This document shows positions 1 to 64,000 of a DNA stretch of 64,000 bases, piece after piece; the first letter of the stretch is position 1; the number at the start of each line of letters is the position of its first letter. The DNA lies in NCBI GenBank assembly GCA_964016885.1, contig OZ024743.1, forward strand, positions 313,596,001 to 313,660,000. Reading direction: 5' to 3'. Both the position numbers and the translations under genes were made by a program. The stretch comes from Eledone cirrhosa (Eukaryota). Below the pieces are notes generated by a model. That model was not told the origin of the DNA. It searched no databases and saw only the letters and a list, made by a program, of their open reading frames with translations.

Positions 1-90
1 TATATAGATATACACATATACACATAAAAATATATGTATATATACACACACACACACACATACACACATATATTTATATATATATATATA

Positions 91-437
91 TATACAATAT
101 ATTAACAAATGGAAACTATATTTATAAAACCATATTTATTTCATTATACATATTTCAAGGGCCACGAAGGCAAACTATGGTGCGCTTTCATCGGATAAAA
201 TATAATATAGGTTAGTTTTATGAATAAATATTGACATACCCTGAAAATCCCAGGAGATTCCAACCAGAATGGTTGCATTTTTTCAGGGTATGTCAATATT
301 TATTTATTAAACTAACCTATATTATATTTTATCTGATGAAAGCGCACCATAGTTTGCCTTGGTGGCCCTTGAAATATGTATAATGAAATAAATATGGTTT
401 TATAAATATAGTTTCCATTTGTTAATATATTGTATAT
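91..437. mobile_element. Fold-back element (about 155-bp arms) carrying a type I hammerhead; probable non-autonomous PLE derivative
   Basis: 91-246 is the near-perfect reverse complement of 281-437. Left end abuts (TA)n. HHR in the right arm; the left-arm copy (137-202, minus) has a mutated CCGAUGA core. Confidence 0.8.
325..390 (+). ncRNA. Type I hammerhead ribozyme
   Basis: TATTTTAT-CTGATGA-(AAGCGCACCA...TGGTGGCCCTT)-GAAA-TATGTA-TA-ATGAAATA. Stem I is 8 bp, stem III quasi-palindromic, predicted cleavage after AUA at 382. Confidence 0.75.
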
Positions 438-491
438 TTACTCCAATAATTTGTTGAGTGCTTTATATCAGTTATAAAAATATTTTGCTTG

Positions 492-1540
492 TCTACTTAT
501 ATATATATAACCAGCAATTTCTCTGTCTGTCTGTCCGACAGTGGAAACACGTGCGGAGAGTGAGAGTGAAAGAAAGAGACAGACTACGAGAGGGGGATAG
601 CGGGAAGGAGAGAGGGAGAGAGAGTGAATAGATGCTACAACACGTGCTATAGAAACATTACCTTCCCCTCTCCACTGATTTTGGTCACTGAGGCCGAGGG
701 AATCGCTGGTTGCTATAGAGACACCTTGCACAAGCCAGAAGTAACCAGTTCGAGGCGGTTCTGACTTGACACCATGCGAAGAAGGTTGCCATTGAATTTG
801 TGGTTTGAAGAAGGTTGCCATTGAATTTGTGGTTGTTGCTGCTGATAATAAGGACCATTTGAAGAAGGTTGCCATTGAATTGGTGGTTTGAAGAAGGTTG
901 TCATTGAATTTGTGGTTGTTGCTGCTGATAATAAGGACCATTTGAAGAAGGTTGCCATTGAATTTGTGGTTTGAAGAAGGTTGCCATTGAATTTGTGGTT
1001 GTTGCTGCTGATAATAAGGACCATTTGAAGAAGGTTGCTGCTGATGAGGTAATTTATTAATCAAATTGCGCAGTTCCATAACCTACGTTTGATTTGTTCA
1101 ATTTTTTCTTCAATTTTTTTTGTTGTTTTTTTAATTTCTTATTGAAAAAATATAAATAATAAAATAAGGTTAGAAATTTAAATAGAATTAAATACGATTT
1201 CATTTCCATTTCCAGCAGCCAATGTCGAGTGTTCAATTTCATGAAAAAATTGGAAATAATTCAAAAAATTGAAGTTTAACTTTTGAACATTTGTTTTGAC
1301 AATAAAAAAAATATTTCCTTATTCACACCTAATGGTATTTTCTCCTTTTTCGTTTTAACATATATTTATTTCAAAGATTTCACCGTATAGATAACATATA
1401 TATTTATACATGCATAAAAGACACAACGTGAGTCGGTGAACATGTGGTGCCGAAAACATTTCTCATCTAAATCTCAACAATATCAGTATATACACTAGAT
1501 TTGCTAGCAGAAAATCGCCCACCGGGTGGTTTTCTGCTAG
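492..1540 (+). mobile_element. Non-autonomous Helitron-like element
   Basis: 5' TC followed by TATATATAA and (TCTG)n; 3' hairpin CTAGCAGAAAA...TTTTCTGCTAG ending in CTAG at 1540. Confidence 0.5.
778..1040. repeat. Composite minisatellite (29-bp and 53-bp units sharing GAAGAAGGTTGCCATTGAATTTGTGGTT)
   Basis: Visible alternating direct repeats; they account for the spurious ORFs 468-1079 and 713-1024. Confidence 0.9.
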
Positions 1541-2124
1541 TCTATATATATAAAACTGATGATGTCTGTCTGTGTGTGGGTGTGAGTTTGAATCCCTAAA
1601 ACTAGAGAAGTACCCAACCGACTGTATTCAAACTTTACACATGTAATACTTATGTTTCAGGGAGTGTTCTGCGCAAAGAAAATTCAAATTTTCAATTCCC
1701 TAGGGACAGCATTAGGCGATTGGATTCTTAGTCTTTCTCTTTTTAGATAGATATCAACATCGCGCATATAACATCGCGCACTTATAATATCTGTCTGTAT
1801 GTATGGCTGTCTGCATTACGTCTCTTCCTACAATTCGTTCTGCGTCCAGAACGCGCCCTTATAAAATTTGTCTGTATGTCTGGCTGTCTGCTGCCTCCGG
1901 TTATTCCGCCACCCTTGCTCAAGACAAATCTCACACTCATTCCCCAAACAGTTGGTAAGTGCACACAACTTCTTCCTCACGTTTTAAGCCACACTGTTAC
2001 TTACTTACGTACCACCAGACCCTTATTTATTTGCCAGCCGTGTTTGTGGCAATACTAAGCCTAGCTAAGGCGGTTAAATATTTCACAATACCTTATCCCG
2101 TGCAACGCCGGGTACCACTGCTAG
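1541..2124 (+). mobile_element. Non-autonomous Helitron
   Basis: Starts TCTATATATATAAAAC; ends with hairpin CCCGTGCAACGCCGGG then CTAG followed by T. The same terminal motif occurs at 24720 and 38611 on the minus strand. Confidence 0.8.
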
Positions 2125-2784
2125 TATTTAATAAAAAAAAAAAGCAACAACAAAGTATTAAAGACACAATTTCGACTGGATTTTTATTATAGATCATCTA
2201 TAATAGTTCTGCTACAGAAGAGCAGTACATTTTTTGGATAAATGCTACATGCATTTTCAAGATGCAGGAAGGCCGACAAAACTGACCAGTGAGTGTGACA
2301 TATAGGACAAAGCCAACCATCTGTCGAATCCATTACGAAGATTTAGGAGAGAAGTCCAGGCAGTTTCTTATGTCTGAGGGTTATGGTGGGAGAGGTAGTT
2401 TGGAGAATGACTTTTAAAGCACTGGACAATCATACTTTCATCAATGACGTACCACTAAGAGAAAAAGGTGAAGGTGGAAAGGAATATGCTGCCCTCCAGC
2501 ATACTTGCCTACCTAAATATGATTATTCTTAACGTTCCCTCCATGCTAAACAAAATGGCGCTTGTCATTTATGTTTTATGTGATCGTTTAATGTACAATC
2601 AGATGCTCACGCGTGTCAATGAGGTGTGGTTGGTATTATTTTTGAAGTATAGAATTCTGCTCGCAAACTACAACATTTGTTTCTTTGTTATACAACTCCT
2701 GCGATTATTATTATTAATAGCATGTTTAAAATGATGATGTTCATGACACAAATGTTGATGATAATAAGGTTGATTGCTTTGATA

Positions 2785-2854
<70 letters not shown>

Positions 2855-3995
2855 GGGGTTCCTTTTTCTTTTCCATCTCATTGCACAGCACATTTCAACC
2901 CACGACAATTTGCAGAATCTATTGAAAATGTATTTGAAAATATCAAAGTTTACAAAAGGAGGAATGGCATTGTTATAATGTAATGTTTACATATAAACAA
3001 AACCTGATAAATGAATGTTGTAGGCTTTAATTATTCATATCTTCTAGTATTTCGAATGTTCATTGTTTAAATGATATAATGAAATATAGAATATGTTATA
3101 GACGTGATTGAAGTCCCTTAGGTTGATGAATAAAACAATTAACTATAGGGAAGGAAAGCATTTAGTAATTCGATTGAGGGATAAATGTATGTGGTTGTTA
3201 ATGGAGGTTTTGTTGTTATTGCTGCTGTATATTTTTAGGCGTACATGGATTCTGTAGATTTATAAGTGAAATAATTATTCCGCCGATTTATTAGGTGTAT
3301 CTAGAGATATATATTGTAATGTGTTTTTCTCAATTTGTTACTTACAGGTGTGTATAATTGGTGTATAAGTGTGTATAAAACGTTTGGCTGGTGGAAGTTT
3401 CTTAGGAGAAACTCTGGACAGTCTGAGAAGTGGGATACGAATTCATTAATATTTATGGGCATCAGAAAGAGAAAAAGCAAGATGTGGGTGGAAAGCGAGA
3501 GGGATTATTCGATCCAGGTAATTGTATAGATTATCCATTTTTCAAATTTTTAAATATACTATGATTTGTGAAAGATTTAACTGCTTTTACTTGCGGATCA
3601 AGCGACCACCTTGCGAACCTTTTATTGTATAAGAACCGTAGGATCTTCATATGTTACATTGTCAGCTAGAAATAACAAACTAAGTGCTCTCATGGCACGA
3701 ATTACAGTCTTCAAATCTAGTCATAGATATAGAAAGAGACGTAATAAGCAAGATGGGAACAGTATTGATTATAAATCTGCTTATACAGGGCTGGCCTAAA
3801 GGGCTAGACAGCACAAGTAACATAGAAATCAGAAAATAATCAGTTTATAAATTTTAACTCTTTTTATACCGACCGTCTGAAACCACCTTCTAATATCAAA
3901 ATCTCTATATTTAATTACTAATTGGGTGTAACGTTGTTCCAGTAGATCCGCTACTTTTACTGAATCAAGAGATCAAATCTCCGGTATTACGAACA

Positions 3996-4346
3996 TGTAG
4001 CAGGAGTTTCCTCCCTTGTTGTGACACTCACATCACCAATAGAGTAACGCTCTCTAGACAGGAAGTAGCTGGAGTTGCTTACAGTTGGGGTGATAGAACC
4101 CTTTTTGTAACTTCCGGCAGAACCCTATAAAACGAATAACTTTCAGCTCCCTCTCTCTCATTTGCGCATTCGCCTAGCAACCAAAGCGGTAACTAATAAC
4201 TTTGCTTCATTCTTTCATCTATTCATTGACATGTCAACTATACTGTTCTATATATCCACAAATTGTTGATTAAATGTTATACTCACAAACCACGTCTCTT
4301 GTTATATTCATACACACCAGTACATTGTTATAAGTGGTGACCCCGA
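3996..4346 (+). mobile_element. Gypsy-type 5' LTR with tRNA-Trp primer binding site; internal region absent
   Basis: Starts TGTAG, TATA-like CTATAAAA near 4125, ATTAAA near 4270, ends TGTTATA. TGGTGACCCCGA (4335-4346) is complementary to the 3' end of eukaryotic tRNA-Trp. Confidence 0.7.
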
Positions 4347-5128
4347 AAAAAAAAAATAGCAGAATCTGGTGTTGTGTGAGTAACATTACGAATACGCAGC
4401 AAATTTTATTGACAAACTATGAAAATACGCAGTCAAAGAAACGAACACACGCACATGTGAAATTCTCGTTTAGACAGACTCTTTTTCTCTCACGCATCAA
4501 CTAACTGTCGCATTTCACTGTATATATATATATGTTTTTCGTTTCTTCATACAACGAACACTAAACATGTGATTAGAATATATAAGGAAAGAATCGCTGG
4601 ACAGCTTTTATGGGCAAAGACAACAGGTAGGATGCCTAGAGGTAGCAACATGGTTGGGTATCATCTATGAGCTTGGCTGGTCTCTTTGGAGATTCAGTAA
4701 AATCAATTGGAGATAATTGCTTCGGATAGGACCCTCTGGAAGTTGAGTCAGAGGACTTGACCCCCAGAACCCTCTCGGGAATAAGTGAACGAAGAAGAAA
4801 AAGAAAATGGAAACAGAAAAAGAACTAAAATATGAAAAAATGAAATTAAAAAATTATATATTATTCTTATTTCACTTATACAAGTATATTTCGAAAAGAT
4901 AAAACACATACATGTATAGGACAAACTTAACTTACATGTGAAATATTTTTCATTTCTCTATTTTTTGATACATCATACATTAACAGACATTTTAAGATCT
5001 AACAAACACAAAAACAGACTGATATTCATAAATACTTACATACATACATCAGCACATAGAAATGTACACAACACACACACATGTATATATATATATAAAT
5101 GTATATATATAAATGTATGTATATATAT

Positions 5129-5220
<92 letters not shown>

Positions 5221-5244
5221 ACACTCATACGTATACGTACATGC

Positions 5245-5385
5245 ATGTTTATCCCGGGTCCTACAGTAACTAAGGTATTCAATACACAGCAGAGTATAAA
5301 TATTTAATATAGAAATCATCAGGGAGCCTGATGATTTCTCCCGAATGAAACAGTTCTAGTCCTGTAGAAACCATTCCTATATCGA
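5245..5385. mobile_element. Small fold-back fragment with HHR-like core; same family as 52337-52490
   Basis: AGAAATCATCAGG-GAG-CCTGATGATTTCT palindrome, then CTGATGA-TTTCTCCCGAAT-GAAA-CAGTTCTAGTC. The 5' strand of stem I is not identifiable. Confidence 0.5.
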
Positions 5386-5444
5386 ATATGGAAATATATA
5401 TATATATATATATATATACACGATAGTGCAGGAATCAATAGTAC

Positions 5445-6015
5445 ATAGTGTTATTAAATGTTCGGTGAATCCATACGTACATATATGTATGTGTGCATGT
5501 ATGTATATATATATACATACTACTATACGTCTGTATACATATATGTATGTACGTATACATATATGTATGTACGTATACATACTTATATTTAAGTAACAGC
5601 CGTACTAAGAGTGAGAAATGAAATTTCGTTTAATTTTTTTCTGTTTATCGTTTTCGGTGCACCCGGCCGATTAACCCACTAGGATACGCAAATTAGGCTG
5701 CTCAGCCGTTAATATGCATAAGGAAAGTATATACTTTCAGACGTTCAATCATCTGGCAGGAAGGTATACGTTGCTGACGATAGCTAATAAGCTTGAAACT
5801 AGTACAGCGTTCCTTTGTCAGTGTTGAACAAATGAGCAACGATGGTTGCTAGACACTGTACGGCTTAATTCGGGATGTTTGTTTACAAATACACCGAGCA
5901 TTATAATAAATGTTCGGTGAATCCATACATACATATATGTATGTGTGCATGTATGTTTATATATATACATACTACTCTACGTCTGTATACATATATGTAC
6001 GTATACATACTTATA
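5445..6015 (+). mobile_element. Diverged partial-tandem copy (about 1.3 units) of the 466-bp HHR repeat family
   Basis: Shares TACTAAGAGTGAGAAATGAAATTTCG, CAAATTAGGCTGCTCAGCCGTTAAT, AGGAAAGTATATACTTTC and TGTCAGTGTTGAACAAA with the 45-48 kb array. Confidence 0.9.
5768..5810 (+). ncRNA. Type I hammerhead ribozyme (466-family variant)
   Basis: ACGTTG-CTGACGA-T-AGCT-AATA-AGCT-T-GAAA-CTAG-TA-CAGCGT. Confidence 0.88.
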
Positions 6016-6025
6016 TATATATATA

Positions 6026-6576
6026 TGGTCGGGTCGTTGGCGACTAAACTGGCAACCCCACCAAGGTTTCTTGGTGAGGAGGGTGGCTTTGGACATCCTG
6101 CAGGACTAAAAACAAAACCTGTCAAAAGGCAAAGGGGCTCTTAAGAGTCAATAGCCATCCAAAATCACCGGGAGAGATGACCCCTTAGCCTTTGTCAAGG
6201 CAGAATTCTAGGAGAAGGAAAACTCTGATATAACACCTGCAACCCTGATGGTATCCAATGATGTTGAATTGTTCTTCTTTTTGGTAAATATCATCTTGGT
6301 TAAGAGAGTGGGACTGGCTTTGTGCAGTGCCTTTGCTCACTATAAAAGCTTCACAGCACAGGCATTGCTTTATATCTGGAGATCTCTCTGCACTTGTCGT
6401 CACATGGTACCATTGGCCCAGCACTATGTGTCAATAATTGTCACAAGTGTAGTGTTTGTACCAGAGTTTTCAAGTCGCTGGCTGGACTAAAAAGTCACAT
6501 TCGTTCAGCGCATTGGTAGGGGTTCTCCTACATGGATATAAAGTAGTGGCCGTACTCGAAAACGAGTTGGCAGCCA

Positions 6577-6580
<4 letters not shown>
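6026..6580. mobile_element. Degenerate LINE fragment (5' UTR/endonuclease-like region, probably RTE)
   Basis: GC-richer island between (TA)n tracts with LINE 5'-end-like sequence; no clean motif recovered. Confidence 0.3.
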
Positions 6581-6612
<32 letters not shown>

Positions 6613-7139
6613 GATATTTATATATATATATGCAAAAAAACATATAGGATATGTATTTATATATTTATGTAAATATGTATAGATGAATATATACATACAC
6701 ACATATATATATGTGTGTGTGCATGTGCGTGTGTGTGTGTGTACATAGATATATATAAAGAAAGATAGAAAGAGAGCGAGAGAGAGAGAGAGAAAGGGAG
6801 AGAGACAGATTTCTAAATGTTAAGAACATAAATTAAGTGATTTCCTTATGGTCCATATGCTAAATACATATAAAACAAAGCAACTAACTCTGTCTAGACA
6901 TTGAAGAAGTTGAGAAAGATATATTTTAAGTGTTTTAACGCTCCATTACTCTTTACGTATTCTGAGAAAAAAACCTGGCCAAGAGAATATGGGAGAAGGA
7001 AGGAAATACAGAATATATTAAAGGTCGACTATTGAGCTTGAATTATAGGTTTATGGATTAGTAAATATCTCTATAAATGGGGAAAACGTGGTCAATACAT
7101 ACCGTAGTGTTATTTGTATCCGTTATGTTAGAACGACTG

Positions 7140-7270
7140 ATAGAATATTTGCGGTATTCATTTCGACACTCTGCTCTCTGAGTTCAAATCCTATCGAGGT
7201 CAACTACGCCTTTTATCCATACGAGGTCGATAAAATATTACCAGTCTAATACTGGAGTCGACTCTACCTC
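7140..7270 (+). mobile_element. SINE (cephalopod-type core and 3' region); further copies near 10840-10990, 12335-12510, 12530-12750, 25890-25969, 53700-53900 and 54755-54860
   Basis: Recurrent GAGTTCAAAT...CGAGGTCAACT..GCCTTT.ATCC...GGTCGATAAAAT..TACCAGT...TGGCCTTGTGCC motif. Confidence 0.75.
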
Positions 7271-7719
7271 TATATCTCTTTCTTACTTCCTCTCTATAAC
7301 TCTCTGTCCTTTTCGCTAGTTCTTAAAAAAATGCCCTAGAAATGCTGCATGTCAATACGGTGCCCCTACGACTCCCCCAGGAGGTACGAGACGAAGAAGA
7401 AGAACTGCTGTTTATTAAAACGATTACAGAGAGGTTAGCTGCTTGACTGTATAGATAAATATATCTAAAGACTTATTAACTTAGGATTAGTTAACAACCA
7501 TTGTTTCTTTGTTTTCTTTATTTTACAGTTGGTTATCTAAAATGACTTTCCTTTCTTTATGCATTATGTTTGCTACTTTTGTTATTGTTACTAAGTCCCG
7601 CATCATCTCTAGAGAAATAGCGTTTTAGACGTCCTCGAACCATATTTAGACGTATATCATATATTTATTTAAACCCCTCCCTGGTCTTTCTAATGAATAC
7701 ACAGTATTTAAAATCTTCT

Positions 7720-8100
7720 ATACATCCATTACTGGTTCACGACGAAGTTTCTCCTCCAGTTCACCCTATTGTCCTGCCTACAACCCAGTGTCCTTTTACG
7801 AACATCCTTCAGTGTGATAGCTGGTCTCCAAACTCGTCTGCACTCATCAGCTTCCCAGAAAAAAACTCTGTCAGCAGGTTCATTGTGACCTTTCACACAT
7901 CCGGCTAATGGGAGCCTCCTGCGTCTTATGATGCAAGAAAGGTGAGGGTAGGATCTGTAGAGCGATTTATCTGATACGTGTGTTTTCCAGGATACGTTCT
8001 GGACCTTTCTCAGCAATCGTGTGAATGTGCCATTAATCCGCTTTCTGAGAATTTTTGTTAGTAAAGGAGAATGGACACAAACATTGCTTTGAATAGCCAC
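7720..8100 (-). pseudogene. RTE-clade LINE, 3' fragment
   Basis: INGTFTRLLRKVQNVSWKTHVSDKSLY...IIRRRRLPLAGCVKGHNEPADRVFFWE resembles the RTE ORF C-terminus. Confidence 0.8.
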
Positions 8101-9049
8101 AATTTCGGTATTATGTGAAATAGTGAATGAAAGATTTGAATGGATTTATTGATATTATTTATTATTCCAGGACAGGAGTTATTTGTAAGATAAATGGTTA
8201 ATATACAAAATTATGTAAGAATATTAAAATTTTGAAAAGAAAACCTTTAAAATGGGCTGCCTGCATTTCATATAAGCAGAGATAGGTTTGGATGAAATAT
8301 TATCAAACGGTTTAAAAACGGTATGATCATATTTGGCATCAAATTCAAGCAACTAAGCGGAGGTCCACCTTATTAGATTAACGGCTGTGAATGTGAAAAG
8401 ATGAAATATTCAATACAAAGCTTTGGTTCAATCTCACTGTGATATCCCGTGGTATTTGATTGACTATAAATTATTTCCTCTTCCTCTAGTGTGTAAACAC
8501 AGAGTGATACTTCCATTCATGAACCGTAGTCGAATCTGCTTAGAAAATCGATTCCCTTGATTTTACATACTCTATATTGATTTCACGGATGGTGTACAAA
8601 GTCTCTACGTGTCCCTAAGTTATCAATCATTTTAGCTTCTAAACAATTCTCAAGGTAGGGTTTCAGTTGGTTGATGCATTATGATTCCACCATTCATATG
8701 TACACCATGGTGACGGTACGTAGCCTAGTGGTTAGATTATTAGTACGATAACCAGTGGCGAATTGTGTCCTTGCGCAAGACGTTTTATTTCACATTCATC
8801 CAGTCACCAGTTAAGTCAACAGGATGCTGGAGTACTCGTTGTTGGAACAAAGTAATTATCGACCCACATGGAGTCCTTAAGAAGCATGTAGACACATACT
8901 ATCGCCTGAAATCTAAACACCAATTATCTGGCACTCTTGGTTCCAATCACGTACAGGATTACATGTTTTGCTGGACTATATGATGGCGAGGAGTACGATA
9001 CGAACATCCCTAAACGTTGGATTCCGTCTGCCTTCTCCGTAAGCATGCA

Positions 9050-10500
9050 CGTTAGTGTCTGATGTGACATGTCCCAGATTGGCAGATCCGCCCATAGCAT
9101 CCGCCGGGAAATGACAGTGTTATGCTTGACTGCGCCTTAAACACAACCCTACCTCCGAGTTCTCCTCTCATTGAGGTTGACACGACAGTTTGTTTCAAAT
9201 GTGTTGTTAGCATGCCAGACGGTGCGGTGCTTGGATGACCCACTGGTGAGGGTCGATGTTATATATTTTCAGGGTCTATTTTAGCATATCTTTGTGCCGC
9301 TTCTTGCACACACCACTGTTTTGACAGTCAGAAAACGATTCTCCGTAGATTACAATCTTTGGCAGGTGATGGTCTGCCCTTCTAGAGACATGCCCTACCC
9401 AGCGCAGTTGTGTCTTCATAAGAATGGCTTTGATAGCGGTGATCTTCGCTTTCTTGAGGAACTCTGTGCTGGTGACATGGTCACGCCACTTGATGTTTAA
9501 TATTGTGATATAGACCCCTTGTCGTCTTGCAGGTCTTTCGTGGTTTGTTTCATCATTATGCTGAAAAATAAAGAGAACAGTGTAGGGGCAAGAAGGCTAC
9601 TTTGCGTCACGTCGTTGGTGATTTGGAAGGGCTGAGACAGATCATTCATAAATATGACCTGACCATGCTGTCCGTTGTGGAGCTGGGTGATTATGCTGTT
9701 AGGTTGACGAATTTTGGTGGGAGCCTAGTTTTTTCAGAATATGACACAGTAACTATCTGCACACCTAATCAAACGCGTCGGTCAAGTCAATGAAGGGGAT
9801 GAACAGACCTCTGTTAGGTTCACGCAATTTATCATGGAACTACCTCGAGACTAACCCCACATCCCTGATGTCCGGTTTTCTCTAAAACCACAGTAGCTGT
9901 CAGAGAGATGATCCTCAATAATGATAGGTGTTCGTCTGTTGAGTAGTATTCGAGCCAGGTTCTTTCTTGCGATGGTGAGCAAGGTGATGTCTCTGTATTT
10001 GCCCCCTGTTCTTATATATGATAATGTTAATTGCATTACGGAAGTCTGAGGGAAGTGTCCGTGCTCCCAGCAACTGATAAAGAATTGAAGATGTCTGACT
10101 TGGAGGTGGATGGGGAACCACCATTGAACTAAACTTACTGGGGAGCCGTCGACACCTGAGGCTTTGCCAGTTTTCCGTAGCTTAATGGGTGGTATTCTTT
10201 CTCGGAGGTCTTGCTAAGCTCATTTTTCTCAGGTAACTCTGGAATAAAGTCAATTTCTGCATCATATCATAGACCATGCTATTGGCGCTAAAAAGACTTT
10301 GAAAATATTCTGACCAGTGAACAGGGATGGTGGTGTTTCAGTGACATAGCAAGACTCTTCCATTTGATATTTGGAGGGGATATAGAGGACCGCAAGGACT
10401 GATATAACAAGTCATACTTCCCGGTGTCAGCATATGTCTGAATTTTATCTGCAAGACGAGTTCACCACTTGTTCACCAAGAGACGTTTCTCATTTTTAGC
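9050..10500 (-). pseudogene. Heavily decayed RTE-type LINE reverse transcriptase
   Basis: KYRDITLLTIARKNLARILLNR...SDSYCGFRENR and LAPTLFSLFFSIM remnants, broken by frameshifts. Confidence 0.8.
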
Positions 10501-10707
10501 TTAGCCTTAAAACAAAAGTTGAGTTGGCAGTGGACGGTGCTGGACTATCTGGAAACAATCTTCTGAAGACTCAACTCTAATAAAGTATGTATGGAAACAT
10601 AACTCCTTGTGGTATCGTAGGGGGCACCATAATGAAATTACAACGTCTCCGGCAATTTAAACCTATCGGAGCTCACCCATTTTCCCGGTCTGATCTTAAT
10701 CAATGTC

Positions 10708-10812
<105 letters not shown>

Positions 10813-13432
10813 AGTGAAGAAGAGATGTAGAGGAAGAAACAACCCTAGTGTGAGACTGACTCATTTTTTATCAACCTCGAAAGGATGAAAGGCAGATGTC
10901 GCCTCGGTGGTATTTTAGCTTTCAAACCGGAATGCCGGAACGAATACAGCAAATACTTCTCTCCGACGTTCTAAGGTTAGTAACATTTCACCGCTTTACT
11001 ATAAAAACACGCTGATGTAAATGCTTTAAATTAAATCAAATGCCACGCTGCCACATTTTAATCTAAACTTGTCTGGTGGGTTGCAGAAAATTCAAGTGTC
11101 TACGAATAATCATATACAGATAAAATATAATGCTGGATATTCACTTGCCTGTAAATCGGTGTCATGCTTCTAGATTTGAGCTTCCAATAACCACACCTTT
11201 ATAGAATCTCAAGTTCTATGTGTTGTGAACTGACAATTTAAATGAATTTAACGTCTATCCCAAGGCCGAGTGTTAATGACACAAGAACATCCCGTTTTTA
11301 TTGATGCTAAGTGACCGAGAATACAATATCCTCTCTTGGAAAGGACCCCAATCTATCCAAGGATAACCCCCAATTGCTGGTTCTCATTTTCAGTTGAGTT
11401 GACTGGAGCAATATGAAATGAAGCATTTGCCTCAGGAATACAACATACCACCCGGTCCTAGAATCAAATCCACAACATTACGATTGTAAATACAACACCC
11501 TAACCACTAAGACGCGCAAGAAGACCAAATACTGAAAGCATTAATGTTCTGTTCCATCAACATGTGGTACAGACAACTGTTATTTGTGGTTCACAGAAAT
11601 ACAGTTAATGAAACAATAATTATATTTCTGCATCTCGTATCATGAGATGTATATTAACGGAAATAAATTATTCTAACTATCATAACGCTGACAGCACATA
11701 AAATCATTCTACAATTTTCTTGAGATCTCGCGTCGTAAACAACAAAATAAACCATATAAATACTTCTTTATGTAACACTCGCTCTCTCACTCGCTAACAC
11801 CCGATCTACCAGAAGATAGGCACATACACAAATCCTCACATAGTCACGCACATGCACAATCATGTAGGTATATACAAAGACAGCCACGCACATATACACA
11901 TACATCCATCATTCATGAACGAAAACAGTCAAACGCATACATAAATCAAAACCCATCTACACAGACAGTCCCACAAACACAGGCATATGATGTGTACGTA
12001 TGGGAATGTGAATAGGAATAATAACGAAATGTTGTCTACCCGAGGTAAGAATTTGAAATCAAGGGTTAGAATTGTATGGCTCCTCTGTCGACGTTATTGC
12101 TGTTTTGTCCCGTGCATGGTAACACAGCGTATCCTACTGGTTCGAACGTTGATCTCATTATTATATGGCAATGTGTTCGATTCCCAGACTAGCTAAAAAC
12201 GTTGCGTCGCTGAACAGAATATTTCATTTTATTCACTTGAAAATGAGCACCAGCGACAGCTTGCAGTTAGTTCTGAGAAGGCCAGGTGAAAAAAGACCAA
12301 CTAAGTCAAATACTATCTCATTAATTATGCGATGGATTGGTAGTATCGGTAGACGGTCGGACGCCATGCTTTCCAGCATAGTTACGTCGCTTTACGATCT
12401 GAGTTCAAATCCCGCCGAGGTTAACTTTGCCTTTCATCCTGACGGGGTCGATAACATAAAGTACCAGTAATACACTGCGTAATTGCTGGCCTTGTGCCTA
12501 AAGTAGAAACAATTAATTATACATACTGCAATGGTGGGTGGATTGGCAGTATCGGTAGAGCGTCGGAGAGCATGTTTTGATGCATAAAATTCCATTCCAT
12601 TTACATTATGAGTTCTATTCCCGTCGAGGTTAGCTTTGTCTTTTCTTTGGGTTCGGTAAAATACAGTACCAGTAACAGGCTGGATCCATTTAATCGACTT
12701 TTCCTTCCCTTCGAAATTGTTGGCATTGTGCCTAAATCCGAAACAGACTGATACAGACTGTCTTCGATTTATTTAAAGAAAAAAGCAGTAAGAGGATAAC
12801 ATACCTTAGGTTTGTTGGCTATTTCTTCCCTCTTCCTTCCACCCACCATTATTTCTCTCTCACCCCCGCTCTTCCCTTCCTCTTACTGCTTCTTTTTTTT
12901 CCTCCACCCTTCTCCCACCTGCCACTCGTACTCGTCACTTTCACTTATTAACATCTCTGCAGCCATAGCCTTTGTTGCTGCCTTTTCTTATAATGATCTG
13001 ATACCGAGTGGACACTCTTTCTCTCTCTCTCTGACCTGTCTGTCTGTCTACCTAATCTGATCGTTCCACACACAATCATCGCAGAGATATTTATTTCTCC
13101 GTTGCACGAGCCGTCTATTTCACGTAGATCTTCTAATTAAATCGTCGAAACCACAGCCGGTCAAAAAGTTGATGAGTGTAATTATATGTTTGTGTGATCT
13201 TCTCTCGTCCATTTTCTTCCTTTTCTCCTTTCTTCCTATCACCTCTGGGGGCCAACACATTGCTAGCCGCTGATTCCTATTGTTTCAAGTGAATTTTACC
13301 TGACGCTGTCATTGGCGGCTTCCTTGCATTGAGTTATACCAATTATTCTACGAATTCTAATACACTCGCGCTTCAAACTTGATATTCGAGATAACTTTGT
13401 TTTTACACACACACATATATATATACACACAT

Positions 13433-13463
<31 letters not shown>

Positions 13464-13473
13464 AATGTATATG

Positions 13474-13521
<48 letters not shown>

Positions 13522-13722
13522 TGTGAGAAAAACCACAGACCCTCCATCTCAATTATACTTTTGAAAAGCACAAGAAGTGCGAAACCGGTAAAAGAACCAA
13601 ATAAATATATATTTAAAAAAAAAAAGAGTCCAGTTGTATTTTCGATTTCATATTTTTTCCTTATACTTTCACTCGTGTAGGACACCTCGTTTTTTTTTCA
13701 TTTTGTAAAAAAACCTCACTTT

Positions 13723-13777
<55 letters not shown>

Positions 13778-13985
13778 ATATTTGGGGAGGGTCATATTTG
13801 CGTAATATTGCCAGAATTAATAACAGAACACACTCACTGTTTGGTTGGTTTTCGCTTCTCGCTGTCTTTTATATATATATATATCTGGGATCTAACTTAC
13901 TCGGTCCTCAATGTTGCCATTGACTGACCGGCGGTCAAAAATAATACAGATACAATATAGACACAAACACATATATATAGTTTAC

Positions 13986-14038
13986 ATAATTTACATAAAT
14001 CTTTCGTTGCACATCTGCAACATCGTCAGTGGTGTTAT
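13986..14038 (-). ncRNA. Type I hammerhead motif (family B, left arm)
   Basis: Reverse complement of the motif at 14383-14434. Confidence 0.65.
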
Positions 14039-14382
14039 ATTCATTGTTCCTCCTGTTGTGTTGTATGTCTACGCCATTTTTTTTTTGTTCAGTCTGTCTA
14101 TATATTTATTTATTTATTTGCTTGTTTGTTTATCTTATTTTATTTTGTCTTCTTTGCGCATGCGTTTGCGTGTGTGTATAGTGTTATGTGTGATGTGTGA
14201 CTAGTGTGTATTGTGTATGTGTCACACATCACACATAACACTATACACACACGCAAACGCATGCGCAAAGAAGACAAAATAAAATAAGATAAACAAACAA
14301 GCAAATAAATAAATAAATATATAGACAGACTGAACAAAAAAAATGGCGTAGACATACAACACAACAGGAGGAACAATGAATA

Positions 14383-14434
14383 TAACACCACTGACGATGT
14401 TGCAGATGTGCAACGAAAGATTTATGTAAATTAT
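14383..14434 (+). ncRNA. Type I hammerhead motif (family B, right arm)
   Basis: CTGACGA-T-GTTGCA-GATG-TGCAAC-GAAA-GATT-TA. Stem II is a perfect 6 bp; stem I is weak. Confidence 0.65.
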
Positions 14435-14710
14435 GTAAACTATATATATGTGTTTGTGTCTATATTGTATCTGTATTATTTTTGACCGCCGGTCAGTCAA
14501 TGGCAACATTGAGGACCGAGTAAGTTAGATCGCAGATATATATATATAAAAGACAGCGAGAAGCGAAAACCAACCAAACAGTGAGTGTGTTCTGTTATTA
14601 ATTCTGGCAATATTACGCAAATATGACCCTCCCCAAATATAACAATATCTGTTTCGACACACGATTTCATATAAAAAACCTCGCAAAACTAATATATATA
14701 TATATATATA

Positions 14711-14925
14711 TATTGTTATACTTTGGGAGGGTCATGTTGCCAATAAGAAACACACGCACCAGTTGCTTTCACTTCAATTTAATTTAATATATATTTATAA
14801 ATTTACAAATTTATAAATTTCTGGTTGGTTGGTCGGTTCCGCAACATGACCCTCCCAAAGTATAACAATATCGTTTTCAACACACGATTTCAGATAAAGA
14901 ATCTTGCTAAACAAATTCAGAAACG

Positions 14926-14930
<5 letters not shown>
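14711..14930. mobile_element. Miniature inverted family-A PLE insertion (two pLTR ends only)
   Basis: ATTGTTATACTTTGGGAGGGTCATGTTGC and its reverse complement, plus an extension to CAGAAACGAAAT; embedded in (TA)n. Confidence 0.9.
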
Positions 14931-14996
<66 letters not shown>

Positions 14997-15009
14997 GTAT
15001 GCATATATG

Positions 15010-15078
<69 letters not shown>

Positions 15079-15126
15079 ATATATATGTATTTATGGATAT
15101 ATATGTATTTATATATATATATGTAT

Positions 15127-16215
15127 CAGATAGAAAAATGCGTACACCAAAAAAAAGTAATATTGTTGGAATATAAACGTTTACAAATACAGGACAAGAA
15201 ACTAAAATAAAACTTTAAAAGAATAGGACGAGAAACTAAGATAAAACTTTAAAAGAATAGGACAAGAAACTAAGATAAAACTTTAAAGAATTGGACAAGA
15301 AATAAAAAATGTTACAATAATATTAGTGGCGAATTTTTATTGGTAAAAAATCGAGTTCCACATTCATAGGCTTTGGGTTCCACATTCAGAGGTCGTCGTC
15401 AAACCGGGGGATCATCTGATCCTGGTTTGAACACCAATTGGGCCATAACCATACCCCTATTTCATCATTCGGCGACACGCCTCATGTGTCATGCATAATG
15501 TGAATGGACCCATGGACCCATGAGCACAGATCTCGAGCAGCAGCGGACGGACTTGTCATCCCGCTCATCCTTGATCTTGACCAACCCGTCCATCTTCTCC
15601 TTGCATCTTATCCTTGAGTTCAAGTCCGGCAGTCCAGATGAATGCGTGCCACAGCTTTCTGGTACAGGAAGGGGGAGCAGGAGGACTGGAGGGATGACGG
15701 GACAGAGGGAGGGAGGACCGGTGGTTGAGGGAGGTGCTGTGGTCGGTGGTCAGAGTCGACATCTTGTCCCGGTCGTCTTCTCCATCTTCGTCTGGTGTTG
15801 CGGGACCAGAAGTGAATTCTTGGAGGAGACCTGCAGCTGCATTGGCCAATTCTTCTTGCAATGGTCATTCTGACGGAGCAGAACTGCTCAGCCAACCAAC
15901 CCCAACCAGAACCAACCGCTCAGGGGCAACGCACAATGAGAGCATGACAATTATTATGCACTAATCAAGAAGATAGTGGGGCATAGCACAGGAAACGAAT
16001 AAAAAAATGTTGCCACTAATATTATTGTAACATTTTTTATTTCTTGTCCAATTCTTTAAAGTTTTATCTTAGTTTCTTGTCCTATTCTTTTAAAGTTTTA
16101 TCTTGGTTTCTTGTCCTATTCTTTTAAAGTTTCATTTTAGTTTCTTGTCCTGTATTTTTAAAGGTTTATATTCCAACAATATTACTTTTTTTTGCTGTAC
16201 GCATTTTTCTATCTG
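15127..16215. repeat. About 215-bp inverted repeats with internal 34-bp subrepeats, flanking a GC-rich 650-bp core
   Basis: 15127-15341 is complementary to 15998-16215. The unit AGGACAAGAAACTAAGATAAAACTTTAAAAGAAT occurs about 3.3 times per arm. Confidence 0.85.
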
Positions 16216-16490
16216 GTCTACTATTTTTTAAGGCAATGCTAGCAGCAACTATCTAATAATTAAATGATCATAGTGAATTACTGACAAGTGATTGACATTG
16301 TAAAGTTCTTTTGAGTATAATTGCAATCTAGTTGAGGCAACTGGCTTAATGACAAAGCTAGTAAATCATGAATGCATTTGAGATGATTAGTGCATAATAG
16401 TGAATTGGTGAAACTTGTGCATTTCAATGGTGTTACAACAATAGATGTAAGTTATATAGTAGTAATACTTTATCATTTTAACTTTTTAGA

Positions 16491-16850
16491 ATGGACAAAA
16501 ACCCATGCAAAGAAATGACTTTGACTGCAGTGATTCTCTCCAATTTACTTACAAAGCAAAACGTGGTCAAATACCTTATCATCTCTGATAAAATGCCCAT
16601 TGAATCACTGAAAATCGGATGCATGGAATTCCTCATAAAATGCACCTATGAATCGGAAGCCATCACATATATCAATGGATATAGGAAGTTGTTCACACTG
16701 GAAGATCATCACTTCATTTGTGACTTCATCAGTTATCTCCACGATTATCTCAGACACCCAATGCCATTGATGAGAGGTGATCCAATGTGTGAGCATGTAA
16801 CTAATCTTATAGAAGTTGTTATCGACCACCTGGCTTTTAGTGACATTTGA
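16491..16850 (+). CDS. Orphan 119-aa ORF, probably transposon cargo
   Basis: Protein-like, non-repetitive composition. A 43-nt GTAAGT...TTTTTAG putative intron (16447-16489) ends one base before the ATG. AATAAA near 16927. Confidence 0.4.
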   Translation: MDKNPCKEMTLTAVILSNLLTKQNVVKYLIISDKMPIESLKIGCMEFLIKCTYESEAITYINGYRKLFTLEDHHFICDFISYLHDYLRHPMPLMRGDPMCEHVTNLIEVVIDHLAFSDI

Positions 16851-17021
16851 CTGATAATGATGTATTTTTAAAAAGTATGTGTACATTCTTGTTACTAATT
16901 TAAGGCAATGCAAGCAACAACTATTTAATAAAATTTAAATTTAAAAATGACCATTGTGCATTACTAGTATGATGACATTTTATTAAGTCACAAAATTATT
17001 CAGTCAGCCATAGAACAAGGA

Positions 17022-17660
17022 TCAGGTGGCAAAAACATTGGCAAAAATTTGTGTCAATTTAAGATTTCCAACATTGTTCAAATGAATCATATCTGGTTTG
17101 AAGTCAGATTTGTCAAATTTTGACCAATTTTCAATGTTTTGAAGATTGGGCAAGTTCAATTTTAGAATCATTTCTTTCATGCAGTAATTAAACTTTTCCA
17201 AACGAGAATTTCTCTTGCCCAAGTCATTTTTATGGAATGACACCACTGTAGAAAATGGGTGTACAGTGGTGCTTTTCCGCTATTTTCTGTAGCCTTGCAA
17301 AGAGACTCTTCCCCTGTTTTTCCGGTTTTGTGCCTCGAATGGGCACTTTGTCCTCAATTTACAAATAAATGATTAATAAAAAATACTTGGGCAAAAATTA
17401 TTGTATTACTTTGCACAGCTTTGTAGTGCCAACGGTGCGACGAGGATTCAGATCATTAGAGCCGACATGAACCACCAATACTTTCACAAAAGGACAACAG
17501 ATAACAATGTTGGCGATTAACATTACCTGGCCCTGACGGGCCCCAGGTATACAACATATCTAAGTATTTTTGTTGGTATGATAAGTAAATACATTTGAAT
17601 TAATATTATTATACCTTCTGGTCATTCGATTTCGCCACATTTCTAATTATGGATTTGTAA
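17022..17660 (-). pseudogene. SGNH/GDSL hydrolase-like gene with short introns, decayed
   Basis: Manual translation: SIIRNVAKSNDQK | 55-nt GT-AG intron 17614-17560 | ICCIPGARQGQV...VLVVHVGSNDL | GT at 17409 | ...IFYSGVIP / ...KFNYCMKEM...KPDMIHLNNVGNLKL. These match blocks I (partial), II, III (GxND) and V (DxxH) in order. Confidence 0.75.
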
Positions 17661-18519
17661 AAACTGGCATGAATGTGAATTTGATCAGTCCAATTGCCCG
17701 ATTTTAGTGAAAAGTTTTTATTCGAAATGGAAATACTCCATTTCCGTGCCATGGAAAAAAATGAATAAGCCGATCAAAAAGCCGCGAAACATCATTTTTA
17801 ATTAAGCGAAATTAGTGGATGCAAATCTCAGAAAATATTGTACACTATTCGCACCTATCGCACTATTCGCACCTATCGGTACAAAAATATAGCGCACTAT
17901 TCGCACCTATCGGTACAAAAAATCGCACGACTGTTAATAATACTAGAAGTGCAAACTATCTGTTGAATACCTGGTATATGAAGAGCAACCGATACGATCG
18001 GTCGGCGATCGGTCTTGAAGAAGTATGAAGAATGAAGTGAAATTTTGGTCTGGTTGTTGTCATCGGTGTTTCGCAGAGATGCCGGCACGAACAAAGGTGT
18101 CAGTGACACAAAGTTGTCCGCTTGAACAAAGGTGTCGGTCCGACAAAGGTGTCAGTCAGACAGACAGTCAGACAGTGTCACAGTCGGTGCGACAAAGCGA
18201 TCGATACGATTAAAAAAAATTTAACTCACATGTTTACCTATATTTTCGCAAACTATTGATAGATTGGTACAAAAAATAGCTTTGATAATAAACATAAATT
18301 TTTAACGAAGTATTTAAAAAGCATTTTAGCAGTGAAAAGTGAAGTAATGTTTCACACTGACGCAAGTAAGGCCGTTCAGAAATGACGTAGTCAATTAGGA
18401 GGAGGGGATTCGGCGATTTGACTACATTGGACTAACGTAATCACAATCACAAGAGTTCCGCCGAAAAAAATTCGTCATTTCTGAATTACCTCCCCTAGCG
18501 TCAGCGTTACTATTCACTC

Positions 18520-18750
18520 ACTTGAACACAAGATTTATCAGCAAACTTTGATTATAAACTTTTTCCCGCTGGACCAAATTTCTAGATTTTTAGGTCAAAA
18601 GATGCGTAATGATCTACTGTTCATGCTCATATAAGTTTTATCTCAGTTAAATAAAGTAGAGCCCCGCTGTACTGTCGTAAACAGACGATTGCCAACGGAA
18701 ACACGACCACAACAATATTACTAAACGGACTACCGTCCGTTTAGGATATA
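18520..18750 (-). mobile_element. Probable terminus of a Helentron/DINE-1-like rolling-circle element
   Basis: Perfect hairpin CTAAACGGAC-TACC-GTCCGTTTAG (18721-18744) at the element edge, followed on the minus strand by TATTGTTGTGGTCGTGTTTCCG...CGTCTG. Confidence 0.4.
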
Positions 18751-18968
18751 TGTATATTTCGTTTCTGAGTTTGTTTAGCAAGATTCTTTATCTGAAAACG
18801 TGGTGTTGAAACCGATATTGTTATACTTTGGGAGGGTCATGTTGCCAATAAGAAACACACGCACCAGATGCTTTCACTTCAATTTATTATAATAAATTTA
18901 TAAATTTAGGAATTTATAAATTTCCGGTTGGTTGATTGGTTCCACAACCAGATGATTGTTTATATATT

Positions 18969-19012
18969 GTCAAAGTTCTTTCGTCACACATTCTGTGACC
19001 TCTTCAGTGACT
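18969..19012 (-). ncRNA. Type I hammerhead in family A pLTR
   Basis: GTCA-CTGAAGA-G-GTCACA-GAATG-TGTGAC-GAAA-GAAC-TT-TGAC. Confidence 0.75.
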
Positions 19013-19205
19013 GGGGATTCTTTTCTTTGTTTTTGTGCCTCTCCTTTGTTCTGTCCTACGCCATCTTGTTTTTGTGTGTGTGTTGTGTGCTTAGTTTGCG
19101 CATGTGTTACATCCGGGTGTCTGTGTGTGTTTATATTTGTTTATTTATTTGTTTATTTACATGTTACTGGTTGGTTGTTTGTGCGTGTGTGTTTTCATTT
19201 TGCCC

Positions 19206-19940
19206 TTAATTGTAAGTTGTGTTGTTGCTGTTCCATTCATGTTTTCTATTTAATTTTGGTTGGAGTTCATTTATGTTTGTTGCCTCTGTGATTTGTCTAA
19301 ACATTGCGTCTTTTCTGTGTATAGATTCTATTTTTATTTCTATGTTCTCTAATTTACCCTTATGTTCTATTTTAGCATGTTGGTAGAGTACAGAGGATTC
19401 TTTACTATCTTGAAGGTCTCGCCAGTGTTCATTTATCCGTTCCCCTATACTACGAGCTGTCTCATCTATGTACACTATATTCTTATCTCTACATTGTCCT
19501 TCAGTACATCTTATGCTATATACTACATTTCTAGTTTTATAGTTAATATGGGGGCTTAATTTACTGATTATACATTTCTTATCTATACAGGGAGGTCTTT
19601 GAAAAGGGTATGTATTGCTAATAAGTGTTTTTATGGAGGTACCTGGTCTTTCTACTATCTTAATATTGAGTTTATGTTTATCTAGGGCCCTTCTAAATTT
19701 ATAAGCTAATTCACCTCTAGGGGTTGTATCGATAAACGTTACACTCTGGTATTTATTGCTATCATACCATGAGCTTATTCTATTAATCCTATTCCTAGTT
19801 CTTTCTATTCTATTCCAAAATTTGCTCCGATATAGGGGGCAGGTCCCATTTGTGTCATTATTTACCATGTTTTCCCATTTGGTTCTGGCTGCTCTATATA
19901 CTCTGATTTTATCTCTCTGATTGTAACCAGAGAACTGCAT
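19206..19940 (-). pseudogene. PLE C-terminal/GIY-YIG fragment (inverted arm)
   Basis: NVVYSIRC...VYIDETARSIGERINEH. The listed ORF residues upstream of 19940 are antisense read-through. Confidence 0.9.
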
Positions 19941-19944
19941 TGAA

Positions 19945-21639
19945 ATGTCCCCATATGTATGTGACAGCACGGAAAACCTCCTCAGCAAAATCGGCGAGAG
20001 TAACCGATCTAGGGACCTAACAAACTGCATAATAGGTAGTATGGATGTTGTGTCCCTGTATCCATCTATTGACGTGGATTTTGCTGTGGAGAAATGTGTA
20101 GAAATGATCAGTGAGAGCAATGTTGAATTCGGTGGGATTGATACCAGTGAGCTGGGACTCCTACTTAAACTCACCTATAGTAATAATTACCTAGATACAT
20201 ATGGCCTTAGCAACCTGTGCCCTACAAGACCAGCAAGGGGCAGAAAACCTACCATTACCTCAATGGCCAAGAAAACCCACACAGATAGATGGAACGGGTG
20301 GACCAGAGCCATACGGACCCCCGAAAACCACGATGAACTAAAGAAAATGATTGCACATGCGGTGGGGTCCAGCATAAAATTAACCCTTAAGGAACATATG
20401 TTCAAATTTAATGGAAAAACATATGCCCAAGAGGAGGGAGCAGCCATTGGTGTTAGCATTGCAGGCGACATAGCTAACCTATTCATGGTATGGTGGGACA
20501 GTAGACTTAAACTTAAACTTAAAGAACAATTAGAAGACCCCTTAACCCTGATAATATACTTATACTCCCGCTACGTTGATGATATAAACATCGTAGTAAA
20601 AACACCCCCACTAGAGAACAGTCAGGAATTAGAGAAAAACACAATGGAAAGCTTCCAGAAAATAGCTAACTCCATCCACCAGAGTATTAGAGTTACTATA
20701 GACTACCCAAGCAAACACCCCAACCATCGATTACCTGTACTAGACCCAGAGCTCTGGTTAGATACCATTAATAACAAAAAACAAATCCCCCATTCCCATT
20801 ATGCCAAATCCATGACTTCCAAATATCTGATCCACCGAAACACAGCTGTTTCGGATCATACCAAAATCAACATACTGATTGCGGATTTGGTACGGGTGAT
20901 GAGAAACGTGTCCCGCATGTGCAACCCCAAAGAACTAGAGAGACACATACAACACTTCATCCACCATATGCAGTTCTCTGGTTACAATCAGAGAGATAAA
21001 ATCAGAGTATATGGAGGAGCCAGAACCAAATGGGAAAAAATGGTAAATAATGACACAAATGGGACCTGCCCCTTGTATAGGAGCAAATTTTGGAATAGAA
21101 TAGAAAGAACTAGGAATAAGGTTAATAGAATAAACTCATGGTATGATGACAATAAATACCAGAGTGTAATGTTCATCGATACAACTCCTAGAGGTGAATT
21201 AACTTACAAATTTAGAAGGGCCCTAGATAAACATAAACTCAATATTAAGATAGTAGAAAGACCAGGTACCCCCATAAAAACACTTATTAGCAATACATAC
21301 CCTTTTCAAAGACCTCCCTGTATAGATAAGAAATGTATAATCTGTAAATTAAGCCCCCATATTAACTGTAAAACTAGAAATGTAGTATATAACATAAGAT
21401 GTACTGAAGGACAATGTAGAGATAAGAATATAGTGTACATAGGTGAGACAGCTCGTAGTATAGGGGAACAGATAAATGAACACTGGCGAGACCTTCAAGA
21501 TAGTAAAGAATCATCTGAACTCTACCAACATGCTAAAATAGAACATAAGGGTAAATTAGAGAACATAGAAATAAAAATAGAATCTACACACAGAAAAGAC
21601 GCAATGTTTAGACACATCACATTAACCAAAATTAAATAG
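19945..21639 (+). CDS. PLE reverse transcriptase plus GIY-YIG endonuclease (N-terminally truncated)
   Basis: GSMDVVSLYPSI, QEEGAAIGVSIAGDIANLFM, SRYVDD, CIDKKCIIC, NVVYNIRC, VYIGETARS. Confidence 0.95.
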   Translation: MSPYVCDSTENLLSKIGESNRSRDLTNCIIGSMDVVSLYPSIDVDFAVEKCVEMISESNVEFGGIDTSELGLLLKLTYSNNYLDTYGLSNLCPTRPARGRKPTITSMAKKTHTDRWNGWTRAIRTPENHDELKKMIAHAVGSSIKLTLKEHMFKFNGKTYAQEEGAAIGVSIAGDIANLFMVWWDSRLKLKLKEQLEDPLTLIIYLYSRYVDDINIVVKTPPLENSQELEKNTMESFQKIANSIHQSIRVTIDYPSKHPNHRLPVLDPELWLDTINNKKQIPHSHYAKSMTSKYLIHRNTAVSDHTKINILIADLVRVMRNVSRMCNPKELERHIQHFIHHMQFSGYNQRDKIRVYGGARTKWEKMVNNDTNGTCPLYRSKFWNRIERTRNKVNRINSWYDDNKYQSVMFIDTTPRGELTYKFRRALDKHKLNIKIVERPGTPIKTLISNTYPFQRPPCIDKKCIICKLSPHINCKTRNVVYNIRCTEGQCRDKNIVYIGETARSIGEQINEHWRDLQDSKESSELYQHAKIEHKGKLENIEIKIESTHRKDAMFRHITLTKIK

Positions 21640-21880
21640 AAAACATGAATGGAACAGCAACATCACATCTTACCATTAAGGAGAAAATGAAAACACACAC
21701 GCACATAGAACAAACAACCAACCAGTAACATGTAATTAAACAAATAAATAAACAAATATAAACACACACAGACACCCGGATGTAACACATGCGCAAACTA
21801 AGCACACAACACACACACAAAAACAAGATGGCGTAGGACAGAACAAAGGAGAGGCACAAAAACAAAGAAAAGAATCCCCA

Positions 21881-21923
21881 GTCACTGAAGAGGTTACAGA
21901 ATGTGTGACGAAAGAACTTTGAC
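21881..21923 (+). ncRNA. Type I hammerhead in family A pLTR
   Basis: GTCA-CTGAAGA-G-GTTACA-GAATG-TGTGAC-GAAA-GAAC-TT-TGAC. Confidence 0.75.
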
Positions 21924-22102
21924 AATATATAAACAATCATCTGGTTCTGGAACCAACCAACCACCCGGAAATTTATAAATTCCTAAATTTATAAATTTAT
22001 TATAATAAATTCATTTGAACGCACTGGTGCGTGTGTTTCTTATTGGCAACATGACCCTCCCAAAGTATAACAATATATATGTATACATATATATATACAC
22101 AC

Positions 22103-22199
<97 letters not shown>

Positions 22200-22325
22200 C
22201 ATATATATATATATATAAATATGTATATATATATATATACATGTGTAAATATATATATATGCATATGTATAAATATATATATATATATATGTGTGTGTGT
22301 GTATAGTTATATATACATATACATA

Positions 22326-22427
22326 CAGGGTGTCCCCCCCCCAAAATATATAGACAATTTGTTTACATGTACAGGCAATATTTATTGGAATGCTGTTGAT
22401 ATGTGTATACATTTTTAGGACACCCTG
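22326..22427. mobile_element. Tc1/mariner-type MITE
   Basis: TIRs CAGGGTGTCC and GGACACCCTG, flanked by TA on both sides. Confidence 0.8.
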
Positions 22428-23582
22428 TATATATATATCATTTTATGAATGTTCATATGTTTTCTTGCCTAAACTGCAGGAAGATCCAAAACAAAAATAA
22501 GAAAGAAATGAAAACAAAGTAACTAAAACAGTGAAATTGCTAGTGGATATTCTATACATAATATGAGCTTAGATAACACAGCTTGATGTATGAATCTATT
22601 ATTACTACAATACAGAAAACATATTGAAAAAATTATATATTTGATATATAAAAATAATGTTCGTAAACACTTCTAGGTGTTTAGCGTCGCACTTATTTGA
22701 TTTTTTTTTTCATATGTTAATAGTAAATGAATAGCTGCTAGAAAATATTTTGCCCATGACGTAAATACTTTGATCTTGATATATAGTTATCCCCTTCATT
22801 TTCAGAGATACAATGTCAAAGGAAATTTTCTTAGAATATCGAAGTAATTTTCCTTTCTCTGGTCTTTGACAATGCTAAACAAATAGGTTTTATGGAAAGA
22901 GAAAATACTTTTATATTTTCGTTAATATTGTCACGTTTTTCTTGCTAACATTATAGAATGATTTACAGCGTGTATAATTTAATGAACCCCCAGCCTTGCA
23001 ATTCATATTTAAAGATGATAAATCTATTATAATTCATTCTTCTCCCCGGACTTCAATTTGTAAATATTTCGTTAAACAATCTATATGAATTCCTTTTTTA
23101 TTAATTCATTTTTCCTGTACGTGAGGATTGTAGTTTAGCTATTTAAATTATGTTGACGTTCAGCGTATGACATACCAAATGTGAATAAAATATAAATGTA
23201 TTTTTTAGTTGTGAAATCGTTTAGCTTAGTGGTTAGATTGTTGTTCTCACATTTCGATTCCCGCACCAAGTGCAGTGTTATATTCATGTGTAAGACAGTT
23301 TAGTTCCCGTTATTCCAGTCAACTTAAGTAGTAGAAGGGAGTCCAAAGACAATGGTGTCAAGCTATTTCAGCCTTTATATTTCTGTTCAACAGCATCATA
23401 TGATATATAATGTATATAATTTATTTAGAGTGTATATATGATGTATATCATTCTATTGTTCTATTACCTGTTTCAACCTAATGGCTAAGGTCATATATAT
23501 ATATATAAATATATACATACACGCATCTATATACTACATACACGTGCATACGCGAAAACACCCGTCATGCCTGCATATACAT

Positions 23583-23646
<64 letters not shown>

Positions 23647-23648
<2 letters not shown>

Positions 23649-23900
23649 TAAAATAACAGATTACAGTTTAAGCAAAGAATCGCTGCTTTCACCCTTAACG
23701 GGATCTTCTGAAACTAACAAAGTCAATCTGTAAACGCAGAACTGGATATTTCAAAAAACGTTGCAACCGGAGGAAGACAGGAAGACGATACTTTGGTTCG
23801 TGGTAACGTTCGCTGGCAAAGAACGGGAAAAAACGAATAATACGTCATTAATAGGAGCTGTGAAAAACAATTACGCGCAAAGACAAAACCACGTATATGG

Positions 23901-23905
<5 letters not shown>
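23647..23905 (+). repeat. Unclassified dispersed repeat; a second copy on the minus strand (26026-26093 plus 26773-26972) is split by a CRE-like insert
   Basis: By-eye alignment of both halves, e.g. TTTAAGCAAAGAATCGCTGCTTTCA and AACAATTAC.CGCAAAGACAAAA. Confidence 0.85.
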
Positions 23906-23940
<35 letters not shown>

Positions 23941-24086
23941 TGTTAAAAGTATTGGAGATGCACAGCGAAGGGATGTCAAGTATTTCATGTACTTCGACAT
24001 TTTCATGGTCAGGGGAGTGTGTATATTTCATATATATATATATATATATATAAGTGTTAAAAGTATTGGAGATGCACAGCGAAGGG

Positions 24087-24624
<538 letters not shown>

Positions 24625-24719
24625 ACGTGCATGTATATGCATGCATGACGGGTGTTTTCGCGTATGCACGCGTATGTACGTATATAGATGCGTGTATGTA
24701 TATATTTAATTATTAAGTA

Positions 24720-25620
24720 CTAGCATTAAAGCCCGGCGTTGCTCTGGGTCATTAAGTTACCAAAGTTAGGTTGCACCACCCATTTTATGGCAGCACTTTT
24801 TTGTCTGCCAGGCACTGGATGAATGAATTGCAGACCTGGAAGCAGGAGCTGCGCCAGCAGTGACAATTGTAGTTTCGCCTATGGATATTATCTCTGTGCA
24901 AAAAAGTGTTGAAATTTATTGTTTCACAGTACTTGCGCAACACGCGCGTAGATGATGCCAGCCGAACAACAGAGCTGCGATGGAGTTGTTCTGCATGGTT
25001 GTCTGTGTGTTTTCTAAATTTAAGACAGTAGGGATGGGTGTGATATGGGATAGAGTTAGCTGCTGTTTCTAGCTGGTTTAGTAACCTCATAGAGGATATG
25101 TGTTTTCTAAATTTAAGACAGTAGGGAGTGGTGTGATATGGGGGAGAGTTAGCTGCTGTTTCTAGCAGGTTTAGTGACCTCATAGAAGATATGTTTTCTA
25201 AATTTAAGACAGTAGGGAGGGGTGTGGTATGGGGGAGAGTTAGCTGCTGTTTCTAGCAGGTTTAGTGACCTCATAGAGGATATTATTGTTTATCATTATC
25301 TATAAAAGGCAGATTGTTGTTGTTGAAGTGAGTGTGTGTTTGTATGCGTTTGGAAAAGAGGTTTAAAAAAGATTTATCGCTTGTTGTTGAATAAATGTAT
25401 CTGTTGCTTTTGAATAATTGTCGTTTCGTATGAAATGTAATAATTTGAAGTATAAAAGAGAAAGTAGCAAAATGTGTGGGTTGTAGATAGAGGATATAGC
25501 AGATGATATGAGAGAGTAAAACGGACAGTATCACCATCAAGCTTGGAAAGAGAAAGTAGCAGAAAGTATGAAGTTGTATAGATTTTGAATGGTAGTGGAA
25601 AGAGTTTAGCAGTTTAAATG
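24720..25620 (-). mobile_element. Non-autonomous Helitron (3' end at 24720; 5' end uncertain) with three tandem repeats of about 92 bp at 25005-25283
   Basis: Minus strand reads CCCAGAGCAACGCCGGGCTTTAATGCTAG|T. Repeats contain TTTTCTAAATTTAAGACAGTAGGGA. Confidence 0.65.
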
Positions 25621-26093
25621 ACAGAGAAAAATCGTAAAATATTGAGTTTTATCTATTTTTTGCGTAATTGTGGTTGAAATTGAAAAAATGAGATGTGCCA
25701 AGACGCAATCGAAACTATTTCGAATACTGAATTGTAAATTTCAATTGAAGAAATTCTATATCGTAGATTTCTATAAGAAAGGAGCTTGACCACACACTGA
25801 GCTTTATAGATTATGATTACTTTTATGATTTTAATAACCTCTATCATTTTCGTTCTACTAATTTATTTACATTATTCTTAACTCTGAAGTACCGGTCATG
25901 CACTGGGGTCGATTTAATCGACTTTCCCCTCCCCCACCAAATTACTGGCCTCGTGCCTATATAAGAAACCATTATTCTTAACTCTGAAGACGAGAATCAT
26001 TCGGTTTCTTAATTAGAATACGACTCCATTTAAACCATAAACGTTATTTTGTCTTTGCGTGTAATTGTTCTCATCGCTCCACATAACGACATA

Positions 26094-26772
26094 TGGTACA
26101 TGCCTTGAAACCTAAGGTAGCGTAATACTTGTTGTGTAATCTAAACTATAATTAAGTAAGGAACAAAGCTAGACTAGTGGGATTGATGAGTCAATATCTG
26201 TATACAACAACTACAACGGTACGCGATGGGGCCCACCCACAGCCCCGGCGGACAGAATGGAGAAGGCGTTTCCCCGGAGGACGAAAAGGGAGACGCGCTG
26301 GAAAAGCCATTCCAACTCGCGGGGCTCACACCTGCGGCTGGCCAGCTCAGCGCCTATGGTGGTGAGTAAAGATGTAGCCCTGGGGCCGAGGACACCAGAA
26401 GTCTCCACTGCCAGGGATACGACCGCAAACCTGTCGGAGAGCGACCGATATTTAAGGAGTTTGGCCCCTCATTCCGACGTACAACTGAACCTGGGTCAGC
26501 TGCAGAAAGTGTCGGTTCAAGTGGCATCCCAGAAGAGGGGTTTGCCACCGCGGAACGGGAAGATGGTCATGCCATCTGGCCTTTTGCCGTCCCCTTGATC
26601 CAACCCCACCGGCTCGAGCTGGGAAGCAAAGCCTGCAGCGTCCAAGCCATGCTTAATGACCTCGTTGAGGGTAGCATAGCGTGGAATGCGGCGGGCACTG
26701 TGGCGACAGGAAAGCGGGTGGAGGCCGAAAGAGTCCACGGTGGAACGGCAGCGACATTGGTATGGCTGGCAG
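26094..26772 (-). pseudogene. 5'-truncated CRE-like non-LTR retrotransposon: CCHC knuckle plus restriction-like endonuclease
   Basis: CRC...GLHPLSC...RY..LNEVI...EP...GKRPDG...WDAT...KY...AVETSGVLG...LFQRVSLFVLRGNAFSIL. Confidence 0.85.
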
Positions 26773-27058
26773 ATTATCTTCGTTCTTTTCCGTTCTTTGC
26801 CAGGGAACGTCTTTACGAACCAAAGTATCGTCTTCCTGTTTTCCTTCGGTTGCAACGTTTTTCGAAATATTTACTTCTGTGTTCACAGATTGATTTTTTT
26901 AGTTTCAGAAGATCCCGTTAAGGATGAAAGCAGCGATTCTTTGCTTAAACTTTAATCTGTTATTCTAATAAATATTTGCTCTAGGGTTCTTATATATTTG
27001 ATATATATTTATCCTCATTGAGCCCTCTTTGGATTTTAGTCATCACATTTATTATTAT

Positions 27059-27112
<54 letters not shown>

Positions 27113-27427
27113 GAACAATAGAATGATATGCATCATATATACACTCTATATAAACTATATACATTGTATATCATATGATGTTTGTTTAACAGAAATATAA
27201 AGGCTGAAATAGCTTGACACCATTGTCGTCGTCCCAACTCCTTTCAACTATATATATATATATATATATATATTGTTATACTTTGGGAGGGTCATGTTGC
27301 ACATAAGAAACACACGCACCAAATTCTTTCACTTCAATTTATTATATATTTATAAATTTATAAATTTACAAATTTATAAATTTCTGGTTGGTTGGTTGGT
27401 TCCACAACCAGACAGTTGTTTATATAT

Positions 27428-27472
27428 AGTCATAGTTCTTTCGTCACACACTCTGTGACCTCTTCAGTGACT
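27428..27472 (-). ncRNA. Type I hammerhead in the 3' pLTR of family A
   Basis: AGTCA-CTGAAGA-G-GTCACA-GAGTG-TGTGAC-GAAA-GAAC-TA-TGACT. The upstream pLTR copy (31472-31516) has a broken CUUAAGA core. Confidence 0.8.
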
Positions 27473-27672
27473 GGGGATTCCTTTCTTTGTTTCTGTGCCT
27501 CTCCTTTGTTCTGTCCTACGCCATTTTGTTTCTGTGTGTGTGTTGTGTGCTCAGTCTGCGCATGCGCCACATCCGGGTGTCTGTGTGTGTTTATGTTCAT
27601 TTATTTATTTGTTTATTTACATGTTACTGGTTGGTTGTTTGTTCTATGTGTGTGTGTGTTTTCATTTTGTCC

Positions 27673-30600
27673 TTAATTGTAAGTTGTGATGTTGCTGTTC
27701 CACTCATATTTTCTATTTAATTTTGGTTGTAATTCTTTTATGTTTATTGCCTCTGTAATTTGTCTAAACATTGCGTCTTTTCTGTGTGTAGATTCTATTT
27801 TTATTTCTATGTTCTCTAATTTACCCTTGTGTTCTATCTTAGCATGTTGGTAGAGTACATATGATTCTTTATTATCCTGAAGGTCTCGCCAGTGTTCATT
27901 TATCCGTTCCCCTACACTACGAGCTGTCTCACCTATGTACACTATATTTTTGTCTCTACATTGTCCTTCAGTACATCTTATGCTATACACTACATTTCTA
28001 GTTTTACAGTTAATATGGGGGCTTATTTTACAGGTTATGCATTTCTTATCTATACATGAGGGTCTTTGAAAAAGGTATGTATTGCTAATAAGTGTTTTTA
28101 CGGAAATACCTGGTCTTTCTACTATCTTAATATTGAGTTTATGTTTATTTAGGGCCCTTCTAAATGTGTAAGCTAATTCACCTCTAGGGGTTGTATTGAT
28201 GAACATTACACTCTGGTATTTATTGCTATCATACCATGAGTTTATTCTATTAGCCTTGTTCCTAGTTCTTTCTATTCTATTCCAAAATTTGCTCCTATAC
28301 AAGGGGCAGGTCCCATTTGTGTCATTATTTACCATTTTTTCCCATTTGGTTCTGGCTCCTCTATACACTCTGATTTTATCTCTCTGATTGTAGCCAGAGA
28401 ACTGCATACGGTAGATGAAGTGTTGTATGTGTCTCTCTAGTTCTTCGGGGTTGCACATGCGGGACACATTTCTCATCACCCGTACCAAATCCGCAATCAG
28501 TATGTTGATTTTGGTATGGTCCGAAATGGCCGAGTTTCGGTGGATCAGATGTTTGGAAGTCATGGGTTTGGCATAATGGAAATGGAGGATTTGTTTTTTG
28601 TTGTTAATGGTATCTAACTAGAGCTCTGTGTCTAGTACAGGTAATCGATGGTTGGGGTGTTTACTTGGGTAGTCTATAGTAACTCTAATGCTCTGGTGGA
28701 TGGAGTTTGCTATTTGCTGGATGCTTTCCATTGTGTTTTTCTCTAGTTCCTGACTGTTCTCTAGTGGGGGTGTCTTAACTACGTTGTTTATATCATCTAC
28801 GTAGCGGGAGTACATTATCAGGGTTAAGGGGTCTACTAGTTGTTCTTTAAGTTTAAGTTTAAGTCTACTGTCCCACCATACCATGAATAAGTTAGCTATG
28901 TCGCCTGCAATGCTAACACCAATGGCTGCTCCTAACTCTTGGGCATATTTTTTTCCATTAAATTTGAACGTATGTTCCTTAAGGGTTAATTTTATGCTGG
29001 CCCCTACCGCATGTGCAATCATTTTCTTCAGTTCATCGTGGTTTTCGGGTGTCCGTATGGCTCTGGTCCACCCGTTCCATCTATCTGTGTGGGTTTTCTT
29101 GGCCATTGAGGTAATGGTAGGTTTTCTGCCTCTTGCTGGTCTTGTAGGGCACAGGTTGCTAAGGTCATATCTGTCTAGGTAACTATTACTATAGGTAAGC
29201 TTAAGTAGGAGTCCCAGCTCACTGGTATCAATCCCACGGAACTCAACCTTGCTCTCACTGATCATTTCTACGCATTTCTCGACAGCAAAATCCACGTCAA
29301 TAGATGGATACAGGGACACAACATCCATACTGCTATTATGCAGTTTGTTAGGTCCCCAGATCGGTTATTCACGCCGATTCTGCTGAGGAGGTCCTCCGTG
29401 CTGTCACATACATCTGGGGACATTTCAATGATGGGGCGTATGATCAGGGAGAGGAAGTAGGACAGTTTGTAGTTACTAGCAATGTTAACTCCACAGACTG
29501 GCCGTGTTGGTGGTCCCGCGACAGGGTCACAGCCCGTTTTATGGTGTTTTCGAAGCCCATACAACGCCGGCACTTCATTGTTCCAGGCCTGGAAGTTGTT
29601 GGCAGTCCTTTTGTTGGGCTGCATTATATTCGTCCACATCACCATATGGGCATTGAGGGCTTTTTCTCTATCCTCATGCTCCTGTGGTGTTACCTCTCTT
29701 GTGTTAGTGATGTGGGGTTGCATTGCCTGGATGTAGTTTGGCAGGCTGTCAACCGACATTCTGCCAGACTTGTCTGTTGGAAAGCATGCTATCTCTCCAT
29801 TACGTGAGCGCTGCATGAGCTTACGCAAGCCATTTACAGATTTTTCTCCTAGTTGCTGGGCCTCCATTCTATTATGCTTCTTGCTATACTGTTCTATAAT
29901 ATTTCTAAGTTCGGATTTAGCTATACTAAATTGTGCTTCTGTTTGTTCATCGACCTGCAACGGCAATTGCGTGCGTTTGTTAAATGGTAAAGTCGTGGCG
30001 TGGACTCGTTGCAGGTCGAATGATTTATCGGAGGGATTATAAAACGTAGAGTTCCAGGCTGCTGCTTTATGTGTACTAGTACTATTGTTATTGTTAGTTG
30101 TGTTGTTTCTATTTCTATTTCTACCAACAGCCTCATGGTTGTTTCTATGTCTCTCATAATTACTCCTATCTCTTTCCACTGGCTCATTGTTGTTATCTAC
30201 CCTATTTTGTGTGTCTGTGTGTTCGTCTTGGTTATTCTCTTTGTCCTTAGTCTCCCTTCTCCTTTTAATCCTATTACTTTCCCTTATTTCTGTGATTTCT
30301 GTGCTACTGTCATTACTTGTTTTCTGTGTCTGTGTGTTTGTTAAGATTGTGGTGGTGGTGAGAGGCATTGAATGCGTGTGTGTTGTTGTTGTTGTTGATG
30401 TGTGTTGTTGTTGTCTCCGTGTGTGTTATTGTTGTTGTGTGTGTTGTTATTGTTGTTTGTGTCTGCGTGTCTGGGTATGTTGTTATTGTTGTTGTTGTTG
30501 ATGTGTGTGTTGTTGTTATTGTTGTTTGTGTCTGTGTGTCTGTTGTTGTTGGGATGTGTGTTGTATATGTGTGTGCGTATATTGTTGGTTTTGTTTTTGT

Positions 30601-31357
30601 TTTTGAGGCTCCAGCGTAGTTTTGTAAATGATTTTTCTATTTCTGACAGACAACTAATCATATTTACCTTCTTGAATGTCGCAAATTCCGGGGGCAAACA
30701 TAACGCAGACATCTCATCGTTATCTATTCTTGCGTTACCATATATATTTGTGTTATTGTTGTTGTTGAACTCTTCTGTTAATGAGGTGTCGGCCATATTT
30801 ATACCGTCAATTTTGTCGGGATATCTATTGGTATTCTTTATAGTATCCTGATTTAGCTTTATCTGCTTAAGCCACTTTAGTTTCTTGTTAAAGTGCTTAT
30901 CACATTCTTGAGTAATGTACTGTTCTTCAGGGCGTATAAGGCTTATAAATATTAGTTTCTCTCTTGGTGTGGTGATCCTAGCTATTTCTTGTATTAGGTT
31001 ACGCTTATGTTTTTCTTGATGACTTAATTCTCTATAGATCTTCTTTTTTATGTTTAGAATTAATGTTCGTTTTAGCTTATCTGCTTGTTTTTTGGTGAGT
31101 TGTAATCTTCTAACGTCGGTGTTGATGGTGTTGGTGTAGACTTGGGATGAGGCACATTGTTTTATGAAGCGTAGTTGTCGAGATGTTATGGTTTTTCGTA
31201 GACAACAGAACATGGTGGTTTTCAGTATCTTGTTAGCCTGGCTAAGGCTTACAATATTTCGTTTCTGAATTTGTTTAGCAAGATTCTTTATCTGAAATCG
31301 TGTGTTGAAACCGATATTGTTATACTTTGGGAGGGTCATGTTGCCAATAAGAAACAC
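27673..31357 (-). pseudogene. PLE polyprotein (N-terminal domain, Asn/Thr/His-rich linker, RT, GIY-YIG); two frameshifts and one TAG
   Basis: ORFs 31357-30341, 30368-29268, 29328-28618 and 28563-27673 join up: PTDKSGRM, LYGLRKHHK, PTRPV, MDVVSLYPSI, SRYVDD, VYIGETARS. The TAG at 28618 corresponds to Trp in the 19945 copy. Confidence 0.95.
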
Positions 31358-32318
31358 ACGCTCCAGTTGCTTTCACTTCAATTTATTATATATTTATAAA
31401 TTTATAAATTTACAAATTTATAAATTTCTGGTTGGTTGGTTGGTTCCACAACCAGACAGTTGTTTATATATAGTCATAGTTCTTTCGTTACACACTCTGT
31501 GACCTCTTAAGTGACTGGGGATTCCTTTCTTTGTTTCTGTGCCTCTCCTTTGTTCTGTCCTACGCCATTTTGTTTCTGTGTGTGTGTTGTGTGCTCAGTC
31601 TGCGCATGCGCCACATCTGGGTGTCTGTGTGTGTTTATGTTCATTTATTTATTTGTTTATTTACATGTTACTGGTTGGTTGTTTGTTCTATGTGTGTGTG
31701 TGTTTTCATTTTGTCCTTAATTGTAAGTTGTGATGTTGCTGTTCCACTCATATTTTCTATTTAATTTTGATTGTAATTCTTTTATGTTTATTGCCTCTGT
31801 AATTTGTCTAAACATTGCGTCTTTTCTGTGTGTAGATTCTATTTTTATTTCTATGTTCTCTAATTTAGCATGTTGGTAGAGTACAGATGATTCTTTATTA
31901 TCTTGAAGGTCTCGCCAGTGTTCATTTATCCGTTCCCCTACACTACGAGCTGTCTCACCTATGTACACTATATTTTTGTCTCTACATTGTCCTTCAGTAC
32001 ATCTTATGCTATACACTACATTTCTAGTTTTACAGTTAATATGGGGGCTTATTTTACAGGTTATGCATTTCTTATCTATACATGAGGGTCTTTGAAAAAG
32101 GTATGTCTTGCTAATAAGTGTTTTTACGGAGGTACTTGGTCTTTCTACTATCTTAATATTGAGTTTATGTTTATTTAGGGCCCTTCTAAATTTGTAAGCT
32201 AATTCACTTCTAGGGGTAAATTAGAGAACATAGAAATAAACATAGAAATAAAAATAGAATCTACACACAGAAAAAGAATTTCTGATAAAGAATCTTGCTA
32301 AACAAATTCAGAAACGAA

Positions 32319-32354
<36 letters not shown>

Positions 32355-33661
32355 ATATCTATATGTGGGTGTGTGCATGCGTACATATATCATGTATATA
32401 TATTCTTGAGGTTATGAGTTCGATTCCTGGCTAGAGCCATGTGTTATGTTTTTGAACAAGACATTTTATTTCACGTTGCTCCTTCTGTCATCAGTTGCGA
32501 ACGATAGTTAATATCAGCAATGGAAACATTTTTTAAATTTTGGTCCGATTTGACAAGTTCCATCTCATTCAGTAAACGAATGAAGTCTAGGACGTTGTCG
32601 ATTGATTCCATTCCCATCTATTCCATTCATAGTGTATGTATAATGGATACACGAGTCTAACGACGATAGAGCGAGCCTGTACGGGTCTATGCCTTTCCCT
32701 TTTGCAACACCTGTAGCATGGATAGGAAAGACTGCAATCTGTAGGATACTGCCTTTCCTTCACAAAAGCATTTTGTTCTGGTATGTACCTTGGAGAGGAC
32801 ATATCTATGAGTAAACCTATTATTAATCCTGACCCTAGGCGGTATTTCTTTCTTTTATTTGTCAATTAGAAATAACTCGTTATCAATCAAAATGCCATTA
32901 TACGACCTGTGTTCTTCAAATATATTTTGCACCAAAAAAAGTGATTACTGGACTTTAGCTTTACAAACCTTGAACTGGATTTAAAAAAAGTGTCCGTTAC
33001 TATAATAAACAAACATTCCCCAAAATAAATCCTTCTGTAAATTGTGTTATCACGCTTTACGTCGAATACGTGAAAATGCAAACCTAGCTTACTTGAAATT
33101 ACAAAAAGCACTTTAACATTTTTATACCAAACCGCCTCTGGATTTATTATATAAAATCATTTGCTTTAAACCTTCGTCTATAAACTTATGTAAGGAACTT
33201 AACATAAAGAAAGTTAGCTATTTTTCTAAATCACCTAAATTCTGGGTTACTTTCAAAATTATCTTAAAATTATAGGCAATGTTTTTCATTAGAAATATGG
33301 CAAAGAAATGTTTCGAATCACATTTTCTGGTAAATCAGGGTTAACCTTCCGGGGCTCATATAAATAATATATTTATATATGTTTGTACAGTCTCGATAAC
33401 ACACTCTGTGTGTAACTGAGATATAACTTTAACATCAACATTGGCTGCTAACGAATTTCTTAACATATATCTTAATTACCGACACGAGAGCTAATTATAT
33501 CCAAATTAGTACGTATATTTAAGAATGATAGGGTATATATGTATATGGTGATGATACAATAGGAGCCGAAAATCGATTAAGGATATTTATCATTCTTTAC
33601 ATGGAAATTCATATATTCTGGCACGTTACAATCCTTCATATTTGATATATGTGTGTATATA

Positions 33662-33795
<134 letters not shown>

Positions 33796-33893
33796 CATAC
33801 ACACACACACGTTGGTGGAGTAACGATTAGACACACTTGTATTTATACATATATGATTTCACCATGCACTTTGGCTGCGAGCCGACCCCTTAT

Positions 33894-33942
<49 letters not shown>

Positions 33943-34042
33943 AAAAGTATCAAGACCCCGACCGACGTGTGGGTCATAAGTCTTTTCCTATTACCCACAC
34001 TACTTCCCTAAATATCGAGTACTCTTGTTTTATATATATATA

Positions 34043-35399
34043 TACGTTGCTGCCAAGACCTTCGCAATTCTTCTGCTGAAGAGGTTCCAGGCCATCCGTG
34101 ATGTCCGTACCCGTCCTTCTCAGGGCGGCTTCCGCCCGGGGAGGGGTGTGTTGATCAAATCTTCATTCTCCGGCATATCCTGGAACAACGGTGGGCACAT
34201 CAACAGCCTACCGTCCTCTGCTTTATCGACTTTGCAGCTGCCTTCGACTCGGTAGATCGGGAAGCCCTATGGCGTATAATGCAGGCGGACGGCATTCCAG
34301 TGAAGCTGCTTCGTCTCATACAAGGCTACTACCGGTCGACTCGGGCTGCAGTGAGGGTCTATGGTGGGGAGACGGTGTCGTTCGATGTTGGGACCGGTGT
34401 TCGGCAGGGGTGTGCGCTATCGCCAACTCTCTTTAACTACGCCATTGACTACACTCTCAACACAGCGCTCCGGCATTACCCGGGCGTATAGGTCGGGTGA
34501 GGGGTCGTGGTGACGAACCTGGTCTACGCGGATGATATTGTGCTGATGGGCGCTAACGGGACAGGTGTACAAGGTGCTCTCGAAAGGGTGCACACCGCAG
34601 ACGCCGTTGTTGGTCTACGAATCAATACCGCCAAGTCGAAAGTCATGACGTCACTGGTCTCGCCTGATGCATGGCAGCCAATATCTCTCGAGGACGTGGA
34701 CCTGGGGGATGTGAAGTCCTTCGTTTACCTAGGCTCAACAGTGGTTCCAACGGGACAGGGCGCAGTCGAGGTCAAGCGTTGCATAGGTGCTGCCAGATCC
34801 GCTTTTGGGCGCCTCCAGCGGTGTCTGTGGGACAGAAGAGAGATCAACTCGGCGACCAAAGGTAGAATCTACCAGGCCGTCGTTCGCACTATCCTCTTCT
34901 GTGGCTCTGAAACATGGCCTATGAGGGTAGTCGATCAAGGAAGGAGACAATGACTGTCTCCGCCGCATTCTTCGCTGCTGATGCGTTGATCGGGTACCTA
35001 CCACTAGTCTTCCTCTTCGCATGAATCTTCGACCCCTTCCTTCAGTGCTTCTGCAACGGCGCTTCAAATGGTTTTGTCACGCAGCCCGGTGCCCTGAGGG
35101 TGAGCTGATCGGCGATGTTCTCCTCCCACCTCCACCCCCTAGCTGGCGCAAGCGCGTTGGCGGGCAGCTGAAAACCTGGGCAACGACGATCAAGGAGGAC
35201 CTCTCCGAACTCTCAGGTCCGCAGGTGGTCGGCCTGCGCCGATGGAACCGTGACTGGCTCGCTTTCTCCAGTGACCTAGCCCGGGACCGTCGTGCGTCGG
35301 CTGCCATGGTTCGGGATGCCGTCAGGACAAGGGATGAAGCCGGCTCAACCCGTCCAGGGTGAATGTCGACACAAGTACAAGTACAAGTACAAGTAAGTA
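34043..35399 (+). pseudogene. 5'-truncated RTE-clade LINE (RT and C-terminus) with (CAAGTA)n tail
   Basis: QGGFRPGRG, FIDFAAAFDSVDR, GVRQGCALSPTLFN, YADD, GSETW, RVGGQLKTW. Tandem-repeat tail at 35371-35399. Confidence 0.95.
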
Positions 35400-35442
35400 T
35401 ATATATATATACATATAGGGAGATAGATAGATAGAGAGAGAG

Positions 35443-35537
<95 letters not shown>

Positions 35538-36366
35538 TGAGAGAGTGAGGGAGAGTGAGAGCGTATGTGAGAGAAACAAAAAGAGGTGAAAGAGGTGGCT
35601 TGAAAGAGAAAAGAGACAGGGTTAAGTTCATCTAGGTCTGGTATGGATGGATGTCTAATTTTTACTAATAACTGTATTGACGTTTTGGTGAATAAAGTCA
35701 TGATGGCTAATTTTTATGTCGCTGCTCTTTACTTATCTAAATGTTGACCGTTAAAGATACTGAGCCAACATATTTGTAAATGTAAGTATGAAGAAGTATC
35801 AATAATTTATTCACAGAATCATAATCATCAATGACATTTGCCGTAAAAAACAAATGTTGTATTTGCTGCAACTATATATAATCTTTCCACATTCTTAGTA
35901 AACAACTTACTGGCAAACTTTCAACAGTAAATGACAGCTATATAGTTATGGATGCGATTAGTTCAATCGAAAGTTCTAAGATGACGTTTTTGGTAAACAA
36001 ATAGATCCTTCACAATCCATATTCCTACCCAAATGACATTTATTCAGTATAGCTTAAATAGTGAAGAAAAAAAAGCAAAATTTGAACAAACAAAGAAAGT
36101 ACAACACGCGCTTGTGACGTGAACAATTTTTTTTTTCATCACGTCACGGTTACGCACGCGCTGAATTTTCATCATTTTGTTTCAAAATATTTTGGATAAT
36201 AACTTTTATCATCCATACGTTTAATATATAAATAGAACATAGTGCGCATTCATGTACACGTGCATAGAGACACACACACATACACACACGCACACACGCA
36301 CACACACACATACACACACGCACACATATAGTGTATATATTAGGGTATATATATATATATATATGA

Positions 36367-36417
<51 letters not shown>

Positions 36418-36418
36418 C

Positions 36419-36489
<71 letters not shown>

Positions 36490-36954
36490 ATTTGTTTGTT
36501 AAAATAATCAAATTAAATTAATTCAACAGTTAAACACATAGGAATAATAGTGTTGTTACCAAAGAGCCAGTAGATTGACAAGACGACCCTAAATATGACT
36601 AATAGCTCTAGGAAAGCCATGAACGACACTACATCTTTTTACTTTGGTTAATAATTATTAAATTTCATCCTACTTTTGTAGCTGCCACGGTGGCAGAGTT
36701 GGGCGAATCTTAGACGGTCGTGATCCTGGTCTTAAGTTCGATCCTGGTCGGGAGTAGGATTCCTGGTAAACCTGTTCAGCTTTTTAAATAAAATGTAAAA
36801 TAAAATAAAAACCGAAAATGAGTACTTGTACCTCTCGACTAAGATCCCCACCGTCTGTAGTACCGCTAATCAAGCCACTGAGACAGCTATCAAAATCTAC
36901 TGAAAATTCATACTTATAAACCTACTTTCAAAATTTTCAATATATATATATATA

Positions 36955-37274
36955 AAGGATTTGCTCCGAAACCACCAGACGTGTCTGAGGAACCTGCGAA
37001 TCCAAAGTCAGATTAGATCCACACACAGATCGAACTGTTCGCCGGGGAAACAATTGTAACACGTAATAAATTGAGTTCCGATGCATCACTGATTCTTCGT
37101 TTTCCATTTTATCATACTCTCCTCCGTAGGAGCATAGAGTGCTCAACCGGCATACTGCCTATGGAGGCATCTTAGCTACCATAAGACGTATATATATATA
37201 TATATATATATATATACGTCCAGAAATAGGCGTTGAAAGGGCTTGAGCTATCTCTGCGTTAGGGTATTGAACAT

Positions 37275-37310
<36 letters not shown>

Positions 37311-37624
37311 CATAAATAAAGATGCTGATGTTACATAAATCGTTTAATCATTTTAATTATTTCAACGGTTCTCCCATGCAAACAGGGTGTCTTCCATGCA
37401 TTTGTTGTTGTTATGAGAACGGATTCTTCAGATGAAATCCGATTTAGTGATATGCTGCCGGCAGGAGAAAAAAACACACATCCTTCTACTTGTAAGTCCA
37501 GCAGATATATGAGTCCCTGAAAGGGTCTCCCAGCCGTCCTGTTTGCTGGAGTAAGGTGCTCTCCATGTGTCAATTAGTGAAATCAGGATTCACGCATCTC
37601 CCACGGAATTGAGGTATGTATATA

Positions 37625-37663
<39 letters not shown>

Positions 37664-37782
37664 CTTTCATTCATCAGAATGAAAAAAATCATAAGTGTGT
37701 ATATATATGTGTGTATACGCAGGTGTGTATATATGTATGTATGTGAATGTATGTGTGTATGTATATATGCGTATGTATGAGC

Positions 37783-37833
<51 letters not shown>

Positions 37834-38590
37834 AATGTATAGAAGGTTGGCCGTATGTGTCTGTGCGCGCATGTGTATGTATATATGTGTACGTTTGAAT
37901 AGGACATGCTTACCTAATTGATACAGAACAGTCAGAAGGCTCGTGGCGGCATGTATCAACAGGTGTGTGTGACTGGGTCCATGGGAGTGAGGGAGAGAGG
38001 GTGTGTGAGTATATATACTGCGATGTATATATATGGCGGTGTGGGTGTCTGCGCATATAGACGTACGAGTGTGAATGCATAGATAGGTATGTCTGAATAT
38101 GTGTGTGTTATTATGAGTTTATTCTAGTATGTGTGGGTGCTTACCCTGAAGTGTGAGCAGACGTGTGAAGTACTGAACCCAGCATGACTCCATTGAAATG
38201 TGTCGGACGGAAAATGGTTGATGAACCGTGTGGCAGCAGATAATGACCAGAACTTGTGATGACGTGGAGTAAAAACAGCCAATGGCATGACAAGAGGAGA
38301 AAGAGGGTCTTTTTAGGGTGTTGTTTTGATGATAACACCCCAGTGATAAAATTTGCTCCGGACATAATACCCGTGTCTGAAAGAACCCGCAGAAGTAGAA
38401 TCAGCCAGATCCATACAAAGACCATGACTCGAGCTACATGCCGGCGAAACATTTGTAACACGAAATAAACTAAGTCCAGATGCATCACTGATTTTTCGTT
38501 TTCTTTATAATATCTGCACTCTACTCTGATGAATATCGAGTGCTAATTTTGGCATACCACCTACGGAAGCACCATAGCTACAACTATACA
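36955..38590. repeat. Two diverged direct copies of a repeat of about 230 bp (36955-37185 and 38345-38590)
   Basis: Shared TTTGCTCCG, TTGTAACACG.AATAAA, GATGCATCACTGATT.TTCGTTTTC, GAGTGCT and GGCATAC..CCTA.GGA.GCA. Confidence 0.7.
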
Positions 38591-38610
38591 CAAATATATA
38601 TATATATATA

Positions 38611-40299
38611 CTAGCAGATTTACCCGGCGTTGCTCGGGGTTTGAAATTATGCTAAGAATATACAGCTAGGAAGTAAAAGAAGAACATTATTTGTCCCCAA
38701 CCTGTCAAAATAAGCAGAAGTCTTCAATAATTAATGCAAACGAATATTTAGTGCAATCTTTGTACATATAAACCTATGTTGATAATGAAGGAAAACACTG
38801 AACAGGATGTAGTTATACAAATGATTAAAGACAATAGACGTTGCAAATCTGTAAATAAAACAGGCAGTTTTGCTAAAGTACAAAAAGTTGTATGAAAGCA
38901 GAGTTGTATACAAATAAAAAAAAACAATGAGAGTAGAATAGGAGAAAATCTATTCCTTGAGAAGCATCCTTTGCTGTGTATGGTTAAATTTTGAACTTAT
39001 AATCCAAAATATCCTGCATGACATATTCATTGTTATGTTTTGTAATGAGTAAGGTGAAGTCAAGGCAGAGCTGTTTTTTTTTGTTAACACTAAAGCATTT
39101 AAGGATAGACGATATTCTTTGTTTTTCTTTTCGGAACAAACGCAAAGAGATTATCTCGACTGCCAACTCGTGAGCAGGCAACGTAGAATTGTTCGTGCGA
39201 AAAGCAAGGTTCATCCAAGTGAATTCCAACGACGGACAGAGTTTGCCCTTGCGACTTGTTTATGGACATCGCAAAGGCAACACGAAGGGGAAATTGGGTT
39301 CGGCGAAAGGAGAAGGGAGTATCCACGCCTGATATAGTCAGGCTAATTTTTGTTATTATTACATCCTCCTCGCCTTTACCATATCCGGATAGAATGGTAG
39401 CGTCAATACTAAGTGGATACAGTTTTTTAACCACAAGGCGTGTACCATTGCATAGTTTTGGAGGAGTGATATTTCTCAGCAAAATAACTGGCGTTCCCTC
39501 TTTCAGAACCAATGTATTAGGAGGTAAACCAGGAGGATTTAAAGAATTTAGAAATTCAACTGGATAGTTGACCGCATACAGTATCAATAGATTTATATAT
39601 CCGTGGACATCCAGGAAGAATCCTGTTCAGTATGTTCCTTCATTGTCAAAAAAGTTTGATGTGTACGAATACAGCTGGAAGCATAGATAATGCCTGCCTC
39701 AAATGTGGACGAAATTACTTTAAAAATGTAAAAGTTGTAGGTCCCAATGGTTTGAATGGAAAATCCCATAAGGATTGTTCTAAAAATAAAGAAACTATCA
39801 TCAAAATCTCGTCAATTCGAGACTGCTGCGAGATTAGGCCCTTACCGCGGAAATTAACACTTAATATAGTGAAACAAGTTAAAAAACAAGTGTTTTTTAA
39901 CTTTGAAAGTGCAACAAAGAATAAACAAGAATCAAACGATAATATTAGTGATTTGTCTTCAAATGAATCTGATGTTTATATTTCTGAAATTTCGTCCTAC
40001 GATGATTATTGTTTGAAATTGAAATATTTCACTCTCTTTATAAGGATTGTCAATAAAGTTGGTTATCTCCTTTTTTTATAAGGATTGTCAATAAAGTTCG
40101 TCATCTCCCTTACATCAATTTTGCTACCGATAATTTTGATATCGATTTTTTATTGCTCAACGTGGGTCGATTCGAAAAATGTTTGTGATGTGACCATCCT
40201 AACGACATGTGCAACGTGCACAGAAAATTTGGTCAAATTCGGTTGGTAATTGTAAAAGCCTTAGGTATCCAAAGTTGCACACACACACATCCTCGCTTT

Positions 40300-40305
<6 letters not shown>
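38611..40305 (-). mobile_element. Internally deleted Helitron
   Basis: 3' hairpin CCCGAGCAACGCCGGG and CTAG at 38611; 5' TATAAAAGCGAGGATGTGTGTG resembles the 1541 element; contains a helicase fragment. Confidence 0.85.
39099..39587 (-). pseudogene. Helitron Pif1-like helicase, C-terminal fragment
   Basis: [13 protein letters not shown]...LLRN...LCNGTRL...[23 protein letters not shown]...[13 protein letters not shown]. Confidence 0.95.
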
Positions 40306-40384
<79 letters not shown>

Positions 40385-40450
40385 GTATATATATATATAT
40401 GCATACACACATACTTATGCATTCATACATACACACACACACAAAAAAAA

Positions 40451-40481
<31 letters not shown>

Positions 40482-41503
40482 CACACGCACATATATATAT
40501 ATATATATATATATATGTCTGACGCTCTGCCGATTCTCTCAAACAGCCTGATGATTTTGTTTAACCTGTATGCATGAACTTACAAATATTAGGCATAGTA
40601 GAATAGAACTTGTCACATCCGATATCACCATTGCCATTATTGAATTTTCTTAGCCATGTCAGCATAATGGAAGAGCCGTAGGCCTCTAGGTTAGCATGAA
40701 ATAAATTGTTGAACTGCAGTTTCTAATTAAAACCATTCATTTTCATTAGTTAATTCAGCGCTTCATTCACAACAAGCCAGCGGCAAGACAAATATATTTT
40801 TGTAGATGTATACAATAGTTCAATGGGATGTAAATCAGCATTAATCTGCATTAATGTGGCCTCAAATACAGCCTTTGATGAGAAATCATTGTATCATTCA
40901 TTAGTGTCAGCGCATGTACATCATCCGCCCCAGAAAAGCTTTCTAGCTGCAATTAATGCATCATTCATTCGTTAAATCGAAATAAATCAACTGCAGAAGA
41001 ACCATTTAAATCAGTCTATACAGGCTTTCTGTTAATAATAAGGAAAGAGTAACACGGTTAACGCTGAAGCTGTCAATGATTCATATCTTGTAACCCGAGC
41101 CTCTTGTAACATGTCTTGCATGTTCCTTATACACTAATATGATAAAAGATATAACACGTATATATAGCTTCGACCGGAAGCAGTGGTATTTCTGTCTCGT
41201 CAATGGGTGTTTCGCTATATTTCCTTATCTCTGAAGTCACCATTTATGCAGGGAATATGGCAGAAATATTCACATTGCATATATATTTTAACTATTGATA
41301 TCCTCTCTAGCATGACATAATCTAGAGATAAATGAAAGAAACTGAAACTGATATCGCCTCAGAATAATCAGTAGAGTGTAATTATTATAGATTACGCTAT
41401 CTAGAAATCTATTTTCATTCTATGATTTCAAATCTCACCACGGACTGTATTATTTTGTTTAAAAGTATGGAATTGTACTTGCCTGGCAATTAACGATACA
41501 CAC

Positions 41504-41572
<69 letters not shown>

Positions 41573-41740
41573 GAGAGAGAGAGGGAGAGAGATTAAGATT
41601 GAGAGTTACCAGTAAGACCATATTCATCTGAGTAGATGATATTTGGGAAAGTAGAGTGCATGTATTGCTAAGAGTTAGTGCCTGACGGCTGAGCTCACGC
41701 CGTTTCAACGGTGAGTGAGCAACTATATATAACTATCAGT

Positions 41741-41799
<59 letters not shown>

Positions 41800-44598
41800 C
41801 TACCTAATTGCCTATTGTACATTTTTATTTACCAAGAATTTTGTAGACGACAATTGCCCAAATATCTGCATATTGGATGCCATTCAGAAACCACATCAGT
41901 TTCCTTTTGAAGTTAACGTCTAAACCACGCACCTATGCCTTCACTTATATTATTGAACTTACCCCCCCCCCCCCCCCCCCCAAACTATTTCGGTAGGAAC
42001 TATATGAAAGCTATCAGTAGATTTTATCTTTTATCGAGGATCTAAATGAAAATTTAATGAGAAACCAATTCCTCGTAGTAATATACAAAAGTTATTTCTA
42101 GTTACACATCTTACTTATCAGAATATAAACCTTGTTCGTAAATTCTCAATGGAATTTACTTTTATCAGCTAAATGTTAGGTTAACTATATTAAAGAATCT
42201 ATAGAGGAGAGATGTCTATGCTCATTGTTAAATCAATGCAGCAAACAAAAGGGTAGTCAGATCTAGTTTCAGTCTGTGAACAAATGACAAATGTGAAAGC
42301 TGATGCTAAAGCAGAAATAGTTTGGTTGTATTTTTGTAATCAAACTTTTTTGTTTGTAGTTTATTTCTATTAACGGATGAAGGATTATCACATTGGCACG
42401 GTTGCCTAATCATTCAAAACTCGCTCCAACACTATGGAGGCTTCAGGTTCATTTTCACTGCCTGATATCTTTGGAAATAATTTTCTCCCGTTTGTTTGGC
42501 TTGGTTTCATCCTCATGAGTGGAATTCCATACACATAAGTCGTATGATTCTGAAGTGAACTTCGCGACTACGTAGTTTCGAGTCAACTTGCACTGCACGG
42601 TAATTTAACAAAGTTTCTTTTAGTTTAGTGTGTTTGTAGCAAAATCTTGTAAGTGGAAATAGACGCAAATTGTGTTACAGAAAATATTTCCGCAACAATG
42701 TAGTTTCTACTCGCAGTAATGTGGTATTGTAACAAACGTTTAATGTATTGTAACAAACATTTAAGGCGAAAGAGATAAGTAAAGAGATAAGTAGGCACAA
42801 TTAAAATGAAAGAGATGATACGTAAAGCAAGTCTGTCAATATATTTCATATTTACCTTTGTGAAGGCGCATGGATTAGTGGTTGCAAATTTGATTGCCGG
42901 ACCGGGTGATACGTTATGTTTTTGCGCAAGAAAAGACGTTTTATGTTACGTTGTTCTTTCTTCCAGGAGATACGCTCGGTATATAATATAAGCAAGGTAA
43001 AGATCAATGGAAACATTGTTGCCTTGGTCCAATTTTACTAGTCCCATCCAACTCAGTAAGCAAATGAGGTCTCGGATCAAGTAAAGCCATCGATCAAGTA
43101 AATAACAATCAATGCACCGAGTACACCACCATTATTTTTCAGACATAGTATATGATACTTTCCATTGCTCGCATAATACTTTAAGACAGCAGCGTGTGAT
43201 TTTATTAATGCCCTAACATTTTCTTAGTAGATTTGTGGCTCCTATGGAACTGATTTGTTCCTTTTCGCTTATTTACTAAATAAAGTATAGAATTAAATAT
43301 ACAAATGATAGCTCCGTCTTGATGGAGATTCCGACGCAGACTGCTAACAACGAGATTCGCAAGCAATTAATGTCACTAGATAGATTTCTACATCTGCGTT
43401 TCCTTGAAGTCATCATACATAGGATCAGAGAATCTGATGTATGATAATAGAAAATAGGAAATACACACTATATTGAAATATTCTGTAAAGCAATGAAAAC
43501 AAAATAATACATATCCTGTAGAAAATGTTCTTATACCATATCCAATATATATATTTGTGTGTGTGTGTGTGTGGGGGGGGGGGGGATGTGTGTGTGTGTG
43601 CGCGTGCGTGCGTGTTTGTGTAAAGGATAAGGTAATTTTCCTTTTTCGTTGGTATTATCAGACTTGCAGAATGATTCTATAACCGTTAATAAAATGCCAA
43701 CTACCGGATAGATCACTCAACAAGGATAATTGAATCCAGCGGGATAATATTCCATGTGTTATATAAAAATACGCACCCATAAGCAACTAAATTTTTCTTA
43801 CTCTCATCTTATTGTCATTTTGCATTATATAACTTTCCACATTATATAATATATCATATACAAAGCTTCAAGCTAATTACATTTTATTTTTATCTAATTA
43901 TACATTTTTACATATCTTTCATTATAGCGTTATGTCACTGTTTGTTAGGAAATGCTATGTCCGATCATTTTCGTTCTACAATAGACGTTTTAACGTCAAC
44001 AATTCATCAGAAAATGTGTAATTCTTAGATATTTTGATAGTGGCAATGGTAAAGAGGAGTGGCTATTATGCTGACCAATGGGTATCCAACAGTCACTGTT
44101 TGTACATAAATGATACCTGCCATTGGTTTAGAAGTGATCATCTATAGAATAAATGGGATATAGTGTATTCAAACCAAAACGAATGACAAGTAATAAATCT
44201 ATTTATTATAAGTTGTATCCATATGGACATTACAGATAAGGTTGAAGATATGGAATTGGCAAGTGTAAAGTAGAGATATAATACATTCTATTAGCCTTAT
44301 TGTTATTAGTTTGACAGTTGGAGATAAGGTGAAGTTAAGAACAAATATTAATAGATTGGCTCTTTGAGGTATATAGGATTGATAAGTTCCAATCGTCGGT
44401 TAGTTAAGGTTATAATTAGAGAATGTTTTTAAGTACTTGTGTTGAATATCCTAACTTGTCTTATTTCAGCAAATTGTTTGCTGTTAAGATTTCCAGTACT
44501 TCAAACCCGTAGACAGTGACATAACCTAATAATAAAACATATATAAAAATATTAAATAACATATTTTCTAATAGCTTCTTGTATGTACTTCCTAACAC

Positions 44599-44634
<36 letters not shown>

Positions 44635-44870
44635 AGTATGCATGTATACGTACATACATATATGTATACAGACGTACAGTAGCATGCACATATATATATA
44701 CACATACATATATACATACACATGCATACAGGTACACATACATATATGCACGTATCAGTTTAGCGGCGCTAACGTCGCTTTGTTCGTTTGTAAACAAACT
44801 GAACAGCCTGAATTTATGCCATACGGTGTTAAGGCAACCACGTCACCTTTTTGTTCAACACTGACACAGG

Positions 44871-44915
44871 AACGATGTACTAGTTTCAAGCTTGTTAGCT
44901 ATCATCAGCACCGTT
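44871..44915 (-). ncRNA. Type I hammerhead (inverted copy of the 466-bp unit)
   Basis: Reverse complement of 45368-45412. Confidence 0.92.
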
Positions 44916-45367
44916 TACCCATCTGCCAGATAGTTGAACGTTCGAAAGTATATACTTTCCTTATGAAAATTAACGGCTGAGCAGCCTAATTTGCATATTG
45001 AGTGAGTTAAATCGGTCAGGCATACCGAAAACGATAAATTGAAACAAAATGAAAACGAAATTTCATTTCTCACTCTTAGTATGGCACTTACTTAAATGTA
45101 AGTATGCATGTATACGTACATACATATATGTATACAGACGTACAGTAGCATATATATATGTATGTACGTATACATGCATACTTACATTTAAGTAAGTGCC
45201 ATACTAAGAGTGAGAAATGAAATTTCGTTTTCATTTTGTTTCAATTTATCGTTTTCGGTATGCCTGACCGATTTAACTCACTCAATATGCAAATTAGGCT
45301 GCTCAGCCGTTAATTTTCATAAGGAAAGTATATACTTTCGAACGTTCAACTATCTGGCAGATGGGTA

Positions 45368-45412
45368 AACGGTGCTGATGATAGCTAACAAGCTTGAAAC
45401 TAGTACATCGTT
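45368..45412 (+). ncRNA. Type I hammerhead; identical copies start at 45834, 46300, 46766, 47232 and 47698
   Basis: AACGGTG-CTGATGA-T-AGCT-AACA-AGCT-T-GAAA-CTAG-TA-CATCGTT. Stem I is 7 bp, stem III is the palindrome ACTAGT, predicted cleavage after GUA at 45405. Confidence 0.93.
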
Positions 45413-48104
45413 CCTGTGTCAGTGTTGAACAAAAAGGTGACGTGGTTGCCTTAACACCGTATGGCATAAATTCAGGCTGTTCAGTTTGTTTACAAACGAA
45501 CAAAGCGACGTTAGCGCCGCTAAACTGATACGTGCATATATGTATGTGTACCTGTATGCATGTGTATGTATATATGTATGTGTATATATATATGTGCATG
45601 CTACTGTACGTCTGTATACATATATGTATGTACGTATACATGCATACTTACATTTAAGTAAGTGCCATACTAAGAGTGAGAAATGAAATTTCGTTTTCAT
45701 TTTGTTTCAATTTATCGTTTTCGGTATGCCTGACCGATTTAACTCACTCAATATGCAAATTAGGCTGCTCAGCCGTTAATTTTCATAAGGAAAGTATATA
45801 CTTTCGAACGTTCAACTATCTGGCAGATGGGTAAACGGTGCTGATGATAGCTAACAAGCTTGAAACTAGTACATCGTTCCTGTGTCAGTGTTGAACAAAA
45901 AGGTGACGTGGTTGCCTTAACACCGTATGGCATAAATTCAGGCTGTTCAGTTTGTTTACAAACGAACAAAGCGACGTTAGCGCCGCTAAACTGATACGTG
46001 CATATATGTATGTGTACCTGTATGCATGTGTATGTATATATGTATGTGTATATATATATGTGCATGCTACTGTACGTCTGTATACATATATGTATGTACG
46101 TATACATGCATACTTACATTTAAGTAAGTGCCATACTAAGAGTGAGAAATGAAATTTCGTTTTCATTTTGTCTCAATTTATCGTTTTCGGTATGCCTGAC
46201 CGATTTAACTCACTCAATATGCAAATTAGGCTGCTCAGCCGTTAATTTTCATAAGGAAAGTATATACTTTCGAACGTTCAACTATCTGGCAGATGGGTAA
46301 ACGGTGCTGATGATAGCTAACAAGCTTGAAACTAGTACATCGTTCCTGTGTCAGTGTTGAACAAAAAGGTGACGTGGTTGCCTTAACACCGTATGGCATA
46401 AATTCAGGCTGTTCAGTTTGTTTACAAACGAACAAAGCGACGTTAGCGCCGCTAAACTGATACGTGCATATATGTATGTGTACCTGTATGCATGTGTATG
46501 TATATATGTATGTGTATATATATATGTGCATGCTACTGTACGTCTGTATACATATATGTATGTACGTATACATGCATACTTACATTTAAGTAAGTGCCAT
46601 ACTAAGAGTGAGAAATGAAATTTCGTTTTCATTTTGTTTCAATTTATCGTTTTCGGTATGCCTGACCGATTTAACTCACTCAATATGCAAATTAGGCTGC
46701 TCAGCCGTTAATTTTCATAAGGAAAGTATATACTTTCGAACGTTCAACTATCTGGCAGATGGGTAAACGGTGCTGATGATAGCTAACAAGCTTGAAACTA
46801 GTACATCGTTCCTGTGTCAGTGTTGAACAAAAAGGTGACGTGGTTGCCTTAACACCGTATGGCATAAATTCAGGCTGTTCAGTTTGTTTACAAACGAACA
46901 AAGCGACGTTAGCGCCGCTAAACTGATACGTGCATATATGTATGTGTACCTGTATGCATGTGTATGTATATATGTATGTGTATATATATATGTGCATGCT
47001 ACTGTACGTCTGTATACATATATGTATGTACGTATACATGCATACTTACATTTAAGTAAGTGCCATACTAAGAGTGAGAAATGAAATTTCGTTTTCATTT
47101 TGTTTCAATTTATCGTTTTCGGTATGCCTGACCGATTTAACTCACTCAATATGCAAATTAGGCTGCTCAGCCGTTAATTTTCATAAGGAAAGTATATACT
47201 TTCGAACGTTCAACTATCTGGCAGATGGGTAAACGGTGCTGATGATAGCTAACAAGCTTGAAACTAGTACATCGTTCCTGTGTCAGTGTTGAACAAAAAG
47301 GTGACGTGGTTGCCTTAACACCGTATGGCATAAATTCAGGCTGTTCAGTTTGTTTACAAACGAACAAAGCGACGTTAGCGCCGCTAAACTGATACGTGCA
47401 TATATGTATGTGTACCTGTATGCATGTGTATGTATATATGTATGTGTATATATATATGTGCATGCTACTGTACGTCTGTATACATATATGTATGTACGTA
47501 TACATGCATACTTACATTTAAGTAAGTGCCATACTAAGAGTGAGAAATGAAATTTCGTTTTCATTTTGTTTCAATTTATCGTTTTCGGTATGCCTGACCG
47601 ATTTAACTCACTCAATATGCAAATTAGGCTGCTCAGCCGTTAATTTTCATAAGGAAAGGATATACTTTCGAACGTTCAACTATCTGGCAGATGGGTAAAC
47701 GGTGCTGATGATAGCTAACAAGCTTGAAACTAGTACATCGTTCCTGTGTCAGTGTTGAACAAAAAGGTGACGTGGTTGCCTTAACACCGTATGGCATAAA
47801 TTCAGGCTGTTCAGTTTGTTTACAAACGAACAAAGCGACGTTAGCGCCGCTAAACTGATACGTGCATATATGTATGTGTACCTGTATGCATGTGTATGTA
47901 TATATGTATGTGTATATATATATGTGCATGCTACTGTACGTCTGTATACATATATGTATGTACGTATACATGCATACTTACATTTAAGTAAGTGCCATAC
48001 TAAGAGTGAGAAATGAAATTTCGTTTTCATTTTGTTTCAATTTATATATATATATATATATATATAAACATAAGTCAATTGAATGAACTCATAATCCTTT
48101 ATTT

Positions 48105-48160
48105 ACTGCTATATATATTTCGATGATAGCCATTGAATGGCTATGACCTCATCAGGCAGT
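48105..48160 (-). ncRNA. Type I hammerhead ribozyme
   Basis: ACTGC-CTGATGA-GGTCATAGCCAT-TCA-ATGGCTATCATC-GAAA-TATATA-TA-GCAGT. Confidence 0.85.
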
Positions 48161-49074
48161 TAGTCAGTTCTTAGATATGCCAGCTCTGTGTGTATAGTGT
48201 TGATGGTATCAGAGCCTTGGGACATATGAGCTTGTTAGGAATATTTTGATGTTGTCAGCAGGAATAGTCTTGATTCTCATTGGTCAGTTTGTAGATGGTA
48301 GTAGGTTGGTATTTGACCTCAAAGAGGCAGGTGGTTCTGTAAGGTTCAAACCATCAGGCAAGATGACAATAGTTCCACATGACTGATTTTCACAAAAGGC
48401 AATCTTGGTCAGATATATTTTCAAATAAGGTTAATAGTATGAAATAGATACTACAGGTCATTCTTAAATTGAGGAATTTATGTGGAGTGATGCTACTGAA
48501 AATTATGGTTGGAGTAGAAGGTTTACAAATAAAAAGGCTTATGTAGGTTAGCTTGCACTACACTCACACACACTTCCACACATACAAAAAGTGGGGTGGT
48601 AATACTTAATATAATGGTTAGAGTCCAATACTTAGATAGTTTAGAAAATTTAGAAATAAAGGGTTTATGCTGGTACAATTGTACATACACTCACACCTAC
48701 CCCTCAAACACTCACACATCTACACACACAAATCCATACAGGTGTGTGTATATATATATGCATGCATGCATGTACGCACAAGTATACACACATATATATA
48801 TATAAAATATATATATACACAGAACATACATATATATAAAATATATACATACAAAAATATAAAAAAATATATATATACATAGAATGCACACACACACACA
48901 AAATATATACACACGTAAAACATACATATATATATATATAAAAATACACACACACATACACACATATATATATAAAATATATACATACAGATACGCACAC
49001 ATATATAAAAAATACGCATACATAGACATATAAAATACACATATATATACACATGATACATATATACATATATA

Positions 49075-51025
49075 TATAAAATCAGGTTCAATAAAACATT
49101 GTTTAGATGACTCCTAACCAGTAGAGGATCCGGTGGACCATCCACCATAAGGACCGCAAACCATGGGTGGTTTTGTTGTCTATTGGTCATTGGTACAGGG
49201 TGTAGGGGACGTACCGGGGGGGGGCTGCGGGAGGCCGTAACCGGGGTTTATCCATATAGCTTGAGGAAAGTTCCCGACCTTAGGTGTCTGCAGGCACCGA
49301 ATAAGTCGGCCCTTCTGTTTAATAGCTTGGTTCCGCCATGAAGAATCTCGAGTGTCTCACTAAGACAGAGGTTGCAAATACCAGACCCGCCTCTCTCTGA
49401 GGGAACCTTTCTAACCACGGACCAGACCAGAGAGTGCGGGGTCTTTTCAAGTTTGAGCTTCCAGATCAGTTTATAAAGGGCCGTACATTTCCTCTTATCT
49501 ATTCCGTGAAAGGAATGGCGATGGTTATACCACCGAGCTTTGAAGCTCGTCGCTGTGGATCCTATGTAGTGGTGCTCCGAGTTAGAGGTTATGACCTTGC
49601 ACCTGTAGACCACGTTTTTGGTCATGCATTCGCGTGGTTAGCATCACTCGGGATTGGCTGGGTAGCCTCCGCAATCAGCACAGGGTCGTTGAGTTCCGGT
49701 GTACTAGTTGGGCCTGTCCGGGTTCCGCTGCGTCCCGCGTGCTGGTTCTGTTGGGTGGCTCCAGGGTTTACGGTGGTATTAGAGGCAGTGAGCCTATTCC
49801 TATTTATGCCAGCTATGTGCTGCGCTACGGAGCGTGTGGTTGAGTAGGAAAGTTTCACCGTGTGCCTGTTGAATAATTTATGGTACTTATGGGCCCTAGG
49901 AAACATATATCCAGTACTCTAAAGAATGTTCTAGCCAGGCTGGTACGTAGACCCACCGAGTACGGAGGGTTATACCATGTGACCTTCCTGGTCCTATTCT
50001 TGCGGGGTTGTTGGGTGTTCGCCGTGGGCCATTGCGTGGTTGTGCACAGCTCAGGTCGAGCTCGGTTGGTGTCACTTGGGTGTGCGGAGCGGTAACTATA
50101 ATGAGGGTTATACAGGCCCACCGTGGGGTTATAAACCTGCGAGGTGCGGCCTCCCTGCTCAATTAGGATTCGGCGGGTGGTGGGGCCGGTGAAGGGGTGC
50201 CTATGCTCCGCAGCACAATGGTCTTCAGCGTTGTAGGTATTAGACCGGTGGCGTATGCGGGACCTTCTACCGGTTGTGGTGACGGATAGGGGTCTGGGAG
50301 TGTTACTACCGGTCATGGAGGTATTAGGTGGGCCGAGACCTGCCCCTGAGGGTTTGGTTCGGGGTATCCTTGGGTCATCTCGATCATGTCCCTTAGGGTT
50401 ATAGCTGATCCTATCGCTGTGGGACACCTTAGCTAGAGCTGAGTTATAGTAGTCAGCGTTACTATTGAAGATCTCTTCATTGGCTGACAAGTTAGAGATC
50501 CTGTCATAGACACTCTTAACTACGGCCTTAACTATAGATCTAGGGTGGTTAGACTCAGCCTTGTTATACATCAGCTTCTCATTGGGTTTATGATATGGGT
50601 GGTGTAGCTTGGTGTTGATGGTGGTGTCCAGGAAATTCACTACTTTTCTATTGGGTTCCATCTCTACCTTAAGTCCTACCTTGCTAAAGAAGTGCCTAAT
50701 TCCCATCTTCATACTATCGACCATTGTGGTGCTGTGGTCCACTACGGTGAAGAGTGCGTCGTCTCGGTACAGACCGCCGCCCAGGTTGGGTATTTCTATC
50801 CTGATCTCGTAGAGTATGTATATCCCAACCAAGTCCGTTAGCTGCGCGGAGTCACTGGAGCCCATTGTAATGTCAAAATTATTTGGCCAGTCGCTCCGGG
50901 TCCATATATCCCCACCGAATCGGATCAGGGTCTTTCTGGCGGCGTGTATGATTCGAACCTCGTCGCGTGTTAGGTCTGTCCTATTCATCGCGAATATGAG
51001 TGCCTTGTTCAGGACTATGGGCATA
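49075..51025 (-). pseudogene. 5'-truncated PLE family C (Naiad-like by motif pattern): RT C-terminal half plus GIY-YIG, frameshifted
   Basis: FDITMGSSDSAQLTDLVGIYIL, GLYRDD, NFLD, PYHKP, SNHP, WYNPPYS, NVVY...YIGST, CNLCLSE...LLNRR...CRH. Confidence 0.92.
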
Positions 51026-51304
51026 TATATATGCATACAGGCTTATAGCCGGACAACCAACAAGAACAAAAACAAAATAAAATTACACCTAAATACCTAT
51101 CTTGAATGTATATCAAATACTTGTTACACAACGACTCTTATGTCTTTGAAATGTACATAACGGATGATGTATTAAACTGAATATATATACTTGATATCGT
51201 CTCTTATTCTTTTAATAATATTGACATTTCATCTGATATCATATTGGTAATACCTTTTGGTACATACGTGGTGATTGCTTATGTAACCAGTAATCAGTTT
51301 ATGG

Positions 51305-51374
<70 letters not shown>

Positions 51375-51465
51375 AGTATGTGTTCGTTGTTTATCAACAC
51401 CTCAGTATGCAGGCTGGAGCACTCGACGAAGTACGCAGGTTGGTTTGTTTACTCCGGAATAATGT

Positions 51466-51889
51466 AAAATAGGTAAGTCAAACATGTTAAATTTGGCTTC
51501 GTTTATTATAAATTCTCTGCTATATATATTTCAGTGACAGCTATTATTAGCTGTGACCTCATCAGGCAGCACGAATTAAAGTAGAAAAAACAGGTAAACA
51601 TGGTGTTGAAATGTTTTCCACTGTCAATTCATCGAAATCGGTGTGCTGTTAGTACTCCGAGGAACTGTAAATATATGATTCCAGTTCCTCGGAGGACTAT
51701 CAGCACACCCATATCGATGAATTGACAGAGTGGAACACATTTCAACACCATGTTTACCTGTTTTTTTCTACATTAATTCATTCGTACTGCCTGATGAGAT
51801 CACAGCCAAAAATAGCTGTCACTGAAATATATATACCAGAGGATTTATAATAAACGAAGCCAAATTTAACATGTTTAACTTACTTATTT

Positions 51890-51890
<1 letters not shown>
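51466..51890. mobile_element. Fold-back element (about 200-bp arms) with one HHR per arm
   Basis: 51466-51667 is complementary to 51682-51890 with scattered mismatches; right end abuts (TA)n. Confidence 0.88.
51517..51569 (-). ncRNA. Type I hammerhead; the plus-strand partner at 51787-51839 has a stem I mismatch
   Basis: CTGC-CTGATGA-GGTCACAGCTA-ATAA-TAGCTGTCACT-GAAA-TATATA-TA-GCAG. Confidence 0.82.
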
Positions 51891-51926
<36 letters not shown>

Positions 51927-52118
51927 TTATGTATATATTTTTTTTAATATAAGGAACTTGTTCTTTGTTTTTATTTCATTGTTTTTATTAATTTATCTTG
52001 ACTCTGTTTTCCTATGATTTTTATCGTAAATTTTTGAATGCATCTTCTCTTTTCATTATATCTTCTATATTTGGATTACATTGAGTTCTTTATACGGATT
52101 GGACACTACTGTATATCT

Positions 52119-52149
<31 letters not shown>

Positions 52150-52150
52150 C

Positions 52151-52312
<162 letters not shown>

Positions 52313-52336
52313 ATATATAATATATATATATATAAG

Positions 52337-52490
52337 CGGCTTCTACAGGACTAGGACTGCTTCATTCGGGAGAAATCATCAAGGCTATCTTGATGATTTC
52401 TCCCGAAACAGTTCTAGTCCTCTAGAAGCCATTTCTATATTCTGCTATGTATTGAGTAGCTTACTGTGGTTACCCCCCGATTGAACCCTG
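52337..52490. mobile_element. Small fold-back element with degenerate HHR cores
   Basis: GGCTTCTACAGGACTAG...AAATCATCAAG / CTTGATGATTTCTCCCGAAACAGTTCTAGTCCTCTAGAAGCC, within (TA)n. Confidence 0.6.
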
Positions 52491-52493
52491 GAA

Positions 52494-52622
<129 letters not shown>

Positions 52623-55147
52623 GAGAGAGAGGAGAGAGAGAGAGAGAGTTAGATATTAACAGTAATACTAGCACTGAATTGTAATAGAATTGTATATGGT
52701 ATCATACACGATATGTTTACTCATAAACAAAATAGTTTTAGGCACTCTTTGAGATTTGTTTAATAAACTGTGATCGTGTATCAGTAAAGGGAGAGAACCA
52801 GATGGCAAAGTTTCCGGGTTACTACTCTATTCCTGAGGAATATACTCCCTTGTTGATACAAACATAAGCTGAAAGCTTATAGTTTTCTACTTATGAATAT
52901 GAATTGATGATGCACATTTACATACTGTGCAAGAGCTGGTCAGTTGAAGAAACTAAAGGCTTATATATATATATCTTCACACTTACATATACATGTGCAT
53001 ACGCACAGGCATATGTTAAGTCAGTCCTGGTTGTGTAATATTTGTAAACATTGCATAACTTATGTGAGTAACACTTGCTGATGCAACTATGTTATGCAGG
53101 AGGTGACATGGAGGCTATGCAGTTCGGGTCAATCATTTATATCCACACAAAGCTGTTTAACTACTAATTAACAAATAATTCCCTATTTACAGTATACGAT
53201 TTTTGTAAATTCTTCGACTGAGTAGATAGCGACCGGAGCTATCCAGATTTTGAACAGATGGCGTCGTTCAAACTTTGCATGTGAATCTCGAATTTTGAGA
53301 CTTTCTAAGAACCGGAATAATAATTTATTGAAATCACTGCAATTATAGGCAGTTGCTATAAAAAAAACCTAAAGATGCCTAGGAATGGGAAATTATTGTC
53401 ACTTGCCGCTACGAAAAATCGAACACCTTATCTCCCAGGTGCCGGCTAAGTGCTCTAACCTTCGAGCTAAAGCACCCCTGACAATCTCTTACCGTCTAAA
53501 TTTGGAGCTGAATGAAACAAGTTTTGAAAATATAAATAAACATCGTGTGTGAAACTCATATTTTCGAACTTAGGGCCGCGGAAATAAATTCATAAGATGT
53601 AGGAAGCTCAGTTGCTATATAACAGCTTATAAAAATCAGGTAGCGGCCCCTAGAGAAGGAAAAATGTAATTGGAGTTATTTATTGCAGTTGTTGTTGTTG
53701 CTAGGGTTGTTTGCAGAATCGTTAGAGCATCGGAAAAATACCTCGCGGCATTTGTTCAAACACCAACGAAGTTAACTCTGACTTTCATCTTTACAGAGAT
53801 CAATAAAATATATTACCTGTTAAGTACTGGTTCAATATAATCGACATTCCTTTCCCTCTTTCCCAAATTGCTCGCTTTGTACCTACAATAGAAACCCCTA
53901 TTATCATCATCATCGTCATCCTCATTATTGCTATGATCATTTATGTGGATGACTTCTCTAATATCATCATCATCGTCGTCGTCGTCATGTAACAATTAAT
54001 ATTTTATTTTCAATATTTATTTCATGTTCGAATAATATTCGTATAAAGATTTTCAGAAAAAAAAACTAAAAGTAAAAAAAACAAATTATATTTTCTTTTC
54101 AATCTCTTTTATGATATAACCTAGAGCAGTTGACATGCATTCGTATAATAAAATTAAGTAGTTGAGATATATTCCCTCATTATAGTACACGTAATATGTA
54201 TTACAAGACTGAGTAACACATATATTCCTCATTTCCTTGCGTGTTCTATAACTGTTCTTCAACTTTTATAGCCTCAGGTAAATATTGCACCTTTCTAAGA
54301 AAGACAAAATACAGTATATAGAAAATACACTGTATTTTTACATTATATTACAATCTTATTTTGTGCATTTTTTCTGTAGCACACAAGAATCTATATTTTG
54401 TGATCTATACCATATATACTGTGTTCTTATTTTACAGCATAACAGCTAAATATGGTTTTGTTTTAATGACTTTATCAGAAGGAAATCAAACTACGCTCCT
54501 TTTCGAGGATTTTAGAGAATGTAGGAAGAATGCGAAAAAGTTATTCTTTCATTGAAAACAATCTATGCATCCTTGTAACAAGGTGTATTCTGCTGAAGCC
54601 TACAATGGTTACAACGTGCTGTCAAAATATAGTAACCAATGCTCGTTTCTGAGAAGGACAGGGGATATAATAAAGAGATAATGAGTTTTTAGCAATAGAT
54701 ACCTGGCGACGCCAGGGTATTTCAGGAAACAACAATATATTTTTGCACACATTATCGCCGAGGTTAACTTTGCCTTTCATCCTTACGGGGTCGATAAAAT
54801 AAAGTACCAGTAATACACTGGGATAATTGCTGGCCTTGTGCCAAAAGTAGAAACAATTATATTTCACAAATAAAACGAAATCTTAGTATTTTCTTCGGAA
54901 TTTAGACATACTATGAGTGGAATTTAACTGAACAAGAGTTTTGCAACGAACACTTTTGTGAATCTTTTATTCAGTCTATGTACACATATCAATAAATGCA
55001 TATTAATAATGGACAACCGGTATTACATGTAAAACAACTATTTCGAAATACAGCTTATATGGAATTAAATTTGGTAATTGAAGGAAGTTTTAAAAATTTG
55101 ATGAAATTTACATCGTTTAATATGTGTGTATGTTTATATACATACAC

Positions 55148-55240
<93 letters not shown>

Positions 55241-55734
55241 TGTGTGTGCTTGTGCACGCGTGCGCTTCGCACAAGAACAACCTAAAAATAAATTTATTTT
55301 CACGCAAACTATGCCCCAATCCAGTAAACGACAACAACAGTTGTTCTAAGCTATATTTTTAGTCTAACGCTCTTTGAAAAGAAGTGGAGAATGCCTGAAG
55401 TTGCTGTGATAATAGAAGCTTACGGCATCAAGGATTTCTAATTGTTAGTGTCTGAAAATAGATGGAACAAAGATAGTTTCGATGATAGAAAATAAGTGAC
55501 AGAAATGACAAAGAACATTATGTGTATTGATTCAAATATATATAATATAGATTCCAAAAGCGCTTTAGCATATTTTACAATTTTTCGGTACAAAGTAGTG
55601 TGATATTTTTATTTCTTCGCATTTAAACCAAATGCATCGAATGACATTTGTATTTCATAAAATATATCATATTGCCAGCAGGGAAAACGAACGTTAAATG
55701 ATTATATATATATATGCACACATATATGCACATC

Positions 55735-55985
55735 ATTTTTGCATTTGTTATGCAAGATTTTTAATCTGATAACGTGTGTTGAAATATTTTTTGTTGGATT
55801 TTTGGAGGGTCCTGCTGCCAATAAAAACACACCCACCTGTTGGGGGTTCACTTCAATGTATTATTCTAATGTCCCAGTCGTTTAGTTTGATAACAGAATG
55901 ATTGTTTGGTTGTTGATTGTCATGAAAGCTCTTTCATCACACTTTCTGCGACCACCTTACTTACTACTTTTGTTGTTATTTTGTC
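55735..55985 (-). mobile_element. Old, degenerate family-A-like pLTR
   Basis: GCAAGATT.TT.ATCTGA.A.CGTGTGTTGAAA...GGAGGGTC.TG.TGCCAATAA.AAACACAC matches 31270-31365. Confidence 0.75.
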
Positions 55986-56281
55986 TCTCTCCTTCCTCTT
56001 CTTGTAAGCCTTTTCACCGCTCACATATATGTATATATAAGCGTGATGCGTATGCATAAGTATCAAGTGGTGGCATTACTCGAAACTGAGTTGCAGCTAT
56101 CATCATATATACATATAGAATTTGGATATAATGCTCTGAAATAACGATATATATGTGAAGACAAACATAGAATATTCGAAAATATTCTGTATGTTTATAA
56201 TAAACATTTCGAAGACCCAATCGCTATAGAATAGAATACGTCACGTATTACAATTTGAGATACTCGATAAAAGCAAGGGAA

Positions 56282-56324
56282 GTAACCTACGCGTTTCATT
56301 CTTATTAGAAATCATCAGGATTAC
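56282..56324 (-). ncRNA. Type I hammerhead (312-bp unit, left arm)
   Basis: Reverse complement of 56808-56850. Confidence 0.9.
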
Positions 56325-56807
56325 ATATCCAGTGCTTTTATCGAGAATGACACAGCTAGAGACTTATAGAATACTTAGCTGTGTACAGGAACTGGTTTGA
56401 AAGAGCGGTTGCCGGTCCGACAGAAATTAGAATTTGGATATAATGCTCTGAAATAGCGATATATATGTGAAGACAAACATAGAATATTCGAAAATATTCT
56501 GTATGTTTATAATAAACATTTCGAAGACCCAATCGCTATAGAATAGCTTTTATCGAGAATCTCAAATTGTAATACGTGACGTATTCTATTCTATAGCGAT
56601 TGGGTCTTCGAAATGTTTATTATAAACATACAGAATATTTTCGAATATTCTATGTTTGTCTTCACATATATATCGCTATTTCAGAGCATTATATCCAAAT
56701 TCTAATTTCTGCCGGACCGGCAACCGCTCTTTCAAACCAGTTCCTGTACACAGCTAAGTATTCTATAAGTCTCTAGCTGTGTCATTCTCGATAAAAGCAC
56801 TGGATAT

Positions 56808-56850
56808 GTAATCCTGATGATTTCTAATAAGAATGAAACGCGTAGGTTAC
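56808..56850 (+). ncRNA. Type I hammerhead (312-bp unit, right arm)
   Basis: GTAATC-CTGATGA-T-TTCT-AATA-AGAA-T-GAAA-CGCG-TA-GGTTAC; stem III is the palindrome ACGCGT. Confidence 0.9.
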
Positions 56851-56998
56851 TTCCCTTGCTTTTATCGAGAATCTCAAATTGTAATACGTGACGTATTCTA
56901 TTCTATAGCGATTGGGTCTTCGAAATGTTTATTATAAACATACAGAATATTTTCGAATATTCTATGTTTGTCTTCATATATACATATGTTTATCTTTG

Positions 56999-57044
<46 letters not shown>

Positions 57045-57056
57045 CGAAATTCAAAT

Positions 57057-57109
<53 letters not shown>

Positions 57110-57120
57110 CATACATACAT

Positions 57121-57176
<56 letters not shown>

Positions 57177-57211
57177 TTTCAGTATACATATATGGATGTA
57201 CATACATACAT

Positions 57212-57257
<46 letters not shown>

Positions 57258-57364
57258 TTTCAGTATACATATATGGATGTACATCTTTGACTTAATTGTT
57301 TGAGCGTCAGTCATACAAAAGTGAGTTACAAACGAAACGAAATTTAATTTCGTTTCGTTATTTG

Positions 57365-57395
<31 letters not shown>

Positions 57396-57516
57396 TTGAA
57401 TTTCGTATTTCTAAAGAAATACGGTATGTTTATAAATAATCAATTAGTAACTCATAGCTGTGAATAACACAGGCAGCCAATGCCATCAAGCGGTGTTCGT
57501 CAGAAGCAAGGGAGAC

Positions 57517-57562
57517 AATCGTCGATGCATTTCGAACTCGATTAGTTCTCGTCAGGATGATC
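57517..57562 (-). ncRNA. Type I hammerhead ribozyme
   Basis: GATCATC-CTGACGA-GAACT-AATCG-AGTTC-GAAA-TGCA-TC-GACGATT. Canonical G-C closing pair on stem II; stem III is the palindrome ATGCAT. Confidence 0.88.
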
Positions 57563-57759
57563 CCTCCTGCTGTTATTCATAGTCCTATGGACTGACTGCT
57601 CCTACCCTTGGATATTTCTACCAAACTTGTATGACGGTAAGCAACTCTAGAAGGTTATTGTGACCAGCAGATTAATATACGAGTGTACGATTGGCAAACC
57701 CCTCTCTGCTGTTGATCGCTCTATATATCCGAGCACCCGACACAACGTGAAGATGGACC

Positions 57760-59820
57760 TCCATGAGATTATTCCCTGAAGTATATACCGACCCTTTCAC
57801 GCTGGAGTTACTCTAAATTCATACTCCATAAATTTGAAGATGTGGTCACGCGTTTGAGATGGAGAGCATTTGTCTTTCATGGAATGCTGTCAATTAATGT
57901 CAATATTTTTCAACATCAAGTCTAGAAAGTATCCACCTAATGTAATTAAACTCGCTAGCTTTAAGACTGATCTCAGCATCGTTGTTTACATTTCTTTCCG
58001 CAAGCACTCCAATTCTTTTCAAAACAAAATAAGTAGAGACATTACAAAACTTCAGATCCTCTGTTAGAACGTTCGTCCTATCTGATAAAACCAACAACCT
58101 ATATTCATTATATAAGCAAAATAGAAAAAAAGTCACCCTGCTCCTTATTATGCCATCAATACTGAGGTGAAGGACATAGCCGCCGCCCTTAAAGTAGATA
58201 ACAAGTTAGAGTGCTGGCTAGATGATAGGCATATATTACCCTTAAGGACCATAAGGATGACTTTGCCAACAATCCAACTTGCAGGCTTATAAAGCCTGCC
58301 AAAACCGAGCTAGGTCTTGTTAGTAAGGATATCCTTGAAAATTAATATAGCCATTAGGAAACAGTTCAGCTTTTACCAGTAGGATAATAACCAAACCGTT
58401 ATAGATTGGTTTAATATCCTCAAACACACTAAGAAAGCTAGGTTTACACAATTTGACATTATTGACTTTTACCCCTCGATATCCAGGACATTACTTGATA
58501 AGGCCCTTGCTTTCACTACTAAATTTACTAACATAGATAGTTTGGACAGAGTATCATACCCCACTGCAGGGAAACCCTTCTCTTTAGCAACGGTGACCCG
58601 TGGATAAAAAACCCACTACCAATGACCTATTCGATGTACCAATGGGATCATTTGAAAGCGCCGATATATGCGATATGGTGGGCCTATTCATTCTAGACAC
58701 TATACAGAATAATTCCCTGATTTTATTACGGGCCTATATCACGATGATGGTCTGGCACTATCCAACCAGAAAAGTGGCCATGACCTGGACACCTTTAGGA
58801 AAAACTTAATCACTATCTTCAACAGGCTAGGTTTAAATATTTCGATTGCAACCAACCTCACCAATGTTAACTTCCTAGACGTTAACTTAGGCCTAGAGAC
58901 ATGCACATATAGACCATTCCACAAACCAAGTGAGAAAATCCAGTACATCCATAAGGACTATAGCCACCCACTATCATTTTTAAGAACCTCATTAACAATA
59001 TTAGTAAGAGAGTTTCTAACCTCTCCTCCAGCAAAGCCATCTTTGATAGGGAAGAACCCTACTATAATTCAGCACTAAGTGTCAGCGGCTTCTCTAATAA
59101 AATCACGTACTCTCCAGATCACCGCCCTACATCTAATGAGAAAAACCTAGACATAAATATGTCATATGTTTCGCACCGCCTTTCTTATTGAATGTTAAAA
59201 CTAATGTAGGTAAACAATTTCTAGGCCTCATAGATCTCCATTTTCCAGTTGGCCATAAATATCGAAAGATATTTAATCACCATACAGTAAAAATAGGATA
59301 CTTTTTCACTAACAATATTAAATCCTACATCAACGGCAAAAGCAAAAGCCCTCCAGCTCATGGATGCTCATGTAGAAGACTAGAAATATGCCCACTAAAC
59401 AAACAGTGCAACATTCCGGCGGTGAAATACAAAGCAGAGGTACCTCCACCAACCAGGACGACCAAATTGAAGCCTGGACCTATGTCGTTATGGCCGAGAG
59501 CCGGCTTAAAAACCCGGTACCTGAATCATGAAACAAATTTCACACATCTCGACAGAAAACATGTCACCCAGCTCGAAAATCGCGTATAGAGCCTCAATAA
59601 CAACAGCACGCCTTTTTCCATCAAATGGGCGATATTAGAAAGATCTACCACCTAGGTGAATGGGTCCAAATTTTGTCGACTTTCTAATTCTGAAGAATGG
59701 TATATACTCTCACAACTAGCTTCAGATAAACAATGCTCAACGTAGAGATTGATTGCGTTGGCAGCTATTTCATGAGAAGAAGTATATTTTGAGTAAATGG
59801 CTTAGACCTGATTAATAGGT
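57760..59820 (+). pseudogene. Decayed near full-length PLE family E (Naiad-like)
   Basis: [94 protein letters not shown]...CPLNKQC; many frameshifts. Confidence 0.92.
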
Positions 59821-60144
59821 CAAGAAGTATACTTTGATTTACTGACTATTTTGTATATCAATGAAATTGGATTCTTTGAGTCAGGTAGAAAAATATTTTT
59901 CTTCTATTTTTCTTCAATCTTCACTGTGGTCTCTCAAGAGTTACCTCCCATCTATTTATAAAAGAATCCTTTTTTAACTAATTCATAAATTACCTGCCTT
60001 TGTTTAAACTCTTATGATATATTTCTAAAAGGAAAGCAAAATCAACCCCCAGACGGCCATCTTTGTTGTTTTTATTTTTCTTATGACGGGCTCAAAGTGT
60101 TGGAGCCCAGAACCCAACGAAACTTAAGTACCTGTTTATGTTAT

Positions 60145-60213
<69 letters not shown>

Positions 60214-60346
60214 CGAAGGAAATGTGGTAAGGAACCAGGTGGACCATAACGCACCAAAATACTCTATACTTAGGGTAGTAGAGTGGGTAATAGGAACGAG
60301 TAGGACCCCGATGGCTGAGCTCAAGCCGTTTTGACGGCTAATTCTG

Positions 60347-63300
60347 GACTAAATGAAAATTTTTTATCCTGGTATTAGAATAGCCGAGCTTCTCAGGGGG
60401 TAATTCCATATATGGTAAAAATGATTGTCACAAGGATTGGTCAAAAGTTTGTTGTTGAGACATAATAATTCTATCATGGCAATTTGTGGAGGGAAGGGGT
60501 AGCTGAACCTCCCAGTAGAAGAAAGAGGAAGAGGGGGTGGAGGAAACCCAGTCATGCGTTGATAGTGCCATCTACAGCTGGGCAGGAGGTCAAAGAAGAT
60601 ACTAGGGAGGGGGAGGGGAAGGAAGTCGAAACAATAAGTGAAACAATATGGGGTAAAAATATAGAAAAATACCGAGAGTGTTAAAAAACGATTAAATTTA
60701 AAAAAAAAAAAACAATTTCTGGTTACTATAACCTAAGGACAGCTATCGAGTCTCTCACTGGTACTGCTAGACTAAAGAAAGGTTTACTAGGTGGGACGGA
60801 ATTATAATGAGACCCTTTTAAGAGGTATAAGTAAACAACCGAATATATCTTACGGTGACGGGTCAACAAGTGGGGGGCCAAAATACTAAAGAAACTACCA
60901 CTAAATAATAATTCAGAATCCCGAGACCAGTACGAAATAAAGGTTTCTGCCCCAGGCATAAGGCCAGCAACCACCCAGTGCAAAAAAAGAAAAACTAATA
61001 CGAAATAATAATTCAGAATCCCGAAAAAGAATACTAATACTATCTCTAAGGGTGCCGCCACGATACAAAAATTCTAGTGCAAACTACATAAATGCTCGTA
61101 CGAAGTATATGTAAAATTTGATACGGAAAATTAATTCGGAATCCCCCCCCTCCCCCAAAAAAATAAATACTGATATACGAGAAATTAAAGCAAAGGTACC
61201 ACTAAGAAATAGAGAAAGCACGGAAAAGGGGTAGCCATCGGATAAGAAGGCAAGTATCCGGGGTCTAACACATCTGCTATAAAAAGCGGAGTCGGCCAAA
61301 TCTATCATAAAATAGAGGAAAGGGTGGGGGTACTGAGGCTACAAAGGACCGAGGGGCTGCCTCGGGTGGGCGAGAAAGTAAAAAGGACGACCACAAAGAA
61401 AGAGGACTGGGGTGGAAGGACTAGGGAAGGATGGGGGGAAGAAGGAAATATAGAGGAAGCGATAAAAAGATATAAAAGAAGATCTTACGTCTACCTATGC
61501 AATCAGGGGTTACCCATTACAAAATCGGCAAGTGGGGTGTTATAGCCCTAGTCTACCCCCCGGTCATTATGGGGTTTGAGGGCGAGGTAAGTCCTACGCA
61601 ATCTGTGTTTACATGCAGTTACCAGTTCATCTTTCTTGTTTAGGAGTTGGTCCGTCGAAAACAGCATTTGTAAAGTTTCCTCCGAGCATAAATTGCACGG
61701 ACGGCTTCCTCCCGTGTAAGAGTTGGCTCTGGACAGTAAGCTCCAAGTGAGATCATAGGTAATATTGTTATCCTTGAGGCCTATATGTGGTCCGAAAGTG
61801 TAGTGGCGTGACGCCGGACCGGGTTTCGGATGGTATCTCTGTGTTGGTATAGCCGGGTCTTGAAGTCACATGCGGTTAATCCTATATAAGCTTTGTTGGA
61901 GGTGTCCGTCCTCACGTTGCACTGGTAGATCACATTACGATCTCTGCATCTGTTGTCGAGGGGGAAAATGGATCCATCAGGACAGTTGCACCTCCTGGTC
62001 GGCTCTCCACTGCTATTTAGGTTATTTCTTCCATAGGGATTGAGTTTTTTGTTGTTAGAGGAGACGATGTTTTGTGCAAAGTTTGGTGTAGCGCTGTAGG
62101 AGAGTTTGATGGTATTTTTGTTAATTATGTTGTGGTAGCGGTGTTGTAGTGGGAAGTGTTTTTCAATGAGCCTAAAGAAGATTTTCCCGATAGGAGTTGT
62201 CACCTCGGCGTTGTGGGGAGGATTGAACCATGTTACGTTGCGTGAGCGGCGGTGTCGCCTGCTGGTTCCGCTAATGGAAGCTGGACAGTAGGATATTTCC
62301 TCCCGGAAACCACTCCGCTTGAGGGCCTGGTTGTAATAAGGCGCATGTTCCTCGAATATCTGCTCATTAGCTGACAAACGAGATATGCGGAGGGAGATGT
62401 TTTTAACCAGGTTATTGGTGATGTTCCTAGGATGGTTTGACCGGCGGTGGATGTAGTGCAGGTTGTCGTTAGGTTTCCTGTATGGGTAGTACTGTCTTCC
62501 TGGCGTGGAGGATGATGTTTCTTTCCTGGTCGGTGATGGGCACAAGTGTTTCGGCGAAGTCCAAGGCAGCCGTAAGTAGCGGTAAGGTAATTGAAGCACA
62601 GTAACTCTCTATGTCAAACTGGATGAATTTCGTGTCTCGTTTTTCCTCCATATTGCTGAACCATGAGATTACTTCCTGGATGTTGACCTATAGGCTAAGT
62701 CTGGCGTGTTGCTTAACTTTTTTTTGGAGGGGGGGGGGGGGGGGGGGGGGATTCCGAATTAATTTTCAGTATCAAATTTTACATATACTTCGTACGAGCA
62801 TTTATGTAGTTTGCACTAGAATTTTTGTATCGTGGCGGCACCCTTAGAGATAGTATTAGTATTCTTTTTCGGGATTCTGAATTATTATTTCGTATTAGTT
62901 TTTCTTTTTTTGCACTGGGTGGTTGCTGGCCTTGTGCCTGCGGCAGAAACCTTTATTTCGTACTGGTCTCGGGATTCTGAATTATTATTTAGTGGTAGTT
63001 TCTTTAGTATTTTGGCCCCCCACTTGTTGACCCGTCACCGTAAGTAATATTCGGTTGTTTACTTATACCTCTTAAAAGGGTCTCATTATAATTCCGTCCC
63101 ACCTAGTAAACCTTTCTTTAGTCTAGCAGTACCAGTGAGAGACTTGATAGCTGTCCTTAGGTTATAGCAACCAGAAAATCTTTTTTTTTTTTTTTACATT
63201 TAATTGTTTTTTAACACTCTCGGTATTTTTCTATATTTACCCCATAATTGTTTCACTTATTGTTTCGACTTCCTTCCCCTCCCCCTCCCTAGTATCTTCT

Positions 63301-63546
63301 CTGACCTCCTGCCCAGCTGTAGATGGCGCTATCAACGCATGACTGGGTTTCCTCCACCCCTCTCCCTCTTTCTTCTACTGGGAGGTTCAGCTACCCCTTC
63401 CCTCCACAAATTGGCATGATAGAATTATTATGTCTCAACAAAAAACTTTTGACCAATCCTTGTGACAATCATTTTTACCATATATGGAATTACCCCCTGA
63501 GAAGCTCGGCTATTCTAATACCAGGATAAAAAATGTTCATTTAGTC
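60347..63546. mobile_element. PLE family D insertion with inverted terminal repeats of about 800 bp
   Basis: 60347-61150 is the reverse complement of about 62745-63546, surrounding a minus-strand RT/EN remnant. Confidence 0.92.
61575..62720 (-). pseudogene. PLE family D (Naiad-like) RT/GIY-YIG with the RT catalytic core deleted
   Basis: QFDIESYCASI...HARKT joins almost directly to YYPYRKPND...SNHP...WFNPP...CNC...NVIY...YIGLT...CNLC. The MGS and YRDD motifs are missing. Confidence 0.9.
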
Positions 63547-64000
63547 TTGAGATAACATTTGGTCGTTTGAACTGCTGCTAGTGGCAGGACATTGACCTGT
63601 CCACACTGCCTTCTGTCTGTACACACGGCACTAGACAAGATTATTCCTTTCCTCATTCACTCTCATCCGGGAACAGTTTTGTGTAGCGTCAGTTTGTGAT
63701 TTGAACTCGGGAATTTTATATACTCCGAGCGAGAAGAGCCTTCTGAAGAGAGACCGCTTCTCAATAGAAATCCGCTTGGATTATCCGTTTATTTTGGGAT
63801 TTGAAACCGCGCGGTAAAGGTACATATAGTAAGTACAGTGAACTTTTTAAAATTTATTTTAAAACTTTATCTCTATTTGCTAGACCTTGATTTTTTATAT
63901 ATATATATATATGTAGTGTATATATTTTTCTGTTGAACCTCTATCCAAATAGTAATAGAGCGTTCCCCTTATTTCGAACAATGAAATATCCTGCTTATGA

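What the first reader, a model, noticed from the sequence alone, without database searches (positions are those of the whole stretch)
5445..6015. Diverged sister copy of the 466 family preserves the ribozyme by compensatory change
Seen: the unit is visibly diverged from the 45-48 kb array, yet the core changes only at the variable position 7 (CUGACGA vs CUGAUGA). The stem II change is confined to the loop (AAUA vs AACA). Stem I swaps a G-U pair for U-G (ACGGUG/CAUCGU vs ACGUUG/CAGCGU). It also starts at a different point of the unit. Inference: selection on ribozyme function, and a circularly permuted template.
Basis: partly seen in the sequence, partly recalled or inferred. Interest (0 to 1): 0.75.

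Follow-up and report, generated by a model that had tools for sequence, protein, structure and literature searches.

The report
Hammerhead retrozyme copy in TA microsatellite
This stretch is a 1.25-unit copy of an abundant non-coding repeat that carries a hammerhead (self-cutting RNA) motif, a known kind of animal mobile element called a retrozyme, likely pasted into a TA microsatellite by a Penelope-type reverse transcriptase; its ribozyme differs from the neighbouring array's only at tolerated or mutually compensating positions.

Summary
Window 5450-6016 is 1.25 units of a 452-bp repeat, 83% identical in its unique part to the 466-bp array at 45-48 kb. Its hammerhead (5768-5810) differs at four places only: N7, one loop-2 base, and both sides of stem I pair 2.3-1.3 (G.U to U.G).

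It is not a lone diverged copy. Its exact 43-nt hammerhead occurs 4,217 times in the genome, and the array's occurs 9,990 times.

The case for selection on the ribozyme is mixed. Inside this family the hammerhead is not significantly better conserved than the rest of the unit. The pattern of its changes is non-random (P about 0.003). U.U-mismatch copies sit at the base of the U.G clade, with weak node support. An unrelated 310-bp family shares only the hammerhead, with covarying stems.

The different start point is 5' truncation. The 3' ends fall at two fixed UAUA sites abutting (TA)n. Head-to-head arms are common (17 against 0 in the other orientation), and copies read through the cleavage site. 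This is the Penelope-like insertion footprint on an uncut or circular RNA.

It is a known kind, a non-LTR retrozyme. This scan had already described the family elsewhere in this genome. RNA data could not be obtained.

The parts
5450..6016 (+). Sister (subfamily B) retrozyme insertion, 1.25 units of a 452-bp period. The 5' end is about 100 nt after the cleavage site; the 3' end is at fixed terminus 1 (...CATACTTATAT).
5768..5810 (+). Type I hammerhead motif: stem I 5768-5773 with 5805-5810, core CUGACGA 5774-5780, stem II 5782-5785 with 5790-5793, GAAA 5795-5798. Predicted cleavage is between 5804 and 5805. The covarying pair is 5771/5807.
5761..5815 (+). Extended hammerhead including the distal part of helix I (AAGG 5761-5764 with CCUU 5812-5815) and an internal loop (UAU opposite U).
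5470..5590 (+). Microsatellite-like (TATG/TACA) stretch of the unit. In the array unit the equivalent stretch folds into a long hairpin.
6017..6026 (.). (AT)5 directly after the 3' terminus: remnant of the target microsatellite.
5394..5418 (.). (AT)12 upstream: the other side of the target microsatellite. It is followed by about 31 nt (5419-5449) that I could not assign.
5250..5393 (.). Fragment of another hammerhead-bearing element (family E). Two arms meet head to head at 5311-5339, and the fragment ends in the same (AT)n tract.
45150..48047 (+). 466-bp array (subfamily A), 6.2 units. Its 3' end is at fixed terminus 2 (...CAATTTAT) followed by (AT)n.
44627..45133 (-). Inverted arm of the same insertion, 100% complementary to 45150-45656 with 16 nt between the arms. 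Its outer end is at terminus 1, next to (TA)n.
56100..56970 (.). Family D (310-nt unit) head-to-head pair. It has the same hammerhead architecture but different stems, with hammerhead cores at 56284-56318 (-) and 56814-56848 (+).

Best explanation
Window 5450-6016 is a 5'-truncated, 1.25-unit insertion of one subfamily of a non-coding 430-466-bp repeat that carries a type I hammerhead motif (a non-LTR retrozyme), likely copied by a Penelope-like reverse transcriptase into a (TA)n microsatellite from an RNA that ran unbroken across the ribozyme's cleavage site (a circle or an uncut multimer).

Shown:
- The motif, its four differences from the array's motif, and the subfamily structure.
- Copy numbers in the thousands on many chromosomes.
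- Two fixed 3' termini at UAUA sites inside the unit, each abutting genomic (TA)n.
- Variable 5' ends, and head-to-head inverted arms.
- Abundant Penelope-like genes (reverse transcriptase plus GIY-YIG nuclease) in the same genome.

Inferred:
- A nicked (TA)n target would anneal to a UAUA site of the RNA and prime cDNA synthesis. Synthesis runs one or more times round the unit and stops at a variable point.
- The second nick would often prime a second cDNA at the other UAUA site, which gives the inverted arm.
- The hammerhead is predicted to cut multimeric transcripts into units, probably acting as a dimer, because helix III is one base pair capped by a palindromic tetraloop.
- Source lineages that keep a working ribozyme would leave more copies. 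That would explain why changes between subfamilies hit only N7, loop 2 and a compensated pair, while individual inserted copies decay freely.
- This copy has a single hammerhead, so it could not release a unit-length RNA itself.
For: Motif and differences.

Abundance:
- 38,512 matches to the motif pattern, against 1 for the control.
- 4,217 exact sister-type hammerheads and 9,990 exact array-type hammerheads.
- 1,133 first-look candidates for the unique part; the 40 full-length matches scored were 95-100% identical, the 100% one being this copy itself.

Structure, on 46 distinct 59-nt variants (similar on 38 variants):
- 94.2% of cells are paired, against 84.3 +/- 0.7 in shuffles (0 of 500 shuffles reach the observed value).
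- 10 of 16 pairs change on both sides (7 of 500).
- Covariation score 0.288 against 0.119 (0 of 500).
- Slid controls reach at most 49.7% paired.
- Pair 2.3-1.3 is U.G in 20 rows, G.U in 12, A-U in 9, C-G in 1 and unpaired in 4.

Other evidence on the ribozyme:
- Family D shares only a 26-nt hammerhead core with families A and B; nothing else aligns.
- Four random changes keep the core and all pairs in 0.33% of 200,000 trials.
- A tree built without the hammerhead columns puts three U.U copies between the G.U clade and the U.G clade.
- The U.U form has 142 exact copies against 4,217 for U.G.

Insertion anatomy:
- Of 49 aligned pieces in 30 loci, 16 end at about 216 nt and 15 at about 276 nt after the cleavage site. 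The 5' ends are spread over the unit, with 1 of 49 within 15 nt of the cleavage site.
- Of the 24 3' junctions read, out of 30 loci, 12 are terminus 1, 9 are terminus 2 and 3 are other. 18 of 24 are followed by (TA)n, against a background of 4.6% in the window and 12.7% in the Penelope loci.
- Adjacent same-family hammerheads within 1 kb: 31 ++, 23 --, 17 -+ and 0 +-.
- 12 of 30 loci have a minus arm directly followed by a plus arm. In 7 of these 12 one arm ends at each terminus, and in none do both arms end at the same terminus.
- The 25 nt just after the cleavage site are preceded by A17 in 8,360 copies and by another base in 138, or 1.6%.

Penelope-like elements:
- GIY-YIG gives 10,597 first-look candidates; 150 of 150 scored exceed the cut-off.
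- A 938-aa open frame matches GIY-YIG above the cut-off and RVT_1 just below it (28.0 against 29.6 bits).
- Published Penelope features are 5' truncation, partial tandems, an inverted 5'-truncated copy at the 5' end, and a (TA)n bias (PMC8557442, passages).

The array unit's RNA folds at -160.2 kcal/mol, z = -8.65.
Against: - Transcription, cleavage and circles are therefore untested here.
- Rfam's hammerhead models do not reach threshold.
- The 47-nt motifs alone fold no better than shuffles (z from -0.5 to -1.7).
- Inside the A/B/C family the hammerhead is not significantly better conserved than the rest of the unit (P = 0.09 and 0.15). Several other blocks of the unit are equally conserved.
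- Most double changes in the pair counts come from a single split, family D against A-C, so independent events are few.
- The nodes that place the U.U copies below the U.G clade have support of only 0.30-0.77. The node joining them to that clade has 0.95.
- No similarity to A or B was found in 22 Penelope loci, about 140 kb, so the partner element is not identified.
- My copies were found through sequence next to the hammerhead, so short copies that lack it would have been missed.
Confidence: 0.75

Rival explanations
1. The ribozyme motif looks preserved only because the subfamilies are young relatives. The four differences fell at harmless places by luck, and there is no selection on cleavage.
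For: - Hammerhead columns vary between subfamilies in 4 of 43 cases against 53 of 257 elsewhere, Fisher P = 0.094.
- Within subfamily B, private changes are 21/1419 in the hammerhead against 189/9075 elsewhere, P = 0.15.
- Other blocks of the unit are just as conserved.
- Tree nodes that order the U.U copies are weak.
Against: - The placement of the four changes has P of about 0.003 under random substitution.
- Three standard pair types (U.G, G.U, A-U) recur at the same stem position.
- Family D keeps the same core and architecture, with different stems, in an otherwise unalignable unit.
- Private mutations in dead copies do hit core bases, so the core is mutable when it is not under selection.
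Confidence: 0.15
2. These are not independent non-autonomous elements. They are terminal repeats (pLTR pieces) of autonomous Penelope-like elements, left behind by 5' truncation.
For: - Penelope-like genes are very abundant.
- The family E hammerhead lies within a few kb of Penelope open frames in L094, L098 and L102.
- Li et al. 2026 (bioRxiv 10.64898/2026.07.22.740005; Results part 1 and Discussion read) relate Xenopus retrozymes to pLTRs.
Against: - BLAST of units A and B against 22 Penelope loci found nothing. Only family D and the shared hammerhead gave short matches.
- Arrays of up to 6 or more complete units exist without an open frame. The longest stop-free stretch is 60 aa in the sister copy and 114 aa in the array.
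Confidence: 0.07
3. This is ordinary satellite DNA spread by unequal crossing-over or DNA-level rolling-circle copying. The hammerhead is a relic, and there is no RNA intermediate.
For: Tandem organisation with near-identical units in the array (0-2 differences between the five full units compared). Li et al. 2026 discuss satellite birth from such repeats.
Against: - Thousands of short dispersed copies lie on many chromosomes.
- The 3' termini are fixed while the 5' ends vary.
- Flanks are (TA)n.
- The orientation bias of inverted arms is 17 to 0. This is a footprint of target-primed reverse transcription, not of crossing-over.
Confidence: 0.03

Closest known systems
Metazoan non-LTR retrozymes (Cervera and de la Pena 2020, PMC7229834; sections 13, 14, 17 and passages read)
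   Same: [quoted passage not shown]
- No LTR and no open frame.
- GC below 50% (0.34-0.37 here).
- Thousands of copies, and coexistence with Penelope-like elements.
- A highly self-paired predicted unit RNA.
   Different: Expression and circularity are not shown here. The paper gives no base-level insertion anatomy. Here the 3' ends sit at two fixed UAUA sites in (TA)n, and head-to-head arms are common.
Amphibian (newt, axolotl) retrozyme hammerheads HHR_Amex1 and HHR_Amex2 (PMC7229834, section 15 passages)
   Same: One-base-pair helix III capped by a palindromic tetraloop, as in Amex1 (CUAG here, CGCG in family D). A U.U mismatch at the base of helix II, as in Amex2. Those ribozymes cleave well only as dimers.
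   Different: Both features occur in the same motif here. Dimer dependence is only predicted. No sequence relationship to the amphibian repeats was tested.
Penelope-like element insertions (Craig et al. 2021, PMC8557442, passages read)
   Same: A high degree of 5' truncation, partial tandems, an inverted 5'-truncated copy at the 5' end, and a (TA)n target preference (reported there for Naiads).
   Different: The inserted sequence has no reverse transcriptase or nuclease gene. The 60-nt offset between the two termini may correspond to their 30-40-bp 'tail', but this was not tested.
Retrozymes as non-autonomous derivatives of Penelope-like elements (Li, Clavereau and Pollet 2026, bioRxiv 10.64898/2026.07.22.740005; Results part 1 and Discussion read)
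   Same: Co-occurrence of the two element types. Unit length within their 51-972 bp range. Mostly short arrays alongside many monomers.
   Different: Their link rests on pLTR similarity in Xenopus. Here no pLTR similarity was found for units A and B, and the link rests on the insertion footprint.
Twin priming of LINE-1 (recalled from general knowledge; no paper read here)
   Same: Two cDNAs primed at the two strands of one target would give an inverted 5' part joined head to head to the 3' part.
   Different: Here both arms start at defined internal sites of a repeat unit and may run over several units.

Membership tests
Hammerhead ribozyme, type I | Conserved core CUGANGA ... GAAA ... with a U-H cleavage site (core list recalled from established knowledge) | tested here: met
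   CUGACGA at 5774-5780, GAAA at 5795-5798, GUA|C at 5802-5805. The core columns are invariant in 46 distinct variants except N7.
Hammerhead ribozyme, type I | Helices I and II supported by covariation; helix I open (the 5' and 3' ends lie in helix I) | tested here: met
   Helix I: 5 of 6 pairs change on both sides. Helix II: 2 of 4 pairs do. Overall 94-96% of cells are paired, with 0 of 500 shuffles as high. Independent events are few.
Hammerhead ribozyme, type I | A stable helix III | tested here: not met
   Only A15.1-U16.1, plus a C-G pair that would close a 2-nt loop, which amounts to one pair capped by a palindromic tetraloop. Neither pair shows a standard-pair variant. This matches the weak helix III of the dimer-dependent amphibian motifs.
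Hammerhead ribozyme, type I | A match to the curated Rfam hammerhead models at gathering score | tested here: not met
   0 hits at gathering score. No hammerhead hit for the sister copy at E up to 10. The array scores 18.5 bits against 52 for HH9.
Hammerhead ribozyme, type I | Site-specific self-cleavage | not testable with these tools
   Needs in vitro transcription assays.
Non-LTR retrozyme (animals) | Tandem or dispersed repeats of about 150-450 bp (up to 972), each with a type I hammerhead | tested here: met
   Units of 452 and 466 bp, with 1.25 and 6.2 copies in the window. Other loci have periods of 420-538 bp.
Non-LTR retrozyme (animals) | Non-coding, no LTR, low GC | tested here: met
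   Longest stop-free stretch 60 aa (sister) and 114 aa (array); GC 0.34-0.37. No ORF of 130 aa or more overlaps either element. PBS and PPT motifs were not searched for.
Non-LTR retrozyme (animals) | Expressed as unit-length linear and circular RNA | not testable with these tools
Non-LTR retrozyme (animals) | Coexistence with Penelope-like elements | tested here: met
   10,597 GIY-YIG candidates, with 150 of 150 scored above the cut-off. One 938-aa open frame matches GIY-YIG above the cut-off and RVT_1 just below it, 28.0 against 29.6 bits.
Penelope-type insertion footprint | 5' truncation, partial tandems, and an inverted 5'-truncated copy at the 5' end | tested here: met
   Variable 5' ends in 30 loci. 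12 of 30 loci have a minus arm followed directly by a plus arm. Orientation counts are 17 -+ against 0 +-.
Penelope-type insertion footprint | Microsatellite, (TA)n, target bias | tested here: met
   18 of 24 3' junctions are followed by (TA)n, against 4.6% and 12.7% background. 6 of the 30 loci were left out as too complex to read.
Penelope-type insertion footprint | A 30-40-bp 'tail' at one end | tested here: inconclusive
   The two termini lie 60 nt apart, and paired arms use one each in 7 of 12 loci. About 31 unassigned nt lie at 5419-5449. No direct test of equivalence was made.

The most novel reading that the evidence does not exclude
The genomic copies record the integration step at base resolution. 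A Penelope-type enzyme nicks (TA)n, and each of the two nicked strands anneals to one of two UAUA sites 60 nt apart on a circular retrozyme RNA. Two cDNAs then run in opposite directions round the circle. Separately, the ribozyme's stem I passed through a live U.U-mismatch stage before the compensating change, which would show that ribozyme fitness steers which lineage spreads.
Probability: 0.4. Interest if true: 0.5.

Novelty: new member of a known kind. Interest (0 to 1): 0.3.

Why it matters
The papers read here state that how animal retrozymes are mobilised remains to be elucidated (bioRxiv 10.64898/2026.07.22.740005, Discussion; PMC7229834, Discussion).

This family offers thousands of young insertions with readable ends: two fixed priming sites, (TA)n targets and head-to-head arms. 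It also offers a natural series of stem I variants (G.U, A-U, U.U, U.G) that could be assayed for cleavage. Both would make the proposed ribozyme-circle-Penelope cycle directly testable.

The element itself is of a known kind, and this scan has already described the same family at other places in this genome. The single copy at 5450-6016 adds a case, not a principle.

Tried and rejected
- Rfam scans gave no usable hammerhead call. The many microRNA-family matches are low-complexity hairpin artefacts, all below gathering score.
I did not try another route.
I replaced them with exact strings.
- Co-folding two 47-nt motifs gave dimers through other palindromes such as AAGCUU, so it says nothing about a helix III dimer.
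There is no excess.
One of 49 pieces ends there, and 138 copies against 8,360 lack A17 before the site.
- The search for the autonomous partner found no similarity to A or B in 22 Penelope loci.
- Pfam on nine long open frames of the window found no family, so nothing there helps to place the host.
- The CTGACGA...GAAAG motif at 13992 and 14391 has no helix I or helix III partner. I do not count it as a hammerhead.

Full report
**What is at the coordinates.**
Window 5450-6016 holds 1.25 units of a repeat with a 452-bp period (84% self-match at an offset of 452; alignment). Each unit has two parts. One is a microsatellite-like TATG/TACA stretch of about 120 nt. The other is a unique part of about 320 nt that contains a hammerhead motif at 5768-5810.

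The 466-bp array at 45150-48047 has 6.2 units at 99% identity and carries the same motif.
- The core differs only at N7 (C at 5778 against T).
- Stem II is identical, and its loop differs by one base (AAUA against AACA).
- The stem I pair 2.3-1.3 is U.G (5771/5807), where the array has G.U.
- The element starts at another point of the unit.

The unique parts of the two units differ by 17%.

Rfam does not recognise the motif. There were 0 hits at gathering score. No hammerhead appeared among 80 weak matches around the sister copy. The array scored 18.5 bits against a gathering score of 52. The reason is visible in the sequence: helix III is a single A-U pair capped by the palindromic tetraloop CUAG, and helix II starts with a U.U mismatch.

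**It is a member of a large family, not a lone diverged copy.**
A search of the window's own 3.0-Gb genome with 5600-5905 gave 1,133 first-look candidates. Forty full-length matches were scored: this copy itself at 100%, and 39 others at 95-96% identity on at least 11 contigs. One further 41-nt match was also listed.

The pattern CTGANGATNNNNAAYANNNNTGAAAC matches 38,512 times, against 1 for the reversed control. Exact 43-nt hammerheads number 4,217 for the sister type and 9,990 for the array type.

From 317 kb of fetched loci I extracted 84 copies of the unique part, of which 74 are distinct. They cluster into subfamilies B (38 copies, the sister's), C (13), A (11, the array's) and A2 (2). 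Ten rows fell in single or small clusters and were left out of the four-way comparison.

All four combinations of N7 (C or U) with loop AAUA or AACA exist.

**Is the ribozyme under selection? Evidence against a simple yes.**
Between the four subfamilies, 4 of 43 hammerhead columns vary against 53 of 257 other columns (Fisher P = 0.094).

Among the 33 subfamily B copies that were found without reference to the hammerhead, private changes are 21/1419 (1.48%) in the hammerhead and 189/9075 (2.08%) elsewhere (P = 0.15). Only 16 of these 33 copies still have the majority hammerhead, and private changes hit core bases.

Inserted copies therefore decay freely. Other blocks of the unit are equally conserved.

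**Is the ribozyme under selection? Evidence for.**
The four changes between subfamilies are N7, one loop-2 base, and the two sides of one pair. Random placement of four substitutions leaves the core and all 12 pairs intact in 0.33% of 200,000 trials. The classification of positions as free or constrained is recalled hammerhead knowledge.

The same pair occurs as U.G in 20 distinct variants, G.U in 12, A-U in 9, C-G in 1 and unpaired in 4.

A tree built from the non-hammerhead columns has this order: a G.U clade (support 0.999), then one A-U copy, then three U.U-mismatch copies, then the large U.G clade. The node joining the U.U copies to the U.G clade has support 0.95. The nodes that order them inside it have only 0.30-0.77, so the stepwise path G.U to U.U to U.G is suggested, not proven.

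The U.U form has 142 exact copies against 4,217 for U.G.

A second double change is visible in the distal part of helix I: U.G in subfamily A, an A/G mismatch in A2, and A-U in B.

The strongest point comes from family D, a 310-nt unit also present at window 56100-56970. It shares nothing alignable with families A and B except 26 nt of hammerhead core at 81% identity. It keeps the same architecture with different letters:
- Stem II is UUCU/AGAA where A and B have AGCU/AGCU.
- Stem I is GUARUC/GRUUAC where A and B have ACGNUG/CANCGU.
- The tetraloop is CGCG where A and B have CUAG, so it remains palindromic.

On 46 distinct 59-nt variants, 94.2% of cells are paired against 84.3 +/- 0.7 in shuffles (0 of 500). 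Ten of 16 pairs change on both sides (7 of 500). The covariation score is 0.288 against 0.119 (0 of 500). Slid controls reach at most 49.7% (similar on 38 variants). Much of this signal rests on the single split between family D and families A-C, so independent events are few.

**Why the element starts elsewhere.**
I aligned 30 loci against a natural four-unit array. Of the 49 aligned pieces:
- 16 end about 216 nt after the cleavage site.
- 15 end about 276 nt after it.
- The 5' ends are scattered over the unit. One of 49 lies within 15 nt of the cleavage site.

I read 24 of the 30 3' junctions directly. L004, L007, L010, L019, L020 and L028 were left out as too complex. The element ends either at ...CATACTTATAT (12 junctions) or at ...CCGTTTATA (9), with 3 others. 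18 of 24 run straight into genomic (TA)n, against 4.6% of 20-nt windows in this window and 12.7% in the Penelope loci.

The window obeys the same rules:
- The sister copy ends at terminus 1 at 6016 and is followed by (AT)5.
- The array ends at terminus 2 at 48047 and is followed by (AT)n.
- The array has an inverted arm at 44627-45133 that is 100% complementary to 45150-45656. The outer end of that arm is terminus 1, next to (TA)n.

Such head-to-head arms are general. Among adjacent same-family hammerheads within 1 kb I count 31 ++, 23 --, 17 -+ and 0 +-. Twelve of 30 loci have a minus arm directly followed by a plus arm. In 7 of these 12 one arm ends at each terminus, and in none do both arms use the same one.

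The insertions also read through the cleavage site. The 25 nt after the site are preceded by A17 in 8,360 copies and by another base in 138, or 1.6%.

The template was therefore not an RNA cut at the ribozyme site. It was an uncut multimer or a religated circle, and my data do not tell these apart. The start point varies because cDNA synthesis stops at variable points, while the priming sites are fixed.

**Who copies it.**
Three features seen here are the published hallmarks of Penelope-like element insertions: 5' truncation, partial tandems, and an inverted 5'-truncated copy at the 5' end. A (TA)n preference is reported for the Naiad clade (PMC8557442, passages read).

The genome has 10,597 first-look GIY-YIG candidates, with 150 of 150 scored above the cut-off. 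One 938-aa open frame matches GIY-YIG above the cut-off and RVT_1 just below its cut-off.

I did not find the partner element. Units A and B have no similarity to 22 Penelope loci.

A further hammerhead family (E) has a proper 4-bp helix III. It lies near Penelope open frames in three loci. A head-to-head fragment of it sits at window 5250-5393, in the same (AT)n tract as the sister copy.

**Comparison with what is known.**
The element fits the non-LTR retrozymes of animals (PMC7229834) in these respects:
- Unit size.
- A type I hammerhead in each unit.
- No open frame.
- GC of 0.34-0.37.
- Thousands of copies.
- Penelope coexistence.
- A strongly self-paired unit RNA (z = -8.65).

Its hammerhead combines the two weaknesses described for the axolotl motifs, which cleave well only as dimers. 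Dimeric action is therefore predicted here, not shown.

Li et al. 2026 propose that retrozymes derive from Penelope-like elements and state that the mechanisms remain to be elucidated. A text search for retrozyme with microsatellite or target-primed returned 89 papers holding at least two of the three terms, of which 12 were listed. Nothing in those listings describes the two fixed termini. I did not read those papers beyond the listing, except the ones named above.

**Earlier notes of this scan.**
Earlier notes report the same family at other places in this genome, and the same two-terminus, TA-microsatellite, head-to-head footprint in other genomes. My counts agree with that footprint.

They do not reproduce two statements in one note. 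I find no sense-strand A>G excess (37 against 51) and no sign that cut RNA units were the template.

**What is missing.**
There is no cleavage assay and no identified autonomous partner. Sampling was by sequence next to the hammerhead, so short copies that lack it would have been missed.

**Verdict.**
The element is a known kind. The compensatory reading is reasonable but only moderately supported. The permutation is explained by Penelope-style insertion.

Noticed in passing
window 5250-5393; L094, L098, L102, L024: A further hammerhead family (E): CUGAUGA U UUC UAAA GAA U GAAA CAG-loop-CUG UA|GAAUCU, with a 4-bp helix III and stem I AGAUUC/GAAUCU. It lies within a few kb of Penelope-like open frames and ends in (AT)n about 115 nt after the cleavage site. 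The window copy is a head-to-head fragment whose junction falls inside the hammerhead.
   Followed up: partly
window 56100-56970: Family D (310-nt unit) as a near-perfect palindrome centred near 56555, with one hammerhead per arm. An array of at least eight units lies in L053-L060.
   Followed up: partly
window 13760-14650: A near-perfect palindrome centred near 14205. Each arm holds CTGACGA...GAAAG, but there are no partners for helices I and III. It is probably not a hammerhead, and the nature of the palindromic element is unknown.
   Followed up: no
L001-L030: In head-to-head insertions the two arms use different 3' termini 60 nt apart (7 of 12 loci, and none with the same terminus twice). 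The window's 466-bp insertion does the same. This may be the Penelope 'tail'.
   Followed up: partly
L076 and L077 (G000 C4 near 76.30 Mb and 83.81 Mb): Two minimal hammerhead-like motifs of another type (CUGAAGA A GGGC UUAU GCCC GAAAC GUC and CUGAUGA A GGAC UACU GUCC GAAAC GUU) lie close to retrozyme copies. They were not examined further.
   Followed up: no
window 27342-27536 and 31386-31580, with 27673-31372 (-): The same pair of short tandem repeats occurs twice, 4,044 bp apart, flanking four consecutive long open frames (314, 248, 385 and 343 aa) that have no Pfam match. This may be an unclassified mobile element or a duplication.
   Followed up: no
window 5419-5449: About 31 nt between the upstream (AT)12 and the first aligned base of the sister copy match neither the unit nor its reverse complement convincingly. 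In L009 the equivalent stretch is a 22-nt inverted piece of the unit's terminus 2.
   Followed up: partly

Follow-up and report, generated by a model that had tools for sequence, protein, structure and literature searches.

The window, that is, the whole stretch of 64,000 nucleotides of Eledone cirrhosa DNA that was analysed (contig OZ024743.1), contains two inverted arms of a short repeated unit, which lie head-to-head between two TSD copies. The unit was numbered from the predicted cleavage site of its hammerhead motif. The features of this locus are as follows.

56103..56116, plus strand: left TSD copy, a 14-nt match, the last base of which is common with the arm
56116..56546, minus strand: left arm, 431 nt, unit positions 54-312 followed by 1-172; its outer end is the long site B, tail included
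56116..56155, minus strand: tail, unit positions 133-172, found on the outer end of the left arm only; equal offset in 43 of 46 inverted loci
56260..56348, minus strand: left-arm hammerhead motif of type I, its stem I being extended; cleavage predicted after 56288
56546..56976, plus strand: right arm, 431 nt, unit positions 14-312 followed by 1-132; its outer end is the short site A
56547..56585, plus strand: 39-nt spacer without a mirror partner, unit positions 15-53, within the right arm beside the head-to-head junction at 56546
56665..56704, plus strand: internal copy of the segment from site A to site B in the right arm
56784..56872, plus strand: right-arm type I hammerhead motif with a 16-bp outer helix; predicted cut after 56844
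56808-56813/56845-56850 (stem I), 56814-56820 (core), 56821-56834 (stem II) and 56838-56843 (palindromic stem III), plus strand: pieces of the right-arm hammerhead
56974..56987, plus strand: right TSD copy, the first 3 nt of which are common with the unit

Both arms have a period of 312, and the inverted arms are 99% complementary, with the spacer of 39 nt and two internal differences between left and right. As an earlier note on this DNA had described, the unit is 312 bp long and each of the head-to-head arms exceeds one unit; both measure 431 nt (1.38 units), and their 5' ends meet with a 1-nt overlap. The duplication at the edges is 14 nt, or 10–14 bp once the overlap with the unit is allowed for. 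G or C accounts for 109 of the 312 bases of the unit (35%). No ORF of at least 90 aa was detected inside the element; two frames begin near its right end and run into a microsatellite. This copy has a single ribozyme in each arm and is predicted to yield no monomers.

Hammerhead motif and the 312 family

The hammerhead of each arm consists of stem I (GUAAUC/GGUUAC), CUGAUGA, a U.U mismatch, a 4-bp stem II, GAAA, ACGCGU and a GUA site, with the predicted cut after 56844 on the plus strand and after 56288 on the minus strand. The motif that had been proposed, with a 4-bp stem II, the palindromic stem III ACGCGU and a GUA site, is therefore present in both arms. Helix I has 6 bp plus an extension, in which stem I runs on through two small internal loops into the 16-bp helix (z -6.6). 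The exact 30-nt ribozyme core gave 619 matches in the genome and none for the reversed control, and the core matches are therefore not due to chance. The Rfam scan of the window returned no hammerhead family among the 150 listed of 194 matches; those listed were microRNA models, all under their gathering scores. The 312-nt circle is predicted to fold well (z -4.5; its complement, z -5.5), and cleavage is predicted to be most efficient in a ribozyme dimer, given the short palindromic stem III.

The first 100 of the 619 core matches occupy 34 places, which suggests about 200 loci of this family genome-wide. In total, 107 loci were analysed: 40 by identity rank, 26 in order along contig C1, one 310-nt variant and 40 picked by one end. 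The units are 95–100% identical, spread over many contigs and almost always within (TA)n runs, and the family is young. In 66 fetched loci, 226 hammerhead motifs with paired stems were found. The arms reach 7 units (up to 2241 nt); 86 of 115 arms are longer than 312 nt and 53 of 115 longer than 624 nt, so that two or more consecutive ribozyme-bearing units are present in the family and absent from the window copy.

An older sister family, 70–80% identical to the 312 unit and with 2,697 first-look candidates, was found in the same genome. In its copies (L148-L177; L130:3440-3880), stem III is longer than in the 312 unit and not palindromic, and the cleavage triplet is GUC or GUU. Between the two families, double changes occur at three pairs of stem I, two pairs of stem II and 4 of 13 pairs of the outer helix, which is 97–98% paired in register versus 39–70% when slid. 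The pairs were counted by anchoring, since a MAFFT alignment slipped by 3 nt after stem III. Only two lineages were compared, and the compensatory changes therefore represent few independent events. Within the 312 family, three locus-wide changes in stem I all keep the pairing. The ribozyme is not depleted of locus-wide variants, with 6 in its 43 nt versus 18 in the other 269 nt. By these paired changes, the hammerhead fold is conserved between the 312 unit and the sister family.

The window also contains an array of a 466-nt unit (44627-48045), in which the minus arm ends at 251 and the plus arm at 310, and a diverged relative of it (69–81%) near 5.5–6.0 kb (5473-6008). The 312 family had been described as independent, with no evident similarity to the 466 unit. 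This description stands outside the ribozyme, where nothing aligns, and does not hold within it: 21 of 26 nt match (E 0.007), and both units carry one hammerhead subtype with compensatory changes. A pattern covering this subtype gave 31,243 genome matches versus none in the controls. The two families thus appear, by alignment, to share a ribozyme scaffold and nothing else. All 19 single matches to this common ribozyme subtype proved to be 466-like repeats, and none of them had a PLE frame next to it in pLTR position.

Arm ends and the insertion footprint

The outer ends of the arms lie at two sites, A at about +132 and B at about +168 from the cleavage site, some 36 nt apart; ends were scored as A in the range 123–149 and as B in the range 159–175. 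The first 66 loci comprised 46 head-to-head loci, 19 single-armed loci (one of which hides a 17-nt B arm) and one rearranged locus. One A end was paired with one B end in 43 of the 46 head-to-head loci; in the other three, one arm ends elsewhere, and no locus had two ends alike (0/46). The same rule was seen in a prediction set of 40 further loci. When loci were picked by an A end, the partner was B in all 12 resolved cases, and when they were picked by a B end, the partner was A in 13 of 14, the remaining one ending in a TA run at 150. The complementary end was thus found in 25 of 26 resolved loci. The rest of the set consisted of four single-armed loci, nine that were rearranged or cut by the fetch edge, and one with two convergent arms. 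In the last of these (L230:1122-1972), two separate B-ending arms lie tail-to-tail over one TA run, an instance of repeated targeting of one microsatellite.

Site A lies beside a TA-like stretch of the unit and matches the TA target at 8 of 9 nt, while the match at site B is 1–2 nt. The inner 5' ends are scattered, and most head-to-head junctions overlap by a few bases. Even short arms of 17–75 nt that face multi-unit arms end at the complementary site (L051, L033). The core of the A-to-B segment (56673-56689, unit positions 141-157) reads identically in the printed copies of the sister family, and this core is a candidate enzyme-binding element. Of the 46 loci examined, the window locus alone shows a clear TSD of non-simple sequence; elsewhere a TSD is hard to discern because most flanks are (TA)n.

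Insertions of endonuclease-bearing PLEs are described as partial tandems with an adjacent inverted 5'-truncated copy, a tail of 30–40 bp at one end and a bias for (TA)n or microsatellites (PMC8557442), and an inverted pLTR that carries a tail of 31 bp, together with a TSD of 9 bp, has been reported (PMC3846280). The 312 family has a tail of about 36 nt at one end only, an AT-rich or (TA)n target and an inverted 5'-truncated copy placed head-to-head. As in the PLEs of these two papers, the TSD is near 10 bp. By this analogy, the inverted arms and the tail correspond to the known PLE insertion signature. The 312 unit differs from the endonuclease PLEs described there in that it has no ORF and is the whole element, and in that the rule of one short and one long end, counted here, is optional there. 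The same papers mention putative non-autonomous multicopy head-to-tail derivatives of PLEs, such as MRC1.

The footprint was also found in other families of this genome. Homologous sites bound the arms in 10 of 13 inverted loci of the sister family; one of its loci with a scripted score of two A ends (L156) is a compound locus, with an A and B pair plus another arm. In the 466 family, the ends lie at 251 and 310 in 5 of 6, and the design that had been claimed to be equal in the two units is thus borne out. A young coding PLE of 4.2 kb, with frames of about 890 aa, copies mostly 93–99% identical and 4,092 exact ribozyme matches, has one short and one long end in every two-armed copy (9 of 9), the tail measuring about 100 nt. 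Copies of this PLE (L083:3304-7512, with an 893-aa frame; L082-L096) form 1.x-unit tandems and inverted arms. The inverted partial-tandem architecture is the standard footprint of PLEs, occurs in a coding PLE of the same genome and is not a property of a ribozyme replicon. Because Pfam did not recognise the RT (one weak GIY-YIG match, E 0.003, was obtained), the PLE label of these RT sequences is presumptive and is taken from their motif layout.

Template and mode of insertion

Variants were mostly uniform across a locus (73 of 80 polymorphic site-by-locus cases), and both arms carried the variant in 27 of 30 cases, as compared with a mean of 3.2 after arm shuffling. There were 106 locus-wide events (24 distinct changes), 18 partly shared variants and 184 variants of single units. 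Thirteen of the locus-wide changes are private to one locus, and 10 of the 13 span both arms. Since two RNAs should often give like ends together with unlike haplotypes, the data favour the origin of each insertion from one RNA molecule. Mosaic templates or later changes at the DNA level are evident from the 18 variants that are partly shared, some of which recur with a period of two units (L039). In the plus arm of L039, in L033 and in L059, variants recur every two or four units, and dimeric templates or later duplication of unit blocks are suggested. The mutation spectra of locus-wide and single-unit variants showed a borderline difference (p 0.06). A-to-I editing as the general source of the locus-wide variants was rejected, as there was no strand excess among the 13 private changes (4 A>G and 4 T>C).

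An arm of more than one unit requires a template that is circular or multimeric. This part of the earlier proposal was supported by the arm lengths, and the 5' ends were not piled at the cleavage site (9 of 115 observed versus 9.2 expected), on which ground cleaved linear monomers were rejected as templates. We lean to a ligated 312-nt circle copied by rolling, and an uncut multimeric transcript has a nearly even chance. The presence of a private change in all units of a locus is explained by a circular template and equally by a transcript that reads through a homogeneous donor array. An Anolis PLE inserts from uncut RNA in vitro, without a strand difference in the start site (PMC11167929).

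The cleavage-site nucleotide itself varies. GUG stands in place of GUA at all junctions of L061 (3 of 3) and at 5 of 6 junctions of L045. By the NHH rule, a GUG triplet should not cleave, and cleavage may therefore not be needed. This A-to-G change at unit position 312 recurs in L045, L061, L039 and L111 on differing haplotypes, often in some units only, and lies in a UAG context at a helix end. UAG is a favoured context for editing. Editing, misreading at the ligation point and selection for uncut RNA are possible sources of the change.

We consider it likely that the 312 unit is a non-LTR retrozyme mobilised in trans by a PLE, with both strands of the (TA)n nicked and the RT primed twice on one RNA. 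The PLE enzyme would nick both strands of the (TA)n target, and each nicked strand would prime one arm, one at site A and the other at site B. Both cDNAs would extend back past the ribozyme site and cover as many as 7 units, and the two 5'-truncated cDNAs would then be joined by microhomology. A more specific version, which we put forward tentatively, is that a PLE RT dimer primes one ribozyme-made 312-nt circle twice, from the two nicked strands, at programmed sites on either side of a conserved element, with both subunits rolling and with the young coding PLE as the helper. If this is true, the loci would be genomic proof of retrozyme circles as PLE templates, and one mechanism would account for the tandem, the inversion and the tail of PLEs together.

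Self-priming is an unlikely alternative to two primings. A single cDNA would snap back into a hairpin, an endonuclease would trim one tail, and later unequal exchange would change the unit number. Published proposals attribute PLE inversions to self-priming (PMC3846280) and the tail to resolution by an endonuclease (PMC8557442), and such a fold-back would explain the shared haplotypes directly. Taken alone, the window locus is compatible with a complete hairpin that lost the tail on one side by trimming, and loops of 0–9 nt occur at 5 of 42 junctions. The register of a complete hairpin was seen in 18 of 40 loci (L049 and L117, with broken alignments, and L120 were left out). However, shuffled arms give this register about as often (16.8, p 0.40), and in the other 22 loci there is a difference of additional whole units. 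The loops are uniformly distributed in size (KS p 0.67), and the very short arms opposite multi-unit arms keep the complementary site, while in a hybrid locus described below (L032/L178) the two arms are different sequences. In 12 of 42 loci, a fold-back would be excluded by tail length alone, and these loci are therefore not counted as an argument against it. The arm lengths are uncorrelated (rho -0.17, p 0.27, n = 42), and a correlation as expected from two enzymes running for equal time was not found. Because the register is not enriched, the lengths are uncorrelated, the loops are uniform and the very short arms obey the complementary site, the comparison of arms favours two separate priming events, unless arrays change their unit number freely after insertion.

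Relation to coding PLEs and to known retrozymes

A BLASTN-type check of whether the unit ever occurs as the pLTR of a coding PLE had been suggested, and no such case was found in the 107 loci. Using seven protein pieces from the PLEs of this genome as queries (six for the first 40 loci), no PLE coding sequence in pLTR geometry was detected beside the unit in 66 loci read over 9 kb and in 40 read over 3 kb, although distant PLE clades may escape such queries. The nearest PLE coding matches lie 173–309 nt off and are separated from the unit by TA runs or lie past its 3' end (as in L116), and upstream of a 312 unit is another unit. No homology was detected between the unit and the two related PLE families that were fetched, the young PLE included (best E 0.25). 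One locus, L130, was considered as a possible upstream pLTR and rejected, since no ORF follows. A short stretch of this locus near 2340-2430 on the minus strand resembles a U6 snRNA copy.

The ribozymes also differ. PLE-type minimal hammerheads have a long helix II and a short helix I (PMC4209133), and the ribozyme of the young coding PLE has a long helix II, unlike the 4-bp helix II of the 312 unit. From its helix lengths (6/4/1–2 bp), the 312 ribozyme is assigned to the canonical retrozyme type and not to the minimal type of PLE termini.

A direct contact with a coding PLE was seen in one hybrid locus (L032/L178; L178:692-5983) on a 31-kb unplaced contig. A 312 arm of 3.2 units with an A end is fused head-to-head, without a gap, to a truncated pLTR followed by a whole young PLE, and both outer ends are of the short type and lie on TA runs. 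This locus may be one insertion from two RNAs, in which case it would name the helper, or it could be a deletion or misassembly. No further hybrid was found among the four single-arm loci resolved in the 40 new loci.

It is very unlikely, in our estimation, that the unit is the pLTR of an unsampled coding PLE family, the loci being truncated stumps later amplified as DNA tandem repeats. Truncated PLE ends do leave the identical footprint of inversion and tail, 24 of the 57 retrozyme families of Xenopus have matches to known elements, which are PLEs in nearly every case (10.64898/2026.07.22.740005), and in this genome of 3.0 Gb, 150 of 34,754 PLE RT candidates were scored. Against such stumps stand the lack of PLE coding sequence in pLTR geometry at the distances given above and the canonical ribozyme; moreover, local amplification of DNA would not put one haplotype in both inverted arms, although a homogeneous donor array could. 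An assembly artefact or satellite DNA without retrotransposition (from fold-back chimeric reads or a DNA rolling circle) is hardly credible: near-perfect palindromes and tandem arrays are hard to assemble, and 5 of the first 40 loci are on small contigs or without a check against reads, but chimeric reads cannot be the source of fixed complementary 3' ends, a TSD, arm-specific substitutions and one rule in four unrelated or distant families.

The retrozyme-like character that had been assigned to the family was supported, in that every sequence-level feature of metazoan non-LTR retrozymes that was tested was found. As in the retrozymes described by Cervera and de la Pena in 2020 (PMC7229834), the unit is a non-coding tandem repeat of 150–450 bp with low GC and a type I hammerhead, which has a short palindromic helix III and an axolotl-like U.U mismatch at the base of helix II; a TSD of more than 4 bp, coexisting PLEs and a well-folded circle (predicted here) are also common to both. 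Cleavage and circles were shown by experiment for those elements, whereas the 312 family is known here from sequence. It is likely a non-autonomous member of this group. The earlier terms "replicon" and coexisting "ribozyme replicon families" are overstated, because a unit without coding capacity would depend on the enzyme of a PLE.

The dependence of retrozymes on PLEs has already been proposed (PMC7229834) and argued (10.64898/2026.07.22.740005). In the former, the PLE helper was proposed from shared traits, and the word "inverted" is absent from the main text, whereas the 312 loci display the footprint of inverted arms and tail directly. In the latter, by Li, Clavereau and Pollet, the evidence described is co-occurrence and pLTR homology, and the terms "tail" and "head-to-head" do not occur in its text. 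The amphibian units there are of similar size (mean 316 bp) and likewise PLE-dependent. Their tandems are ascribed to local DNA amplification, whereas the 312 arrays look born as multimers in both arms, and unlike for those families, no pLTR homologue was found for the 312 unit in the two PLE families compared. An active copy is defined there by at least two consecutive ribozyme-bearing units, and 8 of 9 Xenopus elements did not cleave.

A biochemical parallel is the purified Anolis Poseidon protein PAc, which cleaves both target strands, extends them and begins reverse transcription at two internal RNA positions on either side of the tail (PMC11167929). For PAc, as in the mechanism proposed for the 312 unit, two internal RT starts downstream of the ribozyme cut bound the tail, the target is AT-rich and both strands are extended; the PAc protein is predicted to be a dimer. 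Unlike the 312 unit, PAc is coding and is reported to prime without target homology, whereas site A matches the TA target. The bulk assay with PAc, as described, could not pair the two starts of one event.

In the Creative Commons literature of PubMed Central and bioRxiv, which leaves subscription papers and supplements outside its scope, no report of a tail or of paired ends was found for any retrozyme. The enzyme that moves animal retrozymes and the way in which PLEs make tandems, inversions and tails are described as open questions (PMC7229834, PMC8557442, PMC11167929). What the 312 family adds is the PLE insertion footprint itself on a retrozyme, counted over many loci. The family is valuable as a test system, with a short template, two mapped starts, a strict rule of one of each and haplotypes that mark the template. 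With the young, near-intact PLE as a candidate helper, both questions are directly testable in the published in vitro PLE assay.

Other PLE-related sequences surround the element in the window. At least three degraded PLE copies of different families lie at 48045-51700 (minus strand), 57440-59600 (plus strand) and 61500-62600 (minus strand), and ribozyme motifs have cut sites at 48110, 51521 and 57524, all on the minus strand. Further hammerhead-like motifs of other types were found at 333-382 and at about 5323-5345, the second one back-to-back.
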